A stretch of DNA of 64,000 bases from an uncultured Candidatus Rokubacteria bacterium (GTDB taxonomy: Bacteria > Methylomirabilota > Methylomirabilia > Rokubacteriales > CSP1-6). How positions within the stretch are numbered: position 1 is the first letter of the stretch; each line of letters begins with the position of its first letter. The stretch lies in NCBI GenBank assembly GCA_963771355.1, contig CAVYTA010000007.1, positions 224,001 to 288,000 on the forward strand, given 5' to 3'. The notes beneath the pieces are model-generated. The model was not told the DNA's origin. It worked only from the letters and a program-made list of their open reading frames with translations, and ran no database searches. The position numbers were made by a program, and so were the translations under genes. Positions 1-64,000 of this stretch are shown here, piece by piece.

Positions 1-145
1 TCTTGGGCCAGACCCCTGTGGTTAGGTAGATCGTGAGCTTGGCCGGCTGGGCAGGCAGGTTCGGAGACCTGACCGAGGACAAGCTCCGCTCAATATGAGT
101 GCACCGCAGCGCAAAGCAAAGTGCTGAACGCGTAGGATGCGAGCG

Positions 146-2752
146 ATGAGCATTTTCACGCGATCCCTTCGCCGCGAGGCCCTGGACTTCCAGGGGGTCG
201 ACCGGCGGCTCGTGCTCCGAACCGCGCTCATCGCGCTCCTGGTCTCGGCGGCGTACTATCTCGGTACGGAGATTGGCCTGCGCACCCGGTTTCCTGCAAC
301 CGGTCCTTCGATCCTCTGGCCACCGAACGCGATCCTGCTCTCGGTCTTGCTGCTGACGCCGGTCCAGAGATGGGGCATCTACCTGCTTGCGGCCTTTCCC
401 GCCCATTTTCTGACCGAGCATCAGGCTGGCTTCCCGTTATCCCTGAACCTGGGGCTCTTCATCACCAACTGCGGGCAGGCTCTGCTCGGGGCGGTGGCCG
501 TGCGCCGGGTCATCGGCCCTCGCATCGACTTCGACAGCCTTCGCCATGTCACAGCCTTCATCGCGGGTGCCGCCTTCCTTGCTCCGTTCGTGAGCTCATT
601 CGTCGACGTCTGGCTGTGGGTCGCGACGGGGTGGCCGGAAGGCATTCGCTACTGGCCGGCTTGGTGGGTGCGCTTTGCGAGCAACGTGCTCACGATTCTG
701 GTGGTGACGCCGGCAGTGGTGCTCGGTATCAGCCAGGCCCGCACGTGGTTGCGGAGACCTCCTCCGTGGCGCCAGTCCGTGGAGGCGGCCATCCTGGTCG
801 TCGGGCTCGCGGCCGCCGGGGTGATGATAGGCCTCTCCGAACCCCGCCACCTTCAGGCCTTGATGTACACGCCCCTGCCGCTGCTGCTATGGGCCGCGGT
901 GCGCTTCGGGTCTGCAGGGGTCAGCGCGTCGCTCTTGGCGACGACGCTTTGCATGACCCTCGCCGCTACCCGTGACGTGGAGTGGTTTGCCGGGTCGCCG
1001 GAGGCCGCGCAGACCTTCTCGGTCCAGTTCTTCATGGTGATGATGGTCACCGCCATGTCGCTGATGTTCCTGGCCGCCGTCATTCGGGAGCGGGAGCGGG
1101 CGGAAACGGCGCTGAAGGAGCGGCTCGCCTTCGAGCGGCTGCTGTCCGAGGTATCGGCCGGGTTCGCCGGCCAACCAGGCGGGGACATCGCCGAAGCGAT
1201 TCAGGGCGCTCTGGATCGCATCGTTGAGTGCCTCGATGTCGACCAGGCGACGCTGGCACAAGCGTCAGATCATGGCCGCACCTTTGAGCTCAAGTACGCT
1301 TCCCATGACCAGCGGATCGACCCGCTGCCGGGACAGATCCGTACGAGTGAGTTTCCGTGGGGACGAGACAAGATTCGCCTCGGCGAGGTGGTTTGCTTCT
1401 CAAGTCTGGGGGAGCTTCCCGGCGAGGCGAGGACTGATCGAGAGAACTATGGCCGGTACGGTATCAAGTCCGGTGTGGCTATTCCCTTGATGGCTGGACC
1501 GGCAAGCCTTGGCATCCTGGGGCTGGCTACCGTACGGTACGAGCGGTCATGGTCCGGCGAGATGGTGGATCAACTCCGATTGCTGGGGGAGATCTTTACC
1601 GCCGCGATGATGCGCCAGCGAGCGGATACCGATGCTCGCGAAGGGGAAGCCCTGAACCGGGCGGTGCTGGCGTCACTGTCCGGCGCCGTCGCGGTCGTAG
1701 ACCGCGCGGGGGTCACTATCCGGGTGAACGAGACCTGGACCTGGTTGAACCGCTCCTTCGGGCACGCGCTTGTTCCCGACCTCGTGGTGGGCGTGAGCTA
1801 TCTCGAGGCCTGCCAGCGGGCAGCGGAGCGGGGCGTCCAGGAAGCCCAGCCCGCGCTGGTGGGGATCCGGGCGGTCCTGGAGCGGACTCGCGCCGGGTTC
1901 TCGCTGGAATACTCGGGGCCCGGGTTGGACCAGGCGGGCTGGTGGGAGATGCTGGTGGTACCGTTGGATCGCCCGGAGGGCGGTGCGGTCATCACTCATC
2001 GCGACGTCAGCGATCGCAAGCGCGGTGAGCACGAGGCCCAGCAGCAACGGCAGAGTCTCGCGCACTCGGGGCGGCTGCTCGCCGTCGGCGAGCTCGCCGG
2101 GTCGCTCGCGCACGAACTCAATCAGCCCCTGACGGTGATGGTGACCAATGCCCAGGCCGCTCAGCGCCTGATTCGTCAACCGTCGGCGGATCTCGGCGAG
2201 CTAAGAGAGATCCTATCGGACATCGTGCAGGCTGGCCAACGTGGGGCCAACGTGATCAGAGGCGTGCGGGGGCTGCTCAGGCGGGCCGATTCCGACCAAG
2301 TGCCGGTTGACTTGAACACGCTCATCCGCGAAGTCACTGGCCTGCTCCAGAGCGACGCCATCCTCAAGGGCATCTCGGTGCGCCTCGAGATGAGCCCTGA
2401 TCTCCCGCCCGTCCTCGGGGAGCGAGTACAGCTGCAGCAGGTGATCTTGAACCTCTTCATGAATGCTTACGAGGCCATGAGCGGCGCGCCCGACGGACCG
2501 CGCGAGCTGGTGGTCCGGACGAAGCACGGGCCCGGCAACGTCGAGTTCCTGATCTCGGACACGGGTCCTGGTCTGAGCGACGAGACCGTGGAGCGGATGT
2601 TCGAGCCTTTCTTCACGACCAAGCGCGAAGGCCTGGGTCTGGGGCTGTCGATCAGCCGGACAATTGTCAGAGCTCACGGCGGAGAGATCAGAGCGGGTCG
2701 ACACGCAGAACGCGGAAGCACGATATCGGTCACATTGCCGCCACTCCTTTGA
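146..2752 (+). CDS. MASE1-GAF-PAS sensor histidine kinase (FixL/TtrS-like kinase core)
   Basis: N-terminal multi-TM MASE1 (ILWPPNAILL), GAF-like and PAS-like segments, H-box AHELNQPL, QVILNL N-box, DTGPG and FFTTK..GLGLGL. Start placed at ATG 146 (TAGGAT 7 nt upstream); ATG 137 is the alternative. Confidence 0.9.
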   Translation: MSIFTRSLRREALDFQGVDRRLVLRTALIALLVSAAYYLGTEIGLRTRFPATGPSILWPPNAILLSVLLLTPVQRWGIYLLAAFPAHFLTEHQAGFPLSLNLGLFITNCGQALLGAVAVRRVIGPRIDFDSLRHVTAFIAGAAFLAPFVSSFVDVWLWVATGWPEGIRYWPAWWVRFASNVLTILVVTPAVVLGISQARTWLRRPPPWRQSVEAAILVVGLAAAGVMIGLSEPRHLQALMYTPLPLLLWAAVRFGSAGVSASLLATTLCMTLAATRDVEWFAGSPEAAQTFSVQFFMVMMVTAMSLMFLAAVIRERERAETALKERLAFERLLSEVSAGFAGQPGGDIAEAIQGALDRIVECLDVDQATLAQASDHGRTFELKYASHDQRIDPLPGQIRTSEFPWGRDKIRLGEVVCFSSLGELPGEARTDRENYGRYGIKSGVAIPLMAGPASLGILGLATVRYERSWSGEMVDQLRLLGEIFTAAMMRQRADTDAREGEALNRAVLASLSGAVAVVDRAGVTIRVNETWTWLNRSFGHALVPDLVVGVSYLEACQRAAERGVQEAQPALVGIRAVLERTRAGFSLEYSGPGLDQAGWWEMLVVPLDRPEGGAVITHRDVSDRKRGEHEAQQQRQSLAHSGRLLAVGELAGSLAHELNQPLTVMVTNAQAAQRLIRQPSADLGELREILSDIVQAGQRGANVIRGVRGLLRRADSDQVPVDLNTLIREVTGLLQSDAILKGISVRLEMSPDLPPVLGERVQLQQVILNLFMNAYEAMSGAPDGPRELVVRTKHGPGNVEFLISDTGPGLSDETVERMFEPFFTTKREGLGLGLSISRTIVRAHGGEIRAGRHAERGSTISVTLPPLL

Positions 2753-2777
2753 CGGCCTTCTCATAGGGAGTCGTGCG

Positions 2778-2884
2778 ATGAGGAACGCCTGGAGGATCCT
2801 GCTAAGACGCTCGGCTCAAATGGCACCCTGAAGGACGTGGACACGGCGGTCGTGGCTGGCGTGCGCATGTACATCCGGTTCTGA
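2778..2884 (+). pseudogene. Remnant resembling an OprB-type porin, first and last residues only
   Basis: GGGAG+ATG MRNAWRILL joined out of frame to KTLGSNGTLKDVDTAVVAGVRMYIRF*, which has a beta-barrel-type terminal Phe. Confidence 0.4.
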
Positions 2885-2888
2885 CGGT

Positions 2889-3077
2889 GTGACCAACGGG
2901 ACGAGACGCCTGCGCCCCCTCGTCTGGGTCTGGCGCACCTCGGTGGGGCTGGCGTGCATCGGCGTGCTCGGCTGGATGGCGCTGGCTATCTACTTCGACC
3001 TGGCGCCGGGCGCGACGCCGTGGTTCCGCGCCGGGCTCGCGCGCATCCGGGAAGGCCTCCCGAGGATGTCACCCTGA
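2889..3077 (+). pseudogene. N-terminal membrane fragment, possibly of a DUF4105-like protein
   Basis: Hydrophobic WMALAIYFDL..FRAGLA segment that ends abruptly. Confidence 0.3.
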
Positions 3078-3212
3078 TGACCACAATGCGCGGGGCCGGT
3101 GGGGACGAATCGGGCCGATCCCAAGGTCGTCGCGCCACGATACCGAGGGCCATGTCATGGTCAGATGAAGAGTTTGATCATCTATCGATCATTTGGTCCA
3201 GCGGAACCATCG

Positions 3213-3740
3213 TCAGGGCTCCCGAACCCGGAACTGCGTGACGAATGTCGTTCCGACGATCTGCTCCGGCGGGACGCCGTGGATCCCCTCCGCCCACGTG
3301 CGCATGAACTCGACGGTGCCTCCGGAGACGATGTAGGTCGTGAAGCCGTTGTCGCGCAGATAGGCCATGAGCTCGAGCATGGGCTGGAACACGAGATCCG
3401 TGTACGGACGATTGAAGCGAGGATGGCGCGCGGTGGCGAGCCAGTCGGCGACGACTCGGGCGAACTCATCGGTGGTCATGCCGGTGTGCGTCGCGGTGAG
3501 GAGCTGGAGCATCCCTCTTTCTCCTGACGCCACGAGCGCTTTCATGTCCCCGTCGAGCACCGCCTTGAACGGCTGCTGGGTCTTCCACTCCCGGGGCTTC
3601 GGCACGAGGGCCTTGACCCGGTCGAGCGCGAAGGCGAACTGAAAGTAGATCGGCTGCTCCGACCACAGGGTGCCGTCGTTGTCGAAGGTGGCGATGCGCT
3701 CGGCCGGACCTTCCGCGGGATCCGGATAGCCGGCTGGCAC
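3213..3740 (-). pseudogene. HAD-family hydrolase internal fragment
   Basis: RIATFDNDGTLW motif I and YIVSGG motif II present; signal peptide and C-terminal motifs III/IV missing. Confidence 0.8.
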
Positions 3741-4008
3741 GCGACAAGCGCGGCGCCTATCCCGTCGACACGTCCACCTGCAACGTCGGCATCCGCTGCG
3801 TGGTGCGGGTCAAGGCGGCAGATTCAGAGCGCGGCCCCGGTAACGCTGCCGTGGATTGACTCAGCGCCGGGTCTCGGCCTCGAGCCGCTGCCCGAGCTGG
3901 CGGAGCTCGGGGGTCGTCGGCTCGAGGTCGGCGCGCCGCGCGAGAAGAGGGTGTTGCGACCGTAAGGGTGGCGGAGGAGGCTCCGCTCGCGCCCCGCGAG
4001 CGCGCCGG

Positions 4009-4761
4009 TCACGTGGTTGCCGGGGAACGTTGACCGGTGACGGGAGAATCCGCCGCCACCTCGGGGCCCACGATCAACGGGTACGCGATCCCGCCGAGGA
4101 TCCCGCCGATGATGGGCGCCACCCAGAACAGCCAGAGCTGGCCCATCGCCCATCCGCCGACAAAGAGCGCAGGCCCGGTGCTCCGCGCCGGATTCACTGA
4201 CGTGTTGGTCACAGGGATGCTGATCAGGTGGATGAGCGTTAGGGCCAGGCCAATCGCGATGGGAGCAAAGTGCTGCGGTGCACGTCCGTGCGTTGCGCCG
4301 AGGATGATGAGCAGAAAGAAGAAGGTCATCACCAGTTCGCACACAAACGCGGCCACGAACGAGTAGCCGCCTGGCGAGTGCGCACCGTAACCGTTCGAGG
4401 CGAAGCCGCCGGTGAGGCTGAACCCCGGCTTTCCACTCGCGATCACATACAGCACGCCCGCGCCGGCCGCGCCGCCCAACACCTGCGCGATGATGTAGTG
4501 GAAGAGCTCGCTGCCCGGGAACCGCCCTCCCGCCCAGAGACCGAGCGACACGGCCGGGTTCAGATGACACCCCGAGATGTGCCCGATCGCGTACGCCATC
4601 GTCAGCACGGTGAGTCCGAACGCAAACGATACACCCAGCAACCCGATGCCCACGCTCGGGAAGGCAGCGGCGAGGACCGCGCTCCCGCAGCCGCCGAGCA
4701 CCAGCCAGGCCGTACCCAAAAACTCAGCAGCAAACCTCTGGGGAAGAGGAACTTGAGCCAT
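4009..4761 (-). CDS. aqpZ: Aquaporin Z
   Basis: [16 protein letters not shown] and [12 protein letters not shown] boxes; GGGAGG SD before ATG 4761. Confidence 0.95.
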
Positions 4762-4909
4762 AAGAACCTCCCTCGCCGCGGGCGGCGCGTCACGGTTTGA
4801 AATCTTCGGTTCCTTCACCTGAATACCACTCGTGGTCACATATCGTCGACCATTCTTCGTTCGCGAGGCGATAGGACATTGGTCCTATCGGGAGGGCACG
4901 GGCCGCCGA

Positions 4910-5014
4910 ACGGACTCCACGGTCGGCAAGCACCTCGAGAAGACGGCCGCCGATGGCACAAAAACGGCACATGATGCTAAGATCGAGACCTCGCCACACG
5001 TAACCGCTGGAAAA
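4910..5014 (+). mobile_element. Possible integrase C-terminal remnant/arm site abutting the tRNA 5' end
   Basis: GGCACAAAAACGGCACA direct repeat at ~4955-4971; frame ..DGTKTAH..KAGVAQWQSN* runs into the tRNA. Confidence 0.4.
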
Positions 5015-5089
5015 GCCGGGGTAGCTCAGTGGCAGAGCAACTGATTCGTAATCAGTAGGTCGCGGGTTCAACTCCCGCCCCCGGCTCCA
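5015..5089 (+). tRNA. tRNA-Thr(CGT)
   Basis: GCCGGGG/CCCCGGC acceptor stem, TAGCTCAGTGG D arm, ACTGA-TTCGTAA-TCAGT anticodon arm, GGTTCAACTCC T arm, encoded CCA. Confidence 0.97.
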
Positions 5090-5101
5090 TTAACCCACCG
5101 A

Positions 5102-5251
5102 TTACGATGGCGTCTTCCGAGGCAACTCCTTCGGGGCGACCTGCGTCTCTGCTTCTTGTGCCCGTCTTGTGCCCAAGCTGGCGCTCGGAGCGATCTTCAG
5201 CACATCATCGAGGCGCGACACCGCGGTGCGGAGATGTTCCGGGGCCGGCAA
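5102..5251 (-). pseudogene. Tyrosine integrase C-terminal remnant
   Basis: Translates APEHLRTAVSRLDDVL..GTRRAQE..*, like the YxHLAPEHLRxAVxRLD tail of phage integrases; converges on the tRNA 3' end; TGTGCCCGTCTTGTGCCC repeat. Confidence 0.7.
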
Positions 5252-5267
5252 CTATACGGGAATTCGG

Positions 5268-6071
5268 TCAGCGCCGGTCCGTGATTCTCCGCGAAGGTTG
5301 GCCGATATGGATGTGGGCGCCCGTGGACGAGCCGGGCACCGCCTGGCGGACGCCGATGAACGGGATGTTCTGCCCCTGCAGATACCGCATGAGGGCCTGG
5401 CCCTCGGCGCTGTCTGGATGCACCGCCACGTCCACCGCCTGGCGGTGGTCGAAGCCGATGCGATCGTGCACCGAGCTCTGCCCGAGCGCGCTGATGGGCA
5501 AGGGGCGGCCGAAGCGGCCGCCGAAGAAGCGCTCCACGCGCGGGACATCGGAAAGGGAGAAGGGGAGGGTCCCGTTGAAGCGGATGAAGGCGGCGCTCGC
5601 CGTGTAGCCGCCCGCGGGCAACGGCGCCAGCTTGGCCATCTCGATGTGCGCCACGGCCTCGCCGATGATCCCTTCTCGTATCTTTTTGGCCTCGCGGATC
5701 AAGCGCTCCGTCTCCTTGATCTTGCGCTGCGTCTCGGCGAGGAGCTCCTCGGCGATCTCCACCTCGCGGCGGGAGATGATCTGCCGCTGGTAGAGATCGC
5801 GCCGTACCTCGACCATCTCGGCCACGCTCTGGGCGTCCTTCTGGTGGATGGCGAGCGTGCGCTCGAGGCTCGCCACGTACTCGCGCGTGGTGCGCACGAT
5901 ATCGGCGGCGATCCGATCGAACTGCTCGGCCTGGCGGTCGCGCGGGCGCGTGGTGCTCGGAGGGCGGGCGCCCGCGCCCGGCGCCGGCGCGCGGCTCTGT
6001 CCGTGGACGGGGGCGGTCTCGATGAGGAGAAAGGCGATCAGGCCGAGGACGAGGCGGACGGAGGGGGTCAC
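5268..6071 (-). CDS. Secreted coiled-coil protein with C-terminal LAS/M15-like Zn-peptidase motifs
   Basis: Signal peptide, long heptad region, H-x4-D (HRQAVD) and HIH; TACAAT 6 nt before GTG. Confidence 0.65.
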   Translation of the reverse strand: MTPSVRLVLGLIAFLLIETAPVHGQSRAPAPGAGARPPSTTRPRDRQAEQFDRIAADIVRTTREYVASLERTLAIHQKDAQSVAEMVEVRRDLYQRQIISRREVEIAEELLAETQRKIKETERLIREAKKIREGIIGEAVAHIEMAKLAPLPAGGYTASAAFIRFNGTLPFSLSDVPRVERFFGGRFGRPLPISALGQSSVHDRIGFDHRQAVDVAVHPDSAEGQALMRYLQGQNIPFIGVRQAVPGSSTGAHIHIGQPSRRITDRR

Positions 6072-6264
6072 TCTTGAATTGTAGCGCGCGGGATCACGCG
6101 CAGGCCCGCCGCCCCTTCGGCACCGCCACTGGTAAGCATGGCGGGCTCGTGTACGCACCTTTAGAAGGTGCTCAAGTAAGCCGTCCGCCCTCCGGCTCGG
6201 GGCCCGCCCGAGATGCGACCAAGGTCCTATGTCCAAGATGACCAAGGTGCGCTAGGACTCACAC

Positions 6265-8175
6265 ATGTCCGACGCCTCGACACGCTTGCGCGCCTTGGCG
6301 GCCGCCGGCGCGTTGCTTGCGGTGCTGGTCCTCGCCGGCGCCTGCGCCACGCCCATCGGGGTGACCCGGGCCGACACCCAGGCGGCCTACCGCGATCTCG
6401 CGCGGAGCGTGCTCTCGACCGGCGAGATGAGCGCGGGCAGCGAGATCGTGCTGCGCCGCGAGGGGCTCGCGGTCCGCTACGACGCGGATCCGGTCGCCAC
6501 GCTGGCGGCGCTGCGGGGCACCGGCCGAGATCTCAGCCAGGACCGGCTCTTCGCGCTGGCCGAGCTGTCGTTCCTCTACGCCGAGCAGGCGGGCGACCCA
6601 GCGTACTACCTGGCGGCGGCGGTCTACGCGTACGCATTCATGATGGACCGCAAGGCCTCGATCGGGGCCGCGCTCGATCCCCGCGCGCGCCTCGCCGCCG
6701 ACATTTACAATCTCGGTGTCAGCAACGGGCTCAGCCCCGCGCGGCCGGTCGAGAGCGGTAGTCTCGCCGAGCAGGCTTCGCGGGCATCCGTGTTGAGCGC
6801 CCGCGAGGTGATCCTCACCGATCGCATGCTGCCGCTGCCCTGGGGCCAGCTCGAGCTCCACGGCAATCCCGACGACTTCCTCTGGTCCGGCTATCGCCTG
6901 ACGCGCTTCGTCTCCGTGGGCGAGTTCAAGGTGCGGGGCATGCGCAACCGCTATCGGCAGCCGGGCATCGGCGCGCCGCTGGCCGCCGACATCGCACCGG
7001 ACGGGACCGGGCCCGCCGCTGACGCCGCCCGGAAGCGTATCCCTCCTCGGGCGAAGGTCGCGGTGACGGTCTTCGTGCGCTTCGACGATGCCATGAACGG
7101 CATCGCGGACGGCCGCCTCCGGGGTCGGCTCGAGCTCTATGCGGCGGACAAATCCACGACCGTGGAGATCGACGGACACACGGTGCCGCTCGAGCTCGAT
7201 CCGACGGCGACGCTGGCCTACGCCCTCGAGGGCGCGCCGGTGTGGGAGACCGAGTTCGGCTCGTTCCTGACCGCCGATTTCCGCGTGCACCGCGAGAGCC
7301 TCATCATGATGCGGCCGTACCTGCCGGGCCGCGTCCCGGTCGTGCTGATCCACGGCACCGCCTCCAGCCCCGCGCGGTGGGGCGAGATGTACAACGAGCT
7401 CTCCAACGACGCCGTGCTGCGCGACCGCGTGCAATTCTGGGTCTTCACGTACTCGACCAGCAACCCGATCCTCCAGTCGGCGGACGAGCTGCGGCGATCG
7501 CTGAGCGACATCGTGAAGGAGGTCGATCCGGAGGGGCGCGACCCGGCGCTGCGCCGCATGGTCCTGATCGGCCACAGCCAGGGCGGCCTGCTCGCGCGGC
7601 TGATGGTGTCGGAGAGCGGGTCACGCTTCTGGGACAGCGCCTCGTCGGTGCCGCTGTCGCAGATCGAGGCCTCCCCGGCGGCGCGGGCCCTGCTCCAGCG
7701 GGTCATGTTCTTCGAGCCGGTCCCTGCGGTCAGCCGGGTGATCTTCGTCTCCACGCCGCACCGCGGCAGCTTCCGCATCTCGTCGCCGGTGCTGAGCCTG
7801 ATCCGCCGGCTCGTCAGGCTGCCCGTCGCGCTGGTGAAGGATCTCGACGAGATCTCCCGGCTGAACGTCGACAAGCTCAAGGGCGGCCGCGACGGGATCC
7901 CCACCGCCGTCGACAACATGAATCCCAACGGCCGGTTCGTCCAGACGCTCTCGGCCTGTCCCATGACGCCGAAGGTGACGACCCACTCGATCATCTCCGT
8001 GCTGGGCAGCGGGCCGGTGACCGGCAAGACCGACGGCTTCGTGGCGTACGAGAGCGCGCGCCTGGAGGGCGTGGCCTCGGAGAAGATCGTCCGCTCCAGC
8101 CACTCGACCCAGGGTGAGCCCGAGACCATCCTGGAAGTGCGCCGTATCCTCCGCGAGCACGTCCGGGGAGACTGA
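6265..8175 (+). CDS. Lipoprotein alpha/beta hydrolase (esterase/lipase family)
   Basis: Lipobox LAGAC, VLIHG, GHSQGG nucleophile elbow, TPHRGS, DGFV, SHS. Confidence 0.88.
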   Translation: MSDASTRLRALAAAGALLAVLVLAGACATPIGVTRADTQAAYRDLARSVLSTGEMSAGSEIVLRREGLAVRYDADPVATLAALRGTGRDLSQDRLFALAELSFLYAEQAGDPAYYLAAAVYAYAFMMDRKASIGAALDPRARLAADIYNLGVSNGLSPARPVESGSLAEQASRASVLSAREVILTDRMLPLPWGQLELHGNPDDFLWSGYRLTRFVSVGEFKVRGMRNRYRQPGIGAPLAADIAPDGTGPAADAARKRIPPRAKVAVTVFVRFDDAMNGIADGRLRGRLELYAADKSTTVEIDGHTVPLELDPTATLAYALEGAPVWETEFGSFLTADFRVHRESLIMMRPYLPGRVPVVLIHGTASSPARWGEMYNELSNDAVLRDRVQFWVFTYSTSNPILQSADELRRSLSDIVKEVDPEGRDPALRRMVLIGHSQGGLLARLMVSESGSRFWDSASSVPLSQIEASPAARALLQRVMFFEPVPAVSRVIFVSTPHRGSFRISSPVLSLIRRLVRLPVALVKDLDEISRLNVDKLKGGRDGIPTAVDNMNPNGRFVQTLSACPMTPKVTTHSIISVLGSGPVTGKTDGFVAYESARLEGVASEKIVRSSHSTQGEPETILEVRRILREHVRGD

Positions 8176-8324
8176 GCGGCATCGGATTCAGGGAGGGCAT
8201 CAGCCATCCAGCCGTCGAAGGAAAGCAATTGGGTAAAAACGATCCCCGGCCGAGGTTGGTGGGGTCTGGTTCCCGGTTTTAGGGACCGCTTCGCCGGCAG
8301 CGCTCCCGGCGATCATCCAGCCGA

Positions 8325-8519
8325 TCACTTTGCCGGCACGGTAGTCGGGGCCCCCTTCTGCTTCACAATGAACACCAGGAACTTGGCAGGCTTTGTCGTG
8401 CTGGCATTTCGTGAAACCGTGTGCACGTCTTCCGGCGACTCATAGAATGTCTGGCCCGGCCCCAGTGTCACTTCCTTCCCACCCTTCACCTGCATCACCA
8501 CTGCCCCTTCCAGCACATA
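8325..8519 (-). pseudogene. Cupin domain protein, C-terminal half only
   Basis: YVLEGAVVMQV..GQTFYESPEDVH..RNAS cupin motif 2; N-terminus absent. Confidence 0.75.
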
Positions 8520-8520
8520 G

Positions 8521-8677
8521 CATCGGCCAGAAGCCGATACGGGGCAGTCCGTGGGCGTAGTTCTGCAAGTTGAACGGGAAGAACGGCACGAGCCGCGTGA
8601 CCATGACGATGCGCCAGCCGTGCTCGGCCGTCAGCTCGTCCAGGCGCGACAGCCGTGGGCCGGCCCGTACCCAGCGA
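8521..8677 (-). pseudogene. TVP38/TMEM64 (DedA/VTT) internal fragment
   Basis: Translates RLDELTAEHGWRIVMVTRLVPFFPFNLQNYAHGLPRIGFWP. Confidence 0.75.
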
Positions 8678-8707
8678 TAACTCCGGAGTAGAAGCTATTC
8701 CGCCGCA

Positions 8708-9478
8708 CTAGGCTAACCGGGCGAGTTCGCCGAGAAGGATGAGGGCTGCGAACCCCGCAGCGGCGAGAACGCCGGAGTAGCGGGGCCCATTGTGGAAGGC
8801 CTCCGGGATCATGCTTTCCGCCGTCATGGCGATGAGCGCCCCGGCTCCGTATGCCTTGAGGATTGCCGTCGCGTGAGGGCCAAGGTCACTCAGGAAGTAG
8901 AAGGCAAGAGCCGTGATCGCTGCAGTAACAAGTGTAGTGCCGCTCCATAGGATGAGCACGTAAGTAGATGTGCGGGACGCGAGACGCATACCGGCCGTCC
9001 CGGAAAGTGCCTCCGGCACGTTCGCGAGCGAAAGCGCGATGACCAGTGCCAGATCGGGTCCCCCGGCCCTCAGGGTGATGCCAAGGACTAGCGCCTCCGG
9101 CACAGCATCAAGCGCGGTGCCGAGCGCAATGGAGGTGCCGCTGCCCGGCGCCTCGGCTTCCGACGGCTGCGGCTTGCATTCCCCGCAGCGCTTGCGGTCG
9201 TTGGCGATTGCGAGAGCTGCGTTCGCGATGCTGAACGTAGCGGCACCGGCAACAATTCCGCCTACAGTGGATGCCGCGCCGGCCAGTATGAGCGCCTCGG
9301 ATGCGACCTTGAACGAGGCAGCTGAAAGGAGCACGCCCGCCCCGAGCGACATGAAAGCAGCGATGGCCCGGTGCCGGAGTTGCGCTATTAGCCCCAGAAT
9401 TGCCCCGACAAGCACGCCGGACGCCGCAGCTAACCCCCAGCAGAAGGCCCACACTGCCCCAACAATACCTTCGGGCAT
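8708..9478 (-). CDS. ZIP-family metal transporter
   Basis: [21 protein letters not shown] and MIPEAF motifs; GAGGAG SD. Confidence 0.85.
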   Translation of the reverse strand: MPEGIVGAVWAFCWGLAAASGVLVGAILGLIAQLRHRAIAAFMSLGAGVLLSAASFKVASEALILAGAASTVGGIVAGAATFSIANAALAIANDRKRCGECKPQPSEAEAPGSGTSIALGTALDAVPEALVLGITLRAGGPDLALVIALSLANVPEALSGTAGMRLASRTSTYVLILWSGTTLVTAAITALAFYFLSDLGPHATAILKAYGAGALIAMTAESMIPEAFHNGPRYSGVLAAAGFAALILLGELARLA

Positions 9479-9627
9479 TGCATGCTCCTCTTGGTCGTGA
9501 CCCACGGAATCCGGCCAGCGGCAAACAAAGACGGTGCAGGAGGAAATCGCTCGCACAGCTAAAGGCCTCGCCGGCCTGGCCGCTCACGGCCCACCTCCTA
9601 ACGCGCGATGTGCTGGACGATCTGCTG

Positions 9628-10149
9628 TTACGCCTGCTTTGTAACCTTGTCGGTGCGAATCGGCAGTCTCCAGTGGGGCCGGACGAAATGGCAGGTGTAG
9701 CCGTCGGGATATCGTTGGAGATAATCCTGATGCTCGGGTTCGGCCTCCCAGAAGTCGCCTGCCGGAACGACTTCCGTGACCGCCTTGCCCGGCCACAGGC
9801 CTGAAGCGTCGACGTCGGCGATGGTGTCTTCGGCAGTCCGCTTTTGCTCGTCACTGGTGTAGAAGATCGCAGATCGGTAGCTGGTCCCGAAGTCGTTGCC
9901 CTGGCGATTACGCGTGCTTGGGTCGTGAATCTGGAAGAAGAATTCGAGGATCTGCCGATAGCTGACCCGGGCAGGATCAAAGATGACCTCGACGGCTTCG
10001 GCATGTGAGCCGTGATTGCGATACGTAGCGTGGGACACGTTGCCGCCGGTGTAGCCGGCCCGTGTCGACAGAACGCCGTCGTAGCGGCGAAGAAGATCCT
10101 GCACGCCCCAGAAGCAACCGCCGGCAAGAACAGCGCGTTCCTCAGTCAT
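9628..10149 (-). CDS. msrA: Peptide-methionine (S)-S-oxide reductase
   Basis: GGCFWG, GYTGG, HAEAV, QGND.G..YRS, EPEHQDY. Confidence 0.96.
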
Positions 10150-10284
10150 TGGACATCCTCCACTTGGTTCAAGTAAGCCGCTCGCCACGCGGTCGATCTC
10201 TTCCGGTATCGATCTCTCTCCCGTTGGTCTGTTGGACGATGGTATCAAGGGGAGGCGGGCGCGCCGTGCGCTCGCCTCATACCG

Positions 10285-11646
10285 TCAACGGAGCGATCGG
10301 AAGGCCGCGCGCACCTCGGCCGCGAAGAGCTGGGGCTGCTCCCACGCGGCGAAGTGGCCGCCTTTGTCGACCTTGTTGTAATAGATCAGTTTCGGATACG
10401 CCCGCTCCGTCCAACTCCGCGGGGCCTCATATTGCTCGCCGGGGAAGACGGTCACCGCCACCGGTATCGAGACGCCCTTGGCGTTGAAAAAGCCACCTTT
10501 GTACTCCCAATAGAGACGAGACGCAGAGACCCCCGTGTTCGTGAGCCAGTAGAGCGTGATGTTATCGAGGATCTCGCCGCGCGTCAGTTCGCCCGTGGCG
10601 CTCGTGGTCCGGTTGAGGGCCGAGGCGACCGCCGCCGCCGGCTGGCCATCAGCGTCATTGTGGTCGAGAAGCCAGGCGGCGAGGCCGACAGGTGAATCCG
10701 CGATGCCGTACAAGGTTTGCGGGCGCGACGCCATCAACCTGGCGTAGTCGACTTGCTTGAAGGTTCTCTCCAGCTGCTCATAGGCGCGGTGTTCGTCAGC
10801 TGAAAGACCCGATGGCGCCGGGCCGCCGGCCAGGAGGGCCTTGTCGACGTCAGCTGGAACGGTAGCAGGCATGTTGGTGTGGATCGCGAGCAATCCGGCA
10901 GGTGCCTGCAAGCCCATCTGGTCGACGACAAACGCCCCCCAGTCGCCGCCCTGGGCGACGTAGCGCGTGTAGCCGAGGCGCTTCATCAGCTCTGCCCAGG
11001 CTCGGCCCATGCGCTCGGGGCCCCAGCCGGTGCTCGTCGGCTTGCCCGAGAACCCGTAGCCGGGCATCGACGGAATAACCACATGGAAAGCGTCGGATGC
11101 GTTCCCGCCGTATGCGGTGGGATTGATAAGTGGATCGATGATCTTCAGCTGCTCGATGATCGAGCCGGGCCATCCGTGCGTGATGATGAGCGGCAATGCG
11201 TTTGCATGCTTCGAACGCACGTGGATGAAGTGAATGTCTAGCCCATCGATGGTCGTCACGAACTGCGGCACCGCGTTCAACTTCGCCTCGCACTTGCGCC
11301 AGTCGTACTCGGTCGCCCAATAGCGCGCGAGTTTCCGAACCATCGCGAGCGGCACGCCCTGCGAGTGATCGGCGACCGTTTCTTTTTCTGGCCAGCGGGT
11401 AGCCATGATGCGCCGCCGAAGCTCGACGAGCTCCGCTTCCGGAATGCGGATCCGGAACGAGCGAATTGCGGTGTCCTCGGTCGCTGCGCGCGGCCGGGCG
11501 GAAGTTGGGGTGGTGTACTGCAGTTGTGAGGTCATCGTGGACTCTTTGGTCGCCGCGACGGTCTGGGCATAGCAGGGGGAAGCGATCAAAAGAAGGCCGA
11601 GGGCGCTCGCGGTCGTTACGCGGCGCTGCATTTGTACGAAGGTCAT
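10285..11646 (-). CDS. Epoxide hydrolase (EHN + alpha/beta hydrolase), probably secreted
   Basis: HGWPGS, QGGDWG, GGHFAAWEQP; signal-like N-terminus; AAGGAG SD. Confidence 0.92.
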   Translation of the reverse strand: MTFVQMQRRVTTASALGLLLIASPCYAQTVAATKESTMTSQLQYTTPTSARPRAATEDTAIRSFRIRIPEAELVELRRRIMATRWPEKETVADHSQGVPLAMVRKLARYWATEYDWRKCEAKLNAVPQFVTTIDGLDIHFIHVRSKHANALPLIITHGWPGSIIEQLKIIDPLINPTAYGGNASDAFHVVIPSMPGYGFSGKPTSTGWGPERMGRAWAELMKRLGYTRYVAQGGDWGAFVVDQMGLQAPAGLLAIHTNMPATVPADVDKALLAGGPAPSGLSADEHRAYEQLERTFKQVDYARLMASRPQTLYGIADSPVGLAAWLLDHNDADGQPAAAVASALNRTTSATGELTRGEILDNITLYWLTNTGVSASRLYWEYKGGFFNAKGVSIPVAVTVFPGEQYEAPRSWTERAYPKLIYYNKVDKGGHFAAWEQPQLFAAEVRAAFRSLR

Positions 11647-11883
11647 GGCGGGCTCCTTGTTGAATCCACGTTGGGGCAGCAGAACACGCGCAACGTTAGG
11701 CGCGTCGTCCACCGCCTGACGCTGCACTACCGTGCGATCCGTCACCGTTCGAGTTACACCAGCGTGTCGTGAGGTCGACATTCCCGGACGACTGCGCTTG
11801 ATGCTTATGGATTAGTATCATGTCCACCTCACGAGGTTCCTGATAGGCGGGCTCGCCATCTTGGTCTGGAAGGGCTTCCCCAA

Positions 11884-12618
11884 TTGTGGCGGTCACTCAC
11901 CCCCGGAATGCGGGTTGCGTACGATTATGTAACTCCCTTCGCCATCCCGATAGCGTTCGGCCCCCTGTGGATGCCGCTGCTGCCGATGGGAAGGACACCG
12001 AACATCGCGACATGCATCGCCGTGGCGTCCCCTGGACGCCAATGGCTCCTGACAGCGTGGCACGTCCTCAAACCGATAGTCGAAGAGTTGAGGAACCCTG
12101 AAAGTGTTTGTCACATAGGATGTGATCGTTCGGGTATGCCTCTGATCACACTCAACCGGATCGAAATGGACGCCGTACGTTTCAGCGAACGGCTAGATAT
12201 AGCGACGCTCCAGATTCCGACTCTGTTCGCCGATCTGATCGACCGCAATGGGCTGTTTCGTGTTCTGCGCCCGCATCGGTGGCCACTACTCCCGCGCGCC
12301 GTAGTCGATGAGCCAGTCTGGGTGGTAGTCGACGTCGTTTAGGACTCGAACTGATGCGCAGATCCCGATTGTCGGCGGCAAGTCGGGGCAGCTATTCACG
12401 GTTCAGGCTACGACCTTCGGCTTTGTGGAGTAAGCGGCGGACCTGTATTTGTGGACAGGATAGTTGAAGGCGTCAGAGAGCAATCATTGTGTGGTGTAGT
12501 CAAAGAGGGTAGCCACTTTGGCCGACGGTGGTGGGAGCCAGATGGTTCGATTGATGAGAACGCGCCGCGAGACCTATCTGGCGAATTCGTCATGGGTCCA
12601 GTTGTCCCTCGACCCTGA
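11884..12618 (+). pseudogene. Trypsin-like serine protease pseudogene
   Basis: LLTAWHV (His), DIATL (Asp) and, after stops at 12340 and 12352, GVSGGPVF (Ser) in the same frame. Confidence 0.65.
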
Positions 12619-12761
12619 GGGCCATGCCTCCGCGCGTTCGCAACGGGACGTCTTGCGGCAAATCGTTGATCGCTCCGGACCGGCACGCTATGGTCGGCGA
12701 GCGCAAGGGGGCGCGGTGCCAATGATCATCGAGCTTCGATGAGCGCGGGAGGCGAGCGTCC

Positions 12762-13163
12762 GTGGCCATCCGCGTAGTCCGGCTGGGGAGTCCGCGCTCG
12801 CCAGGGGAAGGGCTCAGGCTCGGCACCGTGCGGCGGCTTCCGCGGGGCGTACGCAAGACGGACTATGCCCGCCGCGATTTCTTCGACGTGTGGTACCCGG
12901 AGCTGGCGCCGAGCGGCAAGCTGGTGAGCTGGGCCCTGTCCGAGCCGTTCACGGCGCCGCGCTGGGCCCGCTACGTCAAGAGCTACCGGCGCGAGATGCG
13001 GGAGCCTCCGCGTCAGCGCACGCTCGAGCTGCTCGCGCGATTGTCCCACCAGGCGGACTTCTCCATCGGCTGCTACTGCGAGCGCGAGGACCAGTGCCAT
13101 CGCTCGATCCTGCGCGAGCTGCTGGTGGAGCACGGCGCGCGGATGGCTTTGCCTGGTCGCTGA
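12762..13163 (+). CDS. DUF488/YeaO-family protein
   Basis: TVRRLPRGVRK, PELAPS, CYCEREDQCHRS. Confidence 0.85.
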   Translation: MAIRVVRLGSPRSPGEGLRLGTVRRLPRGVRKTDYARRDFFDVWYPELAPSGKLVSWALSEPFTAPRWARYVKSYRREMREPPRQRTLELLARLSHQADFSIGCYCEREDQCHRSILRELLVEHGARMALPGR

Positions 13164-13289
13164 CGTCGATGGTCGATGAGCCGCGCCGCCCCGCCGTGGT
13201 CGGACTCACGGTGCGTTACGAAAAGGCCCGGGATGCCGGAGGTCTCGTGCGATACGCGCCCGAGTTCGCGGCGCTGGGGAGCTAGGGCG

Positions 13290-13697
13290 ATGGCCATCAC
13301 GTATCGCGAGACGGCCGATGTCGATTTCGAGCAGGTGCTGGCGCTGTATCGCGCGCTACGCTGGTCCTCCGCCGAGAAGCCGCGGGAGCTCGAGCGGGCG
13401 CTGCGCGGCTCGCACTCGCTGGTCACCGCCTGGGACGGGCCCCGCCTGGTGGGCCTCGGCAACGCGATCTCGGACGGCGCCCTCGTCGTCTACTACGCGC
13501 ACATGCTGGTCCTGCCCGACTACCAGGGCCGGGGCATCGGACGCGAGATCGTGCGGCGGCTCATGGCCCGGTACGCGGGGTTTCACCAGCACATCCTGGT
13601 GGCGGACGGCGGCGCCATCGACTTCTACCGGAAGTGCGGCTTCGAGCGGGCCGGCCACACTGAACCGATGTGGGTGTACGCGGGGAGCGAGCATTGA
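13290..13697 (+). CDS. GNAT N-acetyltransferase
   Basis: VLPDYQGRGIG, FYRKCGF. Confidence 0.9.
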   Translation: MAITYRETADVDFEQVLALYRALRWSSAEKPRELERALRGSHSLVTAWDGPRLVGLGNAISDGALVVYYAHMLVLPDYQGRGIGREIVRRLMARYAGFHQHILVADGGAIDFYRKCGFERAGHTEPMWVYAGSEH

Positions 13698-14380
13698 GCC
13701 TGGCGGGCGCGGGGGCGGCGGCCGCGCTGCTCCTCGCGGCGTCCGTGGCCGCAGCCCAGATCCCGCCGGGCCCCGAGGAGCTTCGCGCGTACCGGGGGCT
13801 CCACGCCGCTGCCGCGCGTGACGATGCCGCCGAGGTGGGGCGTCTCCTGGCGGCGGGCGCGAATCCCGAGGCGCGCGATGGCCATGGCCGCACCGCGCTC
13901 CACGTGGCGGCCTTCACCTCGCACGCGGCGGCGGCGCGCGCGCTGGTGGCGGGCGGCGCGCAGGCCAATGCGCTCGACGCCCAGCGCTACGACATCGTCA
14001 CCATCGCGGCGGTGAAGAACGACGTCGCCATGCTGCGACTGGCCCTCGCGCTGGGCGCGAGCGCGCGCAATGTCACCAGTCCCTACGACGGCACCGCTCT
14101 CATCGCGGCCGCGCATCTCGGTCACGACGAGGTGGTGCGCGAGCTGATCCGGGGGGGCGCCCCGCTGGACCACGTCAACAATCTCGGCTGGACGGCGGCG
14201 CTGGAGGCGGTGATCCTGGGCGACGGCGGCCCGCGTCACGTGGCGGTGCTACGGGCGCTCGTGGAGGCCGGCGCGGATCCCGGTCTCCCCGACCGGCAGG
14301 GCGTGACCCCGCTCGAGCATGCGCGGCGACGGGGCTATGCGGAGATGGTCGCCGTCCTCGAGTCCGCCCGCCGGCGCTGA
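13694..14380 (+). CDS. Secreted ankyrin-repeat protein
   Basis: GRTALHVAA, GTALIAAA, GWTAALEA and GVTPLEHA repeats; TTG start overlaps the upstream TGA. Confidence 0.88.
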   Translation: MSLAGAGAAAALLLAASVAAAQIPPGPEELRAYRGLHAAAARDDAAEVGRLLAAGANPEARDGHGRTALHVAAFTSHAAAARALVAGGAQANALDAQRYDIVTIAAVKNDVAMLRLALALGASARNVTSPYDGTALIAAAHLGHDEVVRELIRGGAPLDHVNNLGWTAALEAVILGDGGPRHVAVLRALVEAGADPGLPDRQGVTPLEHARRRGYAEMVAVLESARRR

Positions 14381-14429
14381 CGCGGGGAGGAACCTCCACT
14401 CAGGTGCGGCGCCAGGGCGGCGGACGCGG

Positions 14430-15470
14430 CTACCCGGGCTCCAGCATCACCTTCACGCGCCGCTTGTCCGAGCGGAGCGAGTCGAAGGCGGCGGGGAAGG
14501 CATCCCAGGCCACGGTGTCGCCGAGGAGCGGACCCGCGTTCACGCGCGCGCGCGCCAGCATCGCGAGAGTGAAGGCGAAGTCGCGCTTGCCGTAGCCGAA
14601 CACGTAGCGGACATCCAGCTCCTTGGTGATCGCCTTCACGGGCAAGATCCGATCCGGCTGCATGCACACGCCGGCCACCACCACCCGGCCGTTGACCGGT
14701 GCGTGGTCCATGGCGAGCTGCTGGCTGCCGGGCACGCCCACGCAGTCGAACACGACGTCGGCGCGGCGCCCGGCCTCGCGCTTCACCGCCGCCACCACGT
14801 CCTCGCGCTCCGCGTGGATCACCGCGGTGGCACCCATGCGGGCGGCCCGCTCCGCGCGCTCGGGGGAGAGATCGCTCACCAGCACGTGGCCGGCTCCGAA
14901 GAAGCGGCTCCAGAGGCTCACCGCCAGCCCGATGGGCCCCGCGCCGATGATCTCGGCGACCTCCCCGGGCCGCAGCCCCGCGCGCTCCACCGCGTGGAGC
15001 CCCACCGCCAGCGGCTCCACCAGCGCACCCTGGCGGAAGTCCACCTCCGGTGGCAGGGACAGCGTCTCGTGCATGCCCACGCGCACGAAGTCCGCGTAGG
15101 CCCCGGGCAACTTGCCGAAGCCCCCGGAGATCACGGCGGGGCAGCGGTGCCCCTGGCCATTGAGGCAGGCCACGCAGGTGCCGCAGGCGATATAGGGCAG
15201 GGCAGTGACGCGCTCACCGACGCGGAAGCGCCCGGCCGCGTCGCGCCCGAGCGCGACCACCTCGCCGGCGAACTCATGGCCCATGATGGCGCCCACGGCG
15301 AGCGGGCTCATGCCTCCCGAGCGATCGGTCACCTCGGCGGCATGGAGATCCGAGCCGCAGACGCCGCAGTCGCGGACGGCGAGGATGAGCTCCGCGGGGC
15401 CGGGAGTCGGGTCCGGCACGGTGCGGATCTCGAGGGGCCGGCCCACGCCCGAGAAGACGGCGGCGCGCAT
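14430..15470 (-). CDS. Zinc-dependent alcohol dehydrogenase (MDR)
   Basis: CGSDLH, GHEFAG, C..C..C.......C, GAGPIG. Confidence 0.93.
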   Translation of the reverse strand: MRAAVFSGVGRPLEIRTVPDPTPGPAELILAVRDCGVCGSDLHAAEVTDRSGGMSPLAVGAIMGHEFAGEVVALGRDAAGRFRVGERVTALPYIACGTCVACLNGQGHRCPAVISGGFGKLPGAYADFVRVGMHETLSLPPEVDFRQGALVEPLAVGLHAVERAGLRPGEVAEIIGAGPIGLAVSLWSRFFGAGHVLVSDLSPERAERAARMGATAVIHAEREDVVAAVKREAGRRADVVFDCVGVPGSQQLAMDHAPVNGRVVVAGVCMQPDRILPVKAITKELDVRYVFGYGKRDFAFTLAMLARARVNAGPLLGDTVAWDAFPAAFDSLRSDKRRVKVMLEPG

Positions 15471-15498
15471 GAGGGCCCGAGTATAGCGCGGCGCTTGC

Positions 15499-15528
15499 TT
15501 GACACTCATGCGAGTGGAGGTGCAGGCT
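15499..15528 (+). promoter_or_regulatory. Sigma70-like promoter for the SelA-like gene (probably leaderless)
   Basis: TTGACA-18 nt-CAGGCT-7 nt-ATG; divergent TATACT at 15480-15485 on the minus strand. Confidence 0.45.
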
Positions 15529-15535
15529 AGCGCGC

Positions 15536-16688
15536 ATGCCCACCCCATTCGCCACGCCCCATGTGTACGAGAAGCTCGGCGTCCGCTCGGTCATTCACGG
15601 CTCCGGCACCACCACGCGCTACGGCGGCTCCCGCATGCGGCCCGAGACCATCGAGGCCATGCGCGAGGCCGCGCAGGCCCACGTGAACATCGACGAGCTG
15701 AATGCGGCCGCCGGCGCCGCCATCGCCCGCCTGCTCGCACGCACCCGCCGCGCTGGTGACGGGCGGCTCCACCGCGGGCCTGGTGCTCCAGGCCGCCGCC
15801 TGCATGACCGGCGACGATCCCGCCAAGATCGCGCGGCTGCCCGACGCCGGCGGCATGCGCAACGAGTTCGTGATCCAGCGCGCGCACCGCTTTCCGTACG
15901 ACCAGGCCTATCGCGTCCCGGGCGGCGTGCTCGTCGAGATCGGGCTGGGACGGCGCACGGCCCCGCACGAGCTGGAGGCGGCCATCGGCGAACGCACCGC
16001 CGGGGTGATCTTCCTCGTCTCCCCTTTCACGAGCCCGCCCGGCATCCTGCCGTTCGAGGAGGTCTGCCGCATTGCCCACGCGCGCGGGGTGCCGGTGCTG
16101 GTGGACGCGGCCTCCATGGTGCCGCCGCGCGAGCACCTGTTCCGCTACGTCCGCGGGGGCGCCGACCTCGTCGTCTACAGCGGTGGCAAGGGCATCCGAG
16201 GTCCGCAGAGCACGGGCATCCTCGTCGGCCGGCCGGACCTCATCCGCGCCGCCATGCTGAACGCGAGCCCGAACCAGGCCATCGGCCGCGCGGCCAAGAC
16301 GTCGAAGGAAGAGATCGTGGGGCTGGTCACCGCGCTGGAGCTCTGCCTCGCCGAGGACGAGGCGGCGGAGATGGTGCAGTTCCGGGACGCCTGCGCGCGG
16401 ATCGTGGAGGAGGTGCGGGACATCCCGGGCCTGCGTGCGGTGGTGGAGCAGGACCCGGTCAACCGCGTGATCCCCCACGCCGTGATCTACTTCGAGCCGG
16501 ACTGGGCCGGCCCCAGCGGCCCGGTGGTGCGGCGCGCCCTGGCGGAGGGCGAGCCCCACATCTACGTGCAACAGGGGACCTATCAGGGCGGCTACGGGGA
16601 CGAGCTGGCGGTAGATCCCATCAACCTGCAAGCGGGGGAGGAGAAGCTCCTCGCGGCGCGGCTGCGCGAGGAGCTCACCCGCCGCTGA
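15536..16688 (+). pseudogene. SelA-like/DgaE-family PLP-dependent enzyme with a +1 frameshift near 15737-15744
   Basis: N-terminus LGVRSVIHGSGTTTRYGGS in one frame continues as APAALVTGGS..VDAAS..YSGGKGIRGPQSTG in the +1 frame. Confidence 0.85.
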
Positions 16689-16696
16689 GCGGGCGC

Positions 16697-17659
16697 TCAG
16701 CTCACGCCGGGCTCGAGCAGCGTGAGCGTGCCCGCGTCCGCGTCCAGCTCCGCGAGACAGCCGATGGGCAGCGTGGTCTGGTCGTCCACGTGCCCGACCA
16801 TGAGGCCCGCGATCGCGGGCACACCCAGCGCGCGCGGGCGCTCGGCCAGGATGTCCTCCAGCACGCGGTTCTGGACGTAGAATGCCGACGGCTCGCAGCG
16901 CGTGAACTTGCCGAAGGCGATCCCGGCGAGCCCGGCCAGTGCGCCCGCGAGCCACAGCTGGGTGAGGAAGCGGTCGATCCGATAGAAGGGCTCGTCCACG
17001 TCCTCGAGGAAGAGGATGGCGCCGCGGAGGTCGGGGAAGTACGGCGTCCCCGCGAGGTGCGCCATCAGGCAGAGATTGCCGCCGAGGAGCCGGCCCTGTG
17101 CCCGGCCCGGCACCAGCGTGGTCACGCGGTTCTCCCACTCCGGCTGGCCCTCGCGCGGCTCCCCGCGCGGGGGTGCGCCCAGTCGAACGGGGGCGTCCGG
17201 GGACCAGAGAACCTGGCGCAGCTGGGCGAGGGAGTAGGGGGTGAAGCCGCGCGCGGCGATGGGCCCGTGAAAGCTGACCAGCCCCGCCTGCGTGTGCAGC
17301 GCCATGTGCAAGGCGGTGATGTCGCTGTAGCCGACGAGCGCCTTGGGGTTGGCGCGGATGAGGTCCCAGTCCAGCAGCGGCAGCAGGCGGGAGGCGCCAT
17401 ACCCGCCCCGCACGCACCACAGCGCATCCACCGCGGGATCCGCGAAGGTCGCCTGCAGATCCGCGGCGCGGTCCGCGTCCGCGCCCGCGAAGTAGCCCTC
17501 GCGATCGAAGACGTGCTTGCCCGGACGGACGCGGAAGCCGAGGGATTGCAGGGACTCGATCGCGTAGCGGACCCGGTCGGGCTCATTGGGCGCGCCCGAG
17601 GGGGCGACGAGACCGATGGTCTGGCCCGGCGCGAGGCGCCGCGGGCGGAGGAGGGTCAG
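16697..17659 (-). CDS. LD-carboxypeptidase (peptidase S66), probable CTG start
   Basis: PRRLAPGQTIGLVAPSG, RGGYG, GYSD (Ser), GGNL, EDVDE (Glu), GH (His); homology extends 76 codons upstream of the first GTG. Confidence 0.88.
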   Translation of the reverse strand: MTLLRPRRLAPGQTIGLVAPSGAPNEPDRVRYAIESLQSLGFRVRPGKHVFDREGYFAGADADRAADLQATFADPAVDALWCVRGGYGASRLLPLLDWDLIRANPKALVGYSDITALHMALHTQAGLVSFHGPIAARGFTPYSLAQLRQVLWSPDAPVRLGAPPRGEPREGQPEWENRVTTLVPGRAQGRLLGGNLCLMAHLAGTPYFPDLRGAILFLEDVDEPFYRIDRFLTQLWLAGALAGLAGIAFGKFTRCEPSAFYVQNRVLEDILAERPRALGVPAIAGLMVGHVDDQTTLPIGCLAELDADAGTLTLLEPGVS

Positions 17660-18648
17660 CGGATCACCTCGTCGGCCCGCTTGACCAGCGAGTCCGGGAT
17701 CGGGAGGCCCAGCACGCGCGCGGTCTTGAGGTTCACCACCAGCTCGAACTTCGGCGGCTGGGCCACCGGCAGCTCGGAGGGCCGGGCGCCCTTGAGGATG
17801 CGATCGACGTAGCCGGCGGCCCGGCGGAAGAGATCGCCCTGCCGCGGCCCGTACGACATGAGCCCGCCGGCCTCCACGCCCAGCTTCAGCGTGAACATGG
17901 TGGGCAGGCGCCGCTGCGCGGCCATCTCCGCGATCTGGACGCGGTGGACGAAGGCCAGGCGGTCACCGAGCACGTAGAGCGCGTCCGCGCGATCGCGCGT
18001 GGCGGCCTCGAAGGCGCCCTCGAACTCCACCGGGGTTCGCACCTCGAGCGGGAGCGGAGTCAGCCGCAGGGGCGTCGCCGCCGCGGGAATCTCGCGGCTC
18101 AGCAGCTGCCGGTGCGCGGGATTGGCGGCATTGGCGAGGACGGCCACACGGGTGGCGTTGGGCGCCGCCTCCTTGAGGAGGGCGAGCCGTTTCCGGGTGA
18201 GCTCGTCGGGGGCATACGTGGCCAGCCCGGTGACATTGCCGCCGGGCTTGGTGAGGCTCCCCACGAGCTTTTCCCGGACGGGATCCGCCACCACGAGGAA
18301 GACGATGGGGATGGTCTTGGTGGCGTCGGCGGCGGCATGCGCGGGCTGTGTCGACAGCGCCACGATGACGTCCACCTTGGCGCGCACCAGCTCCGCGGCA
18401 AGGATGGGGAGGCGATCGAAGTCGCCTTCGGACGAGCGCCACTCGATGACGAGATTGCGCCCCTCCGCATACCCGAGCTTCTTCAGCCCGTCGAGGAACT
18501 GATCGAAGTACGGACCCTCGGAGGACTCGAACGCGTTGGCGAGCACGCCGATGCGATGGACCTTGCCGGCTTGCTGAGCAGCGGCGGGGAGCTCCGAGCC
18601 GAGGATCATGACGAGGAGCGAGATCACCAGCCGGCGCGCTCGAACCAT
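17656..18648 (-). CDS. ABC transporter substrate-binding protein (ABC_sub_bind type)
   Basis: LGYAEGRNLVIE, PGGNVTG, GGLMSYG, LPVAQPPKFELVVNLKTA..RADEVI. Confidence 0.92.
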   Translation of the reverse strand: MVRARRLVISLLVMILGSELPAAAQQAGKVHRIGVLANAFESSEGPYFDQFLDGLKKLGYAEGRNLVIEWRSSEGDFDRLPILAAELVRAKVDVIVALSTQPAHAAADATKTIPIVFLVVADPVREKLVGSLTKPGGNVTGLATYAPDELTRKRLALLKEAAPNATRVAVLANAANPAHRQLLSREIPAAATPLRLTPLPLEVRTPVEFEGAFEAATRDRADALYVLGDRLAFVHRVQIAEMAAQRRLPTMFTLKLGVEAGGLMSYGPRQGDLFRRAAGYVDRILKGARPSELPVAQPPKFELVVNLKTARVLGLPIPDSLVKRADEVIR

Positions 18649-18742
18649 GGCGGGCGTCTCCACGACGAGTCGAGCCTAGCCTGACCCGACAGCGTCGGCA
18701 AGGGCGTTCTGACGACGGCCCGCGGCGCGCTATATTAGGCGC

Positions 18743-19924
18743 GTGATGACGCGACCCGAGGGGCCCGACGCCGACCTCCTGGCGCGGGCCCGTGCCCTCC
18801 TCCCGCTGCTCGAGTCCGCATCCGACACCATGGAGGCGAGCCGCCGACTCCCGCCCGCGGTGGTGGAGGCGCTCCACGACGCGGCGCTCTTCCGCCTGCT
18901 CATGCCGCGCTTCCTCGCCGGGGGCGAGGTGGACCCCGTCACCTTCGTCCACGTCATCGAGGCCATCGCGATGGTCGACGGCAGCACCGCGTGGTGCCTC
19001 TGCCAGGCCGCCGGCTGCTCCATGGTGGGCGCCTATCTCACCCCCGAGGTCGCGCGGGAGATCTTCGGCCCGCGAGACGCCGTGCTCGCCTGGGGGCCCG
19101 GGCCCGACGCGCGCGCGGTGGCGGTGGACGGCGGCTATCGCGTGTCGGGCACGTGGTCCTTCGCGAGCGGCTGCCGTCACGCGACCTGGCTCGGTGGACA
19201 CGCGGCCGTCGTCGAGGCGGACGGCGCCGCGCGCTGGCGCGCCGACGGCAGCCCCGAGGGCCGCACCATGCTGTTCCCCGCCGCGCGCGCGGAGATCGTG
19301 GACGTGTGGCACGTGAGCGGGCTGCGGGGGACGGGCAGCGATGCCTTCACCGTCTCGGACCTCTTCGTGCCGCACGCGTACTCGGTGTCGCGGGACGATC
19401 CCGCCGAGCGCCGGCATCCCGGCGCGCTCTACTGCTTCCCCTCCGGCAGCCTCTACGCCTCCGGGTTCGCCGGGGTGGCGATGGGCCTCGCGCGGTCCAT
19501 GCTGGACGCCTTCGTGGAGCTGGCGCGGGACAAGACCCCGCGCGGCGGGCGCCGGGCCCTGCGCGACAACCACGTGGTGCAGTCCCAGGTGGCCCAGGCG
19601 GAGGCGCGCCTCCGCTCCGCGCGGATGTTCCTGGTGGGGTCTCTCGACGAGATCTGGCGGGAGGTGGGCCGCTCGGGCATGCTCACGCTCGACCAGCGGA
19701 TGACCATTCGCCTCGCCGCCACCTACGCCATCCATCAGGCCAAGGACGTGGCGGACATCGCGTACCAGGCGGCGGGCTCCAGCGCCATCTTCACCGCGGG
19801 CGCCTTCGAGCGCCGCTTCCGCGACATCCACGCGGTGACCCAGCAGCTCCAGGGTCGCCAGGCCCATTTCGAGACGGTGGGCCAGTTCCTCCTCGGGCTC
19901 GATCCGGACACCCAGTTCCTCTAG
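18743..19924 (+). CDS. Acyl-CoA dehydrogenase-fold flavin monooxygenase (HsaA/hydroxylase type)
   Basis: GTWSFASGC, WHVSGLRGTGS, ERRFRDIHA. Confidence 0.88.
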   Translation: MMTRPEGPDADLLARARALLPLLESASDTMEASRRLPPAVVEALHDAALFRLLMPRFLAGGEVDPVTFVHVIEAIAMVDGSTAWCLCQAAGCSMVGAYLTPEVAREIFGPRDAVLAWGPGPDARAVAVDGGYRVSGTWSFASGCRHATWLGGHAAVVEADGAARWRADGSPEGRTMLFPAARAEIVDVWHVSGLRGTGSDAFTVSDLFVPHAYSVSRDDPAERRHPGALYCFPSGSLYASGFAGVAMGLARSMLDAFVELARDKTPRGGRRALRDNHVVQSQVAQAEARLRSARMFLVGSLDEIWREVGRSGMLTLDQRMTIRLAATYAIHQAKDVADIAYQAAGSSAIFTAGAFERRFRDIHAVTQQLQGRQAHFETVGQFLLGLDPDTQFL

Positions 19925-19934
19925 CCGATCCCGC

Positions 19935-20258
19935 TCACTCCGTCCGCCGGTGGCCCGCCTGCCACCACCAGTGGAAGATCAGGGCCTGTACGAGCGAGAG
20001 GACGCCGAGGGTGGCGTCGTTGAGGATATAGAGCGAGACGAAGCGGCCACTGAGCCCCCGCCAGGCCAGGATGGCGAGTCCCCCGAGCCCGAGGTTGAGC
20101 GCGAGGAAGAGCATCAGCAGGCCCATCGCCTCGAGCATTCGCGCGCCGGCGGTGAGGAGTCCGGCGCGCGGGATCCCCAGCCAGCGCGTGCCTACCAGCC
20201 AGACGCCCCCCGAGGTCACGAGCACCAGCGCCGGCACCACCAGGGTCTCGAGATCCAC
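19935..20258 (-). CDS. Small membrane protein, hypothetical
   Basis: About 3 TM segments; starts 3 nt after the YdcF-like stop. Confidence 0.7.
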   Translation of the reverse strand: MDLETLVVPALVLVTSGGVWLVGTRWLGIPRAGLLTAGARMLEAMGLLMLFLALNLGLGGLAILAWRGLSGRFVSLYILNDATLGVLSLVQALIFHWWWQAGHRRTE

Positions 20259-20261
20259 CGC

Positions 20262-20879
20262 TCAGAGCCAGCCGCGCAGGCGGTAGTAGCACCAGGCGGC
20301 GAGCTCGATGCCCACCTCGCGCAGCAGATGCAGGCGCGCCTCGGCCCCGGCGGGCCCGCCGCCTTCCGTGTGGGCGCCGAGCACGGTGAAGCCGCGCCGC
20401 TCGAGGAGCGCCCGGGTACGGGGCATGTCGATGGGGTCGACGACCAGCAGGATGCGCTGGATGCCGCGCGGCTTCAGCAGGCCCTCGAGGAGGGCAGCCT
20501 CCTCCCGGGTGGTGTGGGCCCCGGGGGCGGGGAGCAGACTCTCGGCGTCGATCCCCAGGCCGCGGGCCAACCGCACCCGCGCATCGATCTCGTCATCGTC
20601 GCCGGTGAACACGATGAGCGGCGACAGCCCCTTCTTCTGGAGCGCGATGGCGCGGAGGGTCCGGCGCAGCGAGGCGTTGGTGAGCACCTCGTCCGCGTCC
20701 GACCCCCCGCGGCCGGGCACCACGATGGCCTGCGCGGGTCGGAGCTCGAGGGGGCCGGCCATCCAGCGGTTGAGCTCGTTGGCGAGGGGGGTGAAGCCGC
20801 CGACGACGAGCAGGAGGAGCCCGGCGGCGCCGAGCAGGCGGAGAACACGCGACCGCCTCCCGTCCTCCGCGCGTGGCAC
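20262..20879 (-). CDS. YdcF/ElyC (DUF218) family protein
   Basis: AIVVPG, IVFTG, HTTREEA, LLVVD..DMPR, LRE; N-terminal TM. Confidence 0.8.
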   Translation of the reverse strand: MPRAEDGRRSRVLRLLGAAGLLLLVVGGFTPLANELNRWMAGPLELRPAQAIVVPGRGGSDADEVLTNASLRRTLRAIALQKKGLSPLIVFTGDDDEIDARVRLARGLGIDAESLLPAPGAHTTREEAALLEGLLKPRGIQRILLVVDPIDMPRTRALLERRGFTVLGAHTEGGGPAGAEARLHLLREVGIELAAWCYYRLRGWL

Positions 20880-21020
20880 GGACGGATGATGCGCCAATCC
20901 GCGCATGCATGGCAAGCGGGTCGGCGGGGGCACCGGGGGCATCGCTTGACGCGGCCGCGCTCGTGCCGGACTCTAGAGGCCCGTGACTTATTCCGCGCCG
21001 CCCGACCCGACCCGTCTCGC

Positions 21021-24000
21021 ATGACCGCGTGTCCCCGCTGCGGGCACCCGGCGCTCGCGGGGGCTCGCTTCTGCTCCGCGTGCGGGACGCCGCTGGTGGC
21101 GCCGCCCGATCCCGCGCGCTTCGGCTCGCCGGGCGCCTACACGCCCGCCCATCTCGCCGAGCGCATCCGCGGCTCGCGCGAGGCGCTGGCCGGCGAGCGC
21201 AAGCAGGTCACCGTGCTCTTCGCCGACATGCAGGGCTCGATGGAGCTGCTCGCGGACCGGGATCCCGAGGAGGCGGGCCGTATCCTCGACCAGGTCCTCG
21301 AGCAGATGATGGAAGCCGTGCACCGCTACGAGGGCACCGTGAACCAGGTGATGGGCGACGGGATCATGGCGCTGTTCGGTGCCCCGCTCGCCCACGAGGA
21401 CCATGCCGTGCGGGCCGCCTACGCGGCCCTCCGCATGCAGGAGCGCATCGGCGCCTTCGGCGACCGCATGCAGCGCGCGGCGGGGGTGCCGCTGCAGATC
21501 CGCGTGGGCATCAACTCGGGCGAGGTGATGGTGCGCGCGATCGAGAACGATCTCTCCATGTCCTATACCGCGGTGGGCCCCACCGTGCATCTCGCCGCGC
21601 GCATGGAGCAGATGGCCAAGCCCGGCTCCATCCTCGCCACCGCCGACACGGTGGCCCTGGGCGGGGGCCGCGTGGTGACGCGCTCGCTGGGCCTCATCCC
21701 GGTGCGCGGCCTTCACGCCCCGGTGGAGGTGCACGAGGTGACGGGAGCCGCCACCGCCCCCTCCCGCGCCGACGCCGCCGCCGCGCGCGGGCTCTCCCCC
21801 TTCGTGGGCCGCGACACGGAGCGCGCCGCGCTCCTGGCCGCGCTCGACGCCGCCGCGGGCGGGGGCGGCCCGGTGGTGGCGATGGTGGGCGAGGCCGGCG
21901 TGGGCAAGTCGCGTCTCGTCCGCGAGTTCACCCGGCTCGCGCGCGAGCAGGGCGCCCTGGTGCTGGAGACGGCGACCGTCTCCTACGGCCGGGCGGTCGG
22001 GCACCGCGCCGGCATCGAGCTCAACCGCCGCTTCTTCCAGATCGAGCGGGGCGACGACGAGGCCGTCGCGCGCGAGAAGATCGCCGCCGGCATGCGCGCG
22101 GTGGACCGCGGCCTCGAGGACGGCATCGCCGCCGTGCAGTGGCTGCTGGGGGTGCCGCCGGCCGCGAGTCCGTTTCTCGCCCTGGATCCCGGCGCGCGCC
22201 GGCGCCGGGCGGTGGAGGTGCTCGTTCGCCTGGTGGACGGGCTGTGCGCGCGCCAGCCGGTGGTGCTGGTGTTCGAGGATCTGCAGTGGCTGGACTCCGA
22301 GGGCGCGGAGGCGCTCGACTACATGGCCACGCACATGCCGAAGCGCGCGCTGCTGCTGGTCACTTACCGGCCCGAGCACGACGACCGGTGGCACCGGGTG
22401 CCGGGCTATGCCCGGCTGCGGCTCGAGCCTCTGGCCCCGCCGGCGGCGCAGGCGCTGCTCGCTTCGCTCCTCGGCCCCGCCGAGGACACCGGCCCCATCA
22501 GCCGTCTCGTCGCCGAGCGCGGCCGGGGCAACCCGCTCTTCCTGGAGGAATGCGTGCGGAGCCTCGCGGACACCGGCGTCCTCGCGGGCTCGCGCGGCGC
22601 CTATCGCGTGGTCCGGCCGGCGGCGACCCTGGAGGTACCCGCCAGCGTGCGCGCGGTGCTCGCCGCGCGCATCGACCGCCTGCCCGCGGAGCAGAAGCGG
22701 CTCCTGCAGGCGGCGTCGGTGGTGGGCGAGGACGTGCCGGTGCCGCTGCTCGAGGCCATCGTGGACCTGCCCGTCGAGCGCGTGCGCGCGGCGCTCGACG
22801 AGCTGCGCGGCGCCGAGCTGCTTGCCGAGGCCTCCCTCTTTCCCGACCCGGTCTACGCCTTCCGGCACGCCCTCGCTCACGACGTGGCGTACGCGAGCCT
22901 GCTCCACGAGGGCCGGCGCGCGCTCCACGCGCGCATCGTGGAGACCATCGAGCGGCTCTACGCGGGGCGGCTGGACGATCAGATCGAGCGCCTGGCCCAC
23001 CACGCCTTCACCGGAGAGCAGTGGGCGCGCGCGGTGCACTACTGCCGCGAGGCCGGCCTGCGCGCGCTCGCGCGGCTGAGCTGTCCCGAGGCGGTGGAGC
23101 GGCTCGAGCGCGCCCTGGAGGCCCTCGGCCATCTCCCCGCCTCGGAGGAGTCGCGGCGGCTCGCGGTGGACCTCCGGTTCAACCTGGGGGCGGCGCTGGT
23201 TCCGCTGGGCGCGCATGCGCGGGCTCTGGGCGTCCTCCGCGAGGCGGAGGCCCTCGCGGGGACGCTGGGCGACGAGCGGCGGCTGGCGCGCGCGCTCTCC
23301 TATCAGAGCAACATGCACTGGGAGATGGGCGACGCCGAGGCGGCCAGCGAGGCGGGCCGGCGTGCGCTCGCCATCGCGGAGCGCGCCGAGGACCTCGCGC
23401 TCCAGGTGGTGGGCAACTTCAGCCTGGCCGGCGCCACGCGCTCTCTCGGCGACTATCCGCGCGCGGCCGAGCTCCTGCGGCGGAACGTGGCCCTCCTCGA
23501 AGGCGACTTGCGCTACGAGACCTTCGGCCTCGCCGGGCTCGCGTCCGTGATGTCGCGCAGCCATCTCGCGTGGAGCCTGGCCGAGCTGGGGGAGTTCGAC
23601 GAGGCCATCGCGCGCGCGGAGGAAGGGATCCGCCTGGCGGAAGCGACGGGTCACGTGTACAGCCTGGCCTACGCCTGTCTCGGGCTGGGCGGCGCGCTCC
23701 TCCGCCGCGGCCGGCTCGGCGCCGCGCAGGGCGTGCTCGAGCGGGGTCTCGCCCTCTGCGAGGAGGTGCCGGGACTCTTCCCGCCCTTCGCCGGCGATCT
23801 CGCCCTCGTGCGCGCGCTGGGCGGCCGTGCGACGGAGGCGGTGGAGCTGGCGGCCCAGGGCGTGGCGCGAGCCGAGCGCATGGGCCGCCTCGGTCGGCTG
23901 TCCCTCATCGCCACCCACCTCGGCGAGGTGCAGCTGCTCGCCGGGCGGCTCGACGAGGCGGCCGAGCAGGGCCGGCGTGCGCTCTCCCTGGCGCGGACAC

Positions 24001-24353
24001 AGAAGGAGCGCGGCAATCAGGTGTACGCGCTGCGGCTGCTGGGCCTCGTGGCGAGCGAGACGCTGCCGGCGGACCGCGATGCCGTTGCGCGTTACGAGAG
24101 CGCCGCCCGATACTTCGACGAGGCGCTGGCCCTGGCGGAGGCGCTGGGAATGCGGCCGCTGATCGCGCGCTGCCGCCTGGGGCTGGGCCGGCTGGCGCGG
24201 CGCGCGGGCGACGCCGGGACCGCCGCGCGGCACCTCGACGCGGCGACCGCGCTGCTCCACGAGCTGGGAATGACCTACTGGCTGGAGCGCGTGGATCTCG
24301 ACCCCGCCGGCCGCGCCTCGTCCCTGGGGCCTCCCGGGGCCGCCACGAGGTGA
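21021..24353 (+). CDS. Zinc-ribbon class III adenylate/guanylate cyclase with AAA ATPase and TPR domains
   Basis: CPRCG..FCSACG, VLFAD, MGDGIMALFG, HLAARME, GEAGVGKS, FEDLQW, GNPLFLEE, TPR tail. Confidence 0.93.
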   Translation: MTACPRCGHPALAGARFCSACGTPLVAPPDPARFGSPGAYTPAHLAERIRGSREALAGERKQVTVLFADMQGSMELLADRDPEEAGRILDQVLEQMMEAVHRYEGTVNQVMGDGIMALFGAPLAHEDHAVRAAYAALRMQERIGAFGDRMQRAAGVPLQIRVGINSGEVMVRAIENDLSMSYTAVGPTVHLAARMEQMAKPGSILATADTVALGGGRVVTRSLGLIPVRGLHAPVEVHEVTGAATAPSRADAAAARGLSPFVGRDTERAALLAALDAAAGGGGPVVAMVGEAGVGKSRLVREFTRLAREQGALVLETATVSYGRAVGHRAGIELNRRFFQIERGDDEAVAREKIAAGMRAVDRGLEDGIAAVQWLLGVPPAASPFLALDPGARRRRAVEVLVRLVDGLCARQPVVLVFEDLQWLDSEGAEALDYMATHMPKRALLLVTYRPEHDDRWHRVPGYARLRLEPLAPPAAQALLASLLGPAEDTGPISRLVAERGRGNPLFLEECVRSLADTGVLAGSRGAYRVVRPAATLEVPASVRAVLAARIDRLPAEQKRLLQAASVVGEDVPVPLLEAIVDLPVERVRAALDELRGAELLAEASLFPDPVYAFRHALAHDVAYASLLHEGRRALHARIVETIERLYAGRLDDQIERLAHHAFTGEQWARAVHYCREAGLRALARLSCPEAVERLERALEALGHLPASEESRRLAVDLRFNLGAALVPLGAHARALGVLREAEALAGTLGDERRLARALSYQSNMHWEMGDAEAASEAGRRALAIAERAEDLALQVVGNFSLAGATRSLGDYPRAAELLRRNVALLEGDLRYETFGLAGLASVMSRSHLAWSLAELGEFDEAIARAEEGIRLAEATGHVYSLAYACLGLGGALLRRGRLGAAQGVLERGLALCEEVPGLFPPFAGDLALVRALGGRATEAVELAAQGVARAERMGRLGRLSLIATHLGEVQLLAGRLDEAAEQGRRALSLARTQKERGNQVYALRLLGLVASETLPADRDAVARYESAARYFDEALALAEALGMRPLIARCRLGLGRLARRAGDAGTAARHLDAATALLHELGMTYWLERVDLDPAGRASSLGPPGAATR

Positions 24354-24357
24354 TACC

Positions 24358-25227
24358 ATGCCGCCCATGAACGGCGCGCTCACGAGCATGGCGGAGGCCG
24401 CCCGGCTCGTCCGGAACGGCGACCGCGTGGTCTACGTCGGCTACATGCGGATGGAGCCGGTGGCGTTCTTCCACGAGCTCCTCCGCCAGCGCCGGCGGGA
24501 CCTCCACCTCGTGCTGGCTCCCAGCTCGGGGTGGGTGGCCGACATGATGATCGGCGCCGGCGCCCTGGCCGACATCGAGTTCTCGAGCCTGTCCTTCATG
24601 GAATATGGCTTCGCGCCGAACTTCCGGCGCCGAGCGGAGGCGGGGAGCCTCCGCTACCTCGAGCACTCCTGACCCGCCCTCATGAGCGCACTCCAGGCTG
24701 GAGTGATGAACGTCCCCTTCGTGCCGGTGCGCGGGCTCCTGGGCACGGACTACATGAAGGTGCGGCCGGACTTCCGTGCGGTCCCCAATCCCTACGATCC
24801 CCGTGAGGAGATCGCGCTGGTGCCCGCCATCGCGCCCGACGTCGCCGTCTTCCACGGCATCCGCGGCGACCGCCACGGCAATGTCATCACCAGCGGGGTG
24901 CTGGACGCCAAGCTCATCGCGCAGGCCTCGCGGCGCGCGGTGGCCACGGTGGAGGAAGTCTCGGACGGCGACCTCACGCTCGAGCCGCACACCGGGGTGC
25001 TCGTCCCCGGCATCCACGTCTCCGCGGTCGTGCACGCGCCGCGCGGCGCCCATCCCACCGCCTTCGAGGGCAAGTATCCGGTGGACGGCGAGCACGTGCG
25101 CGAGTACGTGAGCGCCGCCGGGAGCGAGGCCACCTTCGCCGAGTGGCTGGACCGCTACGTGTACGGGGTGCTCGACCACGCCGCGTACCTCGAGCGCGTC
25201 GGGCTCGCAGCCGCGGCGGCCCGCTGA
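24358..25227 (+). CDS. Class I CoA-transferase-like alpha subunit with in-frame UGA, probably selenocysteine (U105)
   Basis: ORFs 24358-24672 and 24682-25227 share a frame and join as LEHS-U-PALMSALQAG..VPFVPVRGLLGTD..PAIAPDVAVFHG..GNV..HPT; SD GAGGTG. Confidence 0.88.
24680..24709 (+). promoter_or_regulatory. Putative bacterial SECIS element
   Basis: UCAU-[GAGCG]-CACUCCA-GGC-UGGAGUG-AUGA; 7-bp upper stem starts 17 nt after the UGA; G-led apical loop. Confidence 0.75.
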
Positions 25228-25241
25228 AGCCGACGGGCCGG

Positions 25242-25976
25242 ATGGCCCCCACCGCCGATGAGCCCACCCGCGCCGAGGTGATGGCGGTCGCCATCGCGCG
25301 GCGCCTGCGCGACGGCGAGACCATCGCGGTGGGCTCGGTGTCGCCCATCCCCGCCAGCGCCTGCCTTCTCGCCAAGCGGCTCCACGCCCCGGCGGCGCGC
25401 CTCATCCTCCTCGGCAGCCGCGCCCACTTCCCCTTCAATGGCGGGGTGCAGGAGTTCTACAACTACGCGGTGCGGGGACGGCTGGACGTCTTCTTCGCCA
25501 GCGGGGCGCAGATCGACGGCCACGGCAACTTCAACCTCAGCGTGATCGGGGACTACGACCGGCCCACCGTCCGGCTGCCGGGCGGGCGCGCCAACGGCAT
25601 CCTCTCCTTCGTGGCCAAGCGCCTCATCCTCTTCCGCACCGAGCACAGCCGCCGCGTCTTCGTGCCCCGGGTGGACTTCATCACCTCGCCCGGCACCACC
25701 CCGGAGGGCGTGTACCGGATCGGCGGGCTCCACGCGGTGGTGACCGACCTCTGCGTGTTCGAGTTCGATCGCGCGAAGGGCCGCCTCGAGCTGGGCACGG
25801 TGCATCCGGGGGTGACCCTGGCGGAGGTCGAGAGCCGGACCGGGTTTCCCCTGCACGCGCCCTCGCCCGTGCCCGCCTCGCCGACCCCGAGCGCGGAGGA
25901 GCTGGCGCTCCTGCGCGGGCCGGTGCGCGAGGAGCTCGGCACCTTCTACCCGGAGTTCGTCAAGCAGCAGTCTTGA
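25242..25976 (+). CDS. Class I CoA-transferase-like beta subunit lacking the canonical Glu
   Basis: DVFFASGAQIDGHGNFN, RLPGG, FVPRVDFITSPG, VVTDL, VHPGVT. Confidence 0.9.
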   Translation: MAPTADEPTRAEVMAVAIARRLRDGETIAVGSVSPIPASACLLAKRLHAPAARLILLGSRAHFPFNGGVQEFYNYAVRGRLDVFFASGAQIDGHGNFNLSVIGDYDRPTVRLPGGRANGILSFVAKRLILFRTEHSRRVFVPRVDFITSPGTTPEGVYRIGGLHAVVTDLCVFEFDRAKGRLELGTVHPGVTLAEVESRTGFPLHAPSPVPASPTPSAEELALLRGPVREELGTFYPEFVKQQS

Positions 25977-26054
25977 CGGGAGCCTCGGAAATAGGCAATA
26001 AGTATCGGGTTGCCCCGGATCACCCATTCTGAATCGCACAGGGAGATATCGCAC

Positions 26055-28535
<2,481 letters not shown>

Positions 28536-28550
28536 TCCTCTTCCCTCTCC

Positions 28551-28588
28551 CCCCTCACCCCGACCCTCTCCCCCACGGGGGAGGGGGG
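28551..28588. repeat. REP-like palindrome/terminator after hppA
   Basis: CCCCTCACCCCGACCCTCTCCCCC-ACG-GGGGAGGGGGG. Confidence 0.55.
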
Positions 28589-28848
28589 TAGGGCTTCACC
28601 CGCTCCCTGCTGGCGAGGGGGAAGACGCTGACCGAGGCCGGCGGCTGTGCCGCCGCCAAACTAGCGGAATCTGCTCGCCCTGGCGTCGTGGGGCGACTCC
28701 CAGTCATACTCCTCGCGGACGTTTATTTCCCCTTCGCCAATCCGCCGGGCCCTGATTGACGTTTTATAGGTCGATGCGGGATTGCTGCGGCAATGCTGAA
28801 CCGTTAACCGCCTGGCCCGATCCTTCCCTGGACAACAGGGCCGGCTAG

Positions 28849-29160
28849 ATGAGCGACGACTGCGTCCTGCCCGAGAAGGTCCGCGAACTGATCCAAGCCG
28901 GGAAGCTGCCCCGGCGGGCCCCAGAGCGTACGTGGGGAGGATCAGGTGTCGGGGCTGACTGCGCGATCTGTGATGTGCCGGTGAAGCGTGACGAGCTTGA
29001 ACTCGAGATTGAATACGCACGGGACGGCAATGATGGCACCCTGGACAACTATCATGTCCACGTCCGCTGCTTCGTGGTCTGGGAGCATGAGCGCCACCAC
29101 CTCGAACAGGCGCCTGGGCCCCCATGGCTGAGGGCGGCACCGTCAGAGTCAACCCCGTGA
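28849..29160 (+). CDS. Small hypothetical protein with a CxxC...HxxC zinc-finger-like motif
   Basis: WGGSGVGADCAIC...HVRCF. Confidence 0.7.
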   Translation: MSDDCVLPEKVRELIQAGKLPRRAPERTWGGSGVGADCAICDVPVKRDELELEIEYARDGNDGTLDNYHVHVRCFVVWEHERHHLEQAPGPPWLRAAPSESTP

Positions 29161-29208
29161 GCTTCCCCGTCTTGACCGGAACGACCAACGACGGCATACT
29201 GCCCGGCG

Positions 29209-29863
29209 GTGGCTGCGGCGCAAACTCCAGATCAGGACCGGCAGCGTGATCCCGAGACGACCCTGGGTGATTTGCTCTACGCCAACAAGGCGAAGACGCC
29301 CATTCCCGAGAGCGACTGGGTCGGACTCGTCCAGTCCATCGCTCGAGGCGACCAGTTGGCGCTGCATGCACTCTACACGCAGGCACATCGAATCGTGTTC
29401 ACCTTGATCATGCGGATCACCAGCAATCGGGCAACCTCTGAAGAGCTGACGCTGGATGTGTTCTACGATGTGTGGCGACGAGCCTCGTCGTACGATCCGG
29501 AGGGCGGCCCCGTCATCGGATGGATCATGAACCAAGCGCGGTCCAGAGCGATTGACCGGTTGCGGTTCGACCAGCGGAAGAAACGCGTCAACGATCATGC
29601 GGACGGTCCACTTCCGGTGACGGCTTCGCGTGGCCCCGACGAGGCCTTCGACGCTCAGAGAGCAGGGCCAGCTCTTGCGAGAGGCCTTGAAGGTACTCTC
29701 TCCGCAAGAGCGACAGGCTATCGAAACCGCATTTTTCTCCGAGATGACGTATGCCGAAGCAGCAGCACAATTGAATCAACCCCTCGGAACCGTGAAGACA
29801 CGAATCCGCTCCGGATTGGCAGCACTCCGACAGGCGCTCACCGACGCATTGAGGGCCCGATGA
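29209..29863 (+). pseudogene. ECF sigma factor with a +1 frameshift near 29655
   Basis: Sigma2 (GDQLALHALY..WIMNQARSRAIDRLR) and sigma4 (LSPQERQAI..PLGTVKTRIRSGL) lie in different frames. Confidence 0.87.
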
Positions 29864-30441
29864 GTTCAGAATCGAGCCACCACGATCGGGACCGCCTGGA
29901 ATCGGTGTTCCTTTACGCCTTGCAGGTCCTTCCCTCGAGCGAGCGTCTCCTCGTGGAGGCGCATATCTCCGCGTGTGCGGATTGCCGGCACGAACTGGAG
30001 ACGCTTCGCCCAGTCATCGGCGCCTTCACCTCCTGGCCAACCGATGTGCTGCGACCATCGGCATCGCTATGGGAACGCCTTGCCCAGCGAATCGCGGCGG
30101 AGACGGGCGAGGCGCCGGGGATATCAGCGCCTCGCCGACTGGCTGAACCGGAATGGGAAGAGGCGGCGCCTGGCATCTCCTGCAAACTCCTCGCCACGGA
30201 TACAGAGAAACACCGCGTCAGCATGCTCGTGCGGCTCGCGCCGGGAGCCGAGTATCCGCCTCATCGTCATGCCGGAATCGAAGAGTTGTATCTGTTGCAT
30301 GGTGAGCTGACGATCGACGACAAGAAGCTCTATCCTGGGGACTACAACCGGGCGGAGCCTGGCACCGCCGATCAGCGTATCTGGAGCGAGACCGGCTGTA
30401 CGTGCGTTCTCCTCACCTCGACCCGAGACGTTCTTCGCTGA
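29860..30441 (+). CDS. ChrR-like anti-sigma factor (ZAS + cupin_7)
   Basis: HISACADC (HxxxCxxC), YPPHRHAGIEE cupin; ATGA overlap with the sigma stop. Confidence 0.88.
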   Translation: MSSESSHHDRDRLESVFLYALQVLPSSERLLVEAHISACADCRHELETLRPVIGAFTSWPTDVLRPSASLWERLAQRIAAETGEAPGISAPRRLAEPEWEEAAPGISCKLLATDTEKHRVSMLVRLAPGAEYPPHRHAGIEELYLLHGELTIDDKKLYPGDYNRAEPGTADQRIWSETGCTCVLLTSTRDVLR

Positions 30442-30515
30442 GTGTGCTTCGCGGTCGGACGGCCTCGCTTCCGTGCGGGTCCGGAAGACGGGGGCGGGTG
30501 TAGGCTGAACGCTAC

Positions 30516-31517
30516 ATGATCCTCGGGGTGCTCGACCAGTCTCCCATCCGGAGCGGCGGGACCGCGGCCGAGGCCATCCAGGAGACGCTGCAGCTCGCCG
30601 AGCGCGCCGATCGTCTCGGCTATCACCGGTACTGGCTGGCCGAGCATCACAGTAGCGGCGGGCTGGCCGGCTCCGCTCCCGAGGTCCTCATCGGCCAGGT
30701 CGCGTCGCGGACCTCGCGCATCCGCGTGGGCTCGGGCGGCGTCATGCTCAGCCACTACAGCGCCCTCAAGGTGGCCGAGAACTTCCGCGTGCTGGAGGCG
30801 CTGTTCCCCGGCCGCATCGACCTCGGCATCGGCCGCGCGCCCGGCAGCGACCAGCGCACCGCGCGGGCGCTGCGACAGGGGCCGGGGGCGCTGGGGCTGG
30901 AGCAGTTCCCCCAGCAGCTCGCCGATCTCATCAGCTTTCTCCACGACGAGCTGCCGCCCGGCCATCCCTTCACCGGGGTGCGCGCGATGCCGGCCGGCCC
31001 CACCGCGCCGCCGCTCTGGATCCTCGGCTCGAGCGGGGAGGGGGCGTTGCTGGCGGCGCATTTCGGCACCGCGTTCTCCTACGCGCATTTCATCAATGCG
31101 GACGGCGGCACCGAGGCGACGCGCGCGTACCGGGAGAGCTTCCGGCCCTCGCCCCGCCTGGCGGCTCCCCAGGCCAGCGTGGCCGCCTTCGTGCTGTGCG
31201 CGGACACCGAGGAGCAGGCCGATCGGCTGGCCCGCTGCCGCGACCTCTTCATCGTGCGGCTGTACACGGGACGGTTCGGGCCCTTCCCGTCGGTGGAGGA
31301 AGCGGCCGCGTACGCGTTCAGCCCGCCGGAGCTGGCCATCGTGGAGCAGGCACGCGCCCGCACGGTGGCGGGCACGCCGGACCGCGTGAAGGCGCGGCTG
31401 GAGGCGCTCGCCTCGGACTATGGGGTGGACGAGGTGGTGGTGGTCACCATCGCCCACGAGTTCAAGGCCCGCCTGCGCTCCTACGAGCTGCTGGCGGAGG
31501 TGTTCGGCCTCTTCTGA
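30516..31517 (+). CDS. LLM-class flavin-dependent oxidoreductase (YhbW-like)
   Basis: YWLAEHH, RVGSGGVML, GRIDLGIGRAPG. Confidence 0.92.
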   Translation: MILGVLDQSPIRSGGTAAEAIQETLQLAERADRLGYHRYWLAEHHSSGGLAGSAPEVLIGQVASRTSRIRVGSGGVMLSHYSALKVAENFRVLEALFPGRIDLGIGRAPGSDQRTARALRQGPGALGLEQFPQQLADLISFLHDELPPGHPFTGVRAMPAGPTAPPLWILGSSGEGALLAAHFGTAFSYAHFINADGGTEATRAYRESFRPSPRLAAPQASVAAFVLCADTEEQADRLARCRDLFIVRLYTGRFGPFPSVEEAAAYAFSPPELAIVEQARARTVAGTPDRVKARLEALASDYGVDEVVVVTIAHEFKARLRSYELLAEVFGLF

Positions 31518-31990
31518 TGCCCGTTCAGCCGCACCGTCTCGCCCAGGGCGGCGGCAAGGTTGCGGCGGGCGGCCACCAGGCTCGGGTGTACCTCCAGGCA
31601 ACGGCGGAAGAGGTCCGCGGCCTCGCGGTGCTGGCCCAGCGCCATGTGGCACAGCCCCTGACCGGACAGCGCGCCGAAGTGGCGCGGCTTGCGCGCGATG
31701 GTCTCGGCGCAGTCGGCGATGGCGCCCGCGAAATCCTCCGCGAGGTAGCGGACGGTGGCGCGCTTGTTCCAGCCCTCCGCGAAGTCCGGCGCGATCTCGG
31801 TGACGTGGGCGAAGAGCTCCTCGGCGCGGGGGAAGTCGCGCCGCTCCATGGCCGCCACGCCGTCGCGCATCAGCCGGTCCACCTCGGGGATCCCGGAGTG
31901 CGTCCACATCTCCCAGAGCACGGCCTCGGCGCGTGCGACCCGCGCCGGATCGTCGCCGAGGAGCTCGCGGTACGCTTCGTTCTCGTTCAC
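31481..31990 (-). CDS. TPR protein
   Basis: PDFAEGWNKRA, PRHFGALSGQG. Confidence 0.85.
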   Translation of the reverse strand: MNENEAYRELLGDDPARVARAEAVLWEMWTHSGIPEVDRLMRDGVAAMERRDFPRAEELFAHVTEIAPDFAEGWNKRATVRYLAEDFAGAIADCAETIARKPRHFGALSGQGLCHMALGQHREAADLFRRCLEVHPSLVAARRNLAAALGETVRLNGHQKRPNTSASSS

Positions 31991-32003
31991 GGGATCCTCT
32001 CGC

Positions 32004-32678
32004 TCAGCGGAGCAGCGCGCGCAGGGCGGTGAGGGCTTCCCCGGCAAGGCCGGCCACGCGGGCCCGGCCCCGCGCGCCCGCGGCGAGATCGTGGGCCGCG
32101 CCCTCGGCCACCACCAGCGCGGTCGGGGCGGACAGGCTCTGCCGCGCCGTCTCCAGCTCGGGCACCGTGGCAAAGGGATCGCGCGTGCCCTGGACGAACA
32201 CCACCGGGATGGTCAGCGCGGGAAAATGCGCGGTGCGGAGCTCGCGCGGCCGCTCCGGCGGGTGCAGCGGATAGGAGAGGAGCAGCAGCGCGTCGGCGAG
32301 CCCGGGCGCCTCCGCCGCGAGCATGGAGGCCTGGCGGCCGCCGTAGGAGTGGCCGCCCAGCACGAGGCGTCCGGGGGCGAAGGCGCGAAGCGCGGTCACG
32401 GCATTCCGCAGTCCCGCGCGGTCGCGCTCGGCCCGCCCGCGCGGGGGCGGCCCGGTAGCCCGCTCCTGGCGAAAGGCCAGATCGCAGCGCAGCACCGTCC
32501 AGCCCGCGTCGGTGAAGGCGGCCGCCATCTCGACGAGCACCGGCGCCTCGGCATTGCCACCGGCGCCGTGGGCGAGCACGAGGCCGTCGCCGTGGGCATC
32601 GGCCGGGCGATGCAGCCAGCCCCGCACCGGCGGACCGGGCAGGCAATGGTCGTCGAAGCGCGTGACGGAGGGCGGCAC
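32004..32678 (-). CDS. Alpha/beta hydrolase (KANL3/Tex30-like)
   Basis: [31 protein letters not shown]; start uncertain. Confidence 0.87.
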
Positions 32679-32760
32679 GGGCCCCGATCTTGCCCCCACC
32701 CGGCGAGTCAGGCAAGATGGTCGAGCAGAGACGTCAATACGGTTCGATGAGGAGATCCCC

Positions 32761-33945
32761 ATGGCAGACGCCGTCATCGTCTCGACCGCACGCACCCCGA
32801 TCGGCCGCGCCTATCGCGGCGCGTTCAACAATACCCACGGCGCCACCCTCGCCGGCCACGTCATCGCCAGCGCCGTCCAGCGTGCGGGCATCGAGCCCGG
32901 CGAGGTGGAGGACGTGATCCTCGGCTGCGCGCTGCCCGAGGGCGCCACCGGGCAGAACATCGCCCGCCAGGCCGCGCTGCGCGCCGGCCTGCCGGTGACC
33001 ACGGGCGGCGTGACGGTGAACCGCTTCTGCTCCTCCGGCATGCAGGCCATCGCCATGGCCGCCCAGCGCGTCATCGTGGACCGGGTGCCCATCATGGCCG
33101 CCGGCGGCGTGGAGTCCATCAGCCTCGTGCAGAACGAGCACTTCAACAATTTCCGCATCCACGAGCCCTGGCTGGACGAGCACAAGCCCGAGGTCTACAT
33201 GCCCATGATCGAGACCGCGGAGGTGGTGGCCAAGCGCTACTACGTCACCCGCGAGGTCCAGGACGAGTACGCGCTGGCGAGCCAGCAGCGGACGGCGGCC
33301 GGGCAGAAGTCCGGGCGATTCGCCGCCGAGATCGTCCCGCTCACCACGAAGAAGATCGTGCAGGACAAGACCACCGGGGAGACGCGCGAGGAGGAAGTGA
33401 CGCTCGCCCAGGACGAGGGCAATCGCCCCGACACCACCCTGGCCGGGCTCGCCGCCCTCAAGCCGGTGATGGGCGAGAAGGGCTTCATCACCGCGGGCAA
33501 CGCCAGCCAGCTCTCCGACGGCGCCTCCGCCTGCATCGTGATGGACGCCCGCCTCGCCGAGCAGCGGAATCTCAAGCCGCTCGGCATCTTCCGCGGCTAC
33601 ACGGTGGCCGCCTGCGAGCCCGACGAGATGGGCATCGGCCCGGTATTCGCGGTGCCGCGCCTCCTCGAGCGCTTCGGCCTCAAGATGGACCAGATCGACC
33701 TCTGGGAGCTGAACGAGGCCTTCGCGGTGCAGGTGGTGTACTGCCGCGACCGCCTGGGCATCCCGATGGACCGGCTCAACGTGGACGGCGGCGCCATCTC
33801 CATCGGCCATCCTTATGGAATGTCGGGCTCGCGCATGGTCGGCCACGCCCTCATCGAGGGCAAGCGGCGCGGCGCGAAGTACGTCGTCTGCACCATGTGC
33901 ATCGGCGGCGGGATGGGGGCGGCGGGGCTCTTCGAGGTCGCCTGA
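32761..33945 (+). CDS. Acetyl-CoA C-acyltransferase (thiolase)
   Basis: NRFCSSG, NEAFA, GHPYG, CIGGGMG. Confidence 0.95.
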
Positions 33946-35033
33946 TGCACGTCGGCCTCGCGGCGGTATTCCAGAACCCCGGCCGGGCGCGCACCGACTT
34001 CGAGGTCTACCAGGGGGAGCTGCGTCTGGCCGACCTCGCCGAGCCTCTGGGCTTCGAGTCGGTGTGGGGGGTGGAGCACCACTTCACCGACTACACCATG
34101 TGCCCGGACGTCCTGCAGTTCCTCACCTACATGGCGGGGCGGACCGAGCGCATCCAGCTCGGCTCCATGGTGGTGGTGCTGCCCTGGCACGACCCCATGC
34201 GGGTGGCGGAGGAGATCGCCATGCTCGACAACATCTCGGGCGGGCGTCTCATCCTGGGGCTCGGCCGGGGCGCGGGCAAGGTGGAGTTCGACGGCTTTCG
34301 GCAGTCGATGGACGAGTCGCGTCCGCGCTTCGTGGAGAGCGCCCAGATGCTGCTGCGCGGGCTGGAGACGGGCTTCTGCGAATACGACGGCACCTACGTG
34401 CAGCAGCCGCGCGCGGCCATCCGGCCCGCGCCCTTCAAGTCGTTCCGCGGCCGCACCTATGCGGCGGCGGTGTCGCCGGAGTCGGCGCGCATCATGGCCG
34501 AGCTGGGGGTGGGCATCCTGATCATCCCCCAGAAGCCCTGGGCGGAAGTGGCCCGCGAGCTGGACGACTACCGCGCGCTCTACCGAGGGGTCAACGGCGT
34601 GGAGGCGCCGCCGCCCATCTCCGCGGGCTGGACCTTCTGCGACGAGAGCGCGGACCGGGCCCGCGAGCTGGCGCGCCGGTACATCGGCGGCTATTTCCAG
34701 TCGGTGCTCGCGCACTACCGGTTCGGCGACGACCACCTCGTCAAGACCAAGGGCTACGAGTACTACGGCAAGATGACCGAGAAGATCCACACCTACGGGG
34801 AGGACACCGTGGTGGACTTCTTCGTGAACCTCCAGGTGTGGGGCACGCCGGAGCAGTGCTACGAGAAGATCCTCGACATCCGGCGGCGCACCGGCAACAC
34901 GCACTTCGTGGGCGTCTTCTCCTATGCCGGCATGCCGTGGGCGGAGGCGGAGCGCAACATGCGCCTGTTCGCGCGAGACGTCATGCCCGCGCTGCAGAAG
35001 CTCGAGCAGCCGACGGAGCCGGCGGCGCGATGA
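33945..35033 (+). CDS. LLM-class flavin-dependent monooxygenase
   Basis: WGVEHHF, VLPWHDP.RVAEE..LDNISGGR; TGATG coupling. Confidence 0.92.
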   Translation: MHVGLAAVFQNPGRARTDFEVYQGELRLADLAEPLGFESVWGVEHHFTDYTMCPDVLQFLTYMAGRTERIQLGSMVVVLPWHDPMRVAEEIAMLDNISGGRLILGLGRGAGKVEFDGFRQSMDESRPRFVESAQMLLRGLETGFCEYDGTYVQQPRAAIRPAPFKSFRGRTYAAAVSPESARIMAELGVGILIIPQKPWAEVARELDDYRALYRGVNGVEAPPPISAGWTFCDESADRARELARRYIGGYFQSVLAHYRFGDDHLVKTKGYEYYGKMTEKIHTYGEDTVVDFFVNLQVWGTPEQCYEKILDIRRRTGNTHFVGVFSYAGMPWAEAERNMRLFARDVMPALQKLEQPTEPAAR

Positions 35034-36628
35034 GCGCGACCGTCACCCCCGCCGCCCTCGGCACCCTGATGAGCGGGACGGTGCCCCATGCCGTGCTCGA
35101 CCTGCGCGAGCGCGCCGCCTACGAGCGGGGCCACATCTACTGGACCACGTCCCTGCCGCGGCGCCTCCTGGAGACGCGCCTGCCCTCCCTGGTGACGGCC
35201 CCCTCCACGCCCATCGTCCTGATCGACGAGGACGGGAGCCTCTCCGAGCTCGCCCGGCCCACGCTGGCGGCCATGGGCTACACCGACGTCCGCGTCCTCG
35301 CCGGCGGTCTGAGCGCCTGGCGGGCGGGGGATCGGCCCACCGTGCAGGGCCTCAACGTGCCGAGCAAGGTGTTCGGGGAGCGCGCGCTGCACGAGTTCAA
35401 GACCCCGCAGGTGTCCTGCCCGGAGCTCGCCAAGCGGCTCGCCAGCGGCCACGACATGGTGATCGTGGACTCGCGCACGCCCGAGGAGTATCACCGCGGC
35501 TGCATCCCCGGCGCCTGGAGCATGCCCGGGGGCGAGCTGGTGCTGCGCATCGGCGAGGTGGTGGCGCGGCCCGACCAGACCATCGTGGTCCACTGCGGCG
35601 GGCGCACGCGCTCCTATATCGGAGCGGAGTCGCTGCGCCGCATGGGCCTGCCCAACCCCATCATCGCGCTCGAGAACGGGACGATGGGATGGCAGCTGGC
35701 GGGGCTGGAGCTCGAGCGGGGCGCCGAGCGCTGGGCGCCGGCTCCCTCCCCGCGCGGCCGGGCGGTGGCCGCCGAGGTAGCGGGCCGAGTGGCCAGGAGC
35801 GACGGCCTTCGCGGGGTGACGGCAGACGAGCTCAAGGACATGCAGGCGCGCCGCGCGGACGAGAACCTTTACGTCTTCGACGTGCGCACTACCGAGGAGT
35901 ACGCGGCGGGACATCCCGCGGGGGCGGTGTGGGCGCCCGGCGGCCAGGCGGTGCAGGCCATCGACGACTACCTCGCGGTGCGTGGCGCCCAGATCGTCTT
36001 CGTCTGCGACGATGGCAGCCGGGCCGCGCTGACCGCGGCATGGTACGGGCGCCTGGGCTTCCGCAAGGTCGCCTACCTCGAGGGCGGGCTTCCCGCGTGG
36101 CAGGCGGCGGGCGGCGCCCTCGAGGCGGGCCATCCCGTCCCTGCGACCTGGGGGCTGGAGGCCGCGTGGGCCGGCGTGGCGACGGTAGCGCCCGGCGCGC
36201 TGGGCGCTGCCCTCGTGCTCAGCGTTGATCCCAGCGACGTCTATCTCCGCGCGCACGTGCCCGGGGCGGCCTGGCTCTGCCGGAGCCGCCTCGAGACGCG
36301 CATCGGCGCCGTGGCCCCGAACCGGGCCCGGGCGCTGGTGCTGACCTGCGCCGACGGCGCGCAGTCCACCCTCGCCGCCGCCACGCTCGCGCGCCTCGGA
36401 TACTCGTCGGTCCGCGTCCTCGCGGGCGGGGTGCGCGCCTGGCAGGCGGCGGGGCAGCCGGTGGAGGCGGGTCCGACCCGGCTCCTCGACGAGGCGGACG
36501 ACGTGGTGCTCAAGCCCTACGAGCGCGGCCGCGCGGCCATGGAGGCCTATCTCCGCTGGGAGGAGGCACTCGACCTCGAGGGCCGGAGCCCGCACGCGTT
36601 GCTCCCCGACGCGCGCGCGCGGCGATGA
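35030..36628 (+). CDS. Four-domain rhodanese-related sulfurtransferase
   Basis: Four rhodanese repeats; NVPSKVFGE; active loop HCGGRTRS; ATGA coupling. Confidence 0.9.
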   Translation: MSATVTPAALGTLMSGTVPHAVLDLRERAAYERGHIYWTTSLPRRLLETRLPSLVTAPSTPIVLIDEDGSLSELARPTLAAMGYTDVRVLAGGLSAWRAGDRPTVQGLNVPSKVFGERALHEFKTPQVSCPELAKRLASGHDMVIVDSRTPEEYHRGCIPGAWSMPGGELVLRIGEVVARPDQTIVVHCGGRTRSYIGAESLRRMGLPNPIIALENGTMGWQLAGLELERGAERWAPAPSPRGRAVAAEVAGRVARSDGLRGVTADELKDMQARRADENLYVFDVRTTEEYAAGHPAGAVWAPGGQAVQAIDDYLAVRGAQIVFVCDDGSRAALTAAWYGRLGFRKVAYLEGGLPAWQAAGGALEAGHPVPATWGLEAAWAGVATVAPGALGAALVLSVDPSDVYLRAHVPGAAWLCRSRLETRIGAVAPNRARALVLTCADGAQSTLAAATLARLGYSSVRVLAGGVRAWQAAGQPVEAGPTRLLDEADDVVLKPYERGRAAMEAYLRWEEALDLEGRSPHALLPDARARR

Positions 36629-37473
36629 GCCCGGAGGCGCTTCCGCTCACCGTGAGCACGGAGTGGCTCGCCGCCCACCTGGGCGAGCCCGACCTGCGCG
36701 TGGTCGACGGGACGAATTATCTCCCGCATCTCAAGCGCGACGCCCACGCCGAGTACCGGCAGGCGCATATTCCCGGCGCCGTCTTCTTCGCCGTGGACGA
36801 GATCGCCGACACCTCGTCGCCGCTGCCCCACATGCTGCCCTCGCCGGAGGACTTCGCCAAGGCCATCGGCGCCCTCGGCATCGGCGACGGCGATCGCGTG
36901 GTGGCCTATGGCGGCAAGGGCATGATCGCCTCCGCGCGGGTGTGGTGGACCTTCCGCGTGTTCGGCTTCGAGCGCGTGAGCATCCTCGACGGCGGGCTGC
37001 CCAAGTGGCGCGCGGAGGGCCGCCCGCTCGAGGCGGGCGAGACGACGCCCGCCCCGCGCCGCTTCACCGCGCGCTTCCGGCCCGAGCTGGTGCGCGACCT
37101 CACCCAGTTGCGCGACAACCTCGAGCGTCCGCGCGAGCAGGTCGTGGACGCGCGCTCGCGCGGCCGATTCGCCGGCACCGAGGCCGAGCCGCGCGCCGGG
37201 CTGCGCGCGGGCCATATTCCCGCCAGTCGCAATCTTCCCTACGCGGAGCTCTTCGCCAAGGACGACACCCTGCTGCCGCCGGACGTGCTGCGGCACGCCT
37301 TCGAGGGCGAGGGGATCGACCTGGCCCGGCCCATCACCGCCACCTGCGGCTCCGGGGTCAGCGCCTGCGTGCTGGCGCTGGGCCTGGCCACGTTGGGTCG
37401 CCGGGACGTGGCCGTCTACGATGGCTCGTGGGCCGAGTGGGGCGGGCGCGCCGACACCCCGATCGAGAAGTAG
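36625..37473 (+). CDS. sseA: 3-mercaptopyruvate sulfurtransferase
   Basis: HIPGA, PHMLP, DARS..RF, CGSGVSA, YDGSWAEW. Confidence 0.92.
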   Translation: MSPEALPLTVSTEWLAAHLGEPDLRVVDGTNYLPHLKRDAHAEYRQAHIPGAVFFAVDEIADTSSPLPHMLPSPEDFAKAIGALGIGDGDRVVAYGGKGMIASARVWWTFRVFGFERVSILDGGLPKWRAEGRPLEAGETTPAPRRFTARFRPELVRDLTQLRDNLERPREQVVDARSRGRFAGTEAEPRAGLRAGHIPASRNLPYAELFAKDDTLLPPDVLRHAFEGEGIDLARPITATCGSGVSACVLALGLATLGRRDVAVYDGSWAEWGGRADTPIEK

Positions 37474-37513
37474 CCGCCCGCGCCGGGCCGATCTCGCGTC
37501 GCGCCCCGGCGAG

Positions 37514-39094
37514 TCAGTTGATACGTTTCGTCCGGCCGCCCCACTCCCGGTCGCGCAGCACGAACTTCTGGATCTTCCCGGTGGAGGTCTTGGGGAGATC
37601 GCCGAACTCCACCGCCGCGGGCGCCTTGAAGTGGGCGATGTGCTGCTTGCAGAACTCGATGATCTCGGCCTCGGTGGCGGCGCCGCCGGGCTTGAGGGTC
37701 ACGAAGGCCTTGGGCCGCTCGCCCCATTTTTCATCCGGGATGGCCACCACCGCGCACTCCATCACCGCGGGATGGCGCGCCACCGTCTGCTCCACCTCGA
37801 TGGTGGAGATGTTCTCGCCGCCCGAGATGATGATGTCCTTCTTCCGGTCGCGCAGCTCGATGTAGCCGTTGGGGTGCCAGACCCCGATATCCCCGGAGTG
37901 GAACCAGCCGCCGCGGAAGGACTCCGCGGTCGCCTCCGGATTGTCGAAGTAGCCCTTGGCCACGTTGTTGCCGACCATGATGACCTCGCCGAGCGTCTGG
38001 CCGTCGCGGGGGACGTCGCCCATCTGCTCGTCCACCACGCGCACGAGGTCGAAGATCGCATAGCCCTGGCCCTGCCGCGCGGCGAGGCCGGCCTGCTCAT
38101 CGGGCGGCAGCTGGTCCCACTCCGGATGCCACTCGCAGACGGTGTGGGGCCCGTAGGTCTCGGTGAGGCCGTAGACGTGCACGGGGCGGAGGTTGAGCTC
38201 CTTGAGCTTGGCCAACAAGGTGGGGGAGGGGGGCGCGCCCGCCACCGTCACCGTCACCGGGCGCGCGAGCCGGTGCGCGGACGGATGATTGACCACCCCG
38301 ATCTGCACGGTGGGGGCGCCGTTGTAGTGGGTCACGCTTTCGGACTCGAGCAGCTCCCAGATCCGGCCCGCCTCCACGCGCCGCAGGCAGATATGGGTGC
38401 CGCCCACCGTGGTGACGCCCCAGGTGAAGCACCAGCCATTGCAGTGAAACATGGGCAGCGTCCAGAGATAGCGGGTATCGAAGCTCATGCCGGACTCGAT
38501 CACCTCGCCCACCGCGTTCACCCAGGCACCGCGGTGGCTGTACATCACCCCCTTGGGCCGTCCGGTGGTGCCCGAGGTGTAGTTGATCGAGATGGTCTCT
38601 TCCTCGTCCTCCAGCCAGCTCTCGACGGGCGCGGGGGAGCCGGTGGCGAGGAAGTCCTCGTAGGGATCGCCCGGCGCGCCGGTGTCGTCCACCCGCACCA
38701 CCCGCAGCCCGGTGAGGTCCAGCGGCTTCACCACCGATTCGAACTCGGCGTCCACGAAGAGGAACTTCGAGCCGGAGTGCTTGAGGATATAGCCGATCTC
38801 GTCGGTGGACAGCCGGATGTTGATCGCGACCAGGATGCCGCCGGCCGCGGGCACGCCGTAGTGCGCCTCCAGCATCGCCGGGATATTGGGGCAGAGAAAC
38901 GCCACGCGATCGTGCTTGGCCAGGCCCGCCGCGCGGAGCGCCGAGGCGAGACGGTGCACCCGCTCCTGATGCTGGCGGTAGCTGTAGCGCCGAGCCCCGT
39001 GGATGACGGCGACCTTGTCCGGGAAGACATAGGCGCTCCGCTCGAGGAAGCTCAGCGGGGTGAGCTCGGTGCGGTAGACGTTCTTGCGCTTCAT
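37514..39094 (-). CDS. Acyl-CoA synthetase (AMP-binding)
   Basis: YTSGTTGRPKG, YGLTE, WFHSGD, PKTSTGK. Confidence 0.95.
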   Translation of the reverse strand: MKRKNVYRTELTPLSFLERSAYVFPDKVAVIHGARRYSYRQHQERVHRLASALRAAGLAKHDRVAFLCPNIPAMLEAHYGVPAAGGILVAINIRLSTDEIGYILKHSGSKFLFVDAEFESVVKPLDLTGLRVVRVDDTGAPGDPYEDFLATGSPAPVESWLEDEEETISINYTSGTTGRPKGVMYSHRGAWVNAVGEVIESGMSFDTRYLWTLPMFHCNGWCFTWGVTTVGGTHICLRRVEAGRIWELLESESVTHYNGAPTVQIGVVNHPSAHRLARPVTVTVAGAPPSPTLLAKLKELNLRPVHVYGLTETYGPHTVCEWHPEWDQLPPDEQAGLAARQGQGYAIFDLVRVVDEQMGDVPRDGQTLGEVIMVGNNVAKGYFDNPEATAESFRGGWFHSGDIGVWHPNGYIELRDRKKDIIISGGENISTIEVEQTVARHPAVMECAVVAIPDEKWGERPKAFVTLKPGGAATEAEIIEFCKQHIAHFKAPAAVEFGDLPKTSTGKIQKFVLRDREWGGRTKRIN

Positions 39095-39202
39095 GTCGAG
39101 GCCTCCACGATGGGGACGAGATGGCGGGCACGCGCCCGACCAAGTCTACCGAGCGCGGGCGACCTTTGCCAGCGCCTTGGCGGCGCGTGCTACCGTGCGC
39201 GG

Positions 39203-39925
39203 GTGAGCCTGGACTGGATCGCCGCCGCCGGCATCGTCGCGGCGGCCAGCTTCGTCCAGGGGCTGGCCGGCTTCGGCATCGGGCTGGTGGCCCTTGCCTT
39301 CCTGCCCTTTCTCATCTCGCCGACCGACGCCGTCGTCCTGACGACCCTCTACGCCACCGTGTTCTGCGCGGTGATCTTCGTCCCGCTGCGGCGCGATTTC
39401 CTGGTGGAGGGCGTCGACATGTTGCTGGTCGGAAGCGTTCTCGGGACACCGCTAGGGGTCTGGGTGCTGACGCGCGTGTCCGCGTCCCAGCTCGCGCGGC
39501 TCATCGGCGCCGTCCTCGTCCTGATCGTGGCGCTCGAGTGGAGCGGTCTCAACCCCCGGCAGCTGCCGGGTCGCGCGTGGGGCCTCGCGGCCGGCCTGCT
39601 CTCGGGCGTGGTGGGCGGCGCGGTGGGCACACCGGGTCCGCCCGCCCTCCTCTACATGGCCGCCCAGGGCTGGAGCCCGCGGACCATCAAGGCCAATCTC
39701 CAGGCCTTCCTGGTGATGAACCAGCTGGTCATCCTCATCGGTTACTGGTGGGCGGGCCTCCTCACGCGCGAGGTGTGGCGGTTCGCCGCCGTTTTCGCGG
39801 TGCCCGCGGCGATCGGGCTCCTCGCCGGCATGAGTGTCTTCGATCACGTCGACCCGCCGCGCTTCCGCCGCATCGTCTTCGGTATCCTGCTCGCCTCGGG
39901 CGTGGTGCTCCTCGTGCGCGGCTAA
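39203..39925 (+). CDS. Sulfite exporter TauE/SafE family
   Basis: VQGLAGFGIG, GTPGPP, about 8 TM. Confidence 0.88.
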   Translation: MSLDWIAAAGIVAAASFVQGLAGFGIGLVALAFLPFLISPTDAVVLTTLYATVFCAVIFVPLRRDFLVEGVDMLLVGSVLGTPLGVWVLTRVSASQLARLIGAVLVLIVALEWSGLNPRQLPGRAWGLAAGLLSGVVGGAVGTPGPPALLYMAAQGWSPRTIKANLQAFLVMNQLVILIGYWWAGLLTREVWRFAAVFAVPAAIGLLAGMSVFDHVDPPRFRRIVFGILLASGVVLLVRG

Positions 39926-40005
39926 CGGCGGGGGGTGACTCTACCGTCTGGACACGGCGCGCCGCTTGGCCTAACGTGGCGGCGCGTGTGAAGGGGGGAG
40001 GCGCC

Positions 40006-40779
40006 ATGGAGCGGCGGTTCGTGGACAAGGTGGTGGTCGTCACGGGAGCGGCGGGGGGCATCGGTCGCGCGGCGGCGACCCGCCTCGGTGCCGAGGGGGC
40101 GCGGCTCGTCCTGGTGGACGTCAACGCGGGCGGCCTCGCCGAGACCATGGCCGCGGTGGAGCGCGCCGGCGGCCGGGCGCTGGTGGTGGAGGCCGACGTC
40201 ACGCGCCTCGCCGAGGTGCAGCGCTACGTGGCGGCGTCGGTCGAGCGCTGGGGCGGCATCGACGGCTTCTTCAACAACGCGGGCATCCTGGGCGTGGTGA
40301 GCCCCCTGGTGGACTATCCGGAGACCACCTTCGACCGGGTCATCGCGGTGAACGTGAAGAGCGTCTGGCTCGGGCTCAAGGTGGTGGCCCCGACCATGAT
40401 CGCGCGGGGGGGCGGCGTGATCGTCAATACCGCGTCCATCGCCGGGCTGCGCGGCTCCCCGAACCTCGTGGCCTATACCGCCAGCAAGCACGCGGTGATC
40501 GGGCTCACCCGTACCGCGGCCATCGAGCTGGCCCGGCAGGGCGTGCGGGTGAACGCGGTGTGCCCGGCCCCCATCGAGACGGCGATGACGGACGCGCTGG
40601 AGGGCGGCTTCAATCCGAAAGATCCGCGGGCCGCCCACGACCGTCTCGCCGCCACCATCCCCATGCGCCGCTATGGCAAGCCCGACGAGGTGGCGGCGCT
40701 GGTGGCTTTTCTCATGAGCCCGGAGGCGTCCTACATCAACGGCGGCATCTACACGGTCGACGGCGGGGCGATGTCCTAG
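40006..40779 (+). CDS. SDR-family oxidoreductase
   Basis: TGAAGGIG, NNAG, YTASK. Confidence 0.94.
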   Translation: MERRFVDKVVVVTGAAGGIGRAAATRLGAEGARLVLVDVNAGGLAETMAAVERAGGRALVVEADVTRLAEVQRYVAASVERWGGIDGFFNNAGILGVVSPLVDYPETTFDRVIAVNVKSVWLGLKVVAPTMIARGGGVIVNTASIAGLRGSPNLVAYTASKHAVIGLTRTAAIELARQGVRVNAVCPAPIETAMTDALEGGFNPKDPRAAHDRLAATIPMRRYGKPDEVAALVAFLMSPEASYINGGIYTVDGGAMS

Positions 40780-40807
40780 TGGATGGCCGGGCGACGAGAG
40801 GGAGGTC

Positions 40808-41392
40808 GTGATGCGGATCGGGATCCTGCTCTTCGAGGGCGCGGAAGAGCTCGACTGGGCCGGGCCCTGGGAGGTGCTGGCCGCGTGGGCGCACCAGCAT
40901 CAGGACGGCGTCGAGGTCTTCACGATCGCGCAGACGACCGCCCCGGTGACCTGCGCGAAAGGCCTCCGCGTGCTCCCGGACAAGACCGTCGCTGAAGCGG
41001 GCGCGCTCGACGTCGTGATCGTGCCGGGTGGTCGCGGCACCCGCGCGCTGATCGAGGACAAGGTGACGCATGACTGGCTTCATGGCCTCGCCGCGCGCGG
41101 CACGCTGGTCACCAGCGTGTGCACGGGCTCGCTGGTGCTCGCCGGCGCCGGGCTGCTCCGGAACCGTCCGGCGACGACGTGGTGGGGTGCCCTCGACCGG
41201 CTGCGCGAGCTCGACGGGACGATCGAGGTGCGACCCAACGCGCGCTTCGTCGACAGTGGCGCGGTGGTCACCGCGGCCGGGGTGTCGGCCGGCATCGACA
41301 TGGCCCTGCACCTGGTCGCGCGCCTGCACTCCGTGGAGCGCGCCCGCGAGGTGCGCCGCTACATCCAGTACGATCCCGAGCCGCCGGTCTAG
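40808..41392 (+). CDS. DJ-1/PfpI family protein (isonitrile hydratase-like)
   Basis: EELD..GP.EV, VPGG, SVCTG, AGVSAGID. Confidence 0.9.
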   Translation: MMRIGILLFEGAEELDWAGPWEVLAAWAHQHQDGVEVFTIAQTTAPVTCAKGLRVLPDKTVAEAGALDVVIVPGGRGTRALIEDKVTHDWLHGLAARGTLVTSVCTGSLVLAGAGLLRNRPATTWWGALDRLRELDGTIEVRPNARFVDSGAVVTAAGVSAGIDMALHLVARLHSVERAREVRRYIQYDPEPPV

Positions 41393-42844
41393 CTAGCGCG
41401 GCAGGCGCGGAGGCTCGGCGCAGGTGCGCTCGACGTCCTCCACCGTCTTGGGGGTGCCCGCGGTGAGGACGTCGTTGCCGGCGGCGGTGACGAGCACGTC
41501 GTCCTCGATGCGGATGCCGATGCCGCGGTACTCGGGCGGAATCGGATGGACGATCTTTTCCGCGCGCGCCTTCTCCTCCTCCTCGATCTTCTTTGCCGCG
41601 GCCATGCCCAGCCGGAAGCGGCGCTCCCACATCTCTTCCTCGCTGTACTCGCGGAGGTGGAACGTCGCCGACTCCCGCTCGGGATCGACGTAGAGACCCG
41701 GCTCCACCGTGAGCACCATGCCGGGCTCCAGAGGCCGCGACTGGCGGCCGAGCTTGTAGTCGCCCACGTCGTGCACGTCCATGCCGAGCCAGTGGCCGGT
41801 GCCGTGCATGTAGAACTCGCGATAGTGGTGCATGGCCAGCGACTCCTCGAGGCCCCGGGGCAAGAGGCCGAGGGCCACCAGCCCTTCGGTGAGCACGCGC
41901 CGGGCCGCGTCATGCACCGCCTCGTAGCGGGCGCCGGGCCGCGCCGCCGCGATTCCCGCCAGCTGGGCGCGCAGCACCACCTCGTACATGCGACGCTGGG
42001 GGGTGGTGAAGCGGCCGTTCACGGGGAAGGTCCGGGTGATGTCGGCGGCGTGATAGCCCCACTCGCAGCCCGCGTCGATGAGGAGGAGGTCACCGTCCTC
42101 CATCCGTCGCCGGTTCTCGTTGTAGTGGAGGATGCAGGCGTTGGGCCCGGAGGCCACGATGGAGGGATAGGCATTGCGCGGGGAGCCGCCCTTGCGGAAG
42201 ACGAACTCCAGCGCCGCCTGCACCTCGTACTCGTACTGGCCCGGCTGCGCGAAGCGCATGGCCTCGACGTGAGCGTCGCGGCTGATCTCGCAGGCGCGAC
42301 GCTGGCGGGCCAGCTCCTCGGGGGCGCGGCGCAGGCGCAGCTCGTGGAGGATGGGCCCCGGGTCCTCGATGCGCACGGGGGCGGTGAAGCCGCGCACCCG
42401 GATCCCGCGCATCTCCGACACCAGGCGCGTGACGCGGGCGTCGTAGTGGGGATTGCCCAGCCGGTACACGAGGCTGGCGCGGTCGATCGCGTACTCCCGG
42501 AGCCGTGCGTCCAGCTCGTCGATGGTGTAGGCGGCATCGGCGCCGTAGGCGGCGATGGCCCCCTCCACCCCGGCCCGGCGCCCGGTCCAGATCTCCTGCT
42601 CCCGGTCGCGCGGCCGCACGAAGAGGACGAAGCGCTCCTTGGCGTGGGAAGGATTGAAGACCGCCACCGCGTCGGGCTCGTCGAAGCCGGTGAGGAAGTA
42701 GAAGTCGGAGTCCTGTCGGAACTCGAAGTCGGTATCGGCGTTGCGGGCCGCCTCGCGGGCGCCGGGGATGATGGCGAGCGCATCGCCCACCGCCTCCGCG
42801 AAGCGACGCCGGCGCTCGAGGAAGGGGACCAGGTCGGCGGCCAT
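41393..42844 (-). CDS. pepP: Xaa-Pro aminopeptidase
   Basis: FRQDSDFYFLTG, LLIDAG, ADITRT, HWLGMDVHD, TVEPG, GIRIEDD. Confidence 0.93.
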   Translation of the reverse strand: MAADLVPFLERRRRFAEAVGDALAIIPGAREAARNADTDFEFRQDSDFYFLTGFDEPDAVAVFNPSHAKERFVLFVRPRDREQEIWTGRRAGVEGAIAAYGADAAYTIDELDARLREYAIDRASLVYRLGNPHYDARVTRLVSEMRGIRVRGFTAPVRIEDPGPILHELRLRRAPEELARQRRACEISRDAHVEAMRFAQPGQYEYEVQAALEFVFRKGGSPRNAYPSIVASGPNACILHYNENRRRMEDGDLLLIDAGCEWGYHAADITRTFPVNGRFTTPQRRMYEVVLRAQLAGIAAARPGARYEAVHDAARRVLTEGLVALGLLPRGLEESLAMHHYREFYMHGTGHWLGMDVHDVGDYKLGRQSRPLEPGMVLTVEPGLYVDPERESATFHLREYSEEEMWERRFRLGMAAAKKIEEEEKARAEKIVHPIPPEYRGIGIRIEDDVLVTAAGNDVLTAGTPKTVEDVERTCAEPPRLPR

Positions 42845-42847
42845 GAC

Positions 42848-44014
42848 TCAGGCTCCCGCGCGGCGCTCGCGCTCCGCCACGTGCTTCTGGGCGGCCAGCA
42901 CCTTGGCCTGGCGGCCGGCGTCCATCAGCTCGGTGCGGCGGGAGGCGGCCCAGTTCATGCTGCTCTCGCGCCCGGCGTTGTCGCCGTTGAAGTGGGGGAG
43001 CACGTAGCGGGCGATGAGCTCGTAGCTCCGGATCGTCTGCGGGAAGTCGGCCCAGTTGTGCGCCATCTGGAGCAGGCAGCCGAAGCCGCCCGAATGCTGC
43101 TGCATCTCGGCGATGCGCCGGGTGGCGTCGTCGGGATCGCCGATCACCGCCAGGCCGGCGGCGATGAACTGCTCCACCTGCTCATCGGGAGTGCCGGTGA
43201 GCTCGAAGGGCAGCGCGATCACGTGCGTGTAGTAGTAGAGATACTTCTTGAGCCCGAAGCGGATGTTCTCCAGCGCCTGCGCGCGCGTCTCCGCCACGTG
43301 CATCGGCACCACCAGCCGCCAGGCGTCGCGGGAGGCGGTATGGCCGTGCTCGCGCGCCGTCTCGCTCCAGATCTGCCAGGTGTTGGGCAGCGCCATGTAG
43401 CCGGCGGTGGAGGTGGCGCCGATGGAGAGCAGGCCCATGCCGTACTTGCCGGCCAGCTTCGGCCCCGAGGGGGAGATCATCGCCGCCGCCGCCATCTCGA
43501 TGTGCGGGCGGCTCCACGGGCGGAGCTGCAGGCGCGCGTCCAGCAGCGAGAACCAGTCGGACTTGTGGGTCACCGTCTCGCCCCGGAGGAGCGGGAGGAT
43601 GACGGACAGCGCCTCGTCCTGCATGTCGCGCTGGCGTAGGGGATCGATGCCCAGCATCACCGCGTCCGAGGGCAGCGCCCCCGGGCCCACCCCGAACATC
43701 GCGCGCCCGCGCGTCTGGTGGTCGAGCTGCTGCATCCGGTCGGCCACGATGTACGGGTGGTGGTAGGGCAACGACACCACGCCGGTGCCGAGCCGGATGT
43801 GCCGGGTCCGCTCGGCGGCGGCGGCGATGAACAGCTCGGGCGAGGCGATGATCTCGTAGCCCGCGGAATGGTGCTCTCCCACCCAGGCCTCGTCGTAGCC
43901 GAGGCGATCGAGATGCTCGATGAGCTGGAAGTCACGCTCGATGGCGAGCGTCGGATTCTCGTCCACGGGATGGAAGGGCGCGAGGAAGATGCCGGCGCGG
44001 AGACGGTCGGTCAT
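42848..44014 (-). CDS. LLM monooxygenase (limonene 1,2-monooxygenase-like)
   Basis: GIFLAPFH, GEHHS, GVGPGALPSD. Confidence 0.9.
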   Translation of the reverse strand: MTDRLRAGIFLAPFHPVDENPTLAIERDFQLIEHLDRLGYDEAWVGEHHSAGYEIIASPELFIAAAAERTRHIRLGTGVVSLPYHHPYIVADRMQQLDHQTRGRAMFGVGPGALPSDAVMLGIDPLRQRDMQDEALSVILPLLRGETVTHKSDWFSLLDARLQLRPWSRPHIEMAAAAMISPSGPKLAGKYGMGLLSIGATSTAGYMALPNTWQIWSETAREHGHTASRDAWRLVVPMHVAETRAQALENIRFGLKKYLYYYTHVIALPFELTGTPDEQVEQFIAAGLAVIGDPDDATRRIAEMQQHSGGFGCLLQMAHNWADFPQTIRSYELIARYVLPHFNGDNAGRESSMNWAASRRTELMDAGRQAKVLAAQKHVAERERRAGA

Positions 44015-44154
44015 GAGGCCCCCTTTTTTCAGGGCTCTAGCGTACCATGTTGACAGCCCCGCGAGAGTGCGGAACAATCCCGTTCGCCTCGAGTTTTCCG
44101 CGCGAGTCGGACACCGATCACCGAGGGCCCGGGCCCCGGAAAGGACTGCCGCCG

Positions 44155-45018
44155 ATGCGCAGCACCACGCGTCTCCGCCAGCTGCTCGCCGCGCCCGGTC
44201 TCATCGTGGCGCCCGGCGCCTATGACGGCTTCTCCGCGCGCCTCATCGAGGCGGCCGGCTTCTCGGTCGTGTACATGACCGGCGCCGGCACCGCGGCCTC
44301 CCACCTCGGGCAGCCGGATCTCGGCCTCGCCACCCTCACCGAGATGGCGAACCACGCCGCGCACCTCGCGAGCGCGGTCTCGCTCCCGGTGATCGCGGAC
44401 GCCGATACCGGGTACGGCAACGCGCTCAATGCGGTGCGGACGGTGCGGGAGTACGAGCGCGCGGGGGTGGCGGGGCTGCACATGGAAGACCAGGTGGCGC
44501 CCAAGAAGTGCGGCCACATTGCGGGGAAGCTCGTGGTGCCGGTGCGGGAGTTCGCCGAGAAGATCCGCGCCGCCTCCGAGTACCGGACGGATCCCGACTT
44601 CGTCATCATCGCGCGTACGGACGCGCGGGCGGTCACCAGCCTGGACGACGCCATCGAGCGCGGCAACCGCTACGCGGAGGCGGGCGCGGACCTCATCTTC
44701 GTGGAAGCCCCGCAGACGATGGACGAGATCCGCCGGGTGGCCCGGGAAGTGAAGGCGCCGCTGCTCGCCAACATGGTGCAGGGCGGAAAGACGCCCCGCG
44801 TGCCCACCGACGAGCTCGAGCGCCTCGGGTTCCGGATCGTCATCTTCCCCGCGGTGTGCATGGCCGCCGCCATTCCCGCCATCGAGCACGCGCTCGGGCT
44901 CCTCAAGGAGCGCGGCACCGACTGGCACGAGGGGCCGGTGCTCGCCCCCATGGACATCTTCCGGAAGGTCGGCTTCGACTGGTGGCATGCCGTCGAGGAG
45001 AAGTACACCGGCGCCTGA
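44155..45018 (+). CDS. Isocitrate lyase/PEP mutase family C-C lyase (methylisocitrate/dimethylmalate lyase-like)
   Basis: [32 protein letters not shown]. Confidence 0.92.
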
Positions 45019-45025
45019 GCCATCC

Positions 45026-46438
45026 ATGAGCCCGGCCCCGCGCACGCTGTTCGAGAAGATCTGGAGCCGCCACGTCGTGACGGAGGGCGCCGGCGAGGTG
45101 AGCCTGCTCTACGTCGACCGGCTCCTCATGCATGACGGCGCCGTGCATACTTTCGACCGCCTCCGGAAGGCAGGACGGGCGGTACGCCGTCCGGATTCCA
45201 TCGCCGCCACCGCCGACCACTACGTGCCCACCGCGGGGGGGCGAGGCGCCATCGCGAACACGGAGGTCCGTGGCATGGTGGAGGCGATGGGGCGCCACAC
45301 CGCGGAGCTCGGGATCCCGTACTTCCCGCCCGGCGACACCCGTCAGGGGATCGTGCACGTCATGGGCCCCGAGCAGGGCTTCACCCTGCCGGGAATCACG
45401 CTGGTCTGCGGCGACTCCCACACCGCCACCCACGGGGCCTTCGGCTGCCTGGCCTTCGGCATCGGCTCCTCGGAGCTGGAGCACGTGCTGGCCACCTCGT
45501 GCCTCTGGCAGATGAAGCCGCGCGCGATGCGGATCCGCGTGGAGGGCGCCTGCCCGCCCGGCGTCGCCGCCAAGGACGTGATCCTCGCCATCATCGCGCG
45601 GATCAGCGCCGCCGGGGGCACCGGGCACGTGATCGAGTACGCGGGCCCGGCCATCGCCGCGATGTCCATGGAAGAACGGATGACGGTGTGCAACATGTCC
45701 ATCGAGGCCGGCGCCCGGGCGGGCATGGTGGCGCCCGACGCCCGCACCTACGCCTTCCTCGAGGGCCGGCCCTTCGCGCCCGCGGGCGCGCGCTGGGAGG
45801 AGGCGGTCGCCTTCTGGAAGACGCTGCCTACCGACGAGGACGCCACCTTCGACGCCGAGGTGACGCTCGACGCCTCCGCGCTCGCACCGACGGTCACCTG
45901 GGGCACCAGCCCCCAGGAAGCGCTGCCCATCACCGGACGCGTGCCGGATCCCGCCGACAGCCCGGATCCCGCCCGCCGCGCGGCGGTCGAGCGCATGCTC
46001 GCCTACATGGGGCTGGCCGCGAACACGCCGCTGACCGCGATCAGGATCGACCGCGTGTTCGTGGGCTCGTGCACCAACAGCCGTCTGGAGGACCTCCGCG
46101 CCGCCGCCGAAGTCGCGCGCGGGCGCCGCGTGGTGGTCCCGGCGTGGGCGGTGCCGGGCTCGGGGCTGATCAAGCAGGCCGCGGAGGCGGAGGGGCTCGA
46201 CCGCGTCTTCCGCGAGGCCGGCTTCGAGTGGCGCGAGCCGGGGTGCTCGATGTGCATCGGCATGAACGGCGACATCGGCCGCCCCGGCGAGCGGGTGGCG
46301 TCGACCTCGAACCGGAACTTCGAGGGCCGCCAGGGCAAGGGCGTGCGGACGCACCTCATGAGTCCCGCCATGGCGGCGGCCGCCGCCGTCACCGGCCGGC
46401 TCACCGACGTGCGGGCGCTCGTCCGCGAGGGGGCGTGA
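45026..46438 (+). CDS. leuC: LeuC-like dehydratase large subunit
   Basis: [39 protein letters not shown]. Confidence 0.88.
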
Positions 46439-47052
46439 GGGTGGACGCCTTCACCACGCTCACCGCGGGGGCGGTGCCCTTCGACTTCGTCAACGTCGAC
46501 ACCGACCGGATCATTCCCGCGCGCTTCCTCCACAAGCCGCGCGGCGACGAGTATGCCGGCCTGCTCTTCCACGACGTGCGGTTCGACGAGGACGGCCACG
46601 AGCGGGCGGATTTCATCCTCAACCAGCCTGCCTTCCGCTCCGCGCGCGTCCTGGTGGCGAACGACAACTTCGGCTGCGGCTCCTCGCGCGAGCACGCGGT
46701 GTGGGCCTTGGCCGCCTACGGGATCCGCGCGGTGATCGCGCCATCCTTCGGGGACATCTTCTTCAACAACTGCTTCAAGGTGGGCGTGCTTCCGGTGGTG
46801 GTGACCCCGGAGACCGCCGCCGCCCTGCGACGCCAGCTGCACGCCATGCCGGGGGCGATGGTGACGGTCGATCTCGAGGCGCAGTCCGTGACCGCGCCGG
46901 ACGGCACCGTGATCCCGTTCGCGGTGGACGCGTTCCGCCGGCAGGGCCTCCTGCGCGGTCAGGACGAGATCGCCCTCACCCTGGAGCTCGCGCCCGCCAT
47001 CGCGGCCTTCGAGGGCCGGCGCCTCGCGGAGGAGCCCTGGCTGACCCGATGA
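46435..47052 (+). CDS. leuD: LeuD-like dehydratase small subunit
   Basis: [30 protein letters not shown] overlap. Confidence 0.88.
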
Positions 47053-47915
47053 AGACACCGCTCTCGGTCTACCTCCCGTTCAATCGCGACGCGCTCCGCG
47101 GCGCCTTCGAGCCCGCCAAGAGCGGCGCGGTCCCGCCCACCCTGGAAGGCCACTGGCTGATCGTGCAGGATCAAGGTCTCCTGGTGGAGCCCGCCGGCGA
47201 GGGATTCCGTCTGCCCCGGGGCGCCGCGCCCAAGGGGCTGGGCGACGTCGCCGCCGAGCCGCTGTGGCTGGGGCAGTGGCACGGCGAGCCGTGCTGGGTG
47301 GTCGGGCTTGCCCGCGACGCCACCCCGCCCGCCGGCCTGCAGCGTGAGACGCTGGTGCCGATGCGCGGCACGAAGCTGCCCGACGAGCTCCTCTCGCTGG
47401 GCGGCATGGCCATGCAGGGCCTCTGGTGGGAGAGCACCAGCGGCCACTGTCCTCGCTGCGGCACGCGCACCGAGCGCATCGCCGGCGAGTGGGGCCGGCG
47501 CTGTGGCAGCTGCCGCTACGAGCATTACCCGCATCTGCATCCCGCCGTCATCGTGCTGGTCAAGGACGGCGACCGCGTGCTCCTCGCGCGCAAGCGCGAG
47601 TGGGCGCCGGGGCGCTATGCGCTGGTGGCCGGCTTCGTCGACAACGGCGAGTCCCTCGAGGGCGCGGTCGCTCGCGAGGTGAAGGAAGAAGTCGGCGTGG
47701 ACGTCACCGACATCCAGTACGTGGGCAGCCAGAACTGGCCGTTCCCCAGCCAGATCATGCTGGGCTTCGTCGCCACCTACGCCGGCGGCACGGTGGCGGT
47801 CGATCAGGAGGAGCTGGACGACGCGCGCTGGTTTCCCGCCGACGCGCTGCCCGACGGCCCCTCGCGTCACAGCATCGCGCGCTTCATCCTGGACACGCAC
47901 GCGCGGGGCCGCTAG
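47049..47915 (+). CDS. nudC: NAD(+)/NADH diphosphatase
   Basis: CPRCG..C..C zinc ribbon, Nudix box AGFVDNGESLE..REVKEE, SQNWPFP. Confidence 0.92.
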   Translation: MKTPLSVYLPFNRDALRGAFEPAKSGAVPPTLEGHWLIVQDQGLLVEPAGEGFRLPRGAAPKGLGDVAAEPLWLGQWHGEPCWVVGLARDATPPAGLQRETLVPMRGTKLPDELLSLGGMAMQGLWWESTSGHCPRCGTRTERIAGEWGRRCGSCRYEHYPHLHPAVIVLVKDGDRVLLARKREWAPGRYALVAGFVDNGESLEGAVAREVKEEVGVDVTDIQYVGSQNWPFPSQIMLGFVATYAGGTVAVDQEELDDARWFPADALPDGPSRHSIARFILDTHARGR

Positions 47916-47956
47916 CCTCGCGTCCCTCTCACGTCACTCTCACAGGAGATCGCCCC

Positions 47957-48304
47957 ATGAGCATCACACGCTTGAGCGTCGGGCCACGCATCGCGGGCGC
48001 CGTCGTCCACGGTGACACCGTCTACCTCGCCGGACAGGTCGCCGCCGACGCCTCCGCGGGCGTGAAGGGCCAGACGGAGCAGATCCTGAAAAAGTTCGAC
48101 GAGCTGCTCGCGGCGGGGGGCTCGAGCAAGGCCAAGCTGCTGTCCGTCACGGTGTGGCTCGCGAACATGGGCAGCTACGACGAGATGAACGCGGCGTGGG
48201 ACGCGTGGGTGGATCCCAACGGCAAGCCGGCGCGGGCGACAGTGGAGTCGCGCCTCGCCAACCCAAAGTACCTGGTCGAAATCGCGGGAATCGCGGCGCG
48301 CTGA
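47957..48304 (+). CDS. RidA family protein (YoaB-like)
   Basis: VYLAGQV, MNAAW, PARATVE, VEI; AGGAG SD. Confidence 0.92.
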   Translation: MSITRLSVGPRIAGAVVHGDTVYLAGQVAADASAGVKGQTEQILKKFDELLAAGGSSKAKLLSVTVWLANMGSYDEMNAAWDAWVDPNGKPARATVESRLANPKYLVEIAGIAAR

Positions 48305-48452
48305 CCGCCTCCCGCGTAACATGTAACAGTGTAAGACTTTCCGTTGGAATCGTGTAAGAAATTCTCGCGGGCCATTGGGGGGCGTCATGCCCGGCGGCGG
48401 AGCCTCGTCGGCGCACATCGTAGCCAACACCAATTATTCTCGACTCGAAAGG

Positions 48453-48468
48453 TGGCACGACGCCTGCT
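48453..48468 (+). promoter_or_regulatory. Putative sigma54 promoter
   Basis: TGGCACG-ACGC-CTGCT (GG-N10-GC); AT-rich repeats ~100-140 bp upstream. Confidence 0.55.
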
Positions 48469-48482
48469 GTTGTTGCGCCTCC

Positions 48483-49181
48483 ATGAATGCACTACTCGCT
48501 CCCCGGACACCCGCCTCGTCTCCGCCCTCGTCTCCCGCCTTTCCCTCCGCGCCGTACGTGCGTGGCGGCGTGCTCGCTGCCGTGCGCCGACTGCGGTACG
48601 AGGTCTACTGTCTCGAGCGACGGTTCGTGGACGCCGCCACCTGCGCGGAAGGGCAGGAGAGCGACGAGTACGATCCCCACGCGGTGCACTTCGCGGCGAC
48701 CACCCCGTCGGGCTCGGTGGTGGCCACGCTCCGGCTGGTACTCGATTCGCCGCTGGGGTTTCCACTGGAAGCGCATGCGGACGGATTGATCGAGACGCGG
48801 CCGGGGACGGAGCGGACGCGCACCGGGGAGATCTCACGCCTCATCGTGGCGCCGGACTATCGCGCCGGCACCATCCGCCAGCCGCTGATGCTGTTAGGCC
48901 TGTTCCGGCACCTGTACGAGGAGTGCTGCCGGCTGGGCCTCGCCTACCTGGTGGCCGGCATGGAGGGCAGCCTCGCGCGCCTGCTCCGGCGCCTCGGCAT
49001 TCTCTTCCTGCCTCTCGGCGCCGCCATCAACTATTTTGGCGAGGTGGTGCCCTACGGCGCCACGGTGGCGTCGATGCGGCGAGGGTACGAGGAGGTCCTC
49101 GACTACGAGCGGACCTGCCTGATCGGAAGCGCCTCCCCATTCCGCTACTTCCGCGTGAGCGCGAAGGACCTTACCCGCTGA
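48483..49181 (+). CDS. N-acyl amino acid synthase FeeM/LuxI-like GNAT acyltransferase
   Basis: RLRYEVYC.E, ESDEYD, TLRLV, GEISRL. Confidence 0.8.
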   Translation: MNALLAPRTPASSPPSSPAFPSAPYVRGGVLAAVRRLRYEVYCLERRFVDAATCAEGQESDEYDPHAVHFAATTPSGSVVATLRLVLDSPLGFPLEAHADGLIETRPGTERTRTGEISRLIVAPDYRAGTIRQPLMLLGLFRHLYEECCRLGLAYLVAGMEGSLARLLRRLGILFLPLGAAINYFGEVVPYGATVASMRRGYEEVLDYERTCLIGSASPFRYFRVSAKDLTR

Positions 49182-49185
49182 GGGA

Positions 49186-50784
49186 CTAGATCCCGCGGCG
49201 GTAGACGATCTCGCCGCCGACCATGGTGAGGGCAGGGACGATGTCCTTGATCCGGCCCTCGGGACAGGTGAAGACGTCCTCGTCGAGCGCGACGAGATCG
49301 GCCCGCTTGCCGGCCTCCAGCGTGCCGGTCTCCCCTTCCTGGTGCGCGGCCTCTGCATTCCAGCTGGTGAAGGAGCGCACCGCCTCCTCGCGGGTCATGC
49401 GCTGGCCGGGTTGCCAGCCGCGATCCGCTCCGCTCCGCGGCCGCCGGGTCACCGCGGCGAAAATGCCGTGGAAGGGATTCGGGTCCTCGACGGGAAAGTC
49501 GGAGCCGCCCGCGATGCGCACTCCGGTGGCGAGGAGCGAGCGCCAGGCATAAGCGCCCCGCAGGCGGTCCGCGCCCAGGCGCTCCACCGCCCAGGGCATG
49601 TCGGAGGTGCAGTGCGTGGCCTGCATGCTCGGCATGACCCCCAGCCGCGCGAAGCGCCCGATATCGTCCGCGGCGAGGATCTGGGCATGCTCGATCCGCA
49701 GCCGGAGGGCCCGCGCGGCGGGACGCTCGCCCAGCACGCGCTCGAAGGTGTCGAGGACGAGGGTGTTGGCGCGATCGCCGATGGCGTGGACGCAGACCTG
49801 GAAGCCCCGTGCCGCCGCGTCCGCGGTGAGCCGATAGAGCTCGTCGGGCGGGATCAGCACCAGGCCGGTATTCTCCGGATCATCGCAGTAGGGGTGGTGG
49901 AGCGCGGCGCCGCGCGAGCCGAGCGCGCCGTCCGCGAGGAGCTTCAGCGCACGCACCACCACGCGGTCATCGCCCATGACCTCGGGCCCGCGGGCCCGGT
50001 AGTGATCCCACGTGGCCTCGTCGCGCCCGGCCACCGCCGCATAGTTGCGGAACGGGAAGTGCCCGCGCTCGACCAGCCGCCGGTAGGCGGCGAGGGTGCG
50101 GAGGTCCACGCCCATCTCATGGAGCCCGGTGAGACCCTTGGCCAGGCATTCCCCGATGGCGTCGCGAACCGCCGCGTCGAAGCGCGCGTCGTCGGGCGGC
50201 GGATGCACCTTCTGGACGAGACGCTGCGCCGTGTCCACCAGGAGCCCGGTGGGCTCGCCGCGAGGGTCGCGGACGACGATGCCGCCGGTGGGATCGCGCG
50301 TCTCGCGCGTGATGCCGGACGCGGCCAGCGCGGCCGAGTTGACCCAGGTGGCGTGGCCGTCGATCCGGACCAGCGCCACCGGGTGATCCGGCGCGGCGCG
50401 GTCGAGGGAGGCGCGGCTGGGCATCCGCATGCCCGGCCAGCGGTTCTGATCCCAGCCGCGTCCGCCGAGCCACTGGCCCTTGGGCATCCGCGCCGCGGCC
50501 TGCCCCACGCGGGTCGCGATCGCCTCCTCGGACGCGATCCCTCCCACGTCGAGGGTGAGCCGCGCCCGGGCCAGGTACATGAGATGCGCGTGACCGTCCA
50601 CGAGGCCGGGGAGCACGGCGCGACCGTCGAGATCGAGCACGGGCTCCGCCGCGGGCGCGTTGACCTCCGACCGCCGGCCGCAGAAGACGATACGGCCGTC
50701 GCGGAGGAGCAGAGTATCGGCAACGGCGGGGGCCGCCGGGAGGCCGTCCGTCATGGGATAGATCCGCGAATTGGTGAGCAGCAT
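49186..50784 (-). CDS. Amidohydrolase (YtcJ-like, Amidohydro_3)
   Basis: PGLVDGHAH, DGALGSRGA, HAIGD, RIEHAQ, GSDFP. Confidence 0.93.
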   Translation of the reverse strand: MLLTNSRIYPMTDGLPAAPAVADTLLLRDGRIVFCGRRSEVNAPAAEPVLDLDGRAVLPGLVDGHAHLMYLARARLTLDVGGIASEEAIATRVGQAAARMPKGQWLGGRGWDQNRWPGMRMPSRASLDRAAPDHPVALVRIDGHATWVNSAALAASGITRETRDPTGGIVVRDPRGEPTGLLVDTAQRLVQKVHPPPDDARFDAAVRDAIGECLAKGLTGLHEMGVDLRTLAAYRRLVERGHFPFRNYAAVAGRDEATWDHYRARGPEVMGDDRVVVRALKLLADGALGSRGAALHHPYCDDPENTGLVLIPPDELYRLTADAAARGFQVCVHAIGDRANTLVLDTFERVLGERPAARALRLRIEHAQILAADDIGRFARLGVMPSMQATHCTSDMPWAVERLGADRLRGAYAWRSLLATGVRIAGGSDFPVEDPNPFHGIFAAVTRRPRSGADRGWQPGQRMTREEAVRSFTSWNAEAAHQEGETGTLEAGKRADLVALDEDVFTCPEGRIKDIVPALTMVGGEIVYRRGI

Positions 50785-50864
50785 CCGTCGATGATGGGGC
50801 CGATCTCCCCGGCAAGGCAAGGCCCGCGCGCCCGGTTGCGGTATCCTGGGACCCGGAATTTCCC

Positions 50865-52187
50865 GTGACCATCGCCGCCCGCTCCTCCACCTTCGCTTCC
50901 GACGCGACGGACGCCTTCGCCCGCCGCCACCTGCGCCACAATCTGCTGGCGCTGGGCATGGACTTCGGGTTCTTCATGGTCGCGCTCTCGTTCGCGGGAC
51001 AGGCCACCATCCTGCCCGCCTTCGCCGCGCATCTCGGCGCGCCCAACGTCGTGATCGGCGCCATTCCCGCGCTCATGACCGTCGGGTGGTACCTGCCGCC
51101 CCTCTTCGTGGCGGGGTACACGCAATCGCTCGCGCAGAAGCTCCCGTTCATCGTGCGGTACACGCTCTGGGAGCGCGCGCCGTACCTGATCCTGGCCGTG
51201 GCCGCCTTCACCCTCGCCGTCCCCGCGCCCGGGCTCACGCTCGTCCTGCTCCTCGCCATGCTGCTGGTCATCGCGGCGACGGGCGGCGTGCTCATGCCCG
51301 CCTGGATGGACGTGGTCGCCGGCGCCATCCCCACCACGCTTCGTGGCCGCTTCTTCGCGTTCGCGGGGGTGGGGGCCAGCGTGGCGGGACTGGGCGCCGG
51401 CCTGGTCACGGCGTGGCTACTCTCGACGGTGCCGGCTCCGCGGAGCTACGGCCTCTGCTTCCTCCTCTGCGCGGTGTTCATGGCCGTCTCCTACGCCGCG
51501 CTCACCACGGTCCGGGAGCCGCCGCCGGCGGCGGGGCCGTCCGTCATCTCGATGCGCGGACAGCTGCGGCGGGTACCCGCGATACTCCGCGGCGACGCCA
51601 ACCTCGCCTGGTACCTCGCCGCGCGCGCCTGCGCTGCGGTGGGGACCATGGCGGGCGGGTTCTATACCGTCTACGCGCTCACCGTGCTCGGCGCGCCTGC
51701 CTGGCAGGCGGGCGTGTTCACCACCTTCATGGTCGCGGGGAAGATCGTGGGAGACCTGGTGCTGGGCTGGGTCGCCGACCACCTGGGACACCGGCTCGTC
51801 CTCATCACCGGCGTGGTGGCCACGATGGCGGGCAATGCGCTGGCGCTCCTGAGCCCCTCCATCGAGGCGTTCGGCGTGGTGTTCGCGCTGCTCGGCGTGC
51901 ATCTGGCCGCGAACAATGTCTCCGGGCTCAACGTGCTGCTGGAGTTCGCGCCCAGCGCGGCCGAACGGCCCACCTATATCGGCCTGGGTCTGACCACGGT
52001 GGCGCCGCTGGCCTTCGCGGCGCCGATCCTTGCCGGGCTGAGTGCCGACGCCTGGGGTTTTCCCGCGGTCTTCGTGGCGGCCGGCCTGTTTGGCCTGGCC
52101 GCGCTCGTCCTGCTCCTTGCGCGTGTGCGCGACCCGCGACACCTGGTAGAGACGCCGCATGTGGTGGAGATCCCGCATGGCGGCTGA
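50865..52187 (+). CDS. MFS transporter
   Basis: About 12 TM; GWVADHLGHR loop motif. Confidence 0.88.
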   Translation: MTIAARSSTFASDATDAFARRHLRHNLLALGMDFGFFMVALSFAGQATILPAFAAHLGAPNVVIGAIPALMTVGWYLPPLFVAGYTQSLAQKLPFIVRYTLWERAPYLILAVAAFTLAVPAPGLTLVLLLAMLLVIAATGGVLMPAWMDVVAGAIPTTLRGRFFAFAGVGASVAGLGAGLVTAWLLSTVPAPRSYGLCFLLCAVFMAVSYAALTTVREPPPAAGPSVISMRGQLRRVPAILRGDANLAWYLAARACAAVGTMAGGFYTVYALTVLGAPAWQAGVFTTFMVAGKIVGDLVLGWVADHLGHRLVLITGVVATMAGNALALLSPSIEAFGVVFALLGVHLAANNVSGLNVLLEFAPSAAERPTYIGLGLTTVAPLAFAAPILAGLSADAWGFPAVFVAAGLFGLAALVLLLARVRDPRHLVETPHVVEIPHGG

Positions 52188-52776
52188 GACCCCCTGGGAT
52201 CAGCGCCTGGCGCGATGGCTGGTGCGGCCGTTCGCGCGGACCCCCCTGCGTCCCAATCACATCACCACGCTGAGCCTGGCCCTGGGCGTGGCCGCGGGCC
52301 TGCTCTTCGCCCGCGGGGAGACTCGCGCCGCCGGCTGGGGCGCCGCCCTCTTCATGCTCGCGCGGTTCGTGGACCACGCCGACGGGGAGCTGGCCCGCCT
52401 CACCGGAAAAACGTCGCGGATCGGCTACTACTACGACTATGTGGCGGGCGCGCTGTCGTCGGTGGCGCTGTTCGCCGGCATCGGCGTCGGTTATGCCGGC
52501 CGCCCGCTCGGCGGCTGGGCGCTCGCCCTGGGTCTTGCCGCCTCCGTGGCTGCGCTCGCCGCGATGGGATTCGGGCTCGCGGCGGACGCGCGCCGAGGCT
52601 CCGGCGACGGGCCCTATCCGCAGTGGGGGCCCTTCGAGCTCGAGGACGGCATCTACCTCATCGGCCCCATCACCTGGCTCGGGGGCCTCGCGGCATTCTT
52701 CATGCTGGGCGCCCTCGGGCAGATCGTCTTCTCCGCGCTCCGGCTGCGCGAGCTCCGGCACGCCGCCCGCCGGTGA
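52177..52776 (+). CDS. CDP-alcohol phosphatidyltransferase family protein
   Basis: PNHIT, DHADGELARLTGKTS..G...D. Confidence 0.9.
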   Translation: MAAETPWDQRLARWLVRPFARTPLRPNHITTLSLALGVAAGLLFARGETRAAGWGAALFMLARFVDHADGELARLTGKTSRIGYYYDYVAGALSSVALFAGIGVGYAGRPLGGWALALGLAASVAALAAMGFGLAADARRGSGDGPYPQWGPFELEDGIYLIGPITWLGGLAAFFMLGALGQIVFSALRLRELRHAARR

Positions 52777-52836
52777 CGCCATCGCTGGAAAGTCCCTCCC
52801 CGCGGGGGCACACTTGAGTCGGGAGGGAACGCCGCG

Positions 52837-53580
52837 ATGGATTTGAGGCGACGGGGACTGCTATTGGGGAGCGGACTCTTGCTGCTTGCCCCCCGCCGGG
52901 CCTGGAGCCAGGGCGCGCTCGAGCGCGAGCACGCCCCGCGGCTCGCCATGCCGATCCTGGCCGAGGATTCGGCGGCGGTGCCGCTCGAGGTCTCGGTGGA
53001 GCACCCCATGGAGCCCGATCACTTCATCCGCTCCATCGAGGTCACGCTCGACAAGGACCCCGTGCCCTGGAAGGGCAAGTTCCTCTTCACCCCCGGCAAT
53101 GGCCGCGCCTGGGCGGCCTTCACCATGCGCTCGGGCGCCGGCGGCCTGGTGCGCGCGGTGGCGGAGTGCTCGCGGCACGGGAAGTTCACCGCCACGCGCG
53201 AGGTCCGGGTGGCCGAGGGCGGCTGCGCCACCGCGGCGCCGGTGGACCGGGCCCGCATGGGGAACCCGCAGCTGCGGCTGCCCGGCTCGCTCCGGCCGGG
53301 GCAGGTCGTCGAGGTCAAGACCAAGGTGGACCACGACTCGCAGACCGGGCTCGCGCTCAAGGGTGGGAAACACGTGCGCGAGGCGCCGGAGTTCTTCATC
53401 AAGGAGATGCTCGTCTATCTCGATGCCGAGAAGATCAGCGAGTTCCAGATGGGCTCGGCCATCAGCGCCAATCCGTTGATCCGCTTCCCCCTCAAGATCA
53501 CGAGGAGCGGCACCGTCCGGGTGGTGTTCGTGAACAGCGAGGGTCAGCGCTGGGAGGCTTCCCAGCCCGTCCGTGTCTAG
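52837..53580 (+). CDS. Tat-exported SoxY-like domain carrying SOR-type metal ligands, fused to SoxZ
   Basis: RRRGLL Tat; EHAP, HPMEPDHFI, CSRHG; VRVAEGGC; SoxZ-like VDHDSQTG, ISANP. Confidence 0.8.
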   Translation: MDLRRRGLLLGSGLLLLAPRRAWSQGALEREHAPRLAMPILAEDSAAVPLEVSVEHPMEPDHFIRSIEVTLDKDPVPWKGKFLFTPGNGRAWAAFTMRSGAGGLVRAVAECSRHGKFTATREVRVAEGGCATAAPVDRARMGNPQLRLPGSLRPGQVVEVKTKVDHDSQTGLALKGGKHVREAPEFFIKEMLVYLDAEKISEFQMGSAISANPLIRFPLKITRSGTVRVVFVNSEGQRWEASQPVRV

Positions 53581-53595
53581 CGGGGAACGCCGGTC

Positions 53596-54804
53596 TCAGG
53601 GTTGCTTGCCCAGCGCGATGGCGCCCAGCGCGGCCAGGCGGTCGATCTCCCCGCGGTCGAGACCGAGCTCGCCCAGGACCTCCGCGGTGTGCTGCCCCAG
53701 GAGCGGCGCGGGCCGCGAGATGCGCGCGGGCGTGCCGCCGGCGCGGACCGGGAAGCCCACCATGCGCACGGTGCCGTAGCCCGGCTGCTCCATCTCCGCC
53801 ACCATTCCCAGGTGGCGAACCTGCGGATCCTCGAACACCTCGTCGAACTCGTAGATCGGGCCCGCCGCGATCTGCGCCTTCTCGAAGCGCGCCACCCACT
53901 CGGCGGTCGACTGGCCCGCGAGCACGGTCTCCACCCGCGCCTTCATCTCGGCGTGGTGGGCGAGTCGCTCCAGATTGGTGGCGAAGCGGGGAGCGGTGCG
54001 GAGCACCTCGTCGCCGAGCACGCCGCAGAAGCGCTCCCACTGGTCGGGGCTCAGGAGCACCACGTTGAGGTAGCCGTCGCCCGTCCGGTAGGCTTCCGCG
54101 GGGGTGAGGTTCGGATTCCGGTTACCCTCGCGGCGGGGCCGCTGGCCGGAGTCGAAATAGTGCGCGACGGGATCGGGCAGCATCGCGATGGTCGAGGCGA
54201 GGAGGTTCACGTCGAGGTGCTGGCCGCGGCCGGAGCGCGCGCGGTGCACGAGAGCGGCCTGGACCATGCCGAAGGTGAGGAAGGACGCGGCGAGGTCGGA
54301 GATGGAGCCGCCGGCGCGGGTGGGCGGATCGCCGGGATGGCCGGTGAGCGCCATGATGCCGGCCATGCCCTGGGCGATGAGGTTGTAGCCCGGCCGGCGC
54401 GCGAGCGGCCCATCCTGGCCGAAGCCGGTGACGGACGCGTACACGATGCCGGGATTGGCCGCGCTCACCGCCGCGTACCCGAGGCCCTGGCGCTCCGCCA
54501 CCCCGGGCAGGAAGTTCTCGATGAGCACGTCGGCGCGCCGGGCCAGCGCGAAGGCGACGCGGCGTCCCTCCGGGTGGGCGAGGTCCACCGCGATGCCGCG
54601 CTTGCTGCGATTGACCGCGGCGAAGGCCGCGCTCATACTGCCGTCGCCGCGGATGGCGCGGAAGTCGTCGCCGCGCCCGGGCCGCTCGAGCTTGATCACG
54701 TCCGCACCGAGATCGCCCATGAGCATGGCACTGTAGGGACCGGCGATGACACGCGAGCAGTCGAGGACACGCAGGCCCTCGAGCATGGCGGGGCGGTCGG
54801 TCAT
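53596..54804 (-). CDS. Class III CoA-transferase (CaiB/BaiF)
   Basis: LEGLRVLD, AGPY, NRSKR, ENFLPG, ISD, APLLGQHT. Confidence 0.94.
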   Translation of the reverse strand: MTDRPAMLEGLRVLDCSRVIAGPYSAMLMGDLGADVIKLERPGRGDDFRAIRGDGSMSAAFAAVNRSKRGIAVDLAHPEGRRVAFALARRADVLIENFLPGVAERQGLGYAAVSAANPGIVYASVTGFGQDGPLARRPGYNLIAQGMAGIMALTGHPGDPPTRAGGSISDLAASFLTFGMVQAALVHRARSGRGQHLDVNLLASTIAMLPDPVAHYFDSGQRPRREGNRNPNLTPAEAYRTGDGYLNVVLLSPDQWERFCGVLGDEVLRTAPRFATNLERLAHHAEMKARVETVLAGQSTAEWVARFEKAQIAAGPIYEFDEVFEDPQVRHLGMVAEMEQPGYGTVRMVGFPVRAGGTPARISRPAPLLGQHTAEVLGELGLDRGEIDRLAALGAIALGKQP

Positions 54805-54926
54805 GGCGGTGTCATCGTGTTAGCAGCGCCGTCCCGGCAAGTCAAGTCCAGGGAACCGGCGGGCCGCCACCCCCGTTTTCATGGGCGGTATCGTCTGCTT
54901 CCCTTCACCCCAATCCAGGAGGCCAC

Positions 54927-55766
54927 ATGTTCAACCCGCTCAGCCGGCGAGAAGTGCTCCGCTTCGGCGCGTACACCACCGTTGGAGGGGTGCTCACCCC
55001 GGGGATCTCGATGGCGCAGGCCATCGTCACCGACAGCAAGGGCCTGGTCACTCGCGACGTGACGCTCACCGTCGGCGGCGTCGCCATTCCCGCCTACGAG
55101 GCGCGGCCCGAGGCGGCGGGGCGGTACCCGGTGGTCGTCGCCATCTCCGGATTCACCGGGAACAGCGAGCATCACAAGGACGTCGTGCGCCGGCTCGCCC
55201 TGGCCGGCTACTACGCGATCGCGCCGGAGCTCTACCATCGGGAAGGCGGAATGCAAGGGAAGGACTTCGCCGAGATGGGTAAGATCGCGGGCTCGGTGAC
55301 GCGCGCCCAGTACCTCGGCGATATCCGCGCCGCCGCCGACTTCGCCCGCGGGCAGTCGTGGGCCCGCGCGGACCGACTGGGTGTCACCGGCTTTTGCGGC
55401 GGCGGCGCCCTCACGCTGCACACCGCGGCGGAGTATCCTGGGGTCTCCGCGGCGGCGCCGTGGTACGGCCATGTCAAGCGGGTCTATCGGGACGCGCCCG
55501 GTGTCGACGCATTCAGCCTCATCGATCGCATCACCATGCCGGTGCTGGGCCTCTACGGGGACGCCGACCCGGGTATCCCCTCGGACGACGTGAAGCGCTT
55601 CGAGTCCGAGCTCCGGAAGCGGAACCCGAACGTCGAGTTCGTCCTCTACCCCGGCGCGCCGCATGCCTTCTTCTCGGACGACCGGCCGCAGGTCTACAAG
55701 AAGGAGGCGTCGGAGGACGCCTGGAAGCGGCTCCTCGCGTTCTTCGGCCAGCACCTTCGGGCCTGA
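54927..55766 (+). CDS. Dienelactone hydrolase family protein with Tat signal
   Basis: SRREVL, GFCGGG, YPGAPHAF; AGGAGG SD. Confidence 0.92.
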   Translation: MFNPLSRREVLRFGAYTTVGGVLTPGISMAQAIVTDSKGLVTRDVTLTVGGVAIPAYEARPEAAGRYPVVVAISGFTGNSEHHKDVVRRLALAGYYAIAPELYHREGGMQGKDFAEMGKIAGSVTRAQYLGDIRAAADFARGQSWARADRLGVTGFCGGGALTLHTAAEYPGVSAAAPWYGHVKRVYRDAPGVDAFSLIDRITMPVLGLYGDADPGIPSDDVKRFESELRKRNPNVEFVLYPGAPHAFFSDDRPQVYKKEASEDAWKRLLAFFGQHLRA

Positions 55767-55784
55767 TCGGGCGCTCCCGCCGGC

Positions 55785-55828
55785 CTGCGCTCCGGAGGTC
55801 CTGGGCGATCTCCGGAGCGCAGATATTT
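55785..55828 (+). terminator. Hairpin, probable terminator
   Basis: 13-bp inverted repeat CTGCGCTCCGGAG/CTCCGGAGCGCAG followed by ATATTT. Confidence 0.6.
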
Positions 55829-55958
55829 CGCCTCCCAGAACTATCGCCCATTGCCATTCTTGGCAGTGTGTCCGCACGAACTGTCAGTTCTTCCGCCTGA
55901 TCGTGGGCTGACGGTTCCTTTTTCCCTGTATTTTCGGCGACTTCTTCATCTCTCCCGG

Positions 55959-55973
55959 TGGCACGGTTGTTGC
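55959..55973 (+). promoter_or_regulatory. Sigma54 (-24/-12) promoter
   Basis: Exact TGGCACG-N4-TTGC, 70 nt upstream of the GGDEF start. Confidence 0.8.
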
Positions 55974-56043
55974 GGTGTCGACGGACCGCGCCCGCTTGTG
56001 AGGGGGCGCACGCACACGAACCGCGCGGGAGCGCGCAGGAGCC

Positions 56044-57033
56044 ATGGACCAGGATCTGGATCGCGAGGTCGCCTTCGTCGGGCAGCGGGTCAAGCAGAAG
56101 ATCTGCATTGCCCTGACGCTCTCGTCCGTCATCCCGCTCCTCATCCTGACGTACGCGATCTATGCCAATGTCTTCCCCCACCTGGATCCCGCCACCAGCC
56201 ATCGCGACCTGCTGTGGTTCGAGGCGCTGGTCATCTTCACCGGGCTCCTCATGGCGGCGGGCGGCTTCGTGGTGTGGGACCTCGCCAGCGCGGTGGCGCG
56301 CACGGCGGAGATGGTCACGGAGGCGCAGCGCGTGGAGACCTTCAGCGCCGTCCGGCACGACGAAGTGGGGACCTTGATGAACTCCTTCTCCCGCATGCTC
56401 GCGACCATCGAGGACCAGGCGGGCGAGATCAACCAGTTCGCCCAGCGGCTCGAGGGCGCCTACAAGGAGCTCGAGTTCACCAACGCCCGACTCAAGGAGT
56501 TCTCCTTCAAGGACGACGTGACCGGCCTCTACAACCGGCGGTTCTTCACCATCCGCCTCGAGGAAGAGGCGTCCCGCTTCCGCCGCTTCAACCACCCGGT
56601 GTCGGTGGTGCTGCTCGACCTCGACGGGTTCAAGCGGATCAACGATGAGCTGGGTCACGGGGCGGGGGACGACACCCTCCGCGTGATGGCGGACCTGCTG
56701 CTCAAGTACTCGCGGGGCATCAACGTCATCTGCCGCTGGGGCGGCGACGAGTTCGCGGTGCTCCTGGTGGAGACGACCAAGGCGGGGGCCCAGCTCTATG
56801 CCGAGCGCCTGCGCCAGGTCCTCGCCGCGTATCCGTTCGCGCACGGGCGCCAGATCACGGCCAGCTTCGGAATCGCCGCCCTCCCCGAAGACGTGGCGCC
56901 CAGCTCGGAGGACATCATCCAGGCCGCCGACGAGGCTCTCTACTCGGCGAAGCGGTCCGGCAGGAACCGGGTCTGCATGTTCGAGGACATCGCGGCCGCG
57001 CCTCGTGTCGAGCCCGAGGTGGAGCGAGTTTGA
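56044..57033 (+). CDS. Membrane diguanylate cyclase
   Basis: 2 TM, HAMP-like DEVG.L..SF, D..TGLYNRR, DLDGFK, RWGGDEF; no RxxD I-site (RGIN). Confidence 0.93.
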   Translation: MDQDLDREVAFVGQRVKQKICIALTLSSVIPLLILTYAIYANVFPHLDPATSHRDLLWFEALVIFTGLLMAAGGFVVWDLASAVARTAEMVTEAQRVETFSAVRHDEVGTLMNSFSRMLATIEDQAGEINQFAQRLEGAYKELEFTNARLKEFSFKDDVTGLYNRRFFTIRLEEEASRFRRFNHPVSVVLLDLDGFKRINDELGHGAGDDTLRVMADLLLKYSRGINVICRWGGDEFAVLLVETTKAGAQLYAERLRQVLAAYPFAHGRQITASFGIAALPEDVAPSSEDIIQAADEALYSAKRSGRNRVCMFEDIAAAPRVEPEVERV

Positions 57034-58091
57034 GCCAGGCCGCCCATCCCCGCGGCGTCCTGATCGTCGACGACGACCGCCACATCCGCGACATCCTGCG
57101 TGAGCTCTTCCTCTCCAGCGGGTACGACGCGCGGGTGGCCGCCGACGGCAAGGAGGGGCTGGAGGTCTTCGACGCCGACCGGCCGCTCCTCACCGTGACC
57201 GACGTGCACATGCCGGTCATGGACGGGGTGGAGCTCCTCAAGAAGGCCCGCGCCCTCGACCCCGACGCCGCTTTCCTCGTCCTCACCGGCGTGGCCAACG
57301 TCCAGACCGCGGTGGAGAGCCTGAAGTTCGGGGCCTTCGACTTCATCATGAAGCCGGTTCACATGGACGAGATGCTCATCGCCGCCGAGCGCGCGCTGCA
57401 GCACCGGCAGCTCCTCATCGAGCGGCGGGAGCACCACGTCACCCTGGAGCGGAAGGTGGAGGAGGCCACGCGCGAGCTGGAATCCACCTTGCGCGAGCTG
57501 GAAAATACCTACCGGACCACGCTGGAGGCGCTCGGCTCGGCCATCGACACCCGCGACCTCGGTACCCACGCCCATTCCCGCCGCGTGCGCGGCTACTCAC
57601 TGACGCTGGCGCAGGCCCACGGCTTTCCCGCCGCCGGGCTGCGCGACCTCGAGCACGGCGTGCTCCTTCACGACATCGGAAAGATCGGCATCCCCGACGC
57701 CATCCTGCTCAAGCCGGGGCCGCTCACCCCGGCGGAGTGGAAGATCATGAGGACGCACCCCGAGATCGGACGGCAGCTCGTCGAGCAGGTGCCGTTCCTC
57801 CGTGGCGCGGTGCCCATCGTCTACCATCACCACGAGCGCTGGGACGGCACCGGCTACCCGCTGGGGCTCAAGGGGGACGACATCCCGCTGGGCGCGCGCA
57901 TCTTCGCGCTGGCGGACGCGTTCGACGCCATGACCTTCGACCGCCCGTACTCCCAGGCCATCCCGCTGGAGGACGCGCGGCGCGAGATCCAGCGGTCCGC
58001 GGGCACCCACTTCGACCCGCGCGTGGTGGAGACCTTCCTCCGCCTCCCGCTCGAGGTCTTCGAGACCATCCGCAGACAGTCGGTCGAGTAG
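57030..58091 (+). CDS. REC + HD-GYP phosphodiesterase (RpfG-like)
   Basis: IVDDD, DVHMP, HSRRV, HDIGK, HHERWDGTGYP; TTGA overlap. Confidence 0.93.
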   Translation: MSQAAHPRGVLIVDDDRHIRDILRELFLSSGYDARVAADGKEGLEVFDADRPLLTVTDVHMPVMDGVELLKKARALDPDAAFLVLTGVANVQTAVESLKFGAFDFIMKPVHMDEMLIAAERALQHRQLLIERREHHVTLERKVEEATRELESTLRELENTYRTTLEALGSAIDTRDLGTHAHSRRVRGYSLTLAQAHGFPAAGLRDLEHGVLLHDIGKIGIPDAILLKPGPLTPAEWKIMRTHPEIGRQLVEQVPFLRGAVPIVYHHHERWDGTGYPLGLKGDDIPLGARIFALADAFDAMTFDRPYSQAIPLEDARREIQRSAGTHFDPRVVETFLRLPLEVFETIRRQSVE

Positions 58092-58174
58092 TTCCGCCCT
58101 TCCCGGACCCCGCTCCCCCTCCCGATCGGTGCGGAATCTAGACTCCCCTGGACGCGTTGGGGTAGGATGCCGCA

Positions 58175-58411
58175 ATGCCTCGCTACCTCTTCATCGTGGC
58201 GAAGGACCATCCCGAGCTCTGCGGGCATCTGGCGCGCGAGTTCATGGGCGAGGCCGGGGTGGAGGTCGTGCTCGACCGTCGCCGCGCGGACCGAGGCCGG
58301 CGAGGCCTCGAGGATACCGACGAAGATCGGCGTGGCACGGAGCGGCGCTCGCATCCGTCCATCCAGCAGGAGCTGGCCGCGCTCAACTTCGCGCTCATCC
58401 GCGCGGAGTGA
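58175..58411 (+). CDS. Small hypothetical protein with DRR/ERR repeats
   Basis: VVLDRRRADR..EDRRGTERR; GC3-rich codons; TAGGAT 6 nt upstream. Confidence 0.7.
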   Translation: MPRYLFIVAKDHPELCGHLAREFMGEAGVEVVLDRRRADRGRRGLEDTDEDRRGTERRSHPSIQQELAALNFALIRAE

Positions 58412-58462
58412 GCGCGGGCACGCACCGGCGGCGCCGTCCGGCCGCCGCGGAGGACTGAGACG

Positions 58463-59524
58463 GTGCGGCCCATCGACGCGATCCTCGACACCGCCATCGC
58501 CCTCAACGCGACCGACATCCATCTTCAGGCGGGACTGCCGCCGGTCTACCGGGTCCAGAAGCGACTCGTCCAGAAGGGCGGCGCCCGGCTCGGCCCTCAG
58601 GAGACGGAGGAGCTGGTCTTCTCGCTGATGACCGACCAGCAGAAGCGGATCTTCCGCGAGAAGCTCGATCACGACTTCTCCTGCGCGGTGCCGGGCCGGG
58701 CGCGCTTCCGGGTCAACGCCTTCCGGCAGCGCGACTCGGTGGCGGCGGCCCTGCGGCGCATCCCCTTCGAGATCCCGTCCTTCGAGAGCCTGGGCCTGCC
58801 CGCCAGCATGGCGGATCTCGCCCAGCTGCGGCGCGGCTTCGTGCTCATCACCGGCGCGGCGGGGCATGGGAAGTCGACCACCCTCGCCGCCCTCATCGAT
58901 CGGATCAACAGCGAGCGGCAGGTCCACGTGGTGACCATCGAGGATCCGATCGAGTACCTCTTCGTCCACAAGCAGAGCGTGGTGGTGCAGCGGGAGCTCG
59001 GCACCGACGTGGAGAGCTTCGCGGGCGGCCTCCGCGCCGCCCTCCGCGAGGATCCCGACGTGGTCCTCGTGGGCGAGATGCGCGACTTCCAGACCATCGA
59101 GGCCGCGCTGACCGCGGCGGAGACTGGCCACCTGGTCTTCAGCACGCTGCACACCAAGACGCCCGCCCAGGCCATCGACCGGATCGTGGATGTGTTCCCG
59201 CCGCACCAGCAAGGGCAGGTCCGCGTGCAGCTCGCGAACGTGCTCCACGCCGTCGTGACCCAGCAGCTCCTCGTGCGGAAGGACGGCGAGGGGCTGGTGG
59301 TGGCGGTGGAGCAGCTCATGGCGAACCCCGCGGTGTGCAACCTCATCCGGCAGGGCAAGACCTTCCAGTTGCCCTCGCTCATCCAGACCGGCGCCGCGGC
59401 GGGGATGGTGACGATGGAGCAATCGCTGAAGTCGCTGTGCGAGCGTGGCCTGGTCACCTACGAGGAGGCCCTGGAGCACGCCTTCGACGCGCACGAGCTC
59501 GCGCGTCTCATGGGACGCAGCTAG
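58463..59524 (+). CDS. pilT: PilT/PilU-family type IV pilus retraction ATPase
   Basis: GAAGHGKST, TIEDPIE, LREDPD, GEMRD, ETGHLV.STLH, AVCNLIRQ. Confidence 0.9.
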   Translation: MRPIDAILDTAIALNATDIHLQAGLPPVYRVQKRLVQKGGARLGPQETEELVFSLMTDQQKRIFREKLDHDFSCAVPGRARFRVNAFRQRDSVAAALRRIPFEIPSFESLGLPASMADLAQLRRGFVLITGAAGHGKSTTLAALIDRINSERQVHVVTIEDPIEYLFVHKQSVVVQRELGTDVESFAGGLRAALREDPDVVLVGEMRDFQTIEAALTAAETGHLVFSTLHTKTPAQAIDRIVDVFPPHQQGQVRVQLANVLHAVVTQQLLVRKDGEGLVVAVEQLMANPAVCNLIRQGKTFQLPSLIQTGAAAGMVTMEQSLKSLCERGLVTYEEALEHAFDAHELARLMGRS

Positions 59525-59554
59525 ACGCTCGGCCATCGCGCGCTTTCCCTCCTG

Positions 59555-61357
59555 GTGGCGCTGGCGGCGATGGCGCCGTTCCTGCCCGTGCTGGGCGCCG
59601 GCTTCGTCAACTGGGACGACGAGGCGCTGCTCGTCGCGGAGACCGGCTACCGGGCGCCGGGGGCTCTGCGCTGGGCGCTGGCCTCCACCGCCATGGGCCA
59701 CTGGAGCCCGCTCGCCTGGCTCTCCTTCGCCCTCGACTACCGGCTCGGCGGCCTCGATCCCCGCGTCTTTCACGCCACCAGCCTGACGTTGCATGGGCTC
59801 AACGCCGCCCTCTTCTATGGCCTGGCCCGGCGGCTCCTGGCCGCCGCCGGGCCGGAGCGCGCTGACCCGGTTCAGGCCTGGGGCGCCGCGCTCGCGGCGC
59901 TCGTCTTCGCCGTGCACCCGCTGCGGGCGGAGCCGGTGGCCTGGATCTCGGACCGTCGTGACCTGCTCTGTACGGCATTTCTGCTGCTGGCGCTCATCGC
60001 CTATGTTCGGGGCGTGCGCGCGGGGGGGCCGCTCGCGCCCGGCTGGGGGCTCGCGTCGCTGGCGGCCTTTGCGGGGGCGCTCGGCTCGAAAGGCATCGCC
60101 GTGGTGCTTCCGCTCCTCCTCCTCGTCCTCGACTGGTATCCGCTGGGCCGCGCCGGGCGAGGCTGGCGCGCGCTCGTGCGCGAGAAAGCTTCGTACGTGG
60201 CGGTGGCCCTAGCGGGCGCCGTCGTCACGTGGCTGGCGGTGTGGGCCGATGCCGCGCCCCTCGGCTATCGAGAGTACGGTCCCCTGGCACGCCTCGCGTT
60301 GGCGGGGCACGCGGCCTGGCAATTGCTCGTGCGGCACCTGTGGCCCGTCGGGCTCTCCCCGCTCTACGAGCTGCCCGCCGAAGTGCGGCTCCTGACCCCC
60401 CGCTTCCTGGTTCCGTTACTCGCCGTGGGCGCGCTCACCGCCACGCTGGTCCAGCTCCGTCACCGCTGGCCCGCCGGTCTCGCCGCCTGGCTGGCCTCGC
60501 TCATCGCGTTGGCCCCGGTGAGCGGCATCGTGCTGGCGGGCCGGCACGTGGGGGCCGATCGCTATACCTATCTGGCGGGTCTGGGACTGGCGCTTCTCGC
60601 CGGCGGGGGCGGGGTCCATCTCGTCGCGCGCCGATCCCCGACGGCGCGCCGGATCGCCGGCGTCGCCGCGGCGCTGCTTCTGGTGGGGCTGGGATCCCTC
60701 GCGTGGCAACAGACCCTTCACTGGCGCGACTCGGAGCGCCTGTGGCGTCGGGCGGTGGCGGTGGAGCCCGACTGCGCGTCCTGCCTCAACAACCTGGGCC
60801 GTGCCCTCATGCGCGCGGACAGCCGGCGGCCGGCCCGGGACGCCGAGGCGGAGGTGCTGTTCCGGCGGGCGCTCACGCTGCGACCGGATCAGCCCGGCCC
60901 CTATCTCAATCTGGGCGCGCTGCTCGTCGGCCTGGGACGGCATGGCGAGGCCGAGACCGTGTTCCGCGAGATCGCGAGACGCTGGCCGGCCCTGGCGGAC
61001 GGCCCCGCCGGCCTGGCGGCGGTGAGCCGCGCGCGCGGCGACGAGGTCGCGGCCGCGGCGCTGCTGCGACAGGCGCTCGTGCTGGATCCCGGTTTCACCG
61101 GGGCCCGGGTGGAGCTGGGCCGGCTGCTGAACAATCGCGGGGTCGCCGCCGCGCGGGCCGGCCGTCTCCGGGAGTCGGCCGCCTTGCTCCGGGAGTCGGT
61201 GGGGCTGCTCCGGGCCGACCCCGAGCCATTGCGCAATCTTCGACAGGTGCTTCGCGCCCTCCGCGCCGCGGGCGACGAGACGGCGGCGCTGCGCGAGCTC
61301 GAGGCCCTCCGCGCCCTGGATCCGGCGCTGGCCGAGTCGGCCGGGCGGGAGCTTTAA
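59555..61357 (+). CDS. TMTC-like GT-C glycosyltransferase with TPRs
   Basis: FVNWDD, FAVHPLRAEPVAWIS.R.D, SK, ADRYTY, WRDSE.LW, TPR tail. Confidence 0.85.
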   Translation: MALAAMAPFLPVLGAGFVNWDDEALLVAETGYRAPGALRWALASTAMGHWSPLAWLSFALDYRLGGLDPRVFHATSLTLHGLNAALFYGLARRLLAAAGPERADPVQAWGAALAALVFAVHPLRAEPVAWISDRRDLLCTAFLLLALIAYVRGVRAGGPLAPGWGLASLAAFAGALGSKGIAVVLPLLLLVLDWYPLGRAGRGWRALVREKASYVAVALAGAVVTWLAVWADAAPLGYREYGPLARLALAGHAAWQLLVRHLWPVGLSPLYELPAEVRLLTPRFLVPLLAVGALTATLVQLRHRWPAGLAAWLASLIALAPVSGIVLAGRHVGADRYTYLAGLGLALLAGGGGVHLVARRSPTARRIAGVAAALLLVGLGSLAWQQTLHWRDSERLWRRAVAVEPDCASCLNNLGRALMRADSRRPARDAEAEVLFRRALTLRPDQPGPYLNLGALLVGLGRHGEAETVFREIARRWPALADGPAGLAAVSRARGDEVAAAALLRQALVLDPGFTGARVELGRLLNNRGVAAARAGRLRESAALLRESVGLLRADPEPLRNLRQVLRALRAAGDETAALRELEALRALDPALAESAGREL

Positions 61358-61476
61358 GGGGCCTCTTGTGTTCATCCGGGTTTCCTGATACGGAAAGCCC
61401 AGGCTGGCGCCCGCACCGGCTCCCCACGAGCTCGAGAACAACCGGCGGCACCCGGAACCCCCAAGGAGACCTAGCC

Positions 61477-61863
61477 ATGGCTCAGGTGAAGCAGCTCACC
61501 CTGACCGCGCTATCCAAGCCCGGGGTGCTCGCCAGGATCTGCGGGGTGCTCTCGGACGCTGGGGTCAACCTGGTGGCCATCTGCGCGGCGGATGGCGATG
61601 GCCGCAGCAAGCTCCGGATGCTGGTCTCCGACCCCGCCCGGGCCAAGCAGGCGCTGGCGGCCGCCAAGATCCGGTGCGGCGAGGAGCCCGCCCTGCTGCT
61701 CACCCTGGACGACAAGCCGGGGAGCCTCGGGCGCGTGGTCGCGCGCCTGGCCGCGGCGAAGATCAACATCAAGTGCACCTACGCCACCACCGGGGGCGGC
61801 GGCACCGCCCAGGTCGTCCTCGTCGTCCCCAATCCGGACAAGGCGGAACGGGCCCTGGCCTGA
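61477..61863 (+). CDS. Tandem ACT-domain protein
   Basis: SKPGVLA..AGVNL and DKPGSLG..AKINI; AAGGAG SD. Confidence 0.88.
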   Translation: MAQVKQLTLTALSKPGVLARICGVLSDAGVNLVAICAADGDGRSKLRMLVSDPARAKQALAAAKIRCGEEPALLLTLDDKPGSLGRVVARLAAAKINIKCTYATTGGGGTAQVVLVVPNPDKAERALA

Positions 61864-61867
61864 GACC

Positions 61868-62065
61868 GTGCGACTGAAGCGAGAGGACGTCGAGCGGATG
61901 ATGTCGGAGCGCCCGGCGGGCACCGCTCTCGAGGAGGCGCTGGAGGTGTTCGAGGTGTTCGCCAGCGGGACCCTGGCCGATGAGGTCTACATTCTCGACG
62001 ATGTGAGCGGCAAGCGCATCGCCATCGCGCCGGCGGCGCTGAAGGCGAAGTACAGAAAGGAGTGA
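61868..62065 (+). CDS. Small hypothetical protein
   Basis: 65-aa ORF with GC3-rich codons, tightly packed between neighbours. Confidence 0.65.
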   Translation: MRLKREDVERMMSERPAGTALEEALEVFEVFASGTLADEVYILDDVSGKRIAIAPAALKAKYRKE

Positions 62066-62071
62066 CCCCCC

Positions 62072-62899
62072 ATGGCCATCATCGTCATCTCCCATGAGAT
62101 CGGAGCGGGCGGTCCCGAGATCGGGCAAGCCCTCGGGGAGCGGCTCGGGTACCGGTGCGTCGGGCAAGATCTGATCGTCGACGTCGCGCGCCGCTACGGG
62201 CTCCTCGAGGAGAAGCTGTCGCATCTGGACGAGGCCAAGCCCTCGCTGTTCGAGCGCTTCGACGCAGAGACCCGACGGTACATCACCGTGATCCAGACCG
62301 CGCTCTACGAGTTCGCCGAGCACGACAACGTGATCCTGCTCGGCCGGGGCGGGCAGTGGCTCCTGCGGGGTATCCCTCACGTGCTGCGCGTGCGGGTGAT
62401 GGCGCCCTTCGACCTGCGCGTGAAGCGGCTGGGCAAGAAGATGGCCGGCCAGATGGGCGAGCAGACCAATCAGCGCACCGTCACCGACATGGTGCGACGG
62501 GACGACATGGAGAAGATCGGCCGGATGCGCTACCTCTACGAGGTGGACATCCGCGATCCCGCCCTCTACGACGTGGTCATCAACACCGAGAAGCTCCCCC
62601 ACGACTCCGCGGTGGAGGTGATCGCGGGCCTGGTGCGGCGACCAGAGATGGCCACCGGCGACGCGGGCTCCCGTCTGGTCTCCGACCGCGCGCTCGCCTC
62701 GCGCGTGCAGGTGGCCCTCGCCACCCACCCGGAGACGCGGAAGTACCGCACCACGGTGGAAGCCAAGGACGGCGTGGTGACCCTCGAGGGGACGGCCGCC
62801 CTCGAGGACGCGGTGGAAGTGGCCCGCGGCGTGACCGGCGTGCGCGAGGTGCGCACGCAGCAAGTGGAGATTCCCCCGATCCCGCCGTTCGTGGCGTAG
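62072..62899 (+). CDS. Cytidylate kinase-like protein with C-terminal BON domain
   Basis: ISHEIGAGG, ILLGRG, YDVVINT, DGVVTLEG..GVREV. Confidence 0.88.
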   Translation: MAIIVISHEIGAGGPEIGQALGERLGYRCVGQDLIVDVARRYGLLEEKLSHLDEAKPSLFERFDAETRRYITVIQTALYEFAEHDNVILLGRGGQWLLRGIPHVLRVRVMAPFDLRVKRLGKKMAGQMGEQTNQRTVTDMVRRDDMEKIGRMRYLYEVDIRDPALYDVVINTEKLPHDSAVEVIAGLVRRPEMATGDAGSRLVSDRALASRVQVALATHPETRKYRTTVEAKDGVVTLEGTAALEDAVEVARGVTGVREVRTQQVEIPPIPPFVA

Positions 62900-62959
62900 G
62901 CGCGCCCGGGCGGGTTCGCCCCGTCGCCATTCCAACCGTTCAGCCGCCGGCGGAGAAGG

Positions 62960-64000
62960 TCAGCCGCCGGTCGAGGGGCGGTCGGAGCGGGAGCGGTCCT
63001 CGGGGATCTCGCCCACCGTCGCCGTGACGGTCACCTTCTGCTTCTTGCGCCAGACCTCGAGGGTCACCGGCTTGCCCACGGGGGTCTCCGCCACCAGCCG
63101 CTGGAACTGGTGGAAGTCCTCTACCGGCGTCTTCTCGTAAGACAAGATCACGTCGCCCTGGACGAGTCCCGCCTTCGCGGCCGGGCTCCCGGGAATGGTC
63201 GAGGCGACGAGCGCGCCTTCGTTGCGGGGCAGCCCGAGGGACTGCACCAGCTCCTTCGAGAGCGGCTGAAGCGCCACGCCGAGCCAGCCGCGCACCACCT
63301 TGCCCTTCTCCACCAGTTGATCCACCACGCGCTTCACCATGTTCACCGGGATGGCGAACCCGATGCCCTGGCCCGCCGCGACGATGGCGGTATTGATGCC
63401 GATCACCTGGCCCTTGAGATTGATGAGCGGGCCGCCGGAATTGCCCGGGTTGATCGAGGCATCGGTCTGGATGAAGTTCTCGTAGGTGGCCACGCCCACG
63501 TCGGAGCGGCCGGTGGCGCTGATGACCCCCACCGTCACCGTCTGGTCGAGCCCGAAGGGATTGCCGATGGCGATGGCCCACTCGCCGACCTTGAGGGCGT
63601 CCGAGTCGCCCAGCGCGGCCACCCGCAGCTCGTGCCCGGGGTCGAAGCGGACGAGGGCGAGGTCGGTCTTGGGATCCACGCCCAGCACCTTGCCCCGATA
63701 CTCCTTCTTGTCCGACAGCCGCACCGAGATCTCGTCGGCGCCCTTGATCACGTGGAAGTTGGTGAGGACGAGTCCCCGCTTGTCGATGATGACGCCCGAC
63801 CCGAGGCTGGGCTGGCGGAACTCCGGCCGCTGTCCGGGAGTGTCCGTGCCGAAGAACTGCTTGAAGAAGTCCTGGAGGAACGGATCGTCGCCGGGCTGAG
63901 GGGCGATCGGCCGGCGGGCCTTGGAGCGGTGCACGGTGCCGATATTCACCACCGCGGGCCCGAGCTGCTGCGCCACGCCCACGAAGGTGGCCTGCAGCGT
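62960..64000 (-). CDS. Do/DegQ-family serine protease, 5' end outside the window
   Basis: LTNFHV, DLAL, INPGNSGGPL, single PDZ. Confidence 0.93.
   Translation of the reverse strand, partial: TLQATFVGVAQQLGPAVVNIGTVHRSKARRPIAPQPGDDPFLQDFFKQFFGTDTPGQRPEFRQPSLGSGVIIDKRGLVLTNFHVIKGADEISVRLSDKKEYRGKVLGVDPKTDLALVRFDPGHELRVAALGDSDALKVGEWAIAIGNPFGLDQTVTVGVISATGRSDVGVATYENFIQTDASINPGNSGGPLINLKGQVIGINTAIVAAGQGIGFAIPVNMVKRVVDQLVEKGKVVRGWLGVALQPLSKELVQSLGLPRNEGALVASTIPGSPAAKAGLVQGDVILSYEKTPVEDFHQFQRLVAETPVGKPVTLEVWRKKQKVTVTATVGEIPEDRSRSDRPSTGG

What the first reader, a model, noticed from the sequence alone, without database searches (positions are those of the whole stretch)
24358..25227. Probable selenoprotein: CoA-transferase-like alpha subunit with UGA-Sec and a SECIS hairpin
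Seen: the two called ORFs are one reading frame broken only by TGA at 24670-24672 (codon 105), giving LEHS-U-PALMSALQAG..VPFVPVRGLLGTD. A hairpin follows: UCAU[GAGCG]CACUCCA-GGC-UGGAGUG-AUGA, with its G-led loop 24 nt after the UGA, matching bacterial SECIS geometry. The stem is encoded by GCA/GCT/GGA codons that are rare in this GC3-saturated gene, which suggests selection on RNA structure. Both halves and the beta gene are otherwise intact. Recalled: homologues read D[AS]T-C-PAIHAALQA..VPFMPLRG, so UGA replaces a conserved Cys. Inference: a Sec enzyme in a fold I do not recall from classical selenoprotein lists, which are mostly oxidoreductases.
Basis: partly seen in the sequence, partly recalled or inferred. 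Interest (0 to 1): 0.92.

Follow-up and report, generated by a model that had tools for sequence, protein, structure and literature searches.

The report
Selenium enzyme in CoA-transferase fold
The in-frame TGA in this CoA-transferase-like gene is kept, with a conserved RNA hairpin, across dozens of related soil bacteria and is very likely read as selenocysteine, which would make an unlisted selenoenzyme family that likely cuts sulfur-carbon bonds in CoA-bound substrates instead of transferring CoA.

Summary
The gene 24358-25227 is one frame with a single TGA at codon 105. That TGA stands in 73 of 74 related loci at 43% identity or more (the 74th is frameshifted but has it too), and is never TAA or TAG. 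The nearest full-length homologues have Cys there (8 of 8). A hairpin follows at bacterial SECIS spacing, built from rare codons (GGA in 43 of 46 sequences against 4% background). Alone it is not beyond chance; its conservation is. The genome has selA, selB, selC and selD. Residue 105 aligns with IpdA Glu105, and the beta subunit lacks the CoA-transferase glutamate (0 of 120 homologues have it). No PF01144 family is in the May 2026 catalogue of 119 selenoprotein families, and NCBIfam has no model. This scan found the same family before on two other genomes. Added here: Cys homologues sit beside thioether pathways (coenzyme M, methylthioribose) and disulfide reductases. That suggests reductive C-S cleavage of alkylthio-acetyl-CoA through a selenylsulfide. 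Recoding about 96% likely, this mechanism about 45%. The Sec genes themselves have no informative neighbours, and nothing is tested at the bench.

The parts
24347..24352 (+). Ribosome-binding-site-like GAGGTG before the alpha start (inferred from sequence)
   Evidence: close orthologues start at the Met equal to codon 4 (24367)
24358..25227 (+). Alpha subunit, 289 aa when TGA is read through; PF01144; GctA/AibA/IpdA-like fold
   Evidence: AlphaFold2 pLDDT 96; Foldseek top hits AibA, GctA, IpdA, TM 0.79-0.89
24670..24672 (+). In-frame TGA, codon 105, predicted selenocysteine; column of IpdA Glu105; first residue of helix 105-117 in the model
24689..24705 (+). SECIS-like hairpin: 6-7 bp stem, loop GGC or AGGCN
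   Evidence: RNAalifold consensus on 46 distinct sequences, pair counts, codon bias, fits the published bSECIS constraints
25242..25976 (+). Beta subunit, 244 aa, PF01144, Leu57 at the position of the CoA-transferase catalytic glutamate
   Evidence: follows alpha in the TGA loci printed

Best explanation
The two genes likely encode a selenocysteine-containing alpha/beta enzyme of the CoA-transferase fold that would not transfer CoA but likely uses Sec105 to cleave the C-S bond of an (alkylthio)acetyl-CoA reductively. Step 1 (inferred, about 0.96): SelB with Sec-tRNA binds the hairpin and UGA 105 is read as Sec. Step 2 (inferred from homology, about 0.85): Sec105 is the active-site residue, at the IpdA Glu105 position, and the pair is not a family I CoA-transferase. 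Step 3 (hypothesis, about 0.45): the selenolate attacks the thioether sulfur of R-S-CH2-CO-SCoA, which sits where IpdAB's substrate has its beta carbon. The acetyl-CoA enolate leaves and an enzyme-Se-S-R selenylsulfide forms. A small thiol (CoA, glutathione or similar) resolves it and a flavin disulfide reductase recycles the disulfide. Net: R-S-acetyl-CoA + NAD(P)H gives acetyl-CoA + R-SH. The R group for this organism is not known.
For: Recoding: TGA at column 105 in 73 of 86 loci examined, that is 73 of 74 at >=43% identity; the 12 loci below 43% have AAC (11) or TGC (1) (loci are redundant: 57 distinct genes). All 25 of 151 phylum genomes with E<=1e-55 carry it. 112 of the 120 best protein hits are C-terminal halves starting at Met109 or Met117; the other 8 are full length, all with Cys. 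Synonymous changes exceed replacements in 16 of 18 half-gene comparisons. Hairpin: 94.7% of cells paired against 32-41% for slid controls, C-G to G-C and A-U to G-C changes, GGA 43 of 46 against 4.1%, GCT 28 of 46 against 2.4%. selC, selA, selB, selD over cut-off in this genome; selB in 24 of 31 other TGA-bearing genomes. Active site: PDB 6co6 reads REMDEGM and 6coj REMDAGM, and the changed residue aligns to 105; 6coj is titled 'IpdAB E105A COCHEA-CoA complex'. No Glu at beta positions 55-59 in 120 of 120 homologues; Glu54-beta is essential for transfer and IpdAB lacks it and is not a transferase (PMC5380842, passage). Chemistry: 11 of 13 Cys-bearing loci read lie in sulfur or redox contexts of four kinds. 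(a) CoM alkene clusters with an acyl-CoA ligase and a flavin disulfide-reductase-family gene, 4 loci. (b) A methylthioribose kinase/isomerase plus microcompartment aldolase, aldehyde dehydrogenase and CoA-disulfide reductase locus in Acetoanaerobium. (c) CaiB CoA-transferase with glutathione reductase, GST, cysteine dioxygenase and 3-sulfinopropanoyl-CoA desulfinase. (d) CaiB with a molybdopterin oxidoreductase (S/N-oxide reductase type where typed), 5 loci. The reductase beside the pair scores best to CoA-disulfide reductase models in both (a) and (b). The Xanthobacter CoM-cluster beta has Ala where the actinobacterial ones have Glu, while Cys105 is kept. None of 12 non-Cys loci (His, Glu, Gly, Ala) shows a disulfide reductase, CoM or methylthio gene.
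Against: No biochemical evidence for Sec insertion or for any reaction. The Sec genes have no conserved pathway neighbours. This genome has no MtnK, class II aldolase, PduP or FGGY match and no CoA-disulfide reductase over cut-off (best E 8e-50). In the tree the two most telling contexts (CoM, methylthioribose) lie outside the 53-row clade that holds the Sec proteins; only contexts (c) and (d) are inside, and (d) may be N-oxide rather than S-oxide chemistry (quick tree, SH-aLRT only). The loci are not independent and came only from a plasmid collection. 2 of 13 Cys loci show no sulfur context (L126, L128). Two of the 12 non-Cys loci are poorly annotated (L135, L136) and one has a sulfite-oxidase-like gene and ggt nearby (L110). 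The Nocardioides and Mycolicibacterium beta subunits keep a Glu, and the literature presumes that pair to be a malonate CoA-transferase (PMC8727900, passages). The compensatory pair changes mostly separate two subclades, coincide with amino-acid changes, and two of the five shuffle measures were not exceeded. 7 of 31 TGA genomes lack a selB match, 3 of them >=90% complete; 4 of the 5 checked have a TGA-containing selD but only 1 has tRNA-Sec.
Confidence: 0.45

Rival explanations
1. Real selenoprotein, but Sec105 attacks carbon, not sulfur: a thiolase-like or retro-Claisen cleavage of a 3-oxoacyl-CoA through an acyl-selenoester, or an SN2 displacement at the alpha carbon as in glycine/betaine reductase B (recalled).
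For: Same recoding and active-site evidence. The closest solved relatives do C-C cleavage: IpdAB retro-Claisen hydrolysis (PMC6678751, passage) and the AibA/AibB decarboxylase (PDB titles). Two Cys loci have no sulfur context.
Against: Does not explain why Cys forms repeatedly travel with disulfide reductases and thioether pathways while Glu/His/Gly forms do not (against 57, 58, 79, 82, 88, 89, 91).
Confidence: 0.27
2. Real selenoprotein in which Sec105 serves as general acid/base (as IpdA Glu105, or AibB Cys56, recalled) or the pair is an atypical CoA-transferase without the usual glutamate.
For: The column holds Glu in 43, Asn 18, His 9, Gly 9 of 150 representatives, so it is not a nucleophile family-wide. 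Some Cys-partner beta subunits keep Glu. The ethene-cluster pair is presumed to be a CoA-transferase.
Against: A selenol of pKa 5.2 (PMC13188914 section 8) is a poor choice of base, and repeated Sec/Cys exchange in one clade is typical of nucleophilic or redox sites. No Glu in 120 of 120 close beta subunits.
Confidence: 0.22
3. UGA is read as another residue (Cys or Trp by a suppressor tRNA), or the gene is expressed as two pieces by re-initiation at Met109.
For: An ATG lies 4 codons after the TGA, and databases call the C-terminal half alone.
Against: Never TAA/TAG in 73 loci; a split would lose the conserved residues 105-108 at an active-site helix start; the only UCA-anticodon tRNA found is tRNA-Sec; TGA also ends both genes normally; the hairpin is conserved at SECIS spacing.
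Confidence: 0.04
4. Pseudogene or assembly error.
For: Other genes in the window look frameshifted, so the assembly may be indel-prone.
Against: The same TGA in independent assemblies and in orthologues down to 43% identity, with purifying selection on both halves.
Confidence: 0.01

Closest known systems
Bacterial selenoprotein genes decoded by an intragenic SECIS (FdhA type; SelA, SelB, SelC, SelD)
   Same: In-frame UGA at a Cys column, hairpin with G-led loop 16-37 nt downstream, full machinery in the genome.
   Different: No family of PF01144 among the 119 listed in PMC13188914 Table 1; no CxxU/UxxC motif, and no other Cys in this alpha chain.
IpdAB, COCHEA-CoA ring-cleaving hydrolase (PDB 6co6, 6co9, 6coj, 6con)
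   Same: Same alpha/beta fold (TM 0.88-0.89), no beta glutamate, and the residue mutated in the E105A substrate complex aligns with codon 105.
   Different: Glu there, Sec here; 24-26% identity; no steroid genes nearby.
AibA/AibB decarboxylase of Myxococcus (PDB 5mzw series)
   Same: Best sequence and fold match (E 3.6e-26); a non-transferase use of the fold.
   Different: AibA has Gly at column 105; the AibB Cys that is mutated in the deposited series aligns with Leu57 of this beta subunit.
Glutaconate CoA-transferase GctAB and PcaIJ/CatIJ-type family I CoA-transferases
   Same: Pfam PF01144, gene order alpha-beta, source of the database names.
   Different: Their catalytic beta Glu (Glu54 in GCT; YESG in the pcaF-linked pairs) is absent; column 105 is Gln or His.
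2-ketopropyl-CoM oxidoreductase/carboxylase (2-KPCC); mechanism recalled, not from a call
   Same: Proposed chemistry: a thiolate attacks a thioether sulfur, an enolate leaves, a mixed disulfide forms.
   Different: 2-KPCC is a flavoprotein of the disulfide-reductase fold acting on a ketone; here the fold is unrelated and the reductase would be a separate protein.

Membership tests
Bacterial selenoprotein | In-frame UGA conserved in independent genomes | tested here: met
   73 of 74 loci at >=43% identity; 25 of 25 strong matches among 151 genomes
Bacterial selenoprotein | Cys at the same column in homologues | tested here: met
   8 of 8 nearest full-length hits; 38 of 150 representatives
Bacterial selenoprotein | bSECIS: 3-9 nt loop, G in first two loop positions, 16-37 nt spacing, 4-16 bp stem, energy <= -7.5 kcal/mol | tested here: met
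   Loop 3 or 5 nt, spacing 22-23 nt, 6-7 bp, -8.3 kcal/mol; significance rests on conservation, not on the single fold. bSECISearch itself was not available.
Bacterial selenoprotein | selA, selB, selC, selD in the genome | tested here: met
   all over cut-off
Bacterial selenoprotein | Selenium shown in the protein | not testable with these tools
   needs 75Se or MS
Already catalogued selenoprotein family | Listed in the 119-family table or modelled in NCBIfam | tested here: not met
   Deng et al. 2026 candidates and BSepDB Table S2 could not be seen
Family I CoA-transferase (GctAB, PcaIJ) | PF01144 alpha/beta fold | tested here: met
Family I CoA-transferase (GctAB, PcaIJ) | Catalytic glutamate in the beta subunit | tested here: not met
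   Leu57; 0 of 120 homologues have Glu at 55-59
IpdAB hydrolase | Glu105 in alpha and steroid C/D-ring gene context | tested here: not met
   TGA at the column; no such neighbours
AibA/AibB decarboxylase | Cys in the beta subunit at the Glu54-equivalent position | tested here: not met
   Leu in 117 of 120, no Cys
Thioether-cleaving reductase working like 2-KPCC | Mixed disulfide/selenylsulfide intermediate and a partner reductase | tested here: inconclusive
   Partner reductases beside Cys homologues but none assignable in this genome; intermediate not testable

The most novel reading that the evidence does not exclude
This is the selenium form of an undescribed enzyme class: a CoA-transferase-fold (alkylthio)acetyl-CoA reductive C-S lyase. 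Its Cys forms would supply the unproven step that frees coenzyme M in ethene and vinyl chloride assimilation, and would turn methylthioribose-derived methylthioacetyl-CoA into acetyl-CoA plus methanethiol in a microcompartment pathway. It would be the first Sec in this fold and a third catalytic reuse of it after IpdAB and AibAB.
Probability: 0.4. Interest if true: 0.87.

Novelty: new variant of a known kind. Interest (0 to 1): 0.73.

Why it matters
It adds a selenoprotein family that databases cut in two (112 of the 120 closest entries are half-proteins) and that is missing from the fullest current catalogue, in an abundant uncultured soil lineage. It marks column 105 as a switch position (Glu, Cys, Sec, Asn, His) in a large, mostly misnamed enzyme family. 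It gives a concrete, cheap test: cultured Cys homologues in Paracoccus denitrificans PD1222, Nocardioides JS614 and Acetoanaerobium can be assayed for thioether cleavage, which would also bear on an unconfirmed step of vinyl chloride biodegradation and on microbial methanethiol release.

Tried and rejected
Single-sequence folding gave no significance and a genome-wide null gave 7%, so I do not use the lone hairpin as evidence. Promoter/terminator scan: nothing. Neighbourhoods of Sec genes: no shared pathway genes in the 26 loci printed or three longer stretches; the cyclase-TPR gene and H+-pyrophosphatase flank it only within the genus. Search of this genome for partners of the Cys loci: MtnK, aldolase, PduP and FGGY not found; 31 CaiB matches, none assignable; no clear CoA-disulfide reductase. 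DNA of TGA candidates outside this phylum could not be reached: half-proteins named from Syntrophales and Dethiobacter start just after the column and fall in the same clade, but their codon was not seen, so 'other phyla' is only suggested by my calls. A viral-contig scan with alignment A2 could not be built. RNA runs X15 and X16 and DNA runs X1 and X2 do not cover the codon; RNA contigs do not prove transcription. The careful tree did not finish; only the quick tree is used, on 122 rows: all Cys rows with enough coverage, non-Cys protein rows only up to P0200, 15 TGA rows and 9 halves. Paper searches for a prior report: 'selenoprotein + CoA-transferase' (16 listed, none relevant by title), 'selenocysteine + CoA transferase + UGA' (4), 'selenocysteine + selenoprotein + Methylomirabilota' (2), methylthioacetate terms (0). 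The IpdAB structure paper and both Haft papers are not held; their content is used only through PDB titles, PMC5380842 and the review table. I rejected reading L026 ('Nitrosocosmicus') and L032 ('Verrucomicrobiia') as other phyla: they match same-genus genomes G003 and G001.

Full report
Observation. The window has one reading frame from 24358 to 25227 with a single internal stop, TGA at 24670-24672, codon 105. Read through, the 289-residue protein matches Pfam CoA_trans over residues 9-226. A 244-residue beta subunit starts 14 bases after the stop. The hairpin CACUCCA-GGC-UGGAGUG lies at 24689-24705 with 23 bases between UGA and loop. On its own the hairpin is not significant (z -0.3 to -0.9; 7.1% of 3000 random TGA triplets have one as stable).

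The TGA is real and selected. Contigs from three DNA runs and one RNA run, of four studies, cross the codon unchanged; the other four runs laid do not cover it. Of 86 related loci (redundant, own locus included), 73 have TGA at column 105, all at 43% identity or more. One further close locus is frameshifted but shows the same TGA context. The 12 loci below 43% have AAC (11) or TGC (1). None has TAA or TAG. In a sample of 151 genomes of the phylum, all 25 with E<=1e-55 have it. Named records are Rokubacteria / Methylomirabilota. Both halves show more silent than replacement changes in 16 of 18 comparisons. In the protein database 112 of the 120 best hits are C-terminal halves beginning at Met109 (37) or Met117 (75), and the 8 full-length ones all have Cys.

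The hairpin is selected. Across 46 distinct sequences RNAalifold finds a six-pair stem with an AGGCN loop. 94.7% of cells pair, against 32-41% for slid controls; 0 of 500 shuffles reach that or the covariation score, while the two pair-count measures are not above shuffles. The stem Gly codon is GGA in 43 of 46 (4.1% of Gly codons elsewhere in these genes) and the three exceptions are GGG, which keeps a U-G pair. Leu is CTC in 46 of 46 (57% elsewhere), and the loop codon is GCT in 28 of 46 (2.4% of Ala codons elsewhere). The 13 Cys genes printed lack this CUCC/GGAG stem. The double-sided changes mostly divide two subclades and go with amino-acid changes, so they are few events. The geometry meets the published bSECIS constraints (PMC13188914 section 5).

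Machinery. tRNA-Sec, selA and selB lie together on the same contig about 135 kb away and selD on another, all over cut-off. Among 31 other TGA-bearing genomes selB was found in 24 and selA in 23. Five of the seven without selB were checked further: all have selD, four with an internal TGA, and one has tRNA-Sec. That fits an unassembled selABC locus but is not proof.

What the residue does. The model (pLDDT 96) is closest to AibA, GctA and IpdA. The two Rhodococcus IpdA chains differ by Glu to Ala exactly at the column of codon 105, and the Ala chain is the 'E105A COCHEA-CoA complex'. That Glu105 is the catalytic base is recalled from the IpdAB paper, which is not held. Among 150 distant representatives the column is Glu 43, Cys 38, Asn 18, Gly 9, His 9, with 16 halves and a few others. 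In the quick tree all 15 TGA rows fall in a 53-row clade (SH-aLRT 100) of only Sec, Cys and half-proteins, in three separate places among Cys rows. The beta subunit has Leu where family I transferases have their glutamate, and 0 of 120 homologues have Glu there. PMC5380842 (passage) gives this as one of two lines of evidence that IpdAB is not a transferase. So the database name 'glutaconate CoA-transferase' is probably wrong.

Likely chemistry. The Sec genes have no informative neighbours, so I read 25 homologous loci, 24 from a plasmid collection and one from a related genome. Thirteen have Cys at 105. Four are coenzyme M alkene clusters with an acyl-CoA ligase and a flavin disulfide-reductase-family gene. 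One, in Acetoanaerobium, joins methylthioribose kinase and isomerase, a microcompartment aldolase and aldehyde dehydrogenase, and a CoA-disulfide reductase directly before the pair. One joins a CaiB transferase, glutathione reductase, GST, cysteine dioxygenase and sulfinopropanoyl-CoA desulfinase. Five join CaiB and a molybdopterin oxidoreductase, most with an AhpD-like and a rhodanese gene. Two show no sulfur link. The 12 non-Cys loci sit with pca, acyl-CoA dehydrogenase, F420 or sugar-transport genes; two are poorly annotated and one has a sulfite-oxidase-like gene nearby. By pathway logic both the CoM and the methylthioribose routes would produce an R-S-CH2-CO-SCoA that must lose R-SH, and both carry the same kind of reductase. 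Attack of Cys or Sec on that sulfur, with an acetyl-CoA enolate leaving, parallels the bond that IpdAB breaks (retro-Claisen, PMC6678751 passage) and the recalled 2-KPCC mechanism. This is inference. Against it: those two contexts lie outside the Sec clade, the actinobacterial beta subunits keep a Glu, the literature presumes a malonate CoA-transferase there (PMC8727900 passages) though it calls the pathway evidence incomplete (PMC11507031 passages), and this genome shows no assignable reductase or methylthioribose kinase.

Novelty. I read the whole of Table 1 of PMC13188914 (May 2026, 119 families) and its sections 5, 6, 8 and part of the references: no PF01144 family. NCBIfam release 20.0 has no model over cut-off. 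Term searches for CoA in deep-Sep main text and supplements, BSepDB main text and SelCysML found no such family. Not seen: BSepDB Table S2 (file cut), the candidate lists of Deng et al. 2026, which used groundwater genomes including Methylomirabilota, and both Haft papers except through the review. A prior mention in those supplements is possible. This scan noted the same family on two other genomes; my tests were run independently and agree. A word search of earlier notes found no thioether proposal.

Verdict. A real feature, very likely a selenoprotein of a family not yet catalogued, with Sec at an active-site switch position of a non-transferase member of the CoA-transferase fold. Recoding about 0.96; reductive C-S cleavage about 0.45. 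Interest 0.73; new variant of a known kind.

Noticed in passing
L116:2111-16873 (Acetoanaerobium noterae, NZ_CP154629.1): Microcompartment locus with class II aldolase, aldehyde dehydrogenase, shell proteins, CoA-disulfide reductase, the Cys alpha/beta pair, a sugar ABC transporter, methylthioribose kinase and isomerase: looks like a methylthioribose fermentation pathway; one paper search found no description.
   Followed up: partly
L113:9174-20702 (Paracoccus denitrificans PD1222 plasmid 1) and L109, L115, L117: Conserved Rhodobacterales operon: Cys alpha/beta pair, CaiB, 2-hydroxyacid dehydrogenase, aldolase, FGGY kinase, ThDP enzyme, BisC-type reductase, AhpD-like, rhodanese, with an ABC transporter opposite; substrate unknown.
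   Followed up: partly
window 15536-16688: SelA-family PLP enzyme, below the selA cut-off; its N-terminal part seems to lie in another frame, a probable frameshift.
   Followed up: no
window 16697-17431 (-) and 29209-30441 (+): LD-carboxypeptidase match lacks its first 66 model positions, and a sigma-factor-like and cupin-like reading share one ORF by eye: possible further indels in this assembly.
   Followed up: no
window 20943-24353 and 26055-28535: Zinc-ribbon/adenylate-guanylate cyclase/AAA/TPR gene ends 4 bases before the alpha start, and an H+-pyrophosphatase follows beta; this order is kept only in close relatives.
   Followed up: partly
L019 (G000:C4:225335-226252): This genome's SelD has no internal TGA, reads CGGC at the N-terminal motif and lies in an 817-residue open frame, whereas G014, G016, G018 and G073 have TGA-type SelD.
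   Followed up: no
L026 and L032: Records titled 'Candidatus Nitrosocosmicus sp.' and 'Verrucomicrobiia bacterium' carry genes identical in score and local sequence to same-genus genomes G003 and G001: the labels are probably wrong.
   Followed up: partly
window 35030-36628: Protein with four rhodanese domains directly after a luciferase-like monooxygenase gene.
   Followed up: no
G000 C6:1646492, C6:1269763, C5:725709: Three paralogous alpha subunits with Asn, Met and His at column 105.
   Followed up: no

What the first reader, a model, noticed from the sequence alone, without database searches (positions are those of the whole stretch)
24358..25976. Rewired catalysis: beta subunit lacks the class I Glu, and Sec/Cys aligns with the IpdA catalytic Glu
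Seen: where GctB/PcaJ-type beta subunits have hhxE-S/N-G (the CoA-thioester-forming Glu), this one reads RLILLGS. Recalled: IpdAB, a CoA-transferase-fold ring-cleaving hydrolase, uses an alpha-subunit Glu in D-E-GMLRCG-LQA. Here U sits at the same spacing (S-U-PALMSA-LQA, 7 residues before LQA). Inference: this is not an ordinary CoA-transferase but an enzyme using a selenolate nucleophile or base, possibly through an acyl-selenoester, which would be a non-redox use of Sec.
Basis: partly seen in the sequence, partly recalled or inferred. Interest (0 to 1): 0.75.

Follow-up and report, generated by a model that had tools for sequence, protein, structure and literature searches.

The report
Selenium enzyme in CoA-transferase fold
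Two adjacent genes encode a CoA-transferase-shaped enzyme that has lost the usual catalytic glutamate and instead carries a conserved in-frame UGA, predicted to be read as selenocysteine, at another active-site position; the genes beside its relatives suggest it likely cuts carbon-sulfur bonds in CoA-bound thioether acids, which would be new chemistry for this fold and for selenium.

Summary
Observation confirmed. Alpha (24358-25227) has an in-frame TGA at residue 105, in the column that is Glu105 in IpdA (mutated in PDB 6COJ). Beta (25242-25976) has Leu at the GctB Glu54 site. The TGA is kept in 53 of 78 GTDB loci (21 Cys, 4 Glu), carries a codon-constrained SECIS-like hairpin, and the genome has selA, selB and tRNA-Sec. 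The swap is strict: 141 of 141 Sec/Cys pairs lack the beta Glu, while 31 of 31 Asn/His pairs keep it. No CoA-transferase is among the 119 families of a 2026 selenoprotein review. This scan noted the family twice before on other genomes. New here: Cys relatives sit beside class III CoA-transferases (20 of 70 loci) and organosulfur genes, in one locus a full methylthio-nucleoside (DHAP shunt) set, and a few Sec relatives sit beside disulfide reductases. Against it: the window's own neighbours are uninformative, no Sec locus has the class III neighbour (0 of 39), and the complex could not be modelled.

The parts
24347..24353 (+). Shine-Dalgarno-like GAGGTGA four bases before the alpha ATG; its TGA is the stop of the upstream cyclase-AAA-TPR gene
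   Evidence: sequence; function inferred
24358..25227 (+). alpha subunit, 289 aa with Sec105, Gct-type CoA-transferase fold (PF01144)
   Evidence: AlphaFold2 model pLDDT 93, Foldseek TM 0.89 to GctA 1POI and IpdA 6CON
24601..24603 (+). alpha Glu82 (E-[YF]-G-x-A-P motif), candidate acid/base partner of Sec
   Evidence: 91% of 141 Sec/Cys pairs, 0 of 31 Asn/His pairs; role inferred
24670..24672 (+). in-frame TGA, predicted Sec105; column of IpdA Glu105 and GctA Gln
24689..24705 (+). SECIS-like hairpin CACTCCA-GGC-TGGAGTG, 16 nt after the TGA, G in the loop
   Evidence: synonymous constraint and pair changes on both sides across 53 TGA loci; folding energy alone is not unusual (z -1.0 to +0.2)
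25242..25976 (+). beta subunit, 244 aa, PF01144; about 20 residues shorter than Glu54-bearing betas between Leu57 and the Glu71 helix
25341..25346 (+). beta Ser34-Pro35 (GSVSP), shared with AibB GVASP
   Evidence: Ser in 91% of Sec/Cys pairs, 0 of 31 Asn/His pairs; AibB alignment
25410..25412 (+). beta Leu57, at the place of GctB Glu54 / AibB Cys56

Best explanation
The pair encodes a CoA-transferase-fold enzyme that lacks the beta glutamate and has a predicted selenocysteine at alpha 105, which likely serves as the active-site nucleophile in the reductive cleavage of the C-S bond of a 2-(alkylthio)acyl-CoA such as (methylthio)acetyl-CoA. Shown: the fold, the residue swap, the conserved TGA with SECIS-like hairpin, the Sec machinery. 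Inferred from IpdA: residue 105 faces the acyl part of bound acyl-CoA. Inferred from relatives' neighbours: another enzyme (class III CoA-transferase or ligase) makes the CoA ester. Inferred from chemistry: the selenolate attacks the thioether sulfur; the thioester enolate leaves and is protonated (alpha Glu82 is a candidate), giving acetyl-CoA and an enzyme Se-S-R adduct. A thiol or disulfide reductase then frees R-SH, for example methanethiol for methionine synthesis. Alpha has no second Cys, so an outside reductant would be needed.
For: Residue swap: 0 of 141 Sec/Cys pairs have the beta Glu, 31 of 31 Asn/His pairs have it; Sec/Cys pairs form one side of a branch on the beta tree (SH-aLRT 91, quick tree). 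In that tree the window's beta lies in a short-beta group (99) with two separate Cys lineages and is sister (84) to the proteobacterial one. Both Cys lineages often have a class III CoA-transferase within 1.9 kb downstream: 20 of 70 Cys loci with room, against 0 of 28 Asn/His/Gln/Met loci (plasmid annotation), so activation is covered by another enzyme. Locus L218 holds alpha, beta, class III CoA-transferase, Mo S/N-oxide reductase, an AhpD-like CxxC protein, methylthio-inosine/adenosine phosphorylase and MtnA (both over NCBIfam cut-offs) and a class II aldolase. That is the DHAP-shunt gene set that yields 2-methylthioacetaldehyde (PMC10986504, passages). Seven Paenibacillus loci add a cupin protein resembling the annotated cysteine dioxygenase of L150, and six add DinB. 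Diaphorobacter has a GST-like gene, glutathione reductase, cysteine dioxygenase and 3-sulfinopropanoyl-CoA desulfinase nearby. Six Cys loci of a longer-beta lineage lie near metY, the enzyme that uses methanethiol (PMC5893883). Among Sec loci: a Sec-bearing CoA-disulfide-reductase-like gene in 4 of 84, an AhpD-like CxxC gene in 4 of 84, HdrABC-like genes upstream on the same strand in 1. Chemical precedent: thiolate attack on an alpha-thio carbonyl through an enolate, as proposed for Nu-class GST (PMC5892560, passages).
Against: No activity data. The window's flanks (cyclase-AAA-TPR upstream, H+-pyrophosphatase downstream) say nothing on substrate, and no Sec locus has the class III neighbour (0 of 39). 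The host genome gave no hit to the aldolase, thiol dioxygenase or GST profiles built from those loci, so a DHAP shunt is not evident here. Most loci of the proteobacterial Cys lineage lack the sulfur markers; the full DHAP set is in one locus only, and 13 of the 20 class III cases are 7 plasmid and 6 Paenibacillus loci, which are kin. The reductase neighbours of Sec loci belong mostly to one lineage and are convergent or divergent, not co-transcribed; the Asn/His control had long flanks in only 3 of 43 loci. Aquificota Cys pairs sit inside a B12 isobutyryl-CoA-mutase-type operon with no sulfur genes, and two Sec loci follow an acyl-CoA ligase, one of them also an acyl-CoA dehydrogenase (L262, L270), which fits plain acyl-CoA chemistry.
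Confidence: 0.38

Rival explanations
1. One reading: Sec105 attacks the thioester carbonyl to give an acyl-selenoester. Water (acyl-CoA hydrolase), another thiol, or a carboxylate through a mixed anhydride (CoA transfer without a glutamyl-CoA) resolves it. No net redox.
For: Strict exchange of the beta Glu for alpha Sec/Cys looks like one nucleophile replacing another. The Aquificota Cys pair lies within a mutase/ACAD/enoyl-CoA hydratase operon that shows no ligase in the five loci read. Most Sec pairs stand as lone two-gene units, as a housekeeping acyl-CoA enzyme might. A Glu-less CoA-transferase acting through an internal anhydride has been proposed for ThnP (PMC11659651, passages).
Against: A second CoA-transferase right behind the pair in two Cys lineages would be redundant, and hydrolysing the ester just made would be futile. 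The organosulfur and reductase neighbours are left unexplained.
Confidence: 0.3
2. Sec/Cys105 is a general acid or base, as IpdA Glu105 is recalled to be in retro-Claisen hydrolysis, or as AibB Cys56 in decarboxylation. The enzyme is then a lyase, hydrolase or decarboxylase of an acyl-CoA (for example beta-elimination of a thiol from a 3-thioether-acyl-CoA).
For: Same column as IpdA Glu105; Glu is the commonest residue there among representatives (47 of 151 stretches); beta shares GxxSP with AibB. A retro-Michael thiol release would also fit the Paenibacillus and Diaphorobacter neighbours.
Against: A selenol is mostly ionised at neutral pH (own knowledge), so it is a poor proton donor, and Sec is kept over Cys in several phyla at a cost. 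The AibB Glu72 segment that feeds protons (PMC7756340, passages) is deleted in the short beta. No steroid-ring or isovalerate genes were recognised among the recurring neighbours that I annotated.
Confidence: 0.17
3. The enzyme handles CoA disulfides or persulfides: Sec attacks CoA-S-S-R to form an enzyme Se-S-CoA and passes CoA or sulfur on.
For: CoA-disulfide-reductase-like and HdrABC-like neighbours of some Sec loci; rhodanese near some Cys loci.
Against: Few loci and kin; does not explain the class III CoA-transferase or the methylthio-nucleoside genes.
Confidence: 0.1
4. The TGA is a real stop (pseudogene or two short proteins) or an assembly error.
For: Gene callers split it: 112 of the best 120 database hits are short (162-194 aa) pieces covering only about 60% of the protein.
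Against: Same codon across several phyla, Cys in other lineages, constrained hairpin, selA in 5 of 5 TGA-bearing genomes tested; GC3 0.96 and 0.93 on the two sides of the TGA.
Confidence: 0.02

Closest known systems
IpdAB, COCHEA-CoA ring-cleaving hydrolase (PDB 6CON, 6CO6, 6CO9, 6COJ)
   Same: Two-subunit Gct-type fold (TM 0.88-0.89, 25-26% identity); no beta catalytic Glu (PMC5380842); key residue in the same alpha column 105.
   Different: Sec/Cys in place of Glu105; shorter beta; no steroid-degradation neighbours recognised; the Glu-type pairs of my sample branch apart from Sec/Cys pairs (IpdAB itself was not in the tree).
Glutaconate CoA-transferase GctAB (PDB 1POI), class I / Gct family
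   Same: Best structural match of alpha (TM 0.89, 27%); best profile match of both subunits.
   Different: Beta Glu54 is Leu; alpha Gln is Sec; about 20 beta residues after Glu54 are missing.
AibAB, 3-methylglutaconyl-CoA decarboxylase (PDB 5MZW series)
   Same: Glu-less Gct-type pair that does not transfer CoA; beta GVASP motif; enolate chemistry.
   Different: Its Cys56 is on beta (Leu here), its Glu72 segment is deleted here, and its alpha has Gly at the Sec column.
Omega- and Nu-class glutathione lyases (LigG, NaGSTNu, GSTO1)
   Same: Works-like comparison only: thiolate attack on the sulfur of an alpha-thio carbonyl, enolate leaving group, disulfide product (PMC5892560 passages; PMC3621891 abstract start in listing).
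   Different: Unrelated fold, glutathione conjugates rather than CoA esters; no sequence relation was tested or claimed.

Membership tests
Class I (Gct-family) CoA-transferase | PF01144 fold in alpha and beta subunits | tested here: met
   NCBIfam TIGR02429/TIGR02428 far below cut-off
Class I (Gct-family) CoA-transferase | catalytic Glu in beta (GctB Glu54) | tested here: not met
   Leu57; 0 of 141 Sec/Cys pairs have Glu
Class I (Gct-family) CoA-transferase | CoA transfer through a glutamyl-CoA intermediate | not testable with these tools
   needs assay
IpdAB hydrolase | alpha Glu105 | tested here: not met
   same column, but TGA/Sec
IpdAB hydrolase | beta without catalytic Glu | tested here: met
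IpdAB hydrolase | steroid C/D-ring gene cluster | tested here: not met
   window flanks and recurring neighbours annotated show none; rare neighbours were not all annotated
AibAB decarboxylase | beta Cys56 and Glu72 | tested here: not met
   Leu57; the Glu72 segment is deleted
Bacterial selenoprotein | in-frame UGA conserved among orthologues, Cys in others | tested here: met
   53 TGA, 21 Cys, 4 Glu of 78; 17, 1, 2 of 20
Bacterial selenoprotein | SECIS hairpin just after the UGA | tested here: met
   49 of 53 TGA loci keep at least 6 of 7 pairs, 1 of 21 Cys loci; Leu+7 CTC 52 of 53 (background 42%), Gly+10 GGR 53 of 53 (36%); kin are not independent
Bacterial selenoprotein | selA, selB, tRNA-Sec in the genome | tested here: met
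   selD was not searched
Bacterial selenoprotein | selenium found in the protein | not testable with these tools
   needs 75Se labelling or MS
Listed prokaryotic selenoprotein families (119, PMC13188914 Table 1) | domain or motif matches a listed family | tested here: not met
   whole table read: no PF01144 / CoA-transferase entry; no selenoprotein model hit in NCBIfam 20.0

The most novel reading that the evidence does not exclude
This is the selenium form of a large, misannotated enzyme family ('glutaconate CoA-transferase') that reductively cleaves (alkylthio)acetyl-CoA to acetyl-CoA and a free thiol through an enzyme Se-S-R or S-S-R adduct. Its Cys form would be the missing methanethiol-releasing step of the aerobic DHAP-methanethiol shunt and a widespread soil and marine source of methanethiol.
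Probability: 0.3. Interest if true: 0.88.

Novelty: new variant of a known kind. Interest (0 to 1): 0.74.

Why it matters
It adds a selenoprotein family in a fold not listed among 119 known ones, spread over several phyla and hidden because gene callers split it. It defines a third catalytic arrangement of the Gct fold (beta Glu; alpha Glu; alpha Cys/Sec), with a large Cys branch: 39 of 151 aligned stretches from 50%-identity representatives and at least 7865 proteins at E <= 1e-40 to one soil member (residue 105 not read in those), mostly named as CoA-transferases where named. If the C-S cleavage reading holds, it gives a named candidate for the 'unknown enzyme(s)' that release methanethiol in the aerobic DHAP shunt (PMC5893883), testable in Paracoccus denitrificans PD1222, which carries the Cys pair.

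Tried and rejected
Beta model from a single sequence: pLDDT 46.7, not used. Folding energy of the hairpin against shuffles: not significant; the case rests on codon constraint. The IpdAB mechanism paper (PMC5899439) and the CoA-transferase classification paper (PMC8927868) are not held; the role of Glu105 as base is recalled, and only the E105A structure title and the column were seen. Literature searches and term look-ups in PMC13326102 and PMC12013277 (main text only) found no Sec CoA-transferase; their supplements and the BSepDB content were not read, and most subscription papers are not searched. Trying to see whether Rhodopseudomonas palustris has the Cys pair gave only unnamed or Xanthobacteraceae records: open. 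RNA runs hold short pieces of both genes as contigs, which cannot show expression. A promoter/terminator scan gave nothing for the pair. Alternative genetic code (TGA=Trp) rejected: TGA ends genes here (both the upstream gene and alpha) and homologues have Cys, not Trp. Glu71 as the moved catalytic Glu rejected by alignment, not by structure.

Full report
1. The observation. Read with TGA as U, 24358-25227 gives a 289-residue protein with U105 in LEHS-U-PALMSALQA, and 25242-25976 gives a 244-residue partner. Both hit PF01144; NCBIfam gives only weak subfamily hits far below cut-off. Against the PDB, alpha matches AibA, GctA and IpdA, and U105 aligns without nearby gaps to IpdA Glu (EMDEGMLRCGLQA), GctA Gln and AibA Gly. 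The IpdA chain of 6COJ has Ala at that column and is titled 'E105A COCHEA-CoA complex', so the depositors singled out this residue. The paper itself was not available, and its role as base is recalled. The alpha model (pLDDT 93) matches 1POI_A and 6CON_A at TM 0.89. In beta, Leu57 takes the place of GctB Glu54 and AibB Cys56; PMC5380842 (passages) states that Glu54 is essential in class I enzymes and absent in IpdB.

2. The TGA is very likely Sec. The genome has tRNA-Sec, selA and selB together on the window's contig (selD not searched). Of 41 related genomes, 39 had some match. The 15 best places all hold TGA at codon 105, while the 8 weaker loci examined hold Asn, His or Met. A GTDB scan gave 78 loci: 53 TGA, 21 Cys, 4 Glu; some repeat genomes. 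Record titles of TGA loci name Methylomirabilota/Rokubacteria, Syntrophales, Desulfobaccales, Binatia and Deferrimicrobia; Cys loci name Paenibacillus, Aquificota and Dadabacteria. In 151 genomes of the window's phylum the 26 top places all contain a TGA. Two more phylum samples (401 and 301 genomes) gave 20 fetched loci with 17 TGA, 1 Cys and 2 Glu, three of the TGA ones from the Paenibacillus phylum. selA passed its cut-off in 5 of 5 TGA-bearing and 3 of 5 Cys-bearing genomes tested. The hairpin 16 nt after the TGA is not unusually stable but is under codon constraint in the 53 TGA loci: Leu CTC 52 of 53 against 42% background, Gly GGR 53 of 53 against 36%, Ala GCT 37 of 53 against 5%. Outer pairs switch between G-C, C-G and A-T, and 49 of 53 loci keep at least 6 of 7 pairs against 1 of 21 Cys loci. 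These loci are kin, so the counts overstate independence. One public contig spans the codon with no difference. Gene callers split the protein: 112 of the best 120 database hits are short pieces.

3. The swap is strict. In a first set of 126 distinct alphas, 81 with U, C or E at 105 and a readable beta had no beta Glu, 33 with N, H or M had it, and 12 had no usable beta. In the larger set of 181 pairs with full-length beta: 0 of 141 U/C pairs, 0 of 9 E pairs and 31 of 31 N/H pairs have it. U/C pairs also share alpha Glu82 (91% against 0%) and beta Ser34 (91% against 0%). Most have a beta about 20 residues shorter after the lost Glu (45 of 55 U, 72 of 86 C), which removes the segment holding AibB Glu72 (PMC7756340 passages). 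Beta Glu71 is conserved (92%), but its column is acidic in most Glu54-bearing betas too, so it is not a relocated Glu54. On quick IQ-TREE trees the three types need only two changes (alpha, 126 rows; beta, 37 rows thinned at 62% identity from 181). The window's beta falls in a short-beta group (99) and is sister (84, not starred) to a proteobacterial Cys lineage. Among the best 150 cluster representatives, column 105 held Glu 47, Cys 39, Asn 14, Gly 11, His 9, gap 13 and other 18 of 151 stretches.

4. What it may do. The window's flanks are uninformative, and most Sec pairs stand alone. The Cys relatives are more telling. All 7 of the 14 plasmid hits that I opened show alpha, beta and then a third gene annotated CoA transferase, class III by profile; five continue with 2-hydroxyacid dehydrogenase, class II aldolase, FGGY kinase, a ThDP enzyme and a Mo oxidoreductase. 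Over all loci with 1.9 kb downstream, a class III gene follows in 20 of 70 Cys, 1 of 9 Glu, 0 of 39 Sec and 0 of 28 Asn/His/Gln/Met cases. Metagenome locus L218 (one of the best 80 of 585 matches) joins the pair and the class III enzyme to methylthio-nucleoside phosphorylase, MtnA, class II aldolase, Mo S/N-oxide reductase and an AhpD-like CxxC protein. The first three are the DHAP shunt, which yields 2-methylthioacetaldehyde (PMC10986504, passages). In R. palustris the aerobic branch releases methanethiol by 'unknown enzyme(s)' and recycles it through O-acetylhomoserine sulfhydrylase (PMC5893883, passages). Paenibacillus loci combine flavin monooxygenases, a peptide ABC importer, the pair, a thiol-dioxygenase-like cupin, class III enzyme and DinB. 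Diaphorobacter has a GST-like gene, glutathione reductase, cysteine dioxygenase and sulfinopropanoyl-CoA desulfinase nearby. Six long-beta Cys loci lie near metY. Among 84 Sec loci, 4 have a Sec-bearing CoA-disulfide-reductase-like neighbour, 4 an AhpD-like CxxC gene (6 loci of one lineage in all), and 1 HdrABC-like genes upstream.

5. Mechanism. These contexts converge on thioether acids activated as CoA esters by another enzyme. A Cys/Sec facing the acyl group can attack the sulfur of R-S-CH2-CO-SCoA, expelling the thioester enolate and leaving enzyme-Se-S-R for a reductase. Thiolate attack on an alpha-thio carbonyl through an enolate is the mechanism proposed for Nu-class glutathione lyase (PMC5892560, passages). 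This would explain the choice of Sec, the lack of a resolving Cys in alpha and the reductase neighbours. It is inference: I put it at 0.38. Against it: the host genome gave no hit to the aldolase, dioxygenase or GST profiles, though it has metY-, MtnA- and 29 class III-like hits; most Cys loci lack the markers; the control flanks are short; and the Aquificota pair sits in an acyl-CoA mutase operon. The family may hold more than one activity. The acyl-selenoester reading (0.30) and the acid/base reading (0.17) stay open. The complex with CoA could not be predicted.

6. Known and new. It works within the Gct fold like IpdAB and AibAB (a non-transferase use of the scaffold), but it fails the defining residue of each and of GctAB. 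It meets every sequence test for a bacterial selenoprotein. The 119-family table of PMC13188914 (whole table read; term search) has no CoA-transferase entry; PMC13326102 and PMC12013277 have no 'CoA' in their main text (supplements not read). Searches (listings only) showed no description. This scan's own notes e1-7055862 and e1-9572630 describe the same family on other genomes; they agree and are not independent evidence. A word search of those notes for the thioether reading found nothing. Verdict: a real, apparently undescribed selenoprotein family and a new catalytic variant of the Gct fold; the reaction is a testable guess. Interest 0.74.

Noticed in passing
L104-L111, L172 (Cys sister L112); L167; L258: Further Sec lineages at the same column with long betas (REFSUVGVM, TENSUPVIY, EGSUTAII); U/C needs at least 4-5 changes on the trees.
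   Followed up: partly
L061, L073, L075, L082 and L144-L147: In four genomes (titles Desulfobaccales/Syntrophales) Sec alpha has no beta beside it; a matching beta lies elsewhere, in the two loci read between an MBL-fold-like gene and a P-loop kinase-like gene.
   Followed up: partly
L268, L269, L271, L273: CoA-disulfide-reductase-like gene with in-frame TGA in SYSA-U-A[VI]P, convergent with the pair.
   Followed up: partly
L085-L089, L100: Aquificota Cys pair inserted between the large (RQFAGF, isobutyryl-CoA-mutase type by recalled motif) and B12-binding subunits of an acyl-CoA mutase.
   Followed up: partly
L155, L156; L059, L081: Tandem pairs of different catalytic type: a Glu105 pair next to a His/beta-Glu pair with a TRAP transporter; and an Asn/beta-Glu pair near a Sec pair with amidohydrolase and DUF169-CoaE fusion.
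   Followed up: no
window 15702-16688: SelA-like PLP protein (weak PF03841 hit), not the true selA, which lies about 110 kb before the window on the same contig beside selB and tRNA-Sec.
   Followed up: partly
window 21216-24353 and 26055-28535: Cyclase-AAA-TPR gene ending 4 bases before alpha, and an H+-pyrophosphatase after beta; similar order in the closest relatives.
   Followed up: partly
window 29209-30441: One ORF holds both a sigma-70 region 2 and a ChrR-like cupin, while the sigma C-terminal part seems to lie in another frame (29630-29863): probable frameshift or assembly error.
   Followed up: no
G000 C6:1646501, C5:725706, C6:1269763: Three paralogues in the same genome have Asn, His and Met at column 105; the first two have the beta Glu, the third is a fused protein whose beta site was not resolved.
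   Followed up: yes

Follow-up and report, generated by a model that had tools for sequence, protein, structure and literature searches.

Within the window, by which we mean the whole 64,000-nucleotide stretch of DNA analysed here from an uncultured Candidatus Rokubacteria bacterium, a single open reading frame of 247 amino acids (52837..53580, + strand) was found to join a Tat-type signal, a domain of SoxY and superoxide reductase (SOR) type, and a SoxZ domain, as judged from the sequence and from Pfam. The codon-position GC content of this frame (0.68/0.48/0.93) is of the coding type, and the GC content of 0.93 at third positions, together with the existence of homologues, led us to reject a wrong-frame reading. 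A Shine-Dalgarno-like GGGAGGG (52821..52827, +) lies 9 nt 5' of the ATG. We also considered a leader hairpin pairing CCCTCCC with this element (z -2.37, 4/200 shuffles) as a conserved riboregulator, and rejected it, as it was partly kept in one of four relatives. Contigs from the RNA libraries of three studies cover parts of the gene, and the deepest RNA run covers all 30 bins of the 8-kb stretch; carry-over of DNA is possible, and the contigs were not counted as evidence of expression.

The first 24 residues (52837..52908, +) form a predicted twin-arginine signal peptide, with the arginine pair at positions 5-6 and cleavage probably after A22-x-S24; the signal region has a pLDDT of about 50 in the AlphaFold model. 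In an alignment of 118 rows drawn from the matches listed (see below), R5 and R6 are conserved in at least 90% of rows, and a TatFind-like pattern fits 108 of the 118. TatC is encoded in the source genome. These observations speak for the Tat signal that had been read in an earlier note on this DNA, as an assignment made by motif.

Domain 1 (amino acids 29-130; 52921..53226, +) is an Ig-like beta-sandwich that resembles both SoxY and 1Fe-SOR, according to Pfam and to structural alignment with VIA-align. It holds five predicted metal ligands: H32 (52930..52932, +), aligned with the first SOR histidine, is ligand 1, and conservation points to H56 and H62 of an HPMEPDH loop (53002..53022, +) as ligands 2 and 3, and to C111 and H114 of a CxxH motif (53167..53178, +) as the axial cysteine and ligand 5. 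The domain ends in G128-G129-C130 (53218..53226, +), which aligns with the arm GGC of 4uwq_B and provides a SoxY-type arm cysteine, the predicted sulfur-carrying residue. Domain 2 (amino acids 142-247; 53260..53577, +) is a SoxZ domain by Pfam and VIA-align and, by hhalign, likely a degenerate duplicate of domain 1; it includes H166 (53332-53334, +), an invariant residue that hhalign places on H56. The numbers that the earlier note had given to H32, H56, H62, C111, H114 and C130 are correct on this frame.

The gene stands alone in the window, with a CDP-alcohol phosphatidyltransferase/MFS pair on one side, a convergent CoA-transferase III gene on the other, and an amidohydrolase also among its neighbours. 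These neighbours are uninformative about sulfur, and their arrangement is largely common to the nearest relatives only. As had been noted before, none of the scanned neighbours (48.4-57.0 kb) was recognised as a sox or quinoprotein gene; relatives of the gene do have sulfur-gene neighbours.

The profile scan proposed in the earlier note placed three Pfam families above their cut-offs on this one protein: SoxY (79.1 bits, cut-off 28.4; amino acids 34-130), SoxZ (64 bits, cut-off 25; amino acids 152-242) and Desulfoferrodox (PF01880, 42.7 bits, cut-off 22.2; amino acids 29-116). The best NCBIfam match was TIGR04557 with 106.4 bits, under its cut-off of 140, and TIGR04488 (61.8 vs 125 bits), TIGR04490 (52.3 vs 76 bits) and the SOR profile TIGR00332 (20.6 vs 61.9 bits) also stayed below their cut-offs. 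By these cut-offs the protein lies outside SOR, canonical SoxYZ and TIGR04557. In a sequence search of the PDB, the Ignicoccus SORs 4brj/4bk8/4brv ranked first (E 4e-8 to 1e-7), with SoxY 4uwq_B and SoxZ behind them, and a profile of domain 1 matched SoxY and SOR chains about equally well (E 4e-9 vs 6e-9). H32, H56, H62, C111 and H114 align in the PDB sequence alignments on the SOR His/His/His/Cys/His, and C130 aligns with the SoxY arm cysteine (the GGC of 4uwq_B) in both sequence and profile alignments. The SOR centre, as described in the accessible part of PMC3116461, consists of four histidines and one axial cysteine with a free sixth site. The Glu-Lys pair that commonly, if not universally, precedes the first SOR histidine is missing from the query, which has R30 and E31 there (R30 in 88/118 aligned rows of the matches listed); the title of one reference in the accessible part of PMC3116461 names a neelaredoxin without the Glu. 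The earlier comparison of EHAP with EKHVP was out of register, the counterpart of the SOR Glu being R30 and that of the Lys/Thr position E31. At the level of sequence, the central observation of a SoxYZ fusion carrying five SOR-type ligand residues in order is confirmed by the Pfam matches, the PDB alignments and the conservation described below.

The AlphaFold model (mean pLDDT 88.7) shows two beta-sandwiches and a disordered N-terminus. Comparison of domain 1 alone (pLDDT 90.5) with 48,161 chains by VIA-align gave SoxY 2oxg_Y as the top match (Z 12.8, rmsd 1.8, 91 aligned), SOR 6gq8_A as the second (Z 12.2, rmsd 2.5, 94 aligned), followed by SoxZ 2ox5_Z (Z 12.2), SOR 4d7p_A (Z 11.9), 1dfx_A (Z 11.0) and SoxY 2nnc_A (Z 10.8); 1y07_A (Z 10.3) and 4uwq_B (Z 9.8) came next. 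The top eight matches are SoxY, SOR and SoxZ, with generic Ig folds at 8.9 or less; SOR 4brv_A gave Z 10.9 (rmsd 2.4, 105 aligned). Domain 2 matched SoxZ of 2ox5/2oxg with a VIA-align Z of 13.9, and a Foldseek search with the whole protein returned mostly SoxZ and generic Ig matches. The two domains also align with each other by hhalign, weakly (E 1.8e-4, probability 48.7), and this alignment, which puts H56 on H166, suggests that SoxZ is a decayed duplicate of domain 1.

Convergence of the five ligands at one site is predicted from the alignments and the fold superposition. In the AlphaFold model the hairpin that leads into strand 115-125 bears C111 and H114, whereas C130 lies past the far end of that strand. 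With a beta-strand rise of 3.3 Å per residue, the topology would put C130 at the pole opposite the metal site, by the linker and beside the H166 end of domain 2, with a same-chain distance from thiol to site estimated at no less than roughly 15 Å. Because C130 would sit at the opposite pole, direct intramolecular chemistry between the iron and the arm appears unlikely.

A homologue search retrieved 376 proteins, 120 of which were listed, and the query was aligned with 117 of those listed (P0007, P0023 and P0033 were left out, their query coverage being only 81-85%). Across these 118 rows of the matches listed, mean column identity is 62%; H32, H62, C111, H114 and H166 are each present in all 118, and H56 and C130 in 117 each. 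The earlier note had held that a lack of conservation in homologues would speak against the site; each site residue is found in at least 117 of the 118 rows of the matches listed, and the site recurs in divergent groups. Relatives with named sources come mostly from Rokubacteria/Methylomirabilota. As the aligned relatives are close kin (61-100% identity), distant relatives were sought. Scanning 236 genomes from the phylum revealed tiers of relatedness, and 60 stretches were taken for comparison.

A second fused clade, with about 40% identity, has H56, H62, C111 and the arm cysteine in 20/20 members, H114 in 15/20 and H32 in 11/20. Across the 41 rows of the two clades together (median identity to the query 0.46), H56, H62, C111, C130 and H166 occur in 41/41, H114 in a fraction of 0.85 and H32 in 0.78. 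C111/H114 were absent from 24 canonical-type SoxY rows, from one AACIE-type row and from four other fusions, two of which were confirmed as TIGR04557; these 29 ligand-poor rows have at most one site histidine each.

When 1.84 billion representatives were searched with a profile, 1363 matched, of which 150 were listed; after the filtering of partial rows and the manual removal of 8 rows that were SoxZ-only or looked like frameshifts, 105 domain-spanning rows remained. Among these 105 cluster representatives of the matches listed, 45, 13, 2, 3, 13 and 29 carry 0, 1, 2, 3, 4 and 5 ligands, respectively, so that 58 have 0-1, 5 have 2-3 and 42 have 4-5; C111 and H114 occur together in 41 of them, neither occurs in 60, and the cysteine alone in 4. 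Because the ligand counts are bimodal, we rejected the reading of the site as a chance motif. The matches listed also include stand-alone SoxY proteins of about 155-170 amino acids that bear an RR signal, have the complete site and end in GGC; by source name they include Nitrospirales, and one distant fusion comes from Acidobacteriota. We then analysed the best 80 of 247 confirmed loci from a metagenome scan with the stand-alone profile, in which CxxH is present in 78 and a GGC ending in 77; the two loop histidines were part of the search pattern, and so in these loci they provide no evidence. The ESM Atlas gave one match at 0.91, from a cluster labelled SoxY+Desulfoferrodox, and one at 0.85 that served as a lead only, to a fused cluster.

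The arm cysteine and the site are thus conserved jointly in three divergent groups. Two loci (L039 and L117) have lost C111/H114 and retain the arm cysteine and their FCSD/TsuA neighbours (FCSD being flavocytochrome c sulfide dehydrogenase). The protein is one member of a widespread family with sulfur-gene contexts, and is no one-off.

The neighbourhood survey suggested in the earlier note found relatives beside FCSD, TsuA/YeeE, Mo-enzyme/NrfD, SoxB-like, SoxA-like or copper genes. The 37 close-relative loci (L004-L040) include some from one genome and many kin, and are not independent of one another. Their commonest setting comprises a Mo-bisPGD-fold/Fe-S subunit, NrfD, a cytochrome c, moeA, the SoxYZ fusion gene and downstream sulfur or propeller genes; 3' of the fusion gene lie FCSD with a cytochrome c or a YncE-type propeller, and then a convergent TsuA/YeeE gene. 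MoeA was found in 19 of the 37, TsuA in 16, FCSD in 9, FCSD or TsuA in 19 and the YncE-type propeller in 9; this recurrent propeller scores 206 bits against TIGR03866, a PQQ-associated propeller (cut-off 287). Copper genes (multicopper oxidase, SCO, CopA or CusA) occur in 5 of the 37, with no overlap with the 19 loci that have sulfur neighbours, and 11 have no sulfur, MoeA or copper neighbour at all. SoxA, SoxB and PQQ dehydrogenase were each found in 0/37.

The second fused clade has a cassette of its own, composed of ECF sigma/anti-sigma, a Tat metallophosphoesterase (15 of 20 loci), a SoxA/TsdA-domain cytochrome (19 of 20), the fusion gene, cbb3 I/II (subunit I of cbb3 type in 15 of 20) and CtaG. 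The stand-alone cassette runs through YeeE, a propeller, the site-bearing SoxY, a SoxB-like gene, SoxZ, cytochrome c, DUF302, SCO and a thioredoxin-like gene. Among the best 80 of 247 stand-alone loci, 60 have the SoxB-like gene (425-469 bits, under the cut-off of 550), 50 have YeeE by clustering and 11 by tblastn with a Rokubacteria query, and 20 have an SCO-family gene 3' of the cassette; SoxA was seen in none of these 80 loci over a distance of up to 7 kb (the flanks extend to 10 kb in only 17). SoxZ accompanies the site-bearing SoxY, either fused to it or encoded close by where the stand-alone loci are longer. No PQQ dehydrogenase was found in the 137 loci of the three site-bearing groups (37, 20 and 80, the last being the best 80 of 247 stand-alone loci), and no canonical SoxAX was seen beside relatives in the surveyed loci.

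The source genome, which is 99.8% complete, holds no second SoxY, SoxZ or SOR domain, no match to SoxA and no true SoxB, the best SoxB-like match scoring 129 vs 550 bits. It has two Fe/Mn SOD matches and one Cu/Zn SOD, and no match to rubredoxin. A Mo-enzyme-NrfD-moeA/tsuA cluster is present on contig C6 without the fusion gene, moeA and tsuA abutting where relatives have it, and FCSD-cytochrome-TauE-Mo-enzyme genes lie on contig C5 without SoxYZ, the FCSD/cytochrome genes at 632-634 kb. A PQQ dehydrogenase over its cut-off is also encoded on C6, a contig other than that of the fusion gene. Among the 43 genomes with a close-clade match (E < 1e-83), many of them incomplete, 10 have SoxB.

To place the site-bearing domains, we built a maximum-likelihood tree from 71 domains over 94 columns, which are few; the arm and the columns of the five ligands were excluded, and 5 SOR-like rows left out. 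The tree separates 8 SORs (support 97/86) and 26 metal-free SoxY-type rows (99/99), with 37 site-clade rows between the two; including the ligand columns gave the same pattern. Together with the profile and structure matches, this tree bears out the homology of SOR and SoxY that the earlier note had proposed. The site-bearing SoxY are likely an ancestral grade as far as these sequences go, which is short of proof because forcing them into a single clade is not rejected by the AU test (p-AU 0.256). With SOR as the root, which we assumed, a single loss of the site accounts for the data under either topology. The evolutionary link suggested earlier is therefore supported in that site-bearing SoxY lie between SORs and metal-free SoxY, and unproven as regards the ancestral grade. 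The same bacterial class also has a true Tat-SOR (L139; 64.4 bits to TIGR00332, with a cut-off of 61.9), which aligns with the stand-alone profile by hhalign over 139 columns (98.9%, E 3e-17), including an N-terminal DP-NLT-E-H-P stretch. The fusion protein is likely an evolutionary bridge between the SoxY and SOR families.

Compared with the SoxYZ of Paracoccus pantotrophus (2OXG/2OX5) and Thermus thermophilus (4UWQ) and with Chlorobium SoxY (2NNC), the protein shares both folds (Z 12.8 and 13.9), the arm GGC, AEDxxxVP and DP motifs, the RR signal and the pairing of Y with Z. Unlike canonical SoxYZ, it is fused, its arm is an internal GGCAT with no free C-terminal GGCGG, it falls under the TIGR04488 and TIGR04490 cut-offs, it carries five SOR ligands not shared by canonical SoxY within its phylum, and its host is without SoxA and SoxB. 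With the 1Fe-SORs and neelaredoxins (references Ignicoccus 4BK8, Nanoarchaeum 6GQ8 and Giardia 4D7P, and SORGOdb) it has in common the order and spacing of the His4Cys ligands, the fold (Z 10.3-12.2) and PF01880 over its cut-off, and with TAT-SOR the twin-arginine signal; unlike TAT-SOR, which consists of the signal and a centre II domain only, it adds the arm cysteine and the SoxZ domain. It resembles the TIGR04557 carriers (compare SoxYZ-S2/S4 in the accessible part of PMC11237559) in its fused SoxY-SoxZ with an internal GGC, and in the association with a YVTN/YncE-type propeller.

Taken together, these results point to a hybrid in which a SoxY carrier has a SOR-type site, in line with the profile and structure matches and with the reading in the earlier note. 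Given the conservation of the ligands, the predicted metal site is very likely real, and iron is, by homology, the probable metal. On balance we favour a primary role as a carrier, with the metal as an accessory, because of the SoxZ pairing, the invariant arm cysteine, the sulfur-enzyme neighbours and the two cases in which the site was lost. [quoted passage not shown] Our leading reading of these sequences, to which we give about an even chance, is that of a periplasmic carrier of sulfane sulfur whose one-electron centre, a likely Fe(His4Cys), would lie at the other pole from the arm; with arm and site thus apart, a model with two working faces is the simplest. The protein would fold in the cytoplasm and be exported by Tat, and Cys130 would take up sulfane sulfur (persulfide/polysulfide) and pass it on among periplasm-facing partners, which here may be the FCSD, the TsuA/YeeE transporter and the Mo-bisPGD/NrfD complexes encoded in trans. 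The iron site could serve as a one-electron station that gives electrons to c-type cytochromes or receives them, and might discharge electrons onto superoxide made where sulfide meets oxygen. Metal-free SoxY are also of the Tat type, so export by itself is no argument for a cofactor. Similarly, the arm cysteine alone does not prove sulfur oxidation, since TIGR04557-type SoxYZ fusions that have it adjoin dehydrogenases of carbon metabolism (accessible part of PMC11237559).

If the protein were primarily a periplasmic SOR of the TAT-SOR kind, the arm cysteine and SoxZ would serve only to supply it with electrons or to dock a donor. In favour are the presence of all five ligands, a Desulfoferrodox score over its cut-off, the SORs as best PDB sequence matches, and the true Tat-SOR from this bacterial class, which matches the stand-alone family; a Fur/PerR-type regulator also lies upstream at one second-clade locus (L086). 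We nevertheless consider this unlikely: TIGR00332 falls far under its cut-off with the Glu/Lys pair out of register, the second fused clade has lost H32 in 9/20 and H114 in 5/20 and kept the arm cysteine in 20/20, and the genome has two Fe/Mn SOD matches, a Cu/Zn SOD and no rubredoxin match. Moreover, the recurrent neighbours of the relatives are sulfur enzymes, whereas the true Tat-SOR adjoins rubrerythrin and DJ-1.

Another reading makes the metal site a sulfur-oxidising catalyst that stands in for SoxAX, with sulfide or thiosulfate bound at the open sixth position, which the SOR centre leaves free (accessible part of PMC3116461), and the sulfur passed onto an arm cysteine, probably that of a second molecule. 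The absence of SoxA from all of the best 80 of 247 stand-alone loci, where SoxB-like and SoxZ genes do occur, from 37/37 close-relative loci and from the source genome would fit such a role. The loci have flanks of 7-8 kb only, however, so SoxAX may lie elsewhere, and in the second fused clade a SoxA/TsdA-domain cytochrome is encoded at the locus. The two loci that lost the site kept their context, and in the model the same-chain arm would exit strand 115-125 far from C111/H114, by roughly 15 Å or more. We therefore regard a catalytic role as distinctly unlikely.

A copper-binding site, or one that would sense metals or redox state, in a protein of copper handling or oxidase assembly is improbable: in ligand order and fold the site matches the SOR iron centre, loci with sulfur neighbours are more numerous than those with copper neighbours (19 against 5, without overlap), and the SoxZ domain and the arm cysteine would be left unexplained. 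In favour of this reading are the 5/37 close relatives set among multicopper oxidase, SCO, CopA or CusA genes, the SCO-family genes that lie 3' of the cassette in 20 of the best 80 of 247 stand-alone loci, and the cbb3 subunits and CtaG 3' of the second-clade gene. Finally, a quinoprotein-associated carrier in the role of TIGR04557, acting in trans with a structural or vestigial metal site, would agree with the best NCBIfam match, the PQQ dehydrogenase of the genome and the 206-bit propeller, but is highly improbable, and simple membership of TIGR04557 was rejected, given 106.4 bits against the cut-off of 140, the true members of the same phylum (L110 and L115; 231 and 226 bits) that lack the ligands and fall in the metal-free clade, the want of an adjacent PQQ dehydrogenase in any of the three groups of loci, and a strictness of ligand conservation unexpected for a vestige.

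Returning to the sulfane-sulfur carrier with an iron centre, a wider and more tentative reading, which we consider possible, is that His4Cys-SoxY(Z) represents the surviving ancestral Sox carrier, a hub of several undescribed, SoxAX-independent modules of periplasmic sulfur oxidation. An exported SOR would have acquired a C-terminal GGC arm and then been duplicated; one copy would have decayed into SoxZ, with one histidine kept, and canonical SoxY would later have lost the iron. The modules may employ a SoxB-like hydrolase, FCSD, TsuA/YeeE, a YncE propeller or a cbb3 oxidase, and the carrier's own iron would do one-electron chemistry, coupling sulfur oxidation to the removal of superoxide.

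Exported SORs are already a named class, TAT-SOR, in the accessible part of PMC3116461, and so the periplasmic location by itself is no novelty; the interpretation in the earlier note as a whole stands in part, for the hybrid and the homology. Fused or divergent SoxY have likewise been described (accessible part of PMC11237559), and the words 'metal' and 'superoxide' do not occur in the main text of that paper. We found no paper joining SoxY with superoxide reductase, neelaredoxin or class II SORL in a search that most subscription journals lay beyond; SoxY and desulfoferrodoxin had a single co-mention, unrelated in the accessible part of its source. The structure papers Stout 2007 (on C. limicola SoxY) and Sauve 2007 may already have remarked on the likeness of the SoxY and SOR folds. 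The real and conserved hybrid of SoxYZ with a SOR-type site is thus apparently undescribed.

In the usual view SoxY is a carrier without metal, and SOR serves anaerobes as an antioxidant enzyme; this family carries the functional signatures of both. It ties SOR to SoxY by sequence, beyond a common Ig fold, and offers a concrete origin story for SoxY and SoxZ. Databases label such proteins SoxY, SoxZ or desulfoferrodoxin, a mis-annotation by which genomes are scored as 'partial Sox' or 'SOR'. As the protein is small and soluble, the claims on iron, superoxide and persulfide are directly testable. The family points to unstudied, SoxAX-free sulfur modules in the abundant Rokubacteria of soils and in marine bacteria.

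Immediately upstream of the fused SoxYZ gene in the window, a possible hairpin (window 52794-52827, z = -2.37) could pair CCCTCCC with the Shine-Dalgarno sequence GGGAGGG, and its conservation among relatives is weak. Farther upstream lies a plus-strand gene (window 48375-49178) for a FeeM-like, PEP-CTERM/exosortase-associated acyltransferase, which scores 113.4 bits against TIGR03694 (cut-off 111.95 bits) and is conserved in the nearest relatives, upstream of the amidohydrolase-MFS block.

The fused gene was also found in records titled Nitrosocosmicus, an archaeon (L004, 89% identity), and Limnocylindria (L035, 58% identity). The neighboring genes are Rokubacteria-like in both cases, and the two contigs are possibly mis-binned. 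At five loci (L032, L035, L037, L038 and L040) the fused gene is embedded in copper-handling clusters containing multicopper oxidase, SCO, DsbD_2, CopA and CusA-type RND genes, and these copies carry the arm variant GDGC. The site-bearing SoxYZ of the second fused clade resides in a cassette with cbb3 subunits I/II and CtaG (L079, L081, L084 and L091), the other members of which are an ECF sigma/anti-sigma pair, a Tat metallophosphoesterase and a single SoxA/TsdA-domain cytochrome; in family f13 of this clade, di-haem cytochrome c peroxidases flank the gene in place of the oxidase.

Two genomes from the class to which the window's organism belongs encode true Tat-signal superoxide reductases (SORs) (L139, L140; L251, L252; for example L139:1489-1953, minus strand), and there the SOR genes adjoin rubrerythrin, DJ-1 and rhodanese genes. 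These genomes also carry genes for SORs of the two-iron type and for an exported, divergent SOR-like protein that has an HxGNN..HH loop. Rokubacteria have a second exported SOR-like protein, composed of a single domain (28 loci, L141-L168; for example L141:628-1803 and L163:1255-1797, both plus strand), which retains the four His but has EPTH where ECxxH is expected, so that the axial Cys is substituted. Across roughly 55 genomes, this protein accounts for a tier of PF01880 matches with E-values around 1e-17, and at the two loci inspected its gene is adjoined by a CarboxypepD_reg-type gene and cyclase/response-regulator genes.

The window's genome further encodes a cluster of flavocytochrome c sulfide dehydrogenase (FCSD), cytochrome c, TauE, Fe-S/NrfD and a Psr/Phs-like Mo enzyme (L136; contig C5, 632176-639303). 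In relatives (L098, L101, L102) canonical soxYZ comes after this cluster, accompanied in some cases by soxXA-soxB, and some of these SoxY proteins end in AGCAA or PGCAA rather than GGCGG; in the window's genome this soxYZ is missing. An alternative-complex-III/Qrc-like operon is present in the same genome (L137; contig C6, 1137553-1146263) and in L016 (2-7877), with the large-subunit gene followed by moeA and then a convergent tsuA. The large subunit retains an N-terminal CxxCxxxC Fe4S4 motif in both, and this operon may represent a catalytically active Mo-enzyme version of the complex.
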